Below, piece after piece: positions 1-64,000 of a stretch of DNA of 64,000 nucleotides. This DNA comes from Pelomyxa schiedti (taxonomy: Eukaryota > Protista > Evosea), in assembly GCA_020536535.1 (NCBI GenBank), contig JAHLWZ010000185.1:44347-108346 (forward strand), in the 5' to 3' direction. The position numbers and the translations under genes are program-made. Within the stretch, counting starts at the first letter, position 1; each line of letters begins with the position of its first letter. Under the pieces are notes generated by a model. The model had not been told where the DNA came from. It worked only from the letters and a program-made list of their open reading frames with translations, and made no database searches.

Positions 1-3000
1 CTGCCAGTACATAGAAAAAGATGTACAGTGCCACTGATCTTCTACTATTTCGCACTGGGTAGTAGTACAGTCTTCTGAGAGAGTTGCTAGAAAGTGTCCC
101 TGTGCTTCAAATATGAAGTTGGAGTTCCCGTGGGCGGTAATTCTGGAAGGTTGGGACTCTGGAGGAGAAAGTTAGAAATAAAAAGAGGAGATAAGGTTGA
201 ATGCATACGCCCAAGTCCATAGCAGTATTGCAAAGTCCAAGATTTGTCAAAGAAAAGCAGGCAAGATTTGTCTCCAGCGCAATCACCATCATATTGTCCC
301 TTTGGAAGTGGAAAGGTTCCCTCTGGTGATGATACCAAGATAATCCTTTTAGAGTACGTGTGTAAAAATCAAGTGGGTGCATGCAATACCAGTATTCTGA
401 AAATGAAATAATGTCTTGGAAAGATTCGTCCCCTGGCCCTCCCCACGGGACTTTGATGCAGGAGCATATTAATTGTTTGTGCAAGAAGAAAGATAAGAGG
501 AGAAAACACACCAGACCATGAAACATCACAGTCACTCATATTAAGAGCCATGATGAAGGCATCTTGCGTCAAAAATGACATTGAAACCAAAAGGCCATTT
601 GGTGCATTTTCGAGTTTCAAAGGTGTATATTCTATCACTTTTTATGCACAAAGGATGTGGAGATATCCACACCTCCAGATCCAACAAGGTACATCAAACT
701 AGAGTCTTCGTCAATTTCAAGAGAATTCACCACGCCAGTGGCCTTGTCCCAAGAGAAATAACACTGCTCAGTCCCAACTGAATCGAATTTGACAAAGAAA
801 GGACCGTCACTGTTGCCACAACTATATAAATCTGGAAATGTTAGTGACAGTGAAGTGTTGTGATTACGAACTCACTGCCGTGAAGATCTTCCCTAGTTTT
901 CACCAAACTTCCATTCTTACTTGCAGATGGCTTGACAAAGGATGAAATGAAATCCATTTCTGGCAGGACCTGAGGGCAAAAATCGGAGCATTTTGCCCCT
1001 GCTTGATTCCATTGACACCCAGAATAATCCAGACAACCAGTTTCATCAAGATTATCACAGGCATCACATGACAGGGATGAAATCAAACATGAGTTCTGGG
1101 AAGTGCACCACCTGCAGCCTATCCTTGAAGGCGTCATCCTTACGTTTATGGGGAAGTTTACATACATGGTATCACATTGTCTTTGGTCTATATATGTAGA
1201 GCAAGCAGCCGGGCAGTCGATTTGAGTGGAACTGACACAAATAGAGTTGCTACAAAATTTACAGGAGGGAGTGTCTGAAATTTGGCAGTATTGTTCATTA
1301 TCTCTCACATCAGTGCAGAAGCTACAGTAGTCACTTTGTCCCACACACATTGCCGTGGCGTTGCACCATCTGCAGTCTGGCCTATTGTTGTTTTAAAAGA
1401 CACAACTCACTGACTGGATGTTCACTCACGTTAAACATGTGCCCTGGTCCTTTTGGAAACAATCCCCACAACTACCTGCAACACAAGTTTCACTGCTTGG
1501 ACAATATGAACACCCTCTAAAAGGATACCTACAGAAGAAACATCTGAGTGATGGAAGTGTGCCACTCACATACATGGAAATGCAAGACGCTTGATTGTCA
1601 CTTGCACTGCACTCTTGACAAGCCTGCTTTCCAGCTATACAGATTTCTCTAGATTCACACCATGAACACACTGAGGTTAGGTTGCAAACAGATTGATTGG
1701 CTATTTTTGAACAGTCTATTGTGAGGTTAGGTTGATGTAAAAAGGAGAGGAAGAGAGAGACCTTCAAGGAGATTGAAAAATAGGTACATTCCAGTTTCAT
1801 TTGTGTTCAAATCGAAAAGTCGCGGGAGGGATTCCCATGTTCTTGTGAGGGTTAGCATTAAATGTCAAAGACAGTATTCTATACGGAAAAGAGAGGCCAA
1901 TAGCAGCTTCACTGTGAGAAATCTTAGAGTCAAACCCGTGGAAATACCAATCTCCAGTAGAAAGCTGTTCAAGGACAGAGATTCCATTATCCCAGGGTCT
2001 AAACAAAAAGTCTTCATCCCCATCGCCATCAACATGTTCGTAGTTAAGGATAAAAAGGCAAGCGGGGAAAAATTGGTTGAGAAATAAAGGATATCACCAC
2101 AAACAAGTTGACAGGAAGTCAAGTTAACATTATACATGGAATACACATCCTTGATAATCCATTGGCCACCATCAGGGAAGCTCTCCCCAACAAATTTGGC
2201 AAGGGTAAAAGTTAGGTTTCCTGTCGTATCTCGTAGTGCTAGCATTACCATCCAGCTACCTGCTATTTGTTTGTTTTCAACTTTAAAAAGAGGAGCAATA
2301 CCTAAACATGCTGAACTACACTCGACATGAGCTGATAACGTCTGATAGATGGCAAGTTGGTTCCACCCATATCCAGTGATTGTGTCATCGTTCCACACCA
2401 CTACAACTTTTTGGTCACCCACAGCCATTAGCACCACAGGAGAAGGATGACTGGGGATATTCCCTCCAATTGTCCCGTAGAGTGGCATTTGATAAAGAAC
2501 CTCAATTCCAGAGACCGGAATTACACTTGGGCAATCAAGAGTCAGTGGATCCAGTTGGGAACCCAAAGTCCCATTGCACACATATATCCCATTTGGTGTA
2601 GTTGAGGCCGATGACGAACAGAGCAAAAATGAAGTGAAGTACTCTAGAGTTGAGTGAAAACCCACTCCAGACACACAGTTTTCCTTGGGAGATGTGTAAT
2701 CCAAATCGCCTGTGCAGGTTACATGGACTCCTCTTGGACCTACACTAAGTGCACATGGGGGAACAGTATCATTCATCGAGGCCATAACAACGATACTTGT
2801 TGTGATAAAATCTATAAAGGATGGTGAGTCCTACTTTTTTTTGTCATAAAGATTGATGAAAGAAAAATGAAGAAGAGAGAAAGGAACTAAAGATAGGCAG
2901 GCAAGTCCACACCATCCCACAATTTAGTGTAGAGCACGGTATATCCAATGAGAGTGGTTACGAGCAAATCTGTGTGCGGAACGGCACTGCAGTTGCACGC

Positions 3001-3432
3001 GTCATTGCAATTGCAGCACCCACACACCGGGTCTACCCCGGCGCACTCTCCCGCAGTTGCACCTGCCGCTATGACGCCACCGCCACCGCCATCACGCCCC
3101 ACCCGTGTCCCCAAAGGCGCCGGCTTGGTGCACGAGCACCCGGTGTGCGCCACGAAGAGGGCGTGGTGCCCCAGCGCCGTGGCGAACTGCGTGGCCGGCG
3201 CGGCCGCCGAGTACGGCGCGTCGCACGTCGGCTTGCCATAATTGAGTTTCGCTGCGAGGCGCTCGCGGTGTGCCGCGATTCCGCGCCGGGGCTCCTCGAC
3301 CGTGTACAGCGTCGAGCTCGCGGTCCGTGCAAGCAAGAACAACGTTACAACCAGCAAGAAAACGGCCAACGGTTTCACGTTGAAGCAGCAACTTCGTGTG
3401 AAGAACGTAAGTCTCGGTCTTGTACTCGCCAT
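1..3432 (-). CDS. Large Cys-rich secreted/surface protein with signal peptide, FG-GAP/VCBS-like DxDGDG motif and PSI-like Cys repeats; multi-exon, 3' end runs off the window
   Basis: The ATG at 3432 is followed by a hydrophobic segment (LAVFLLVVTLFLLA). Spliced exons give VCGDVDGDGDEDFLF and repeated modules such as CSWCESREIC, CSYCPSSETC and CRWCTSQNSC. The reading frame (…CEIVEDQWHCTSFSMYWQ) is still open at base 1. Confidence 0.7.
2036..2094 (-). other. U12-type (minor spliceosome) AT-AC intron, 59 nt
   Basis: The minus strand reads G|ATATCCTTTATTTC…TTTTTATCCTTAACTACGAAC|ATGTTGATGGC. This has the U12 5' consensus ATATCCTT, the branch consensus TCCTTAAC and an AC terminus. Removing it restores GDVDGDGDED and joins ORF 1865..2785 to ORF 1797..2006. 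Confidence 0.88.
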
Positions 3433-3679
3433 TGAGAGCCTGCTTCTGAAAAAGGGGGATCTATTGGTTCTTTGTTTTTGTACCACTTTTGCTTGTGGTG
3501 GCTGTTTAAATTTGGGGTTTGTGTACCCCAATTTTTCCGATTGTAGATACGGAAGGGCCACAAGAAATTCGTGTGCGTGACAGAAGTAACTTCCCGTAAC
3601 TTTCTTTTGGGGGTTTGCATGAAAGTTGCACGGGAGAAGAACGTAGGCTCTCTCGCACACCATTTCAGAGTTGACCAAC

Positions 3680-5195
3680 TCAAAGTGACCACACTCCTGG
3701 TATCTTGGTGCCACAGCGGCCACATTGTCCAGTGGGAGTCCAATCACGCATGAGGTCAACAGAGTACCCTTGCCTGTCAATAAGCGGTGCTCGGCAGGAA
3801 TGGCAGTATGTGCGCTCCCCGTCGGCTGTGGCTATGTTCCCGACGTACACGTACTGTTTGTGTGTGGTTTTGTTTGTTTTTGTTTGTATTTGTTTGTGTG
3901 TGTTAGGTTATGGTTAGAAATGGGGGGATAGAAAGCTTGCCTGAAGGTGCTTCTTTGCGGCAGCCACGGCGTTTGTGAGTGTTCGCTCTGGTGTTATCTC
4001 CACGGATTTCATTTTGTACTTGGGGAAGAACCTAGACAAGTGCAATGGAGTGTGGTTTCCCAAGGTGTTGGCAATCCACTCAGCGGCCGACTCTACTTCT
4101 TGTGGGGAGTCGTTGTGGTGTGGAATGACCAGATATGCTATTTCTATCCATACATGTGGGTGCTTTGTGCGAAGGCGTTCGAGAGTACTGCAGACAGAAG
4201 ATAGGCGGGCACCACAAATATTATGATAAAAGTCTTCAGTGAAAGCTAAGAGAATGAATGTAAAAGTCAAGTTAAAGCTATTTCAGATACCTTTTAGGTC
4301 AACATTAGCGGCATCAATATAGGGATATAGTTCGTCTAAAGGCTCTTGATTAATGTAACCTTTGGGAAGGTTTGAGTGTTAGAGCAAGGAATCAAACTTC
4401 GAACCATTGGTAACCATGACGTTTTTAAGACCTCGAGCACGTGCAAGTTTGGCAATGTCAAGAACGTACTCATAAAAAATCTTTGGCTGTTAGTATGCAT
4501 CACAAGTCAACAAGGAGTTACAGTTGGTTCGTTGTAAGTGTAGGCAATTGACTTAGAACCGCTTCTAACTGCAGCCTCAACTATAGCCTCGGGGGGAACA
4601 AAGGCCACTCCTGATGATTCAATGTCTGTAGGCTGCATTTTTTGGCAATCCCCAATGAAGTGGAGCTTTTACCTGGGAAATTGAGTAGTTTTGGCAATGT
4701 TGGCATCTTAAATTACAGCCCAAAGTTCCAAGAGAAAACGCCGAACTTCAACGTGCATAAATGTTAGAGTGCAAAAACCCAAAGCAAAGATGAGGAAATA
4801 GAGCATACGAATTTGGCAAAAAGTGAAGTAACTGCCTCAATGATTTAATACGCGGGAAGCAATAGAGGCGGAGGGCATACCGGCTTCTTTTCAATCGGAT
4901 CAGTGTGAGTAGAACAAGGTCTCCCGTAAACCAATGACACCAAACGACCTATACACAGTTAGCAATGCACAACGACATAAGTACCAAAATTTTAAAAAGG
5001 TGGGAGAGAGAGAGAGAGAAAAAAAAAGGTAACCCAACCGTTTTCGTTTTTGCGAGCACGGCAGATTCCACACTTGCCCGGCGCCACCAGACAATTATTT
5101 GGGCACAACACGCACCTCACGTTGTTGCCTCCTCCTCCCTCGCTCACTGCCTGCTGCCACGCTGCCGGTTTTTTCGCACTCACAGAAGCTGCCAT
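3680..5195 (-). CDS. amrS: AmmeMemoRadiSam-system radical SAM enzyme (AmrS-like, PFL-activase-related), about 9 exons
   Basis: Spliced motifs: VRCVLCPNNC…GKCGICRARKN, DPIEKKPLLHFLP, SLGTLGCNLRCQHCQNYSISQ (CxxxCxxC), SIAYTYNEPT, VTNGYIN, DAANVDLK, PLHLSRFFP, YVYVGN and TYCHSC…CGRCG…IPGVW*. Confidence 0.88.
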
Positions 5196-5527
5196 TACTT
5201 ACACCAAGTGAAGTTGTCTTGAGTGCCTGGCTGAGGCTTGGGTCCGCGTCGGTGCTTCGAATTCGTCAACGGTTTTTTTTTAAAAAAAAAAATAGTACCC
5301 TTCAGAGCACCTCCCCCTACGACGAGGACCTGGATTTTCCCGCGTAGGGCAGTCCTTCTGGTGTGTAGGCACTTTGGCACAAGAAGCAACACCCGCGATG
5401 GATAGTCCAGTCCCAGTCTAGAATAGAAGAAGGTGCCTTGTTTGAAAGAAGAGTGTTAGGTACATGTTTTGAGCAGAGGCGCCATGTTCCCATCTTAATT
5501 ATGGGGGATTGGATCTACTTACTGGAA

Positions 5528-7758
5528 ATGGCGGGCAGTGCCGATCAGCGGGAGGTGACGTTGCGTGTGAAGCACTTGCCTGCGTCGCTGAGCGAGGAGT
5601 CGGTCAGGGAGTTGTTTTCGCATTATGGGGCAACGTCCGTTGCTTGTCTCCACGGCTCGGCGGTGTGTCTGCCTCTATCCTTGCACACACCCACGTTCCT
5701 CTTGTGGGATATCCTCGTTGCTGTTGGAACGAGTGCTTGATTGGTTGTTCGGCGGGTGCTGTCGTTTTGAAGTGGTTTTTTTTATATTGGTTGTTCAATT
5801 ATGGGATTTAGACTGGACATGCAGTAGTCACGTTTGGGGACACTGACCAAGCCACTCAAGTCATTGAAAAATTCAACAACGCCAAGTTGCTCGACAAAAT
5901 CCTCGTCGTGGAACTCGACACGTCGACGCCAGACCCCAACACAAAACCTCGTAGTCACCATCCCAATAACAATGTTACCGCAACCGCCTCACCATCAAAT
6001 AATGGGACCCAATCTCATCTGCAGCCTCAGCCTCAGTCACAATCTCAAAAACAAAGTTCTGTGTCCACATGTGCACTGCAGCAACCTGCGAAGAATTCGA
6101 ATTCCAATGTGACTAGCGCTCCCACAATTCCTTCTTGCGTAGATACTGCACAGAGAGCCCGATCTGTTGGCGGTACACCAATTTGCTCCAACTTGGGGTG
6201 TGCAACTGCCACTTACTTGTTTTGATGTCTTTTCATTTGTTTTCCATGCCATGAACTGGTGACATTTTCTTAGTTTTTTTTTCTACTTTTTGGACTGGTC
6301 TTTCAGTATCTTTGCACTGAAAAATTTTTTAACCCTAAGGTTAATGGCAGAATAAACTATCCTGCAAATCCAACTCTTGCTTACCGATATCCACCTCCAA
6401 CTACAAACACTGTTATCAATATTGCCAGTGCAGTGAGCTAGATCTCTTTCCATTCTTTTTTTTTTTCTTCCACTATTTTAACCAGATACCAGATATGCTC
6501 CATTCCAATGCTTTACACACAAGTTCTCAACCTGATGAACAAGATGAACCTACCCCCTCCTTTTGGGGAACTTGTGACCCCACACCCCCTACTGCAGCCT
6601 GCATTACAACCAAAGTGGAAAAGTCACCCTGCTTCCTCTGCAGTCGGAGCAGGGCACAAACACTTCTCCAGTAGCTCTGAATCAGATTCTGACACCCAAG
6701 AGGATGCACCTGCACAAAGAGGTCCCAAAAGGTCTTTTCCCATTCCACCCAAAAATCTGACAATTTTTCTTATCTTTTTTAGGCTAAGAATTTCCTCTGT
6801 GAAACCAGCAGTTCCCAAAAAAGAAACAATTAAAATAGTGGAAAAACCAAGAGTACGTCAGCATAACAACCCACATAACTAACTGTGAGATAGGTAAAGA
6901 CATCTGAAAGTGGACCAAAACCAGAGACACTATTTTTAAGGCAGTCACAGATTCCTGCACACCCATCACCTTCCCCAATTTGTATCACCCTTCCACAGTC
7001 CGGTTCTATTTATTCCGCCTCTACTCAAAGTCCTATGCCTATGTCTGTAACACATATTGAACAAACAAAATCCGCCAATCTGCAATACACTCAAGCCAAA
7101 AGCGGACTTTCACAAGAGGTGGACGTTGGTCCTCTTCCTAAAGAATCTCCCCCAACCACAACTAACGTAGCATCCACTGCAACACCAATTGTCACACTTA
7201 CAACAACACCAACTACAGCAAACATACCACAGCCTGAAACAGCACTAGATTCCTCAGCTACTGCAGGAGACACTATATCTCTAGCACAAATCATTGCCGG
7301 AAAACTGACTTCTGCAGGTCAGCCCCAAGGTTGAGGGATTTGTATTAATCCTCCACAGAATTCTCGGCACAATTTCCAAACCATCAAGCTGGTGCTCCTT
7401 CATCCAAATTATATCTAAAGAATCTTCACAAGAAATCAAATCGAGCCGACCTTACCTTCGTATTTGGGCGCTATTTTCCCCCAGAAGAGAGAGTGTATGG
7501 TGTACACATCATTTCCCCGAGTCTCACGTATTTGTCTCTAAAAGGTTCCTGGATATCAATCTTCTACCAAGAGGGAAAAAATCCACAGCTTTCATCAGCT
7601 TTCCTTCTATCTCCAGTGCCTCGCAGGCTTTGACTGAGTGTCAAGGCTATAAATTACATGACACCCCGATGTTGATTGTGAGACCCCAATCCAATCAACA
7701 TTCCAATTCTCACAAAAAACAGGAATTCAGCAAGCAAGCACTCACACAACAGCCCTGA
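5528..7758 (+). CDS. RNPC3: U11/U12 snRNP 65 kDa protein (two RRMs)
   Basis: N-terminal RRM TLRVKHLPASL…LFSHYGA. Family signature YPANPTLAYRYPPP…LYTQVLNLMNKMNLPPPF. C-terminal RRM GAPSSKLYLKNL…DLTFVFGRY…AFISFPS…GYKLHDTPMLIEF. Confidence 0.9.
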
Positions 7759-7842
7759 TCTATTTTCTACCAAAAGAAAGAGTAGCATAAAGCCAAATGG
7801 CGGAAAAATAAATGCATTTTTTAGTTATTGTGTTTCATAAGC

Positions 7843-9482
<1,640 letters not shown>

Positions 9483-9670
9483 GAACCGTTATTTTTCAAC
9501 AAAATACAAAAGTCTAGGAAGGAGAAATGCACGGACTTTTCATCCCCCAAAAGGAACGTCTGACCGAAGGTTTTTGTTTGTGCAGTCTCTAGCTGAGAAA
9601 AGATCCGGGTGGCTTTGCTGAATCTCTTGCCGAGTCCTCGCTACCGAGAACACACGACCAAATAGATCTA

Positions 9671-12600
9671 ATGTCTGCGACGGTGCCGCACAAGCGGCAC
9701 CCCTCGCAAGCCATACAGCGCAACACAAAACTAGGTAGTGCGGCTCTGCCCATAGTCCCCACCGACGTACCAAAAAGGCGCAGGACCGCCGCCCAGCCAC
9801 CCCCAAAGCCATCGACGCCCACGAGTGCTGCTGCTGCTACTACTACTAGTAGCATATCGACAGTACACCGCGGGGTAGCAACCGCAACCAACAACACGAT
9901 AAAAAACCCGAAGACCCCCCCGGCGAGGAAAAACCCTGTGCCGACAATTCGCCCGACAGCAGTGCACGACAACATGGCGGCCAACAACACCACCATGAAA
10001 AACACGACGACCCCGTCGACACCCGCGGCGAGGAAAAACCCTGTGACAACTCGCCCGGGGCCAGAATCAGCAACGCGTGCCACCGTTACATCTACTGCCC
10101 GCGAAGACGACGAGGACGAGGATGAGGGCGAGGAAGCGGGGCTGCCGGCCCCTACCAAGACGGCGAAAACAGCCACTTCCCATAATACCCCCTACAGCAG
10201 CAGCGGCCACAAGCCGATGGGCACCAAGAACGTGGACCATAATCAAACTGGTCACCACAAGGGTGCCATTCCCAAATCGTGTTCGTCAGGGAGCTCAGAA
10301 CCCCTAAGTGCGCATGTAAATAAAGGCACTGAGACTGTCACAGAACCTGCACTGCAACAAACACCTCCCATTGTCCCAAATCCCACCCCCAAACAAAAAA
10401 GTGATACCTCCAAGGTTCCAACATGCCAGAAAAAATCGCCTGTGGCTCCGCTATCCACGAAAAAGAAAAAACCAAAACCAACAACAACCCAGAATCATGG
10501 AAACACCGCACTTAACACTGGAAGGGCAATGGGAATATCGGACAAGTTCTCCCAACAATCAATAACCACTTCTGTGTCACAACCAACAAAGTGCCCTTTC
10601 CAAGTGGGGGTTAAACCTAAAACACCTGAACCTTCAAGCCGGCAGATAAGTGCGAATGCAAGAGAAGCCAAAGCCAAAAGAACAAAAAAATCTGAACAAG
10701 GAGCAGAACTAAAAACTGCCAATCAAAGCCAGCCAATCCAAAGCTGTGGAAGTAGCTGCACAACACAAAATACTTCACGAAGTGTTCAATCAATAAGCTT
10801 TGTGGAAAATGGGAGAGGCACCCCACCATTGGAGGGAATGACAGAGGAAATGGTGCTGAGGTGCGTGGACGGGAATTTTCCTGTTCCACCTGACGCGACC
10901 GTCTTGGTTCCTCCTTATGCAACCAGTGTGGACCTCTCCACTTTTGAATGCAGGCAGGTTTTTAAGTGGTACTTGATGGCAATGAAGGTGACATTTCTGA
11001 TGAACTCTACAATAAGGTACCTCCGCCCTTCACAGTCTCGATATTGACACCATTTAGGCCTGTACATGTTTGGTAAAACCGGCCTTAAACACATGTAAAA
11101 GATGGAGATCAAAAGCAGCAGCTGATGCGGCCAGGGCAGTTGCTGAAGCAAAGGCTAAAGCCATGGTTGCTGAAGCAAAGGCTAAAAAAGCCATGGAGGT
11201 TGCTGAAGCAAAGGCTAAAAGAGCCATGGAGGTTGCTGAAGCAAAGGCTAAAAGAGCCATGGAGGTTGCTGAAGCAAAGACTAAAGAAGCCACGGAGGCA
11301 AAGGCTAAAGCAGATGAGGCCAGGGCAGTTGCCGAAGCAAAGGCTAAAGCAGTTGCCGAAGCACAGGCTAAAGCAGCCATGGAGGCAAAGGCTCACACAA
11401 ATATTGTTGTAAAACGTATGTTTTCATGAAGTTGAGAGTAGCAAATTTGATCATCCTTTTTTTGCAGATAATCTTGATACCGTCAGCAAGGAGGCTATGA
11501 ATGAACTTAGGCACTATTACATGACTGGGACAGGGATGGTTGGCTCCTGCAAAATTCTGGTTGAGTTAGAAAAGACAATCAACTCTGTTCAAAAAGCCCC
11601 GTTTGGCCAAGGCATTGACAAACCCTTTATTATTCTGGATGGGTCATCTGGAATGGGCAAGACGCAGCTGGCCTTCTCGTTGAAAGAAGATGTCATGTTT
11701 GTTTTTTACCCTCTCTTCTCTCATTTTCCTGGTGCTGGAGGCCTTCTTGCTTGCTGACTCTGAGTAGATACCTTGTTTATAGTGGTGAGAACCAGGATAT
11801 ATACAAGTGCTTTTCACATTTATCAAGTGCATTCAGGCAGTCCGTTCTCAGAGACTCTGGGCATCTTAAGCAGATCGATATGTTACCATATTGCCATTTC
11901 TTGTTTTCTGAACAGGAATTGTTGTGGACCACAGCTTTCTTTGATTGGTGCTTTGGAGAACAGTGGGACCCAAGTACCAAGAAATGCAGGATGAAAAATA
12001 CCCCACATTTCAATTCATCAGACCCAGACAGCAGCAACACAGAGGAGCAATACCCACGGAGACTCCCATATAGCCTTTTGGGAAGGATTAACCACCAAAT
12101 CACAGGTCCAATGACCAATAGTCACTTTTTGGAAAAGTGGTCGTGGTTACCAAGAAAGCCTGTTATTTTTATAGACGAGATGCCAGGACAAAATAAGAAG
12201 GAAGAACTTGAGTTTATGAGAAATCTGTGCCGAGCTTTGGGCCTCGCTGTTATTTTGTCTGGCACAAACTCCAGAGCGGTAAATATGCTCAATACTGACT
12301 CGTCACGAATTGAGTCTACCCCTTATCTGTGGTGCCATTTGTTCCCAAGGCCTTCACCTCCGACAGTGACGTCATTGAAAGCATCAAGGGTGCCAAAATA
12401 TGATCAAATTCTGGCCAAGTGCAACGAAATTGACCCAAGACTTGCCGATTTCGTCAGGAAGTGCTGCGTCACCTGCAGAGGGTTATTTGTCCTTGCCATG
12501 TTGCGTCATTTGGAAGTGACACTTCTGGCTGCACACCCTCAAGGCATATTATCGCCACTGGAGGTACTGGATGACCTCATGGCAGCGATGCAAGGCACAG

Positions 12601-13685
12601 TGCTGCAGAAGAAGAACTCCATTTACACAACCCAAGTTGGTCGTTCTGGACAGGTGTTGATGTATTTCTCTGGGATCAAATGTGCCTCAGAGGTTATCTC
12701 CAAACACTTTGCGTACCTGTATCTTAAAAGGAAGGATGCTGCCGAAGAAGAGAGTGGCCTTGAATTGCGCTTCTGGCGTAAGGATGGCACCGTTGTGGAA
12801 GAGTCGCACAAGGACTTTCCTTTGGATAACACTAAGTTTTGTGGAAACATATATCCACACCCGTACTCCTTCTTCCCCACAATTAAATGCGAACCGCTTC
12901 TATTCCTGTCACTCTGCGCGAATTACAAATGTAAGTTCAGCTTCTTGAATGAAAACAGGGAAGGAATTCCTCTTTGCCAGGCTTGGCTGAATCGTGACTT
13001 GCTTGCTCAAATTCAGATACATGTAAAAACCCAGACTGAGAGGAGCACAAAGAGCGATGGCTCGATACTGGAGCAGTACGCCGGAGTTGCCATTGCCGCA
13101 GCCTCGCATCGTGGTGGCCTGCAGGGCCAAAAGGTTCTTCCTTTTCTCACAGCTTTGGTTTACCACCTCTATGGGAGTCGTTGCTCTGTCCAATTTGAGC
13201 GACTAGTCAATAAAAGGTCAATAATACCCAAAAGCATGCAAGACATGAAGATACCTTTCCTGTCACCAACTGATGATATATTCCCACCATCATTGAAAGC
13301 GATTCCCGGTGTGAACGTGGTTGAACTGGTGAGAACAGACGATCAATCTCAAATTGACATGAAAGCTGGCAGCTGCCTGATCGTTGAAGCCAAGGACCAC
13401 AAAAAGTTCAGGGCCTCTGATGTTGAAACAGTGTTACGCAAATTCAATCGCCATGCAACAGCGGAGCCACAACTCTGTTTGATATTCCAGAAGGTGATGA
13501 ACAAGGACCCGTATGTACTGCACACAACAGGGCCTATTTACCAGTTCCGGGTTGAACAGACAGAAGGGATCGAGGATCTCAGGTGCCTGACACCTACTAA
13601 GTATGGGTGTGGAAAAAAACCCTCGAATAAACAAGGTTCGCAAACCCAAGCAGCACCTCAAGCAAGGATCCTGACATCAAAATAA
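9671..13685 (+). CDS. Crinkler-like protein: low-complexity N-terminus, helical repeats, P-loop NTPase and PD-(D/E)xK REase-fold domain
   Basis: Walker A GSSGMGKT and Walker B VIFIDEM, followed by MRNLCRALGLAVILSGTN. Then DGSILE…AASH, IPFLSP and RTDD…ID…VEAKD. GT-AG introns join ORFs 11070, 11497 and 11751 in frame; the junction to the 9671 ORF is less certain. Confidence 0.72.
11120..11392 (+). repeat. Coding tandem repeat, about 33-bp unit (AEAKAKRAMEV), about 8 degenerate copies
   Basis: The unit gctgaagcaaaggctaaaagagccatggaggtt is visibly repeated. Confidence 0.9.
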
Positions 13686-14035
13686 ATGGCCTGTGCATCA
13701 TTTTCGAAGTTGGGAATGTCAACCCTCCAAACCCCCCAGGATGCTCAGAAGTGAGTGGCTACTTTGAGAACCTCGTGATCATCCCTGAAAACACTTAATG
13801 ACTACAAAAAAATGCATTTTGATGAATCAGAGTGTTGTTCTTAGTGACGGAGTGGGTGGAAAAATCTGCTCTTTTTTGATTTAGCAGGCCCAAAGGGTGG
13901 ACCATAAAATGTGCTTGGTCCTGCGCGACGATAACGAAAAAGACAGCCTTCTGGTGGGTTGATTATTTGGCTGAATAAAATAATCCACAGAGCGGAACGC
14001 TGAACTTTTCGTTAATTGTTTCCTTCTCCGTGGTT

Positions 14036-17000
14036 ATGATGCATGCGAACGGACTGGTTTTTTGTGTGAACGGGGAGGTGGTGAGACCTGTGTGTTCATG
14101 CAGTCATCACGTGCCTTCATTGGCTGACTTTTTGAGGGGGTCTCTTCTTCTCACTGGCACAAAAGTTGCCTGCAACAAGGCCGAGTGCGACCTCTTCTTC
14201 TTTTCCAATTTTTAATTTACTTTCTCATTCACTTGTCACAGGTGTGGGGCATGTTCTGTTGTGGTGTCGAGGTGGGACCATTGCTCGGCCAGGGCAAGAC
14301 ATTGTGTGGTCAATTCATGTGCCATTCCTCTGCCGTTGATCCACGGGTGCAATGTCACAACCGTTGAACACCTCGCTCCTGACAGGAAGCATTTGCATGC
14401 AATCCAAGAACTGTTGATCAACAATCATGGTTATTCCATCTTCTTCCTCCTCCTCCTCCGTGCTGGAACTATGACTGATCGTTTGCTGTGTTGGCTGTTC
14501 CCAGTCTGGGACTGACTTTTTTTTTCCCTCCCAGGAATACAGTGTGGCTACTGCACTCCTGGAATTGTGATGTCACTGTATGGGGCAGCAATTGGTCAAC
14601 GATGCTCAAATGTCAGTTTTTTTTTCTGTTTTTTTTGTCCATTTGTAACTTCCAAGCAGGATGTTGAGAACCTGACGGTCAATAAGGTTCACAGAGTGGA
14701 CAACATCTGTCGTTGCACGGGATATCAACCAATACTCAAAACAGAGGCACAGGTCTTCTCCCAAGAGGGCATTCAACCTCCTGCCTTTCCGGCACAATTA
14801 ATTCCCCAGAGCAGAGAATTGACAAGAGTTCACTACGGTGAAGGAGAATGGTACTGAGTGAGTTTTGCCTGTTCTTTTGCCTCCTTCGTTACATCTCTTT
14901 TTGAAGGATTTCCCCTTTCACTCTGGAAGATTTTTTAAATGAGTTATCCAGTCATCCGACAGCTCTCATTATTGGTGGTGGGACCAATTACTTCCGAAAA
15001 ATGTACAGTGGTGGGCCAATTACAACTGTCATCCACACTCACAACGTTTGTGAAATGTGTTCACTTCAGTTTGATGAAAAAGAGGTTTCTCTCCACTTCA
15101 ATAAGAAGTACGTTCCCTAATTTTATTTTCCAATACAGGGCCTTTCAATTGGTGCAGCAGTGACAATTACTTGTTTGGCTGAATTTTTACACAAAAGTTG
15201 CAGCTCACTTAGATTTTGGAAAAAGCAGAGTGTGGAAGAAATCATCACATTCCTTACAGGAATAAGGAGTCAACAATTTCGCAATGCCTCAACAATTGGT
15301 GGATCTCTCGTACAAAATTACAGACAGTCATGTTTTTCTTCCCTTTTCCTCATCTTGGGTGAGAACAAAATCTCCCACCGAAGTTCCTTTTTCAAAATCA
15401 CCACAATCAGGAGCTGAAGTGACAGTTGTTTCTCCCGGAAAGGACATCAGAGTTTTACAACTTGACACTTCCCAAACACTTGACCTCACTTTGGCACCAC
15501 TTGAGACCCTTCTGAAGATATATGTTCCGGCTTTCTCTGGTTATTTACGCACATTTTCTCAACCAAAACCCGTTGCTACCATGGCAGTTGCTGTCACATT
15601 ATCACTTGACACAAATTCAAGTATAGTCTTACCTTCCTATATAAAGAGTAAGTAACCTCTTTTTTTAGTTTCTCAATGCTCAGTTGCTTTTACTGGATTA
15701 AGTCCCCTCCCTTCCAAATCCAGCACCCTTAACAAGACACTTGTTGGGCAGCACTTTACAAATGAAGCAATCCAAGAGTGTTTGGGTGGTCTAGAAACAG
15801 TGAGTCAAAAGTCACAACAGACACAGCATTAACACCCTTTTGTAGGATTTTCCTGGAATACCCCAACAGTACCTCGTTTTTGCCCGGAATTCTTTGTTAC
15901 AAGCAGTGTCTTATTCTAAAGGAACGAGCAAATTGCACAACCTGAATTCGATTCGGACTTTTACATCTGTTGGGACAGCACCTATGGGAAGAGAATTGCC
16001 TCTGACAGCGTCTCCTTCCTTGGTCATGGGTCTTGCAAGATTTGTTGACGATTTACCGGAAATTGTATGAAAGCAATGCTCTCTAAATCCTCCTGTGACG
16101 ACTCATAGAGTGGAACCCTGCACGGGGCCTATGTCTTGGCAAAAACGGCCAATGCATTTATTTCAGGGATTAACACAACGAAGGCTCAAAATGTTGCTGG
16201 GTTAACAACAGGATAGTTGGAAGTGTCATTGGAACTTATGATTGACGTAGGTTTTTTGGGATTGTATATTTCGAAGATATTCCCAACAAGTTGCATTCTA
16301 AAGTTTTCTTCTCTTCCAGTCCTTAAAAACCTAATTGTTGACCAGATATTCGCTCAAAACGCTGTTGAATATGTGGGCCAACCAATTGCCCTTGTCCTGG
16401 CGTCTACTCGGCACCAAGCCCGATGTGCCTCTCAAGCAGTTGAAGTGCAGTACCGGAACGTATCCCCCGCTGTGTTGACCTTTCCACAGGTACTCACACT
16501 CCCTTGAAACACTTACGAAGTATTTTTATTTCCACCTCCGAAAAAAAAAAGGCTTTGCAAAAAAGGGCTTTTCTTGGTGAATCCTTAAGAATATCCAACA
16601 TGAAAGGAGAGGAACCACCACCTTCTCAGCACGTAATTGAAGGTTTCCCTTTTGTTTAATTCCGCTGACAGCAAGTCAGGAACTGTCGAGTTGGGGTCAC
16701 AGGCGCACTTCTACATGGAGACCCACAGAGCATATGCTGTCCCTAGTGGAGATGATTCCATTACAATCTATTCCAGTTCCATGGCTCCCACTGATGTACA
16801 AGCTGTAATAAGCACAAGTCTCAATCTTGAATCCAATCAGGTATGAAGTTGGAATCAAGAAGAAAGGAGCCAGTGGCTGTGGTCATATCAATTCACCAGA
16901 ACAACAGGTCATTGTAAAAGTACCTCATATTGGAGGAAATTTTGGAGGAAAGGGGTTTCGCTCTGCGCTGGTGGCGGCCGCAGCAGCTGTAGCAGCAAAC

Positions 17001-19140
17001 AAGACTCATCGTCCCGTGAAGCTCGTACTTGAAAGAGAGGAAGACATGTTAGTTGCCGGGAAAAGAGTTCCGTATTATATACACTATCAGGCGGGATTCT
17101 TGGATTCTGGCAAAATGGTATTCCTCACTCTCGACTATATGGCAAATGGGTACCTTCCGAACGAATTCATTTTACCGGCAGTAAACCTCGAAAAATAGGG
17201 GCAGTTTTGATGATGCAGGTTCAATGATACTGAAGAAGTCGATGCAACATGCAGAAAACGTCTATGACATTTTAAGCTTTCAAGTACCCCCTATTCATTT
17301 CACACATTTTTCACAACTTCTCCAGGTGAATGGAATCCTGTACAAGACCAATACGGCCCCAAATACGGCTTTTCGCGGTACAAAAAATAAGTATTTCACT
17401 TTCCTTTCTTATTGCCAGACAGGTTTTGGCACTCCACAGGCGCTGTTTGCAACCGGTAAGTCCTCCAACTTCTACTTTTAAACCGTTAGGCACGCATTTT
17501 TTTGTTAGAGCAAACCATCGAGAGAATTGCTGCTTTTCTTGGAAAGCCATCAAGTGATGTGAGGAAACTGAACTTTTACCAGGTACTTCTTTTTCAGTTG
17601 ACGTGCTTTTTTTTGTTCACAAAGAACCCCAGGATGGGGCGATCTCTCCATATGGACAACAGTTGGGAGATGTGCATATGGAGAGAATGTGGGAAGAGCT
17701 CTTCCAAGTTGCTCACATCGCGGAACGAATTGCGGCTCTCAAGCAATTCAATCTGGATAATCAATCCCTCAAAAAAGGTGCCTCCACTCCTTCCTGGGTC
17801 CAGTTTCATTTTTTCAACAGGAATTTCGGTCATTCCTTCAAAATATGGAATCGGCAGTGGTTGCACCATGATGGCTCAGGTAAGCTTTTCCCTCACTTGT
17901 CATGTGCTCATTGTCATCCGTTTTTTATGTGCTGCGAAGGCAACAGCTCTTGTGTCGATTTACGCCATTGATGGAAGCATCACCATTTACATTGGGGGGG
18001 TGGAACAAGGCCAAGGCCTTCATACGAAAATCACTCAGATTGCTGCTGCTGAACTTGGTGCCCCAATTCAGAAGGTGTGGTAACCTCCTTTCCTTGAACT
18101 TGCCACCTACTCGCCACAAAGGTAACCGTCGCACAAGCAACCACTGAGTGCACCCCCAATGCGGGTGCCAGCACATCATCCCAACAGACGGACATCAACG
18201 GGATGGCTGTGTTGGATGCTTGCAGGCAGATCAACTCGAGGTTCTTTTTCATTTCGAAGTTGCCAACATATTAACTCCATTAAACAGACTCCTTCCCATA
18301 AAAAACATTGTGTCCCCTAAGACTTCACAGATGGAATACTGGCAATCTCTGATTCACACAGCTCATTCTCTGCGCGTGGACCTTTCAGCTCATGGTCACT
18401 ATGCCACTCCTGGGCTTCATTTCAATTGGGATACAGGGTTCTTCTTCATCTCCCTTTTTTTTAATTGTAAGTACCACGCTTTAGCAAAGGTACGCCATTC
18501 CACTATTACACGTGGGGCATCGCCGCTGCAGAGGTGGAGGTGAATGTCATGACAGGAGAATACAGTATCTTTCTTCTTCCTCTTTTTTAAAAGTTGTTCA
18601 TCTTTCCAGTTCCACTGCAAGTGGACGTAATGATGGATGTTGGAAATAGCATCAATCCAGCCATTGATGTTGGTCAGATAGAAGGCGGGTTCGTACAAGG
18701 TGAGCAAATAAAGAAAATCAACAGAAATCTGCAACTAATGCTCCCAAAGGAATGGGGATGTTTACGATGGAAGAACTTTCATGGGATAAAAGCACAGGGG
18801 CTCTGCAGAACACAAACCTGCACAACTATACAATACCAAGGGCAAAGGATACACCCAGAATGTTCAACACCCATTTTTACCAAAAGAACCCGAACTCCAA
18901 ACTGGCATCATTGAATTCCTCAAGAGGCATAGGGGAGCCCACTCTTTTCCTTGGCAGCTCCGTCTTGTTTGCCCTTCAAAGTATCATTCCGAATTCCCTA
19001 TTTGCGTCGAGGCTAACACCCAAACTCTTTTGCAAAAAGATGCCACCAATGATTACCGTAAGTCACAAGGAAGAACACCTGTTTTTTTCAATTCTCCCAC
19101 AACCAGGGAAAAGCTTCTTCAGGCTCTTTCAGAGCCGTAA
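14036..19140 (+). CDS. Xanthine dehydrogenase/aldehyde oxidase-family molybdo-flavoenzyme (2x[2Fe-2S], FAD and Moco domains), many exons
   Basis: [82 protein letters not shown] and SRGIGEP. Confidence 0.92.
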
Positions 19141-19171
19141 ATACAAAAAATAAATAAACAGGAATTTTTTT

Positions 19172-28228
<9,057 letters not shown>

Positions 28229-28484
28229 GGGGCAGGTTTTTTTTTGTTTCGTTTTTCCCTTCGCTTTTTTTTTGCGAACGGGATAGCTCTCGCGAAGGAT
28301 TTTTCATCTTTAGGGATTTCTGTTTGCCGTTTTTCTATTGTAACTCTTGCTTAAAAAAGGAAAAAAAACAAAACACAGGTGATGAATGGGCTGTTGGGAG
28401 TGTTGGTGTGTCAGGTTATAGACAGAGAGTATGAGGAGAAAGGTGTGGGTGAATGATGTCACGTGATTGAAAGACTTTTTCTAT

Positions 28485-30568
28485 CTAACTCTTGCTGGGT
28501 GGTGTACCGGAATAACTATTGGCCAGCAGGGAAAGGAGTGATGCTAGTGTTGGTACAGGAGTATCTAAAAAGAGTGTGAGCAATAAACAGCTACTTTCAT
28601 TTAAGGTAATCTGTGTGTTATTAGTTTGTTACCTGGGATTGAAGACTGATTCTGCAGGTGTTGTGGTGTCGGCCGCTGTTGTGGTTGTGATTGTGATTGT
28701 GATAATGACTGTGGGTGCGATTGTGACGGTGCTAGTGATGGTTGCGATTGTTGTAGCGGCGGTTGCTGCTGTTGTTGTTGTTGTTGTTGCTGCTGCTGCT
28801 GCTGCTGTTGATGTTGACTTGCGAGCTGAAGGAGTTCTCTTTGCCGTTTTTCTAGATTCTCTTGCTGCTGCTGTAGAAGATGCAATCTTAGTTGTTGGAA
28901 AAGGATGTCAGGGGTTGCACTCTGCAAAGTAGGAGGTGGTTGTTGTTGTTGCTTTGGTAGTACTTGTTGTGAATGCTGATGTGGCGGAGGGGAAGATTGA
29001 GATTGTGGCTGCGGAGATTGTTGCCTTTGTGGTTGTGCTTGTTGGGCCGCGGGTCCTTGTGCTGGTGCTGCCCGTTCTCTTGGGGATTGGACAATTTGGG
29101 CAGGGGGTGGTTGTGTATCGTGTGGTTTGCCTTGAATTTTGAGGTGCTGAATCTGTTTCTCGAGGCCGAATTGCTGAAGCTGAGCGAGCATAACTGGGGA
29201 TAAATGCGGCGGAATCTGTGGTGATAGCTGAAATGGTTGTGGCGGGAGCTGCATTTGAGGTGCGCAAAGTGGCATTTGGGGAGTCAACAATTGCGCAGGA
29301 ATGGGGCAGAGTGGTGATGCGGACGCAAAGCTAGGACTGTTTGGAGGGGGAAACGGAGTTGGGAAAGGAGAAAGAAGTGGTAAATTGCCAAGTGCCTGCT
29401 GCTTAGCAAGGGAGTGCAAAATGGAATAAACGTAGGGTCCACATGGGGAAGGTAAATCAGTAGAAGATTTAGGTGGTTCTAGTGGAATTTGTGGTGGTTC
29501 CCGGGGCTCCACATCGATAGGAGTAAGAGGTTGTGATGAGAGTACCTTCGGGGAGCATGCTGGTATAACTGCTGGGGCGGGGGGAGTCACAGGGCGCGCG
29601 CATGTTGTGGAATAAGAGCTGTTGGTAGGAGAGCCAGGTGTAGAGAATGAGCTTCGGCCAGAATTTGAGTACGTGTGTGGTAATTTTGCCGATTTCCTTC
29701 TTGGTGTACTTTGATAAGTAGCGCCTGTTTGGTCCACAAAGTAAAGGTCTGTTCCCTTATTGCGGTATTCTTCTTTGACTGCATCCCCCCGCTGCTCGTG
29801 CTGTTTGTTGGGTTACATAAAATAAATATTTAGGGTACGTTCACATACACCAAAGATGTGCCGGGAAAAGTTATTCGTCATTCTTTGGTTGCACTGGTCA
29901 AAGAAGCACACATAATTTCCGTTTTGGTCTTTGTTAAACAGGCTTGCTCCATACCGCCCCATTTGAGCATGAAGGTCAGCTCCGGTTCCAATTTTGATAC
30001 GGCTTCCTTCGTGCTCATGGTCATGCTCGCCGCGGTCATAGTCATAGTCCAAATGTTCAGATGGGGACTTGGATACACGATGATGGCCGTCATCAGGGGG
30101 TGTTGTTGCATTCCCAGTGTCACCTGAATCAAACGATTGAGAGCGGAATGTTCTGCGCCTTTTATTGCTTGGTGAAGTTGCCGAATCCAATCCAGTAGAA
30201 TCACTAGCAGAATAAGAAGTAGTTGTAGTAGTAGCAGCTGTAGTAGCTGTAGTTGTAGAAGTAGAAGTAGTAGTTGTAGTTGAAGGAGGAGAAGAAGTTG
30301 ATGCAGAGGAATTAGTATTACTATTAGTGTTAATTGGATTTGCACTCATTCTGTCATTGCGAGGGGAACCAAGTGCACTAAATGAATTTTGAAAAGACTG
30401 GTGAGGTGAAGTTGCCAAGTGAGACTGAGACTGATGAGAATGGGAGTGAGAGCGAGAATGAGAATGAGAAGGAGAAGTTGGGTGCTGGTGTGGGTGTTGG
30501 TGAGACTGAGAACTGAAGTCGTTGTCGGACTCCAAAAGAAATGACACTGAGAGTCTGTTGTTGTCCAG
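28485..30568 (-). CDS. Putative transcription factor with one atypical C2H2 finger and S/T-, P- and Q-rich regions; start codon uncertain (candidate CTG at 30568)
   Basis: Three exons. The spliced finger is CFFDQCNQRMTNNFSRHIFG|HEQ (Cx4Cx10Hx3H). There is a polyQ tract and the stop TAG is at 28485-28487. Confidence 0.65.
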
Positions 30569-31237
30569 GTTTTTTTAAATTACTTCCACTTTGGAGGTTG
30601 GTGCAGACGTCGGGGAAAAAAAAAACCCAAGCCCAAATGGTGGTAAAAGTGTGGGTTTTGGATTTATTGGTTTATTGGTAAATTTTTGGTGAGTTTGTTG
30701 GAAGAACAAGACCAAAGAGAAGAAGCCTCGCTTCTCTTTTTTTTTTTTTTTCTTTCAAATTTTTGATGGTTTGTTTGCTGTTTTAATTTTGTAACTGAGG
30801 TTAACATAAGTTAGGGGTACGGACTTCGTCAGGGAGGAAGTGAGGTTTTGATTTTAGTCGCCCGGAGGACAAAGGGAGCAAATAATCCACTTGATACATG
30901 GATTTCGTCAATGGCGATGAGAAATCTTTTTTTTCCGCCGCGTCGCTCGTCAAGCTACCTGAGGTTTTCCCAGTCGCTTAAAATAGGCTAGCCGTGCTTT
31001 CGCCAAAAGACAAATCAACTTGTTCGGTGAAAGCCGTGGCTTCCTCTTGGGGCACATTGACCGGCCCCAAGAGGCTACTGTTCCTCTCAGTCCCTCAGTC
31101 AGCAGGTGCCCCAATTACTGCAAACTTTCTTAAAGGATTCCAAAAGATTGGGGTGGCAGCACTCCCCTGCGTGTGCGGGACAGTCTGTCTACGCTCGCGA
31201 TTAGCTACGATAATCTAACTAAAAATCGTAATAAACG

Positions 31238-33221
31238 ATGACGGACGACAGTGGGGCTGAGGGACCACAACCGGGAGCAATACTCACGACTAATGCGGAG
31301 ATCCAACACGATGAGGAGTTTGACAATAGTCAAATAACTACGGAAAGTGCATCTGATGTGAGGCGTGGTAGACTGAGAGTGGCTCTGTTGGGCACATCTT
31401 TCCTGCTTCTATTTTCTGCCTACAATGGCACGCAAAATTTACAAGTGTGGGCATTTGAAACAAATACAACCTGGAAACTTAACATAGTACCTTTGTGCAG
31501 ACAGCTGTAAACGGGAAGTTGGGTTACTGGAGTCTCGCTTGTATTTATGCGCCATTGAGCTTCTTTAATCCATTCAGTACTTATTTTTTCTGTTTCAATA
31601 CTTAATCCTTTTGAAATACCAATTTACAATTTTTTATTTCTTCGACTCCCGAAGCGCCCCTTATCCTCAACAAGATTAGTACAAAATGGGCGACCATTTT
31701 ATCAGCTACAACGTATGTTCTCTATATCGGCACCAATATTCGTATCATACCGGGTACCAATGACGCTTTCTTTTTACATCTAATCGTTCTTTAGCACTTT
31801 ATTTCATTTCGTCTATATTACTTGGGGTTGGAGCATGCATCCTCTGGGCTGCCCAAGGTGTCCTTATGTCTGGCTATTCCACTGCGGAAACAATGGTTTC
31901 TCTAACCAAAATATTATTCCTCATTACACTCTCATCGTTGTTTCCAAGGCATTCAATACGAGTATTTTCTACGGACTCCATTCGTTAAGCAATGTTTTTG
32001 GAAATGTTGCATCCTCCATTTTTTTCCGTAAGCACATCCTTGCTTCTTTACGGAAGTAACGAAGATGTTATTTCAAATGTAGAAATTGGATTATCAACAA
32101 GTACGGTGTTCATCATACTTACGTGCTTGGCTGCTGGAGCAAATGGATCATTCTTCCTTCTTTCTGATGTAACTTCAGAAGATATTTCCAAGGTTAATAA
32201 ATTGTCATTGAAAATCTCACCGCAATGCAGGGAGGAACCCTAAAGAACTTGTTACTTGCAACTATTGTACTCTTTAAGGTTGATCAGTTTATTTGAACCC
32301 GTTTCCCCATCTTTTCTTACCTAGAAAAGGATAAGAGGTTTCTCCTGATGACACCTCTTGGACTCTTCCTGTCTTTTCATAAATGCCTCTTCTGGGCAAC
32401 AGTACCGGCGTTAATTGGTTAGTGCTCATTGGCAGCTACTGAACGTGATACGTTTAAATTCAGCTCTTTGTAGGGAAAGATTATGTGGGTTTCATCATTG
32501 CCTGTGGTGGTGTTGTACTATCTCTCGGGTCATTTGTTGGAGGTCCCCTCATTAATTTGATGGGTCGCGCCAGAGTCATTCTACTGGGAGGAATATTTGG
32601 CATTTTGTCACAAGGATTACTAGCAATTGTATTGCTATTTGGAATAACGAAAATCTGGTGGTTTGCAGCCCTTGTTCTTCTTCAGGCTTGCACTGAATGC
32701 CGTATGCAACCCTTTATGTTTTATCTGTACTTATACTTTCAAAGTCTTCGAAGTTTTAGTGATGTCAACCATTGGCTTGCTGTGGCCTCAACGAGCAGCT
32801 GGATTTTCTGCGTACGTCACCTTTAAACTTCTATACTATTCTCTCACATTGAACGTAACTACAGTTGGAGGTTGTTCATTTTCTTCTTTCTCACTGTGTG
32901 GTTTATGACAGCACCCTGGATTCCTTCATGGGTTCTAGTGGTATTCTACACTAATATTCCTTCCCTTTGACAAACACAATTCAGGTGTCTGCGGTTATCA
33001 CACTGCTGCCTGGGCTGTTTGCCTTTGTGTACCTTGCCAACCATATCCCCTCCCCAAACCCACAGGCCCACAAGAAGCTCATAGAAATGACACCTACACA
33101 CACCGAAACCCACAGCAGTTCTCCCGCCGAACCCGGGACTCCCACTGCATTGCCCAAACAGGAACAGGCACCAGAACCTGAACCGGAGCAAGAACCTCAC
33201 CCCCCAACAGACACCAACTAA
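31238..33221 (+). CDS. UNC-93-like MFS membrane protein
   Basis: FLLLFSAYNGTQNLQ, LGYWSLACIY, LLGVGACILWAAQG and several further hydrophobic helices. Confidence 0.82.
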
Positions 33222-33295
33222 AATCCTTCATGCACCTTTTCAGAACCAGTTTTCTTCGCCTTTGCTGTTTCCAGTACTAACCGCCACAAAAAAAC

Positions 33296-35077
33296 ATGAC
33301 TGACGACGAACGGCACGTGGAGACCACCCCACCAAGTTGTTGTTCACTTCTTTCCACTCCCACCCTTCTCTTCCCTCCCATAACCACGCCACATCCGACA
33401 TACAGGCGTGGAAGCAACAACCTCTACCACGACGTCCACGAGCACTTCGACAGTTTCAGAATGCTCCCCAACGACGGCCGCGACATCGAGTGCGAGTCCG
33501 AGTGCTGGTGCCAGTGCCATCACGAGCACGAGCACCGCGGCTACGAAATTCCAAAGCTCCTTGCTGTTGACAGGTGAGGGCCGCTGTGAGAGAATTATTA
33601 TGGGATAGAGGGTAGGATTAGGTCCGTGGAATGCTAATATTGGGTGGGTGTTTCACCTTTATTTTGTTTTGGTTTTTTTTAGATGATCAGATAGTGGCTC
33701 TGGGTGTGCCGCGTGATCAGGCAGAGATGTATAGGCGCAAGCATTACCAGTACAGTTTCGGGATTTCTACTTGGTACGAGGCTTTGAAGGTTTGTTTGGA
33801 CTTTATCTGTTGGGCTTTTTCTTTTAACTAAAAGGTTTGAACCAGGAACACACCTTCAGGTCTTCATTTTTGTCAATCTCGTATGATGAGGCAAGAGCAA
33901 TTGTAAATAAAAACAGGCATAATGTAACTGAAGCGGAACAAGCTATCATTGATTCACTTCAAGAAAGGTAAGTTCTTCTAGGTAAGAAATAGCCCGTAAG
34001 TTGGACTACAAGACTAGAACTATTGATGAAGACCGAGTACCCTGGTGGTGCATTTATGAAACTGAACACTAGAAGCCCGAAGGATGTTCCTTTGGACCAA
34101 GACTTGGATGTACCTTACCTCTTCAAAAATACTCACTACTGAATATAAACAAGTGCAGTGATTTGGCAAAGAGCTTGGTTGAACTCTTGAATGCCATACC
34201 TCCAGAAAAACGTAACAATAACTCCGAAACAATTGCTTTTGTGAAAGCAACGGGAGACTGGATGAAGTGCCCAAATTCTAGCAAAGTTATTCAGGTCACC
34301 TGCATCGTGTCCCTAAGTATTATGTCTGACTTCTTTTGGCTAGTTGCTAGTAGAGAGTACTAGGGTGAGGGAGGATCTGTCCAAGTGCATGGATTTCCCT
34401 CCTGCTTTATTTGAAGCCAGTATCACCCTACGGGAGTGGATTCCACATGTCCCTCATAATCCTCACATGGAATTCCGTGGGTATGTCACTACTTGTGAAA
34501 AGTTTTATCGACACTCTGCAGCTTTGTTTATAAAAAGAACCTCAACGCCCTTACACAGGTAGGTTTTGGTTGCAATTTCTTTTCTAATCCTTTTTCCCCC
34601 AGTACTTGAGCTTTCTTTTCTTCCCTGAGCTTGTCGAGCAAAAGGAAGCAATACAAGCAAGAATTTGCGCATTCCATGAAGAAATAAAAACCAGAATACC
34701 GCATGAGAGTTATGTAATTGGTACACATTACCTCACTTTTCCACTGTTGCCTCTGACCACACCCGGAAGATTTCTATGTAACACCGGAGCGGGTAATGAT
34801 AATCGAGCTGAATCCCTTCGTATTTTGCCCAATCGCCGCTTAGTAGTTTCTTATTTCTTCTACCAGCATTCAGGAGCGGGGGCTTCTCTATTCAGCTGGA
34901 AAAATGACCGGGAGAAGTTCATGAATGGTCCTTTTGAATTCCGCATTGTAGAGGAACCAATCACCAACCCAGAGGAGGACCCTCTTCTCTTGGTTCCCGC
35001 AAAGTGGAGAAACTTCATAGTACAATCTAGACCGGACAAGGTTTTTCCCTCTTTCACCTTTTATTAACCAGGAGTAA
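33296..35077 (+). CDS. CDC123-like (R2K) ATP-grasp protein
   Basis: GAFMKLNTRSPKD, MEFRGFVY…NALTQY, IELNPF, GASLFSW and GPFEFRI. The stop is at either 35067 or 35077 depending on whether a final 31-nt intron is used. Confidence 0.85.
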
Positions 35078-35246
35078 CCCCAGCACAGAGTTATTGCCAA
35101 CTTATGTGAATGTATTTTTTTTCCGAGATGGTCGAGACGATTCAATTGATTGGCCAATCACGCACAATAAAGTGTAAACCAAAAATTCTTTGTTTTATCA
35201 ATCAAGGCACATTACAAAACAAACAATTAAGTCTTTGCCACGGGAA

Positions 35247-36596
35247 TCACCACCTGAACAAGTGAGTCGAGTCAGTGTCATAGAATGTTTTCGCCCTAGC
35301 AACTCCTTTCTTTGCTGCCTCTCTGATGTTCTTGATTCCCTCTTCTGGTACAAATGTTAGTGAAAACTGTGAATTGTAGTGTATTGCATGCCATAGGAGC
35401 TCTTGAAATTTCTCACATCGGGGAGCAGTGTATCACGTAGGATCCCAATCACATCCATCACTCCAGCATATGGAACAAACTCCCACCTCTTCGAGGCTGA
35501 ACCTTTGGGTCCGGATGCAGGGCCATAGGGCATCTCCACTGTTGCAAATTCAAGTGGGTTGCGTGTAACCACAGATCCGCAAGGCAGTTCGACACTACAG
35601 TTTTCCCCTGGGCGATACTCACAGAACCACCATGTCTCAAATGTAGATAAGCAGCCACGCACCGGACGAGTAATCCCTATCTTTGCATTCATCTGCCATG
35701 CGCAAACAAGCTATTTTGTTACAGAGTGAGTCTTCATTAGGGAAATGACGAGGATATACCTTAGCAATAAGTGGATACATGCTGGCTTCATCCTTAACAT
35801 CTTTCATTTCCACAATCAGGGAGATGGCCCACTTGTTAGCTACGACGTCATCAGTACACAAGGATCGCAGGACAAACTCTGATGGTGTGTTACAGCTTCC
35901 TCCCCTCTTGAGCTGTTCTTCGTAAAAAGCTAGAAGCCTGTCTGACCCACTATGGCCCGTTCCTAGTGCTCCTTGGCTTGGGCGCTGGGGCATTGGCGGG
36001 GGTGCAGCACTGCGTTGGGGTACTTGTACTTGTGTGGGAGCACAAGGCTCCACAGTCTCCTGTGATGTGGGCGTCGTACTGGTTGTTTGGGTGTGGGTCA
36101 TAGATTCCGGGTGCTCGTACTCTATCTCATCCAAACTCGATCTTTCAAGTTGAGAGCTTTCAAGGTCTGTTTTTGTTGTTTGACAGGAACTTGTTAAATA
36201 TAGATACAATAGAGGGGACCAACTTTCTGCAAAGGTTATAGAAGTAAGGCGAGAGCAGGAGGCGACAGACATGGCACGGATTATCTCCCATACAAACAAT
36301 GAACGGGGCTTCTCCACACGAGCAGCCCCCCAGTTTCCAGCGGCAGCAGTAGTGAGAATATTCTGAACAGCCTAATCTCATGTTATAAAAACAAATATGC
36401 CATATGCGTTCGCTTATTTAAAAACGTCGTAAGAACAGACCACAACCTGACGAAGCACATTGGGTACGTCCTTGTCTTTATGGTAGAGTATTTGCGGGTC
36501 AATCCTACGCACCGTAATCTCCCTCACATCCGTGACGTCGACTTTGGGGTAGATCTTGTGCAGATCGCGCTCGTTCGTAATGAAATCAAACGCCAT
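35247..36596 (-). CDS. Hypothetical protein with a divergent PD-(D/E)xK REase-like fold
   Basis: A four-exon model gives …SEFVL…LIVEMK…LVCAWQMN…VRGCLSTFETWWFCEY. This resembles the 'EAK…Q…N…vyG.vT….W.F' pattern of REase-fold proteins. Confidence 0.5.
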
Positions 36597-36695
36597 GCAA
36601 AACTACGACTATGCAATGCACACTGAGCAACAACAGCAACTCCCTCACCAACAATTTTAATTGCCTTTGGTCTTTGAGATCCACAACATCGCGCC

Positions 36696-37552
36696 TTGCA
36701 TCGTCTTTACTACCCTTTTTTTTTGTGTTTGATGTCTTTTTGTCCACGAAAATCCAAAGCAAAAAACTTCTCGAATTTTGCAGAACATTGTTGGGTTGTA
36801 ACATCCCATTACTACGTTTCAGTGCCAACACCCTCTCTCTTCCCTCTGAAGTGTGTTACATATTTTGGAAGCAAGTCAAGGTTCTCATGTTCAAAGGTAA
36901 CAATTCCAGTTGTCATTTCGTTCACACTCCTGGATCACAGAAATATTTTCGGGGGCATCATAGTGTACAATCCACCAGTGTCGTGGATTGTACACTATGA
37001 TGCCCCCGAAAATATTTTGGTGATCCAGGAGCGTGAACGAATCAAGACCATGACAACTGGAATTGTTACCTTTCGCCCACAGAACTGCAAGGTATTTTCA
37101 TTGACCTTTCTTCCCACAATTAAGCCAATATAGGTTCCATCTTTGTTGCAATGCATTGACAACCAAGTTCAGTGTCATCAAAAGAAAGTTCAGTGTAATC
37201 AGGAAATGAAGGCTTATATAGAACAGAGCTCCAGGAATTTGGCTGAACTGGTTGCCCTCAGTTTGTTGCAGCCCTGTTGTTTTTTGGCACTAATGTTTCA
37301 AAGGGGAATCACACCAAGAGTTGCAAGCAAAACATGATGCCTTGCAGACACAACTTCAAAGTAGTTTTCAAGAAACTCAGACAGCTCCACCAAAAAACCA
37401 GTGACAAGCTAGTGATCGCTGAAACCAATTTGGCCCTAGCTGGGGATGAGCTCAATAAGAGGCAGTGTGAATTGAGGATTCTGAAGAAAGGTTTGCTTGT
37501 ACATAAAGTGGTGACTGTTTAACCTTACCTTTTAGACCCGAAAGAGACATAG
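36696..37552 (+). CDS. Hypothetical protein with C-terminal coiled-coil; start uncertain
   Basis: ORFs 36696, 37143 and 37277 can be linked by short GT-AG introns. No family motif was recognised. Confidence 0.45.
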
Positions 37553-37620
37553 GATGCTTTGAAAACAAAAACCCTGTTCTTGTGATTAAATTCTTTCCTT
37601 AGCAAATCACATTTTTTTTT

Positions 37621-38116
37621 TTAATAGAAAGGGGGAATACAGGAGTTCCACAGTTGTTGCTCGAAGTCCTTTGGGTATTCATCAACAGCAGGATATCCTT
37701 TTGCAGACCTGACGAAATGGAACATGTAGTCGATGGTGATTGCTTCGAAGTTGGCGTTCGAAATGTTCCCGTTCTACAGTGTGCTTAAGGGAAATATTCT
37801 CTGCATCGCCGTGATGTTGTGAAACTTCGTGGGGCCTCGGGCGCAGTAGTGTCACATTGCCGATTGTACATGATATGTAATACACGTGCGTATCGCATAA
37901 TTCCCCCTGCTGGTAAGGAACAAGCCACGGTAGCAGCAAGTGCCACACCAACGGCACCACTACAAAGCCCGTGGTCACTTTGGTTAGTGCAGGACAGATT
38001 TCCTGTGCCAAATGGCTTTTCCGAATATGCTGGTTGTATTGAAGGGGTATCCCCCCTGTTTCTGTGTTTGGAGTAGAGTCGGTTGATCTGGCTGAGTCGA
38101 ATTTCAACGCCATCAT
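37621..38116 (-). CDS. Hypothetical protein, 2 exons
   Basis: The ORF from 38116 splices (GAA|gtttca…ctgtag|AAC) to an exon NGNISNANF…CIPPFY*. Confidence 0.45.
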
Positions 38117-38242
38117 CAGATGTTTCGGTTTTTCATTTAGAATTTAAATATTTATAAACCAGCAACGGCTGGTGAAGAGACGGGCGTGTGAAGTCTATTG
38201 ATTTGTATCCGAAGACACTGATCACGATTTGAGTGTTGACAC

Positions 38243-41200
38243 ATGCCTCCAAAGTCAGGACAGGAGGCACTACTGAGTTGGTGCAAAAAGTGCACTGAGG
38301 GCTATAAAGATGGTGTGCGTGTCGGCTCATGATTTTTCGCGTTTTTCTTTTGCTTGTCTGACCAATTCACATTGGGCAGTCAATGTAGCGAACTTTCACA
38401 TGTCTTGGAAAGACGGTAGGGTGATTTTAGATATCTTTCTGTATAAATTTGTGAATTCGCACCCATCCGGGCTTGTTTAATGTTTTATTCTTCTCCTTAG
38501 GGCTTGCTTTTTGTGCAATGATACATCACTACCATCCAGAGGCTATGAATTTTTCTGCACTGAGAAAAGAAAATATTGCCNNNNNNNNNNNNNNNNNNNN
38601 NNNNNNNNNNNNNNNNNNNNNNNNNNNNNNNNNNNNNNNNNNNNNNNNNNNNNNNNNNNNNNNNNNNNNNNNNNNNNNNNCACCCATCCGGGCTTGTTTA
38701 ATGTTTTATTCTTCTCCTTAGGGCTTGCTTTTTGTGCAATGATACATCACTACCATCCAGAGGCTATGAATTTTTCTGCACTGAGAAAAGAAAATATTGC
38801 CGAAAATAATCGAGTAAGTAAGAAGTACTTATCAATGCCAGCCTAATAAAACACCGAGATTGCATTCGAAACGGGAGAAAGGCTTGGAATTCCAGCATTA
38901 CTCGATGTAGAAGGTCCTTTTTTCATGCCATGACTACATCACTGAAATACATGACCAGATATGGTGGACTTGCCAAAACCTGAACAGTTTTCTATTATGA
39001 CATACTTGAGCCAATTTTATCACAAATTTGAAAAGGAAGAAGGAGGGCGTGGTGCAGGAGGAGGTGGAATTGCCTCAATAAGATATGATGATGGTATGCT
39101 AGCACACTCTCAAATTAAAACTTATTAATGCCAAATATTTTCATAGGGCCCCCAAAGAGTGCCGCCACACCCCCACCAGCACAGCAACTGAGTCTCCAAC
39201 AGCGGCAACAAGCACAGCAGCTCCAGCAACAACAATTACAGGAGGAACACCGAAGACAAGAACAAGAACGCTTACAAAAAGAAAGGGAACTGCAGGAAAG
39301 ACAAAGGCATTCCAACTTTTTTTTAATCTCATATATTTATCTATACCAGGGCAGCAACTTCTCCAATCGCTGCCTCCAAATGTGCAAAATGTGGGTTGGA
39401 CTTGTCAGGTGAGGTGGTGGAAGCAGGGGACAAACTGTTCCATGCAAACTGCTTCAAGTGCTTCTCTTGCAGTCGTGTTTTGGCTGCTAGATTTGTTAAT
39501 ATCGCTGGACATATCTACTGTGACAAGTATTTCTTTGTCTGCAATTATTTCCCCTAATCTCCAAACAGTTGTGGAAAGGTTGTCTATGCCAAAACAATGG
39601 TTGAGAGAAGAAGAGCTTCTCAAGCACATATCCAAAAGCCTCCTTCCACTCCAACTTCTGCAGCAGGCGCGACGTTACTTCCTCCATCAGTTGGAAATGA
39701 TGAGGCTGCAATGAGGAAGGAAAGAGAGGAACGAGAGGCTAAAGAAAAGAGGGACAGAGAGGAAAAAGAGGCACACGAAAAAGCAGAAAGAGAAGCAAAG
39801 GAGAAGAGGGATAGAGAAGAAAGGGAGAAAAAAGAAAGGGAAGCAAAGGAAGAACAAGAAAGGAAACAACGATTAGAGAAAGAGAGGCTAGATCTGGAGA
39901 GAAAGAACCGAGAAGAGCATGAAAGAAAACAACGGGAAGAGCAAGAGAAAAAGCTGAGGGAAGAACAAGAAAGAAAACAGCGAGAAGAAAAAGAAAGACT
40001 GGAGCGAGAACGACTAGAAAAGGAGAAAGCTCGCAAAGAACAGGAGGAAAAGGAACGAAGTGAACGTGAAGAGAATGAAAGACGTCAACGTGAGGAAAGA
40101 GAAAAGAGAGAACGCGAAGAAAGAGAAAAAAGAGAACGCGAGGAGCGGGAGAAACGAGAACGTGAAGAAAGAGAAAAAAGAGCCCGTGAAGAGCGAGAGA
40201 AGAGGGAACGTGAAGAAAGGGAAAAAAGAGAACGTGAAAGGAAGGAGCGCGAAAGAAAGGAACGTGAGGAGGCAGAAAAAATAGAGCGAGAGGAGAGNNN
40301 NNNNNNNNNNNNNNNNNNNNNNNNNNNNNNNNNNNNNNNNNNNNNNNNNNNNNNNNNNNNNNNNNNNNNNNNNNNNNNNNNNNNNNNNNNNNNNNNNAGA
40401 ACCGAGAAGAGCATGAAAGAAAACAACGGGAAGAGCAAGAGAAAAAGCTGAGGGAAGAACAAGAAAGAAAACAGCGAGAAGAAAAAGAAAGACTGGAGCG
40501 AGAACGACTAGAAAAGGAAAAAGCTCGCAAAGAACAGGAGGAAAAGGAACGAAGAGAACGTGAAGAGAATGAAAGACGTCAACGTGAGGAAAGAGAAAAG
40601 AGAGAACGTGAGGAACGAGAAAAGAGAGAACGCGAGGAGCGGGAGAAACGAGAACGTGAAGAAAGAGAAAAAAGAGCCCGTGAAGAGCGAGAGAAGAGGG
40701 AATGTGAAGAAAGGGAAAAAAGAGAACGTGAAAGGAAGGAGCGCGAAAGAAAGGAACGTGAGGAGGTAGAAAAAAGAGAGCGAGAGGAGAGGGAAAAAAG
40801 AGAACGTGAAGAACGGGAAAGAAGGGAACGCGAGGAGAGAGAAAGAAGAGAACGTGAGGAAAGAGAAAGAATTGAACACGAGAAACAAGAACGTGAGAGA
40901 AAGGAACGAGAAGATCGTGAACGAAGAGAACGCGAAGAGAGGGAACGGAAGATAAGAGAACAGGTTGAACAAGAAAAAAGAGAACGTGAGGAAAAAATCA
41001 AGAGGATCCATGAAGAACAGGAAGCACTGAGATTGAAGCTTGTTGAAGATGAACGCAGGGATGAAGAACGACTGCAAAGGCTACGCCAAGAGCGAGAGCG
41101 ACTTCTGAAACTGCAAGCTGAGCAACTGGAGCGTGAAAAAGTGGAGAAGGAAGAAAGGGAAAAGCGAGAACGTGCAGAAAGGGAGAGGATCGAAAGAGAA

Positions 41201-43969
41201 AGGAAAGAGAAAGAAGATAGAGATAGAAGAGAAAGAGAAGAAAGAGATAGGAGAGAAAGAGAAGAAAGGCAAAGGAGAGAAAAAGAAGAAAGGGAGAAAA
41301 GAGAACGTGAGGAAAAGGAAAAAAGAGAAAGGGAAGAGAGGGAAAGGAGAGAAAAAGAACAACGAGACAGAGAGGAACGGGAAAGAAGAGAAAGAGAAGA
41401 ACAAGAGAAACGTGAAAGAGAAGAAAAAGAAAGAAGAGAAAAAGAGGAACGAGAAAGAAGAGAAAGGGAAGACAAGGAAAGAAGGGAAAAAGAGGAACGA
41501 GAGAAAAGAGAAAGGGAAGAAAGAGAAAAGAGAGAAAGAGAGGAAAGGTTAAGAAAAGAAAATGAGGAAAAAAGAGAAAGAGAAAGGAAAGCCAAGGAAG
41601 ATCTTGAGCGAAAAGAAAGAGAGGAAAAAGAACGCAATGAGAGGGAAAAGCGAGAAAGAGAAGAGAAAGAAAAGCGTGAAGAACGAGAACGCCAAGAAAG
41701 AGCACGGCAAGGATCAGTGGCACCAGTACGTTCCACAACGCAGCAGGATAGGTTACGATCATCAACTGTTGCAAGTTCATCACAGCAGAATACTGCCAAT
41801 GTAAGATCTCCCTCGCCTCCTGCGACCACAACCCAAACTCATACCCCTATTCACAATCCAACCACCACATCCACAAATATGCATAATCCCCCTACCACTA
41901 CGCAAGGTTCAAACACCTCTACCCCAGCCCATCCTGCAACGCCTACTGTGACTCATCACACTGCATCACCCACACCAAATCAATCTGGGCAGACCACGGG
42001 CGGGAATTCCCAAACTAGTCCCAGCTCTGGTGCAACTCCTCAGCATGCTCCAGCTCAAACTCCATCATCTGCACAGCCAGCTCTAGCACCTTGGCAACAA
42101 AAAGCACTTGAAGCTAAACTGCGCAACCAGCAACGAGAAAAAGAGGAGGCAGCAAAGCGGGCCCAGCTGATGAACTCCTCAGGGAGTTCAGCGAAACCTG
42201 TCTCTAATACCTCCCCCCCAGTTTCAACTGGAACTAGTAAAGCAGCTCCCACTACAACTGCTGCAGCAAGTCCAGCTTCACCAATGAGTAGTAACCGAGA
42301 ACAAGAAGCAAGGGCGCACAAAGAACGTGAAGAAAAGGAGAAAAGAGATCGGGAGGAAAAAGAAAAGAAAGAACGGGAGGAACGGGAAAAGAGGGAGAGA
42401 GAAAGAAAGGAACAGGAGGAGATGTCAAAACATGTACCTACCAGACAGGCATCTACATCACCACCTCCATCCCAAGCCACAACCCGGGCAAGAACAACCA
42501 CAACTGCCTCTCAAGCACCACCAATGAAGGCCAGTTTTTCTAATTCACCTTCATCCAGTTCAACTGCGCCAACCAGATCCGGAAGTCTCTCCAGTAGTGC
42601 TCCTTTGTCTACGGCACCAACAGGAACACGTCAAACTCCACAAGTTACACCTACACCATCATCACTATCTCGAAATACCCAAGTCTCAGCATCGGCCTCA
42701 CCCCCACCAACTAGATTCGTAACAACTGCCCCACCCAGATCAACAACACCACCTGCAACGCAATCACAAACAACTACTTCTTCACATCCAGCAACATCTT
42801 CACTCGCCAAAACCAATCCTTCGCCTCCTCCAAGTTCCCCATCCCCACATACCACAGATGCAAATACATTGGATGATGTTAGCCAGGCTGAACTGGATGA
42901 ACTTGATAAGATGTTTGATCAACTGAAGAACCACACTGTACAAGTAATATCCCAAAACTGCTGACTTACAACTGATAGGGGGACTTGAGCGAATTCCTCC
43001 CAGACAATGGAATGTCTGGTATGGTTGGGGCACTTGCTAGTGAAGCTGCCAGTGGCACTCAAGGCTATTTGTTGATGCAGGTTTTATGTTTCAAGACTAC
43101 TTTCATTTAGTAACTTCATCCAGTTGTATGGCAAGTGGCAAAAGAGGTACACAAATCATTATTTAATTTCGAGCCAAATATTTCAGATATTTTTCTTTGC
43201 AAGAAAGGCAGCTATCCTACTTCAGGGATATAAAGGCTACTGAGCCCGAAGGCTCTTTCGATTTTGCTTCCATCACTGGAATTGGTACTGCCTGTTATTT
43301 AATATTCTAGAACCTTACATCTATATTAGAGCCGATACCAGAAAAGGAGAATCACTTTCAAATTAAGAATAATGACCAAGTAGTCCTACTACAAGCAAGC
43401 ACCCAAGAAGAAATGAGGGACTGGATCCAACACCTACAAGAGAAACTCAACAAACTTGCAGCCGTCAAAGGCAAGGACACTTCCTTTGTTATGGTGAAAG
43501 GTAGCAGCAAACACACAGTAGTTGTAAAGCGTAGCCTCTATGAGGTAGCGGCCCCTATCATTATGCGTAAAACACTGACAATATAAAACAAAAAGGAGAA
43601 GAAAGGAACTCTTGATGAGCTAACAGGAAAGCTTATGAGATCCTGGAAGCCAAGAAACGTAGTAATGATTGGCGGCTTCTTGTTTGTCCATGTACCATCC
43701 CCACTCCGCGCTTCACACGGACCTTAACCTCACCTCTCCAGCCCAAGAAAGGCAAGAAGCATAAATATCCCCTGTATCATTGTACACTAGAACTTTATCA
43801 ACCCGAATCGAACAATGGCTGTGCCTTCCGGGTCACTACCACAGATGACAGAGTAACCCGTGAGGTGATTTTGCGTGCCAGTGAGGAGACAGAAATGCAC
43901 AAGTGGCTCAACACCCTCTCATTACAGAGAGCTGAGATAGAGAACGAAATAGACCACATCACCTACTAA
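38243..43969 (+). CDS. Cytoskeletal adaptor: MICAL-like CH domain, LIM domain, very long ER/K helix, S/T/P region and two PH domains; spans two gaps
   Basis: CH: ALLSWCK…[17 protein letters not shown]…GIPALLD…[13 protein letters not shown]: CAKC…[11 protein letters not shown]…YCDNC. PH-like segments: KWQKRYF…[10 protein letters not shown] and RSWKPR…EMHKWLNTL. Confidence 0.85.
38581..38680. other. Scaffold gap flanked by a duplicated 121-bp overlap (38460-38580 = 38681-38801)
   Basis: The same sequence appears on both sides of the 100 Ns, as expected for an unmerged contig overlap. Confidence 0.9.
39715..41710 (+). repeat. Purine-rich coding repeat encoding (EEREKRER)n, ER/K single-alpha-helix-like
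   Basis: The plus strand is almost purely A/G with ~24-nt periodicity, and the translation is dominated by E, R and K. Confidence 0.9.
40298..40397. other. Scaffold gap inside the ER/K repeat; ~39904-40297 is near-duplicated at ~40398-40790
   Basis: 100 Ns; the flanking copies differ by only a few substitutions. Confidence 0.85.
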
Positions 43970-44007
43970 TTATCAGAAAACCTTGTTTTTTTCAATTTTC
44001 GTTTATC

Positions 44008-46031
44008 TTAGTGGTTGTTTCCATTGTGACTAGAAGTTGTAGTTGAGGTAACTGTTGACTTAGTGTTCGTAGTGGCTTGTGCAATTTGTTTGGTTGTATT
44101 TGGCTGGTGACCAGTTGTTGGTTTGGACACTGTTATTGGTTTGGTAGTGGAATGTTTCTGCGCTGTGGGTGTGGCTGTGGATGTGGATGTGGGCTGGTGT
44201 TGTGTTGTTGATTTGATTGGTTTGCTTTGTGATGACAACCGCGGGGGTGCCGAGGCACCTGGAACAACCTTGTGATGTGCGGAACTGGGTTCCGGTTTGT
44301 GGGTGGTTGTTGGCGTCGGTTTGGTGGACGATGCCTGGTGGGTGACTGCTGACGTTGCCGGCTTTGGCTTGGTGGCAGTTGGTTGTGTGGTTGTTGTTGA
44401 GGCTGATTTGGACGTTGAGGTCGATGTGGAAGTGGAAGTCGAAGCGGAAGCAGAAGAGGAAGTGGAAGGAGAGGTGGAAGCGGGTGAATTGCTGTTATTT
44501 CCTTTGCATGTTGATGTGGGCAGAGGACAATTGTAAAGTGAACCGGGAATGTGGGGAATTGTCATTGGGAGTTCCGATGTTGAAAGTGCAAAAAGTTCCT
44601 TCACCATGGATTGTATCAGTGGCAGCTTAGCTAACCTCGAAATCCAGTGTTGTGGAATGCCTATATAGAGTCGGACAAAGGTAAATACTCTTGATTACCT
44701 TGTGAAGGACTGCAAGCATAAATCGGACCTGCCAATTGCCCATAAATAGCTCCGGCAGTGTCAGAGTCGTTGCCAAGATTGACGAGGGCTAGACATCCAG
44801 CTTGAAACGAGTCTCTATAGAGTTTGGATAAGGGGAAAGAGTCTTTTGTCTATCAAGGTCTTATTGATTACCTACGTGTGGTACAAGGCCCAGAGAGCGC
44901 TTTCCATACATTGCGTTACCGAGCCATTCCTTATCAAAGGAGGCTCACGTATCTTAAAAGAGCCATTTGCCACTGCATGAACTTTGGGTGTCAGTGGTCT
45001 CCTGAGTGGAATGAATCGTTTGGGACGGACTAGTATGTCCTACATTCCGTAATAGCCGTCGATGGGACTGAACAGTGGAGATAACAATTCTTCTTTGCTT
45101 TTTCCCACCAATGCTCCAGCAATTAAACCTCCGTAATAACGACAGCTATCAGTGCATACCGCGGAGGCGTGTGTTGTACGGGAGCTTAAAGAAGGTTATT
45201 GAACAACAAACAGGTAAAAGTTGGGAGATACCTGTCGGCTGAAATTTCAAGAGCAGCATGAGGATTCTGGAAAGAATAAAACATTGGGACTCCCGCCAGA
45301 CGCATCAGAGAGCCTGATCCTGTTTCGAGGTGGCGGAAGTTAAGCTACTAGTACTTCACTTGAAGATTACCTTCTCCTTTTGTTGAGCCACAGTAAGGAG
45401 CTTGGTGCACTGAAAATTTACTTAGGGCACTGCGAATAGAGTTTCCAATGTCAAAGCACTTGCCATTGCTACTCATAAACCCTTAAAAATGCTCAATAGA
45501 TTGAAGAAATCAAGGGTGGTTATACCTGTGTTACGCCATTTCCTGAATAGAAACAGGTGATGTTGTGGGTCGTATGTTTTCTTCTGTTTCGTTTTTGTTT
45601 TTTAAGTTCGGGAAAGAGAATGAGGCCTGAGGAGATATGAAAACCTCAATGAAGCTCTGAATAACACACAATGCCAGACTCGTGTCATCCGTCCATTGCC
45701 CAGGTAAAAGATGAAAAACTAGGTTTCCCCATTAGGGTGAAAGCCAGATCGAATAACCCATGACAAAAACGCACAGAGTTGGAATTGCTACGAACCTCCG
45801 CCGCCTACCATGTCAGTGACGGGCTCAAAAGTACCGGGAACCTTGAACTCTACGGTGGTGCCAACGGCATCACAACACGCCAATCCTGAAACCAATCAAT
45901 CAAGAGTTGTTTCTTGCCAGTCAGTGGATATTTTGGGTTACCAAGAATGCACGCCTCGAACCGTCGCGCAAACGATGTGGTGTCCGTTTTTTTTTTTCTT
46001 TCGTTTTCCGAGAAGTCCCAGTCCCTGACAT
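44008..46031 (-). CDS. ADP-ribosylglycohydrolase (DraG/ARH family) with Thr/Ser-rich C-terminal tail; 5' end has a frame problem
   Basis: [14 protein letters not shown]…DMVGGG…[38 protein letters not shown] and IPQHW. Confidence 0.88.
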
Positions 46032-46163
46032 GGCGGAAAAAAAATAATCAACAGACCGCTCAGGATCGGCGGTCTGGTGTTTTTTTTATTCAGCCACATG
46101 TTACCGTGGCTTGCTGGGTGCTGTATGCCTGTAGTTCGTGAAACGCAATAAAGCACAGAATTG

Positions 46164-49100
46164 TCAATTAATAAATGAATTGTTCCAACGAGGAGACTGA
46201 GGGCGGGGGTTAGAAGGAGGGGGAAACAGACGGGTGAAGTCCAATGTTGTGGATACAGAGTTAGGGGGTTCTTTGTAAAGTATCAGCAGCTCTTTTTCTA
46301 GTTCAGCAAGATTGCAAGTTGGGTAGGCATTGCCAGCCTCAGTAGTCTGCTGCCACATGGCACAAGCAGCATTGGTGGACCTCTGCCACATTACCGCAGT
46401 CTTGTGAATGTCCTTTCCAACACCATTGCCAGAGGCGTAACACATACCAAGGCTCCACATCGCCGCGGCATTACCAGAATCAACAGCTCTCTGGAAAAGT
46501 GTGATAGCCCTGTCCTTGTCCTCGGCAACACCATCACCCTCTTGATAGCACGTACCAAGATTGTGAATTGCGGTGGCGTCAACAGCATCAGCGGCCCTCT
46601 GCCACCATGTCACTGCTTTGTGAATATCCTTCTCAACTCCAGTGCCATTTTGGTAAAAAGTACCAAGAGTGCGCATTGCAATGGCATTACCTGCATCAGC
46701 GGCCCTCAGGTACCATGACACTGCTTTGCTCATGTCCTTGTCCACACCGTAGCCATTGGAATAACAGATAGCAATTTCGCACATAGCCTGGGCATCATCA
46801 CCGGCATCAGCGGCCCTCTGGTACAGTGACACTGCCTTGTCAATATCCTTGTCAACACCACCAAGTCCTTGCTCATAACAGATTCCCAGATGTGACATAG
46901 AGGAAGTGCCCCAGTTGATGAGTCCCGCCGTGCTCATAACGGAAGTGCTCCCAGGAAAATCAGAAATGAGTTCATACCAAACGCGTGCGGCACTTTTACT
47001 GATAGTGCTCTCTGTCAGTGAGCACAAAGTGCTCCACAAGGCGACATAGTACATACAGGTCCATGATCGTTTCTCTTGTGAGGGGGGCCAGCCTTTCAAA
47101 TCAGCTCTCATAAGAAGGTCATACCATTCAGCAAGTACATATGATTTGTTGGGCCAGGACTCCCCATTTGTTGTGAGGTTGCTGTTCAATACACGCATGC
47201 AATGAGCGCTCAGGATATCTGTGGTAGAAAGGGCACAAGAAAAAGCGGGTGACAGTTCTGTTGGTATGTGCTGATGAAGTGCAACGTGGTCATTGACAGA
47301 AGAAATGAGGCAAAACAGGAACAACAATCCAGGAAGATAATCACAATGGTATTTACGTGGTTCCTCATCTTCATTTTGGGCTTTTTGGGATTTTATTGAG
47401 TTGGAATGAAAAAATGAAGACACACACAGATGAACCTGTTCATCTCACGTTCAAACAGGGAATACGCAATGGCAACAAAGTTAAGGGCGAGGTCAATGTT
47501 TCCCACTTCCAAGTGAGCAAGCGCCTCCATCATCATTGCATTTCGTGGGTACATAACACTCCTCAAAAAACTGGCTATTGATTGCTCTGTTGGGATCTTT
47601 TTCTGAAGCAACTGATTGACTTCGTGATACCTATGAGCCTCACTGGAAATGTGCCTTGTCCAGAGTGCTGTCAAAACCAGTTCAGGGAGGGTAGCTCTAT
47701 GCTCCTTGTTGATGAAGGCTTTTGTAAACTCCATATATGTGATTTTAAATTTGAACATCTCGCTTTCTGGGGATGTGAGAAGGCCGATTTGTTTATGAAA
47801 GCCACTAGTTTGATCAACAATATAGAAAGAATGGAGATAATCTAAAAGCAGTAAAGCTGGTGGGAATGACGGCTCAAATTCCAATGCTTTGTAGAGAGTA
47901 TCAACACAGTCGTCTGCAGCACCACAAAGAATCTGACATGCTGCCTTGGCTGTCAGGGTTCCTGTGCCGGTTACTGTCAGTGAAAAAGCCGAAATTGTTG
48001 GTTTTTTCCCTCGCACCTGCATTGTTGGCTGGAGGAACATATTCGTAAAATGAGAGGAGTTCATTGGGGCTTGGTGACTCAATATTTGACAGCACCTCTG
48101 ATGCTTCCAACAGAGGCATCCTCTTTTCAGGGTCGCACTGCAATAGTGAGCGAACAAGGTCACAGAAGTCTTGTGGGAATTGTGGTGGTTTCATGGGGAA
48201 ATGTTCCCTCTCAAATGAGAATGTGATCTGACCACTTGTGCCGTATCCACCAGGATATCCTGGAAGTGGATGCTCTCCACACATTGCAAGTTCAAACAAA
48301 ATGCATCCAAGTTCAAACGATGGTTGCTGTTTTAGAAAAAAGTGGGATTTCACATTAAAGATATGAATAACATGTGGTATGGGGGTCAAGGAAGGATCCT
48401 ACTTTGTCACAACAAAACGTCGAACAACAATCGGGATTCTGTCTGTATTCCGCAATTGCATTGATGATCTCAGGTGCCCTGTGACTTTGATTTCCTTGTG
48501 CTGACATAAGAACCTCTGTTTTGGTCTCAAACGGCCTGTCGTTGCTTGTACTGGGAAATTTCATTGCGCACCCAAGATCAATCAAAATCGCCTGCTCTTT
48601 GTTCTATTGTTTTATCAGTTGTGGTGTGCATGTGAGGGATCGTTTGTTGTTTTGTCTTGTGGGAGTGTGAGAAAAGAAGAGAGAATGAAAACACACAGAG
48701 GAAATGACAATGTTGGACAGTTTGATGTCAAAGTGGATTGTGCGATTCTTGAAAAGATGGACAAGAGCGGCGCAAATATCCCTGGAATACTTGTGAACAA
48801 TGGGCCACGGTGTCGTTGGTATCGGCGCCGTTATGGTGGTTCTTATTTGTTGCGTGCGTTCTGGGGCCGTCGTATTGATGTGCTGCAAGAATTGCTCCAA
48901 TGTCTCCGAGTGGTGCTCATGAACAACCCACTCGCACGCGCGCATCCTGTCCTGCACTCCGTCGGAGCATGCTGGTGGGAGGTGGTCGTAATACTCTTGT
49001 GGGATGCAGTCTGTGAAGTGGCAGAAATATGTGTTGACATTTGGGTGTGGCGCCAGTGTCGACACCGCCGCGATGTACTCATTCTGTGAAGGAGGAAGTC

Positions 49101-50219
49101 TCTGAGTTTTTGAGTCCGTCAATCAAAGATACAAACCTCAAAGGACCTTCCAGTATGAACACTTCCTGTACCATGGTTGAAAACTTTGAGGGCATACGAC
49201 TGATCCCTGAACAACCGAGGGTGTCCTTCCCCAATGCACTTCACCTCAAACTCAATCCCTGTCAATAAAATCATGCACTGCCACTTGGTTTTGTGTTTGG
49301 GGATATACCACTGCAGCCTTGTGAAATTGGCCTGACAAGCCTGAAATTCTGGTCCAAAATCCCGCTCCCCTTTGACTTTGGCACGTATTTGACTGTTGAC
49401 GAGTCACCAAGTATCGCAAAGAACTTGTCGCGGTCTCTTATCGCTTGTTGGAACTTCTTGTACAACCCAACACCAGCCCTCGTCGCTGACTCCGTACGAG
49501 TTCTCGAGGTGGTCGAGGCCAGAGTAGTCATCCAAGTTACTTGTTGGTGGTTGTTTAGCACTCTCCATTTTTGAAAAATACCCTGGTTAACGTGAAGCAG
49601 CTTCTTCACAACTTGGGAACTTATTTATTCGCGAAGGAATCGATAAAAATAATCAACAAAACCCTAAAATAATTTTTCGTTCAAGAATCTCAGATGATCA
49701 TCTGAAACTGACTTTGACCCGCAGTTCACCCACGAGACCCATGCCCATGGAGTAGCTCTCTGGGCCCCTCGTGACAGGCACCCATAGGTCGTGCACCTGC
49801 GCCTGGTCCAGCGAGTGCGGGTCGAGCTCCGCGACGCCCTGGAGCGACCAGAACGGCAGCGGCTCGTCCTTCTCGTACCCGCTGTGCTTGTCGCACAGCT
49901 CGAACTTTATCGGCAGCGACGCGTCCCGCGGCATCGGCACGTCTATCGACATCACGGGCTTCGTCGTGCCCGGCGACGTGGCTGCGGTCTTCGAGGCAGG
50001 TGCAGCTGCTTGCCTTTGTTTCCTTTTGCTCCCGTGTGATGATGTTGTTGTTGTGGTGGCGGTGGGCGGTTTGGGTGTAGAGGCAGTGCCTTGGGCTTGT
50101 GAGAGGCACAGGGGGACCCCACCAAGTCGGTCTCCGGTGTAGTCCTCGTTCACCAAGTTGGCCTCCATCACGTCGATGTGGACTATCGTGGCTGTTGGTG
50201 GTGGGGCTGCAGCTGACAT
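46164..50219 (-). CDS. C2 domain, protein kinase and Sel1-like repeat protein
   Basis: C2-like segment (VHIDVMEANL…IKFELCDK…GELRVKVSF). Kinase motifs HFDIKLSN, IDLG, HRAPE and LLQCDPEKR. Four to five Sel1 repeats (e.g. LGICYEQGLGGVDKDIDKAVSLYQRAADAG) at ~46380-46900. Confidence 0.85.
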
Positions 50220-50516
50220 CGAAAAGTCGGGTTTTCGTCAAACGCCTCTTCTGGTAACTGAAAATGATCCGATTGGTGGGGTCTGCGGCCGAACGGTACT
50301 TTTGTTGTCGGAGGGACATGCATCGAACCCCCGTTGTAAGTGATGCTGGTGCTGTCACCACATAAGAGAACACTCCGGAGATAGTGATTGATGATCTGAT
50401 CTTTTTTTTTCTTTTTTTTTCTGCGGGTTGAGTTGGCCAAGAAGGGGGCGGTACATTTTTTCGGTTCTTTGACAGCAATTACCGGCGCAATCAACAACCG
50501 ACGGCTGGGGGTGTTT

Positions 50517-53423
50517 ATGTCAGACACAATACAACCGCAATCAACAGCAACAACTGAACCAGATCTTGGTGTAGTAGCGGAGTGGCCACAACAGCAGCAG
50601 CAACAGCCGCAACAGTACCAAGACCCTGCGGCAATACAAATAAACGACTGCCTAAATGCCCCGCAGGGTCTCGAACTTGGCCCAGGCATCGGCCTAGATC
50701 TCGTAAGTAGCAGCAACAGCAGCAGCGATTTCGAAGATGACGACGACGGGGAGGAGGAAATCGCGGGTCACGGCGGCGAAAATGGCACATCATTCACGAC
50801 AACCACACAAACAATGTCATTACAACAACCAGTGGCAACGGAAGCACAAGCACAAACACAAGCAAACGCAAACACAACAGCAGAATTGCCAACGACCGCA
50901 ACACAAGCGGGACCAGCGAAGCCTGTGGAGGGAGGAGATATGGACAAGGCTAAGGCCAATGGGGAAGATTTTGTGGACTATGACGGAGGGTCTGGGAGCG
51001 ATAGTGACAGTGAAAGCGCAAGTGGGAGTGAGACCGGAAGCAGTGGATCAGACGGGGGCGAGTACGATGTGGCTGGTGCTGGAGTGGAAGAGGGGCCAGG
51101 GGTGGACGTGGATGTGGTTGCTATAGACAACTCTAACGGAGTAGGGGTACAAGGGGGTGGTGCAGTGGAGTATGGGGACATAAGGAAGCAGGCCATTGAG
51201 AGGAACAAGGAATTCCTGCGCACCATGGGGTACACTGTGAGTTTGTTTTTATTATGATATCTCTAGCCCCAAATCCTTTCCTTAAATCTTTTCTTCTCTT
51301 TTAATACCTTGTTACTTGAGCCGATTTTACTAAAACAGCTCAGACTACCAAGAGAGATAAGAGGAAAAGCAAAACTAAAAGAGGTGAAGCCGAGAGGTTG
51401 GCTGCACTACAACAAAAGACCATGACACCTACAAACACCCAAACACTCACTCCAACCGAAAATTCATTAATATCCCCTGACGGTACTATACCGACTATTG
51501 CACCCACATCCCCAACATCAGCAACTCAATCAACCGAGAATCTGCACCCTTTGCAAAACACTCCAAACACCCCTACCTTCAGCACACCCACAAATTTTGC
51601 TGTATCACAATCTGAATCTTTCTCTGCCGCTGCACCCTCACTCGAAACAAATGATTATCAAACATTTACTTCTAATCCTACTATATCCTCGCTCCTTGCA
51701 CAAACACTGCCTTCAGTGATATCATCAACTACCACGGTATCCTCAGTACCAGACGCCCCACCTCCTGAAGAACCTCGATATCCAAAAAGAGCTAGAAAGA
51801 TACAACATAAGTCTCTCTATCCTCCACTACCAATCATTTCTGTGGTGCGTTTCCTTTTCCACCATTGCCCAAGTAACTGCAAATAGAAAGCAACCAAGTG
51901 CCACTGGTGCCTGGGTCCATTGGAGTCAGGAAGATTTCAAAGATGTTCAACTTGCCCCTGCAAATTTTGCTCTTCTTGCTTTAACTCCAACTGGGAAGTT
52001 GTTTCAATGTAAATGCTGCCAATGTTTTGGATAAGTTATTTACTTCTCAAGAATGCCAGAATGGGTATGCCCTGTATGTGATGGCACATGTTCATGCCCA
52101 AGGTGCAGCAGTACCAAGCCAATGTGGTATGGTCATCTTGTTAGTGACGAAGTCTCCCAGAGGTATTCCTATTTCTTCCAATTTTGTCCAATTCTACCAG
52201 GATGCGTCTCCGATTGCAGCACCTGTTGGAAAAATTGATATCACTAAATCATGCAAAATTATTTTCTGAGCCTGTTGACACAAAAAAGTTTCCCGACTAC
52301 ACAGTAATCATCGACCGACCTATGGACCTCAAGTACTATCCTCTATTTATTATGACAAACGGTCATTAATCTCTCGTACCAGAACGATATCACAAAAACT
52401 GGAAAGAGGGGAATATTCCCTTGATACGGAGTTCGCAGATGATGTCAGACTTGTGTGGAGTAATGCCAGGAAATACAATGCACCCACTTCAATTGTCACT
52501 AAAATAGCTGCCAAATTTGCCGAGAAGTTTGAGGTGTGGTTTGATGAGATGCAACGTGCCGAAATTGCACATCAACATTTTGCTGCTGGTGGTGAAGGCG
52601 CTGTAGAGTTAAGTGCTGTCTGCTCTGTTGATGGTTACTTCTTTGTTCCAGTTGGCCGTATTATTTATCATACCACTAGAGCTCCTGAATCAGCACTACT
52701 CTCAGAGCCAACACGAACATGAAAGAGGTACCAAAAAAGAAAAAGAAGCAACCAGCCCTGTTAGTAGCGCCTCAAAGTCTTCCACCCACACCAAAACCTC
52801 TGCAACACATGCCAGTAGTGAAAGTCCTCCAGCAAAACACTATGGTGGTGGTAAAAGCTGGCCGCTCCCACCTCTTGATAGCCCCCCAGTTCTTCCAAAG
52901 AAGAGAGGCCCAAAGACAAAAGCGGAGCCATCAGATAACTACACTAGTGAGGATGCTGCATCGCCACCGCAAACAAAAAAGTCACGTGTATACTATGTTT
53001 CCGAATATAGCTACGGCAACCCTCACAAATCTGGCGCCACATCTTTGCTGGATCTGAGAAATGCTGGACTTCTGGCTGAGAATGAGATACTGACATATCC
53101 CTTCAAAGGCACGACTCATGTGGCCGATGTCATGCCGTCTGGAGACCTGAAAGATGTAAATCTCTCCTACTTGTAATTGTGTTGCCGCTCACATTAACAA
53201 AAGCGCGGAACTGAGAAACGATTTGCCACTCCAACAGCATGGACACGCTTTATCAATCACTATGGGTCAAGCCGGTTTAGATTCATTACCACCTCAGATG
53301 GGCGCTGTCTCTTTGACATCAAGAAGGAGTATGAGGAGAGGTACGCGATTTCCGTAAATTGATTCATCTAACATCTTACACAGCATGAAACCAAAAAGGA
53401 GGGACAAACCGAAGCGAGGCTAG
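50517..53423 (+). CDS. Chromatin protein with zf-4CXXC_R1-like finger, bromodomain and C-terminal RAMA-like domain
   Basis: Finger: CHWC…CSTC..KFCSSC…WVCPVCDGTCSCPRC. Bromodomain: FSEPVD…PDYTVII..PMDL…DVRLVWSNARKYN. RAMA-like: SLLDLRNAGLL…ADVMPSGDL…FATPTAW. Confidence 0.8.
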
Positions 53424-53580
53424 TCAGGAATTTCCGGACTAATACCTCAACCAACATTGCACTACGTTAAATACCACTAAAAGAGCACGAATTATTGTCC
53501 TACGAACCGGCATCTCTTATCTTAATGGTTTCTTATTTACCTTCTCTGAACGTTGGGGCCATTAATTAAAAAAAAAACCG

Positions 53581-54761
53581 ATGTCATCCGTAGTTCGTTG
53601 GGATCGCAGCGACGACACGGCGTGCCGTGGTTGGAAGGCGGTTGCAATTGCATTTCTCATGGTACGTGTGGTGCAAATTATGGGTTCTGTGGTGAATCCT
53701 CTACCTAACCCGTAACTTCTCCTTTTGTTGTCTCCACTTCAAGCCGTACCCAAAATTTTTGTTCTATAATGCTAGTGTATCCCTTGTGAGTTTGGATTCT
53801 TAATAAGATACGTTGTTGTTATTCTACAGGCAAGGAACAGGAGGACAGGAGCAAGGAGCCCAGCTCGATTCGTGCCCATTGATGTCATGCGCTCAATATT
53901 GCGTGACTTTGATTGTCACAGTGTTCTGCGCTCTTGTGTGGACTCTATTCTCAGTCTTGTTGTACCATCACCCAGAAGTATCACCGATAGGAGCATCACA
54001 AGCAACATTCGGGGTGCTGGAGTGTTGGTTATCGTGCCCGGGATTGGAGTGGAAATGAGCCCCGCTTCATATCCCATGCTGATTCAACTAATAAGGGTCA
54101 TTCACACTGTATCTCCAGAGACTGCCTTTGCTGTATGCATGCACTCTGTGGCAGGTACATAAACAAACCCACCCGTAATTCGGAAGCTTCAAAATTTAAT
54201 ATATAAATTTAAGCTCCGAATATAAACTTATTTATTCAAAATAGACGTGAATATTTAACAGACCAATCCCACTTGTATAACCTACTCGAACTTAGATTTC
54301 AAACAGGTTGTGTACCGTACAAAATACATGATGGATTTGTTGCAGCCCACCTGCCGGAGACCTGGCTGAGATCCGTGATTGAAACTAATGCAATCCTGGA
54401 ATCACACAAGCAGAGCGGCTACGCATTTGGCCCGGTTGTTGCCCTCGTAATCGGGGCCAATGACATTGTGAACCCGCGTGTCATGTGGGATGGAAAATGT
54501 ACTCTCAAAGGAATGCCTGTCTGTGAAGTGTGGAAGGCCACTTCTGTTCTCGTACTCACCAAGGATGTGAGTGATGGATCGGCCGGAATGCAGAACCCAC
54601 TTTTCAGTGGTTCCTTGGTGGAAACTGTGGCTGTTGATTCTGAGCTCAAAGCTCAAGTAGTAAAAGATGCCTCTAACTGCAAAGTTACAGTGATGAGTGG
54701 TGATGCCTCTCAAAGTCTACACAGTATTTTGCATATGTTACAATCCAGAGGTTTATTCTAA
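53581..54761 (+). CDS. Stand-alone NAD(P) transhydrogenase domain III (PntB C-terminal)-like protein with a short N-terminal helical module
   Basis: Three exons. Motifs VIVPGIG, HSVAG, ALVIGANDIVNP, GMPVCEVWKA, AGMQNPLF and GDA. No multi-pass membrane domain II and no dI. Confidence 0.82.
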
Positions 54762-54792
54762 AAAAAGTGTCTGGCTTCTTTTTTCCAAATTA

Positions 54793-57459
54793 TTATGGTG
54801 CCCCGTAGTTTTGTTGTGGGAGTTGTGGGTGAATGAGTATTTGTTGTGAGGTTATTGTTGGTGATGATTGGTTGTGGAGTTGTGGTTGTGTAGTGAAGGT
54901 TGTGTTGGGTGTTTGTAATGGTGGGGTGGGGTTATTTATAGTGACTGCCGAGTGTTGAGTTTGGATTGGTGTTTTGGGGTTTTTTGGTGAAGACTGGTGG
55001 AATAAGGTACACAAGTACTTATACCGGGCGCTTAATTCGTCGGCGGTCTTGGATACAACCCCCGAGAGCGAAAGTTCTAGCCAAGTTGACTGTAAATCAC
55101 CTTTTTGTCTGGCTGCCCTCACAATATGTTGGTCCTCGAGCTTGTGTGTGTGTTTTTTAGTGAAAAACGGGTTTGTGATGGTTTCACGTACTTTGGTCCA
55201 CATTACTAGTTTTCCACCGATAATGCAGTAGTTTTGAGGGAGTGAAACTGAGCGAGCTTGAAGATTTCCTCTACTCTGTGCCAAGGAGTTAAAATTTCAA
55301 AAAGGAACTGAACACCCACATAAAGTGATCTGTACCATGCACGCAAGTGTTCAACTGGCCGATGTGGAAGAAAATGTGTACAAATTGCAACCAAATCAAG
55401 TCCATGAGCTTGCAACCCTGCTAGAAAGGCCTATCACCTTTGGTAAGTGTAATCACAATGATACATAGTTATTTTACCAAATGTTCCTGTTCTGATAAAG
55501 GGGATGTTAAGATCATTTTTGCTTCCTACACTTCAAGGTACAAGAAATAAAACAGCGTAAGAAATAGTGAGATGCAAACTTTGGAATGAGGGCAATAAAC
55601 CTTCACAGGATTGTCTGGGGCATTTGCCGCTGTGAGATTTTTGAATCTGCACACAATTTGAGTTTTTGTCTTAGCGGGAAGTAGGTTTTCTTGAACAGTT
55701 GTCCAGCTATTGATGCCATACCAATGTACAGCATGTGCCAGTAATTTGTCTTCAGCAGCCGTGAAGTTTGATACTGCTATACTCGTGTAAATTGGTTTTT
55801 GTTTGGTTCAGTTTCAGTATGAAGAGTTAACCTTTTGGGACTGATTTGGGTGAAAGATTAGGGTCGAAGTATTGTGTCATAGTTTGCAGAATTTTAAGTG
55901 CACTCTCAGGGAGATTTGGTGATGCACGAATTTCGTTCAGTATTTCTCCCAATATATGCATCCCTGGAGTGGCCAGTGGTGCTAGGGAAACGTTAAATGA
56001 AAAATAGTGAATGTAAGTCACGCAACATTGCTGAGGAATAAAGCCGCAACGTAAATTGGAAGGAACCCAATTCATAAGCGAGTGCTTGAGTTTGAGGAGT
56101 TGGGAGGACTGTAGAAAAGCTTCGTGGAATTCAGTCTTGAGGGTTTGTGAGTACAACTTCAAGGTACGTTTGATCGAATACCAGTAAATTAAGTAGAGCA
56201 GCAGGGGTAGGAAGATCTCGAAACTCACTATGCAGTACAACGCACAAAACTTGGATCAAAAGTTGGAAGTGCTAGAAAATAGTCAGACAACCCAATTCAA
56301 AAACTGTGTGAATAGAAGATGCCTACCTGAGCGCATTGCAGTAGTAGTTCTTGGTACATTGAGACAGAAAGCTGCGGAGGTGGTGGTGCAGGAAGTGGGC
56401 GAGGAAGGAGCACAGGTGGTTCTGATGGGGGTTCAATAACTGGTGCCTTGGGTCTTCCACGCTTTTTTGGAGGGTTCTTATTCGTTTCATGGAGCAGAAC
56501 AGAAATCTCTCTGCCTTGCAGTGACAGTTATTTTTTTTTGGTTGCTAGTTTGATACGGAAAAAATACTGGACACAAGTCTGAAGTAGTCACTCTCGGCAT
56601 CATCCCCACTGGCCACAAAGTCCGGGTCATTGTCCTCCTCGTCGTGATCCATCATTATTCTCTGGCCACCATCGCCACCTCCAGAATTCTGCCGCGTCAA
56701 ATTCGCACCACTACTACTGTCAATTATTTGGGTGTTGGTTCCTCTCACCTGAATTTGTTGTTGTTGTTGCTGTTGTTGTTGCTGAGACTGAGAACCAACA
56801 ACAAAACCCCCCCCTCCACTAGAATTAGTCCCATAATTCTCGAGTGCGGTCGCCGTTCCCAATTGAGTATTCCCGGGATCACACGACATCCCCATAATGC
56901 CATTTGAGCCACCACTCACGTTCCTACCAACGTTCCCGCCCACGTTCCTAGTCGCAGCAGCAGCAGCAATCCCGGCGTTGCTCCCACAATTGAGGTTTGC
57001 CGCGCCACCACAGCCCAGTGCTGTAGTCGTCGTCCCGGAGGTCGCGCCCGGAGGCGGTGCCATCCCCGAAGCCGAAGAGACACACACACGAGAGGAATCA
57101 ATTGTGGGCTGGGCAACACCGCACGAGGAAGTCGACGACGATGACGTGGAGGTGGAGGTGGAGGTGGAGGTGGAGGTGGAGGTGGACGTGCACGTGCACG
57201 TGCTGGCGGCCTGGGCAGCCGGGGGGGGCCCGCGGCGCCCGCCCCTCCCGTCGCCGGCGCAGGGGGGCGTGGACTGGGCGAACATGTCGCGCAGGAACTG
57301 GTAGTACTCCTCACGCTGCTGCCGCCGCGTGGCCTCCTCGTCCTCTTCCTCCTCCTCCTCCTCGTCTTCCTCGTCGTCCTCCTCCGCTGTGTCCGACACC
57401 GCTGCCTCGCTCGCCCCCGTTTTCCGCCTTCCATTCCCTCGCCTCCCGCTCCCTTCCAT
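54793..57459 (-). CDS. GON4L/DUO3-like SANT/Myb-domain protein
   Basis: DEEDNDPDF, FTAAEDKLLA…LLPAKTKTQIVCRFKNL…APDNPVK, and a C-terminal WTKLEDQHIV…KTADELSARYKYLCTLF. Confidence 0.75.
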
Positions 57460-57686
57460 CGACTAATTGTTGCTTTTGTTTCGGCCCCTCAAAAAGCACA
57501 TACCTCTATTAATCCCACCAACAAACCCAAAAAACAAGTCCCTTGTGGGGGTGTTGCTTTGTGTGGTATGGCCCATATCTTGATGAACACACCTCAAACA
57601 ATGGCTTTGAGGTTTTGGCATTTTTTTTTCTTTTACTGTGACTTTGCAAAAAAGGAGCAGGTGGGGCTGGGCAACAATCATTGCTT

Positions 57687-59182
57687 TTAGGGGTCAGACT
57701 TGCCAGAGGGGATGGCATTCATAGCAGCAGAGGCCTTCCTTACGGGAGGTGGGAATGATGGTGGGGGTGGGAACACAGCAAGGATTATATTATCTGCTGG
57801 CCCACCATAACGAAGCCCAACTCGGGCAACTGCATACCTGTTTTAAATTGTTAATTCACTGGAAAACTGAACATGTGTTACAAACTTTCTGGCCTCATCG
57901 GAGGTTAGGTGATATTCTCTTATCAGAACTAACATGGCTTGCTCTAAATGGGAATTCTTTAGTTCCGGAAAGGAACAAGTGTGGGGGACACATACTGATA
58001 CATTCACCCCTTGCATGAGAACCAATTCCAATGCAAACAATTTGCCCATCGGGGAGCAGCAATCTTGGGGAAGGCAGCTTCACGTTCTTTCGTACTGTTA
58101 CTTTCACCACAACTTCTCCCGCGGCTTCCAAGCCGGCACCAAATGCCTCGCCTTGAAGGAAGAAAGTTAGAGGCAAAAAATCATCAGGGTCGGTACCTTG
58201 GCCCATTGCGGCATGAAGATCGCCAATGTACAGAAGGGCACCAGGAACCTTTTAGCTGGTTTCTTTTTAATCTGATCTTGGGAGCTTACAAAGACAGGCA
58301 GAGATACAAGGCAACCAGGTCCGATTTCTCTCAGATCCATATTTCCTCCATTAGGATAGCATGGTGCTAGAGTTGACTGTGGGAATGTTGTGTTTGCAGT
58401 AGCAATACAGCCAATCATTGGGTCAACAGGAATGGAGAGGCGTTCTGATAGCATTATCTGCCAGAAAAAAAAGGGGTTTGTCATAAAACACAATATTTTG
58501 TTGTGATCAATACCTGACCATCAGATGTAACTGTGCATGGGCTAACATTATCCTCGTTCGTATTGGCGTGCCAAGCTGATGTCACCTGGGAATAGCTGAG
58601 TCTTAAAAAGCACCACCTTTAGAAAAAAGAGTGGTTCCCGCTTTCTCTACCTGTATACTAATAATTTGTACATCCAATGCGTCTCCCGCCTCTGCTCCCT
58701 CAACATACAGGGGTCCAGTGACTCGGTTCACTGCCTCCATACACAATTCTCCCTATTCAACGCCAATCAGCAAAGAAAAATGACTCCGAACAAATTCTTC
58801 CATTTTATGTTAAGTGAATTGACGAAAAAAAATAAAATCAAATAAAAAGAGTCAACCGTGCACATACCGATTCGAACCACTCCTGGTACGAAAAGTCGTT
58901 GGTCTCGAACATCACCGTGGATCCGCTCGGCACTCTGGCAATCGGCTTATCCGAACGATCAAAAGTCGAAGTGCAGCACGATTTGCTCAGTCTTGCCGCC
59001 AAGTCCCCATCCCCATTCCCATTCCCAGTCCCAGTCCCAGAGGCCGTCGTAGTCGTATTCGACACCGCAGATGCCGACGAGCCCGCAGACGACGAGGCCG
59101 ACGAAGTGACTGGGGCAGATGACGCGGTTGTGCCAGCCGACGCCGAGTCGGTTGTTGTCCGTTCGGGCAAAGCCGTGCTCAT
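57687..59182 (-). CDS. Acetamidase/formamidase (FmdA/AmdA) family protein
   Basis: VMFETND, VTGPLYVEGAEAGDAL, PMIGCIATA, GGNMD, LYIGDLHAAMGQGE, GLEAAG and RVGLRYGGPA. Confidence 0.9.
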
Positions 59183-59289
59183 CGTCGATCAACGAGTGAA
59201 AAGGTTTCCGGTTTGGGATAGACAAGAATGGGGTCCTGGCTTGCGCCGCGGACAGTGAGTCCAAAAAAAATCCAATAAAATTTTGTTGT

Positions 59290-62200
59290 TCACAGATTTA
59301 AATTGTCATAGAACTGATCTTGCAGCTGTGCAGGAAAATAAAGGTGTTCACCAAGATGCAACCTTGCACCAGTTGCCTGCACCAAGTTACTTCCACCCTC
59401 TCCCCTCAAGTTTGGGTTGTTATCAACCAAAGATTGTGCCCATAATTGCCAATGTGGAAACCAATGTCGCCACTGATTTGGATCACCCCATTGTTCTGGG
59501 TTATATGATGGAATGTGCACCCCCCCCAAATGTAATGCTTCAATTAGTAGAGGCATCAAAAAACGACTGTGTGTTTGATGTCTAAAGGCAAATTCCCTGT
59601 AATTGTCTGCTCCTCCTCTTCCTTGTCCTCCTCTTCCTCCTCTTCCTCCTCTTCCTCCTCTTCCTCCTCTTCCTCCTCTTTGTCCTCCTCTTCTTCCACT
59701 TTGTCCTCCTCTTCCTTGTATTGCTCCTCTTTGTCCTCCTCTTCCTTGTCCTCTTCTTCCTCTGGTTAAAGCAGCAGTCAAAAGAATATCTTTGCTGTTG
59801 CTGATAGTGTCCCCGGCTTGATGTGAAGTGCACACTGTTTAGTTGAAGACGCTGTCTTCTATTTGGCTCTTCCAGGTAAAGTCTGTGACCTTGAACCATT
59901 TCCAAAAGCCGAAGAAAGATAATATTTCTGGACAAAACAACTCTCTCATGCACAGCATCTGGGCCACATAAAAGGCATACAGATTCTGCTGTAGGAAAGC
60001 AACTCATAGCCACATACAGTTGGCCATGAGTGAAAGGTAAATGTCTCAAATCGATTACCCCCTGTAACAAAGTGAGTCCTTGAGCTTTGTGGATAGTTAC
60101 AGCATAAGCCAGTCTTAAAGGAAATTGTTTTCTTTCCACATCAATCCCTCTTCCAGCCTGTGCTTTAGTGACTACAAACTGGAACACAACTCTGGAGATT
60201 TGAAACAATCTGCCACACAGTTGGCCAGTAACAATATCAACAGGTTCAATGGCAATTATCCTGGTTGAAATGTGGCACACTATGGCAACAGAATTGTTTG
60301 TGAGCCCATCTTGAATTGACAGATTCTTCATCAACATTACTAATGCTCCCACCCTCAATTGTAGCTCATGAGGAGGTGCACTGTAGTCAGAGAGTAAGTG
60401 AAGCCACTCCATGTGTCCTGGGCTGCCTCATTGTTAAGGCACAATATTCTTCTTTGTACAACTGCTGACATGTTTCCCAAGTCAGGAAAGGCAAAAGAAA
60501 CAGCCTCCCCAAGAGACTGTGTGAACCTGTAGGGTTCTTCCACACTCTTCTGCAATGCCACATTGTACACTTCTTCATTTGGTCCATGGTACAATGGAAA
60601 AGAGCCATCACCCAGGGAATTGATGAAGTCACGATGCTGAGGATCACTGGCAGCCCTGAACTGATGAGTCAGATGCAACACCATAAAATGGCTCCACAGG
60701 TAACTGGAGACTATGGAGCTCGAAATGATGTCTTCTTCTGTTCCTCCAGGAACCACAGGGGGTATTTGTTCAAAGTCTCCCATGCCTACAAAAACAGTAC
60801 CCCCAAATGGGATAGAATGATTTGAATGCAGACTCCTCAGTAACTCATCCACAACAGCCACATCTCTTTTGTTTGCCACAGGCATCTCATCCCAAAATAT
60901 CACTGTTGTGGCTCGAAGCAATGCTGCCCTCTGACTGTTGAGTGCTATGTTGGAGGTTATTCTGTCAGGAGAAACAATATCCAGATTTTTTTGCACTGGA
61001 ATTCCAAAAACCATGTGTGCTGTACCTCCACGTTCATACTGTCGAGCAGCAAATGCTGTAGAAGCACAGGCAATGACAACTTGGTGTTCTAATCTCAAGG
61101 AGGATAACAAATACCGAGCCAGGAATGTCTTCCCACATCCTGCTTTGGCCTGAATAAAGAAACAGTGTGCTGTCGTGTGGTCTGCAGAAGCTGCTTGCAA
61201 AATGTGTGCTGCTATTTGTGTCTGCTCCTCACTCAGGCATTCCCTTGTTTCAGTGACAAAATTGTGTAGTTGTCTTAAGTCATCACTGTGTTGTTCTCTC
61301 TCCAGCTCTGTGTGGCCATGCTCATCAAGTTCATCTGGTTCTGGGAGACCATAACTCAGAATAGACTTGCCATATGAAGCAAATATTTCCCAAAAAATAT
61401 ATGTGTCAAAACCTATGATACACCATTCCTCCAACATGAATTGCATACAGCCCTTGCTGTATACCTCGAGGAGGTCCAAAGAAATGTGAATTTATACCTG
61501 TAGTACCTAAAAATACATTATTTTTGTAGGTTTTCTCCACTGTGAAAAGTACCAATTGCTGTGAAGTTTAATATACCATTGTATGCACGGGAGTAATCTG
61601 TTCTATGATTGTGACAGGATTGTAAAAAGGTATCAATAACTTCAGGAAGTGCATGTAATTCCTGGATAAAAATAAGAAATGAAAAAAAAATTGTTAAGAT
61701 TCACTGGAAATCGATCAGGGTGTGCTTGACAACAAAAGTTTGATGAAGAGACTCCTAAGACTGTAGAGCCACAATGTTCACAGTGAAAATCAGATGGAAT
61801 TGTCCAAATGTGTTGATTATGGTTCACACGGCAATCATGTTGGTGGGCAATGCGTCGATGGTGTCGAATTTCAGCGTCTGTTGGGATGTGAATCAATGAG
61901 GGGAAGGTGGTTGTCATTGTTGCAGCTGGTGCAGTGTTCATTGTGTCTGTTGTGTTGGCTGTGGTTGTTGCTGTTGTTGTGGTTGTTGTTGTTGTTGTGG
62001 TGGTGGTGGTTGCTGTTGTAGTAACTGGTGCTGGTGTTGTGGCTCTCAAAGCCACAGTTGTGTCAATGTTATTATTTGATACAGGATGCAGATGATGATG
62101 TGGCAGTTGTTCCTCCTCCACATAATCATCATTCACATCAGTGTCACTATCTGAGTAATGGTGCCGGCTCTGCCTACGCTCATGATGTTGGTCACTGGCA

Positions 62201-62332
62201 ACCTCCCTCTGAAGTTGACGCTCAATTTCAATCAAGTTTTGTAGATGGCGAGCTACAACAAAGGAAACAAATAAGAAGAAGCTGCAACAACAACGACACA
62301 CAGTTGGTGCGACGACGGAGGTTCCGCAACAT
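59290..62332 (-). mobile_element. Degenerate, internally deleted Helitron (zinc-finger N-terminus and PIF1 helicase retained, Rep/HUH domain missing)
   Basis: CEHCGS…NFCC and YKNNVF…GMVYHR match the Helitron N-terminus. This is immediately followed by GKSILSYGLPEP and the helicase. The element boundaries are not defined. Confidence 0.8.
59582..61405 (-). pseudogene. Helitron-type PIF1 (SF1B) helicase, frameshifted
   Basis: AGCGKT, ASTAFAA…GGTAH, IFWDEM, PFGG…GDFEQIPPVV, then a frame break near 60412. It resumes with PPHEL…VMLMKNL, KQFPLRLAYAVTIHKAQGLTL and FTHGQLYVAMS. Confidence 0.88.
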
Positions 62333-62395
62333 GAAAGTAACTATCGCCAAAAAATTTCTTGGAAATGATGTGGTGATGGGAAAGGACAGGGTGAT

Positions 62396-62535
62396 GGTGG
62401 ATTTTTTTTTACTGGGGGTGCTAGGGCTCCGCCCTAGGACCTGGCGGGGCTCCGCCCCTGCCCCCCGGCGGGGCTCCGCCCCTGCACCCCACCAGGGGGA
62501 CGGTGCTCCGCCGCTCCGCCTGGACCCGCTTCCCC
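62396..62535. repeat. 140-bp GC-rich multi-hairpin direct repeat, copy 1
   Basis: Near-identical to 62707-62846. Contains ctagggc-tcc-gccctag and ggggc-tcc-gcccc palindromes. Confidence 0.93.
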
Positions 62536-62706
62536 TCGTTCATATGACAGCCCGTCTGGTTTTTTGCCTGTCTTTTGTGTGGCGCCTCCTGCTGGTGGTC
62601 CAACAATACACGCAGAAACCAAATAACAACAGTCGAAGGCACAGCAAAACACAACAAAAAAACGGCAGCAGCACTAAACACATCGCTGTAGTTGTTGAAT
62701 GAGAGA

Positions 62707-62846
62707 GGTGGATTTTTTTTTACTGGGGGTGCTAGGGCTCCGCCCTAGAACCTGGCGGGGCTCCGCCCCTGCCCCCCGGCGGGGCTTCGCCCCTGCACCC
62801 CACCAGGGGGACGGGGCTCCGCCCCTCCCCCTGGACCCCCTTCCCC
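62707..62846. repeat. 140-bp GC-rich multi-hairpin direct repeat, copy 2
   Basis: Near-identical to 62396-62535. Confidence 0.93.
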
Positions 62847-63256
62847 GGTCCGGACTCGGCCGGTCCAGCGTCACTCGGGGTTTTTTGTGTTCCTTTCTGT
62901 TATGTTGATGGTTTTGTGTGGACGTTTGTCTGGACGTTCGAAGACCCCACCAACAACGACCAATTTCACGGCCTCCTCATACTGCATAGTAATGCACCTG
63001 TTCCGTTGTTTTGGCTGGTCGGCTCGTGGGCGTTGGGCCAACCGGGCGGACAAAGGAAAAAAAATTATTGTCACTCTAGCCTTTGTATAGTGTTTAATTG
63101 TAACAATTGCCTCAATGGTTTCTGTGCAGAATGTGTTTGTCATGTCGGAAAATAGAAATGCCGTTGACAGAGCACCCTGAGTGTGGGGTGTATTCAGGAG
63201 ACCACCTCACTTTTTTGATTGTATTGTTCCCAATTTTTGATTTTTTTCATTACCCC

Positions 63257-63383
63257 ATGTCTAAACGACCACGAGACCCAAAGGACGATGTGTTGTCGCA
63301 TGAGAGATCCAACAAAACAACGAGGGTGGATACGGCCACCATAGGCGGTAACCCATAATTTTTTTTTCGTACTGTAGTTGCTG
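63257..63383 (+). CDS. Possible 5' end of a gene, truncated by the gap
   Basis: ATG…MSKRPRDPKDDVLSHE…, then a GT…AG intron-like segment, then Ns. Confidence 0.3.
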
Positions 63384-63483
63384 NNNNNNNNNNNNNNNNN
63401 NNNNNNNNNNNNNNNNNNNNNNNNNNNNNNNNNNNNNNNNNNNNNNNNNNNNNNNNNNNNNNNNNNNNNNNNNNNNNNNNNNN
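63384..63483. other. Scaffold gap
   Basis: 100 Ns. Confidence 0.95.
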
Positions 63484-64000
63484 AAAGAAGAAAGGGAGAA
63501 AAGAGAACGTGAGGAAAAGGAAAAAAGAGAAAGGGAAGAGAGGGAAAGGAGAGAAAAAGAACAACGAGACAGAGAGGAACGGGAAAGAAGAGAAAGAGAA
63601 GAACGAGAGAAACGTGAAAGAGAAGAAAAAGAAAGAAGAGAAAGGGAAGAAAGAGAAAGAAGAGAAAAAGAGGAACGAGAAAGAAGAGAAAGAGAAGAAA
63701 GGCAAAGGAGAGAAAAAGAAGAAAGGGAAGACAAGGAAAGAAGAGAAAAAGAGGAACGAGAGAAAAGAGAAAGGGAAGAAAGAGAACAGGTTGAACAAGA
63801 AAAAAGAGAACGAGAGGAAAGAGAAAAGAGAGAACGCGAAGAAAGAGAAAAAAGAGAACGCGAGGAGCGGGAGAAACGAGAACGTGAAGAAAGGGAAAAA
63901 AGAGAACGTGAAAGGAAGGAGCGCGAAAGAAAGGAACGTGAGGAGGCAGAAAAAATAGAGCGAGAGGAGAGGGAAAAAAGAGAGCGTGAAGAACGGGAAA
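63484..64000 (+). repeat. Second, shuffled copy of the ER/K-coding repeat
   Basis: The first ~120 nt match ~41282-41402, and later parts match ~40100-40297. Confidence 0.85.

Follow-up and report, generated by a model that had tools for sequence, protein, structure and literature searches.

The stretch of DNA analysed here, 64,000 nucleotides of contig JAHLWZ010000185.1 of the anaerobic amoeba Pelomyxa schiedti (in the following, the window), begins within a gene on the minus strand, whose exons and introns are compiled in Table 1 together with part of an RNPC3-like gene on the plus strand. A tblastn search of a 1789-aa paralog against C185:38101-48000 yields an alignment that is collinear over paralog residues 219-1759 and that runs through repeats rich in Cys and a TM segment as well as a kinase domain in which a VAVK motif is found; from this collinearity it follows that the true gene starts at window position 3432 and ends past the window start at about C185:40580. 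The host gene encodes a large receptor-like transmembrane kinase. Its first exon looks much more GC-rich at window positions 3000-3330 (minus strand), with runs of GCG-type codons, as compared to 0.40-0.52 GC in 2-kb windows for the rest of the gene and of the window.

Table 1. Position of the predicted gene features in the window
Feature	Position	Strand	Basis
Exon 1, start codon and signal/TM-like segment	2913..3432	-	ORF; identical to the N-terminus of KAH3765866.1
GT-AG intron 1, 101 nt	2812..2912	-	Public model joins ...YTKLWD to DFITTSIVV; coordinates from sequence
GT-AG intron, 42 nt	2260..2301	-	Removed in public model
Upstream exon; at its end ...NVNLTSCQLVCG and base 1 of the split Asp codon	2095..2259	-	Homolog alignments
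Putative U12-type AT-AC intron, 59 nt, phase 1	2036..2094	-	Sequence, restored frame, homolog introns at the same position
5' splice site ATATCCTTT	2086..2094	-	Sequence; G/ATATCCTT invariant in three homologous genes
Branch-site box TCCTTAAC	2043..2050	-	Exact consensus; intron positions 45-52
3' terminal AC	2036..2037	-	Read from sequence
Downstream exon, (D)VDGDGDEDFLFRPWDNG..., FG-GAP-like DxDxDG loop	1885..2035	-	Pfam and homologs
GT-AG intron, 43 nt, 3' of the downstream exon	1842..1884	-	In public model, though in wrong frame
Further exons, Cys-rich CxxC repeats	1..1841	-	tblastn of the 1789-aa paralog, collinear
C-terminal RRM of the RNPC3-like gene, two exons	7349-7492, 7546-7755	+	Exons searched separately

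The candidate intron and the reading frame of its host gene

All of the elements named in an earlier sequence-only reading of this DNA (the 5' end, the branch box, the AC end, and the length of 59 nt) were found again at 2036..2094 on the minus strand. The segment begins with a /ATATCCTT(T) 5' site, carries a branch box near its 3' end, and terminates with AC, with no deviation from the consensus in either the 5' splice site or the branch box. The branch A corresponds to the second A of the TCCTTAAC box (intron position 51) and is situated 8 nt from the 3' end. Such a distance lies at the short end of the usual range for U12-type introns, and is normal among the candidates found in the P. schiedti genome. 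Pyrimidines account for 43 of the 59 bases of the segment, and the tail of 7 nt that follows the box (TACGAAC) is devoid of a polypyrimidine tract. Concerning the reliability of the sequence, the DNA of the entire segment is covered by contigs from four separate genomic DNA libraries and is identical among them. These contigs, from the four runs of a single study, contain the whole stretch with its introns and show no joints.

Excision of the 59 nt joins TGT GGT G to AT GTT GAT GGC GAT GGG GAT GAA GAC, which translates into CGDVDGDGDED, and the junction product (...SCQLVCG-D-VDGDGDEDFLF) continues in the frame of the ORF at 1797..2006 (minus strand). The mechanically derived ORF at 1865..2785 (minus strand), in contrast, reads through the segment into a frame without homology, such that direct translation of the sequence bears out the previous claim that the ORF enters a wrong frame and that excision restores the motif. 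This junction was translated by eye, whereas the homology searches made use of single exons separately. Up to its last residue before the putative intron, the upstream exon exhibits 42% identity to the paralog and 45% identity to an environmental homolog; the downstream exon is 54% identical to the environmental homolog from its first residue on, and the paralog is aligned in the same register. The Pfam family FG-GAP_3 matches the downstream exon from residue 1 with an E-value of 0.005, which is below the family cut-off, so that the DxDxDG loop is to be considered FG-GAP-like but formally outside the family. In the corrected frame, the exon past the 43-nt intron reads TWESLPRLFDLNTNETG..., parallel to SWLDMPQISNTVFNSTT of the paralog, and once the 59 nt are excised more than 1,300 codons stay open and collinear with the paralog.

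The public protein for the locus is KAH3765866.1 ('hypothetical protein Pelo_2269'), which comprises 479 aa. The 59 nt are translated in it as coding sequence, and the model terminates out of frame; because of this read-through and the subsequent loss of frame it is a truncation of the real gene. The expectation that annotation restricted to GT-AG introns would mis-model this gene is thereby directly confirmed. The wrong-frame tail of KAH3765866.1 had no homolog in protein searches. A transcript-derived protein spanning the junction was not found in the protein collections, where the searches yielded the two annotated NCBI models alone. Apart from this, KAH3765866.1 lacks the 14 residues IAPLFKVENKQIAG at the 42-nt GT-AG intron, and the paralog possesses no insertion at this place either.

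Introns at the same position in two homologous genes

A search with the upstream exon led to the paralog already mentioned, a protein of 1789 aa annotated as 'tyrosine protein kinase [Pelomyxa schiedti]' on contig C993. Its DNA encodes ...NLTSCQLLCT and then continues with G/ATATCCTTT, at the same phase-1 position as in the window gene; this 5' splice site is situated at contig position 19375 of C993 on the minus strand. If the intron is read as AT-AA, it is 63 nt long, ends with AA, and is followed by AC TTA GAT GAT GAC GGT GAT GAG GAT, which results in CTD-LDDDGDEDLLF and aligns without a gap to CGD-VDGDGDEDFLF of the window gene. With this AA end, the A of the CCCTTCAC box lies 11 nt from the end of the intron. 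An AG end, at 69 nt, also keeps the frame and makes the product two residues shorter, while the frame is lost with the AC at 65 nt; translation through the intron would run into an in-frame stop. The paralog intron is a predicted U12-type intron, probably with AT-AA termini and a length of 63 nt. The public model of the paralog uses a cryptic GT situated 24 nt upstream of ATATCC, by which the conserved SCQLLCTD is lost.

The environmental homolog is located on a metagenome contig of 1.19 Mb from ENA (ERZ21831265 ctg82076l) and belongs to a different organism. Here, ...SSCQLVCG is followed by G/ATATCCTTA ... ACTTAAC and 9 nt ending with AC, 48 nt in all, and the exon resumes with AT GTA GAT GAC GAC GGG GAT GAG GAC, corresponding to D-VDDDGDEDFIF. 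This AT-AC candidate occupies positions 3681-3728 of the stretch of ctg82076l examined. The contig is eukaryotic and probably derives from an uncultured relative that possesses a minor spliceosome.

Across the window gene, the paralog (in its AT-AA reading), and the environmental homolog, D[VL]D[DG]DGDED is matched without a gap. In a three-way alignment of the DNA, conservation is limited to the exons and G/ATATCCTT, whereas the bodies of the introns differ in both length and sequence. With no more than 30-50% of residues in common among these genes, the retention of the signals at one codon position would be difficult to account for if the signals were not in use. This conservation of position and signals among homologs constitutes the strongest line of evidence for the predicted intron.

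Motif census and components of the minor spliceosome

Within the window, the motif RTATCCTY occurs at 12 sites, but a branch box downstream of it exists at only one of them, namely at the putative intron; RTATCCTT is present seven times versus 2.55 expected. The remaining RTATCCTY sites were therefore rejected as U12-type introns, none of them having a branch box. One of these rejected sites, GTATCCTT at 1528, falls inside a coding CxxC repeat and is likewise without a branch box.

The genome-wide motif scan proposed in the sequence-only reading was performed with a strict pair, consisting of ATATCCTT and, 20-70 nt later, TCCTTAAC (allowed spans 36-86), with the reversed pattern serving as control. 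The strict pair was found 14 times versus once in the control, all spans being 40-54 nt, and the relaxed box YCCTTRAY 36 times versus six in the controls. The short candidates mostly show AC 6-11 nt past the box, a range that includes the 7 nt of the window intron, and are flanked by open frames. Altogether 17 AT-AC candidates with open flanking frames were obtained, with lengths of 48-63 nt and a median of 53. The previous notion of a minor spliceosome adapted to tiny introns is in agreement with these lengths, but it is not new, as such introns are known from Blastocystis (PMC10639083). The GT versions of the patterns were barely above their controls (5 versus 3 in the strict and 21 versus 15 in the relaxed form), and by the yardstick of this motif census AT-AC would be the main minor-intron subtype in P. 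schiedti. Concerning the segment at 2036..2094, chance is excluded by the uniqueness of the site in the window, the genome-wide excess of the pair, and the identity in four libraries.

Some of the hits recur within the assembly. On C380, C386, and C1502, three near-identical stretches of 76-78 nt extend from GTATCCTTTAT to TTTCCTTAAC; these could represent a U12-like intron of the GT type that belongs to a multi-copy gene or a repeat. The AT-AC candidates at C842:55874 and C862:55858 are identical and have nearly equal offsets, which suggests that the two contigs are redundant, whereas those on C521 and C1087 are similar, not identical, suggesting paralogs with a common minor intron.

Regarding the components of the minor spliceosome, the genome contains U11 (67.5 bits), U12 (58.2 bits), and U6atac (62.7 bits), all above the Rfam gathering scores, and in addition an RNPC3 (U11/U12-65K)-like gene, which lies at window positions 5400-7760 on the plus strand, 3.4 kb from the AT-AC candidate. 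The first of the two exons of its RRM listed in Table 1 has its best PDB match in human RBM40 (RNPC3, 65K; 3EGN and 5OBN, E-value 5e-5), and the second matches the U1A/U2B''/RBM40 group. With these four components, it is well founded that a minor spliceosome is encoded in this genome. The 5' end of U11 reads UAAAAGGG with an intact AAAAGGG box, which is complementary to CCUUU of the 5' splice site, and U12 keeps AUGAGUAAGGAAAA, in which the GUAAGGAA box is intact and complementary to the branch-site UCCUUAAC. A second U12-like copy at C859:7899-8035 (plus strand) scores 41 bits and misses the family cut-off; it has retained the 5' boxes but carries an internal deletion in the region of the 3' stem, and may represent a variant or a pseudogene.

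The sole U6atac candidate (C841:53279-53397, plus strand) exhibits GAGCCGAGAGA instead of GAAAGGAGAGA of the family consensus, while the introns keep ATATCCTT. The single candidate thus lacks AAGGA, the box with complementarity to the 5' splice site, and owing to the replacement the usual pairing of U6atac with the 5' splice site is not evident. A second, canonical copy of U6atac was not found in the genome, where seven sites with one mismatch had no Rfam match. The search for minor snRNAs called for by the sequence-only reading was accordingly successful for U11, U12, and U6atac but not for U4atac, which had no Rfam match in the genome at E<=0.001 or at E<=10 among the 50 of 1768 pre-filter candidates that were scored. 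A pattern derived from U6atac complementarity produced three hits, none of them U4atac according to Rfam; the best of these was rejected as U4atac since by eye it resembles coding sequence and has no Sm site. The Rfam search of the 64-kb window itself gave no matches.

Evaluation of the alternatives and comparison with known minor introns

A different way of removing the interruption would be splicing by the major spliceosome via cryptic GT-AG sites, the U12-like motifs being coincidental. Introns of 86-89 nt, for example, could extend from GT at 2097 or 2100 to AG at 2013-2012. These pairs preserve the downstream frame, and a cryptic GT of this kind, 24 nt before ATATCC, was indeed selected by the annotators of the paralog. 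However, the pairs remove GDVDGDGDE, which is conserved in both homologs, and the context of the cryptic acceptor (GGCGATGGGGATGAAG) is rich in purines and lacks a pyrimidine tract; the in-frame alternatives at 2097/2100 were rejected on account of the deleted motif and the poor acceptors. The GT-AG intron annotated in the paralog, in turn, removes SCQLLCTD, the best-conserved block of the exon, and use of cryptic GT-AG sites would not account for the invariance of G/ATATCCTT among three otherwise diverged genes. We regard this possibility as very unlikely.

Similarly improbable is that there is no intron at all, either since the gene is a frameshifted pseudogene or since the public model of 479 aa is the real product. 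The public annotation (KAH3765866.1) does treat the 59 nt as coding, but after their excision more than 1,300 codons, which include the TM segment and the kinase domain, remain open and collinear with the paralog, the wrong-frame tail of the 479-aa model is without a homolog, and the equivalent segment of the paralog has an in-frame stop if it is read through. Still more remote is an insertion of the 59 nt by an artefact of assembly or of whole-genome amplification. The genome was indeed derived from amplified single cells (PMC8887013); however, contigs of four separate libraries span the stretch without any difference at 2036-2094, and homologous introns exist at two other loci.

The claim of a U12-type AT-AC intron is, by comparison, supported by the signals, the restored frame, the position conserved in two homologs, and the genome-wide excess of the motif pair, and on these grounds we are highly confident that 2036..2094 (minus strand) is a real U12-type AT-AC intron in P. 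schiedti. Its excision, including the step that involves U6atac, can be inferred from the sequence as follows. The 5' AAAAGGG of U11 would pair with CCUUU of the 5' splice site, and GUAAGGAA of U12 would then pair with UCCUUAAC, with the branch adenosine bulged out. The 3' site would be picked by its distance, the AC being situated 8 nt downstream, with no polypyrimidine tract in between. Finally, G would be joined to AT, by which the Asp codon at the start of the DxDxDGDED loop would be rebuilt and the frame kept for roughly 1,300 further codons. That the minor spliceosome is working is likewise inferred from conservation.

Minor introns have already been reported for P. schiedti (n=90; Larue & Roy 2023, PMC10639083), in a pan-eukaryotic survey that classified annotated introns, whereas the annotation paper of this species mentions GT-AG, GC-AG, and one GT-GG intron only (PMC8887013). 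Since KAH3765866.1 reads through the segment and the survey used annotated introns, the AT-AC intron described here is very probably outside the published 90, and so, very probably, are others of the AT-AC subtype. It shares with these the species and the spliceosome, but differs from them in being unannotated.

The minor introns of Blastocystis sp. ST1 have a median length of 39 bp, and 77% of them are AT-AC (PMC10639083). They resemble those of Pelomyxa in being very short and mostly AT-AC, the census in Pelomyxa also favouring AT over GT; in contrast, Blastocystis belongs to an unrelated lineage (stramenopiles), and the candidates in Pelomyxa are somewhat longer (48-63 nt). AT-AA is the commonest non-canonical subtype of minor introns (PMC10639083), into which the paralog intron fits, whereas the window intron itself is plain AT-AC. 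Compared to the canonical AT-AC U12-type introns known from animals and plants (Hall & Padgett 1994 and Tarn & Steitz 1996, cited in PMC10639083), the intron at 2036..2094 agrees in ATATCCTTT, in TCCTTAAC near the 3' end, in the lack of a polypyrimidine tract, in the terminal AC, and in the non-zero phase. In contrast to them, it is just 59 nt in length and has its branch A at a distance of 8 nt from the 3' end, and the U6atac candidate of Pelomyxa is without the usual AAGGA box.

Entamoeba and Dictyostelium reportedly lack U12-dependent splicing, whereas Acanthamoeba and Physarum have it (PMC2846911), in agreement with the background given in the sequence-only reading. According to the survey, Physarum polycephalum has by far the highest known density of minor introns, a case of extremely rare large-scale gain (PMC10639083). 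This amoebozoan is similar to Pelomyxa in its short introns and its active minor spliceosome, but in Pelomyxa there are dozens of them, with canonical signals.

The find as such is ordinary, since minor introns were already reported in P. schiedti; even shorter ones exist in Blastocystis. If anything takes the system beyond the ordinary, it can only be the altered U6atac and the undetected U4atac. That the minor spliceosome of Pelomyxa works in an altered way, with dozens of tiny canonical and unannotated AT-AC introns as its main subtype, is a tentative idea to which we give a rather low probability. If it were true, the textbook model would not hold for the way in which the 5' site is recognised during the catalytic stage.

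The main use of the finding concerns annotation, in that two gene models are corrected and an intron subtype missing from the annotation is indicated. A single unrecognised AT-AC intron of 59 nt turns a receptor kinase of about 1,700 aa into a truncated 'hypothetical protein' of 479 aa, and at the same site of the paralog the cryptic GT-AG intron costs eight conserved residues. The motif census suggests that a few dozen AT-AC introns exist in P. schiedti, compared to zero in the published annotation; it is thus probable that the number of minor introns published for the species falls short, and further genes are likely to have models with the same kind of defect. To the minor introns already known from P. 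schiedti, the one at 2036..2094 adds a positionally conserved example. At the level of genome sequence, the finding shows that the Pelomyxa branch of the Archamoebae has retained minor splicing, the loss of which has been reported for Entamoeba.
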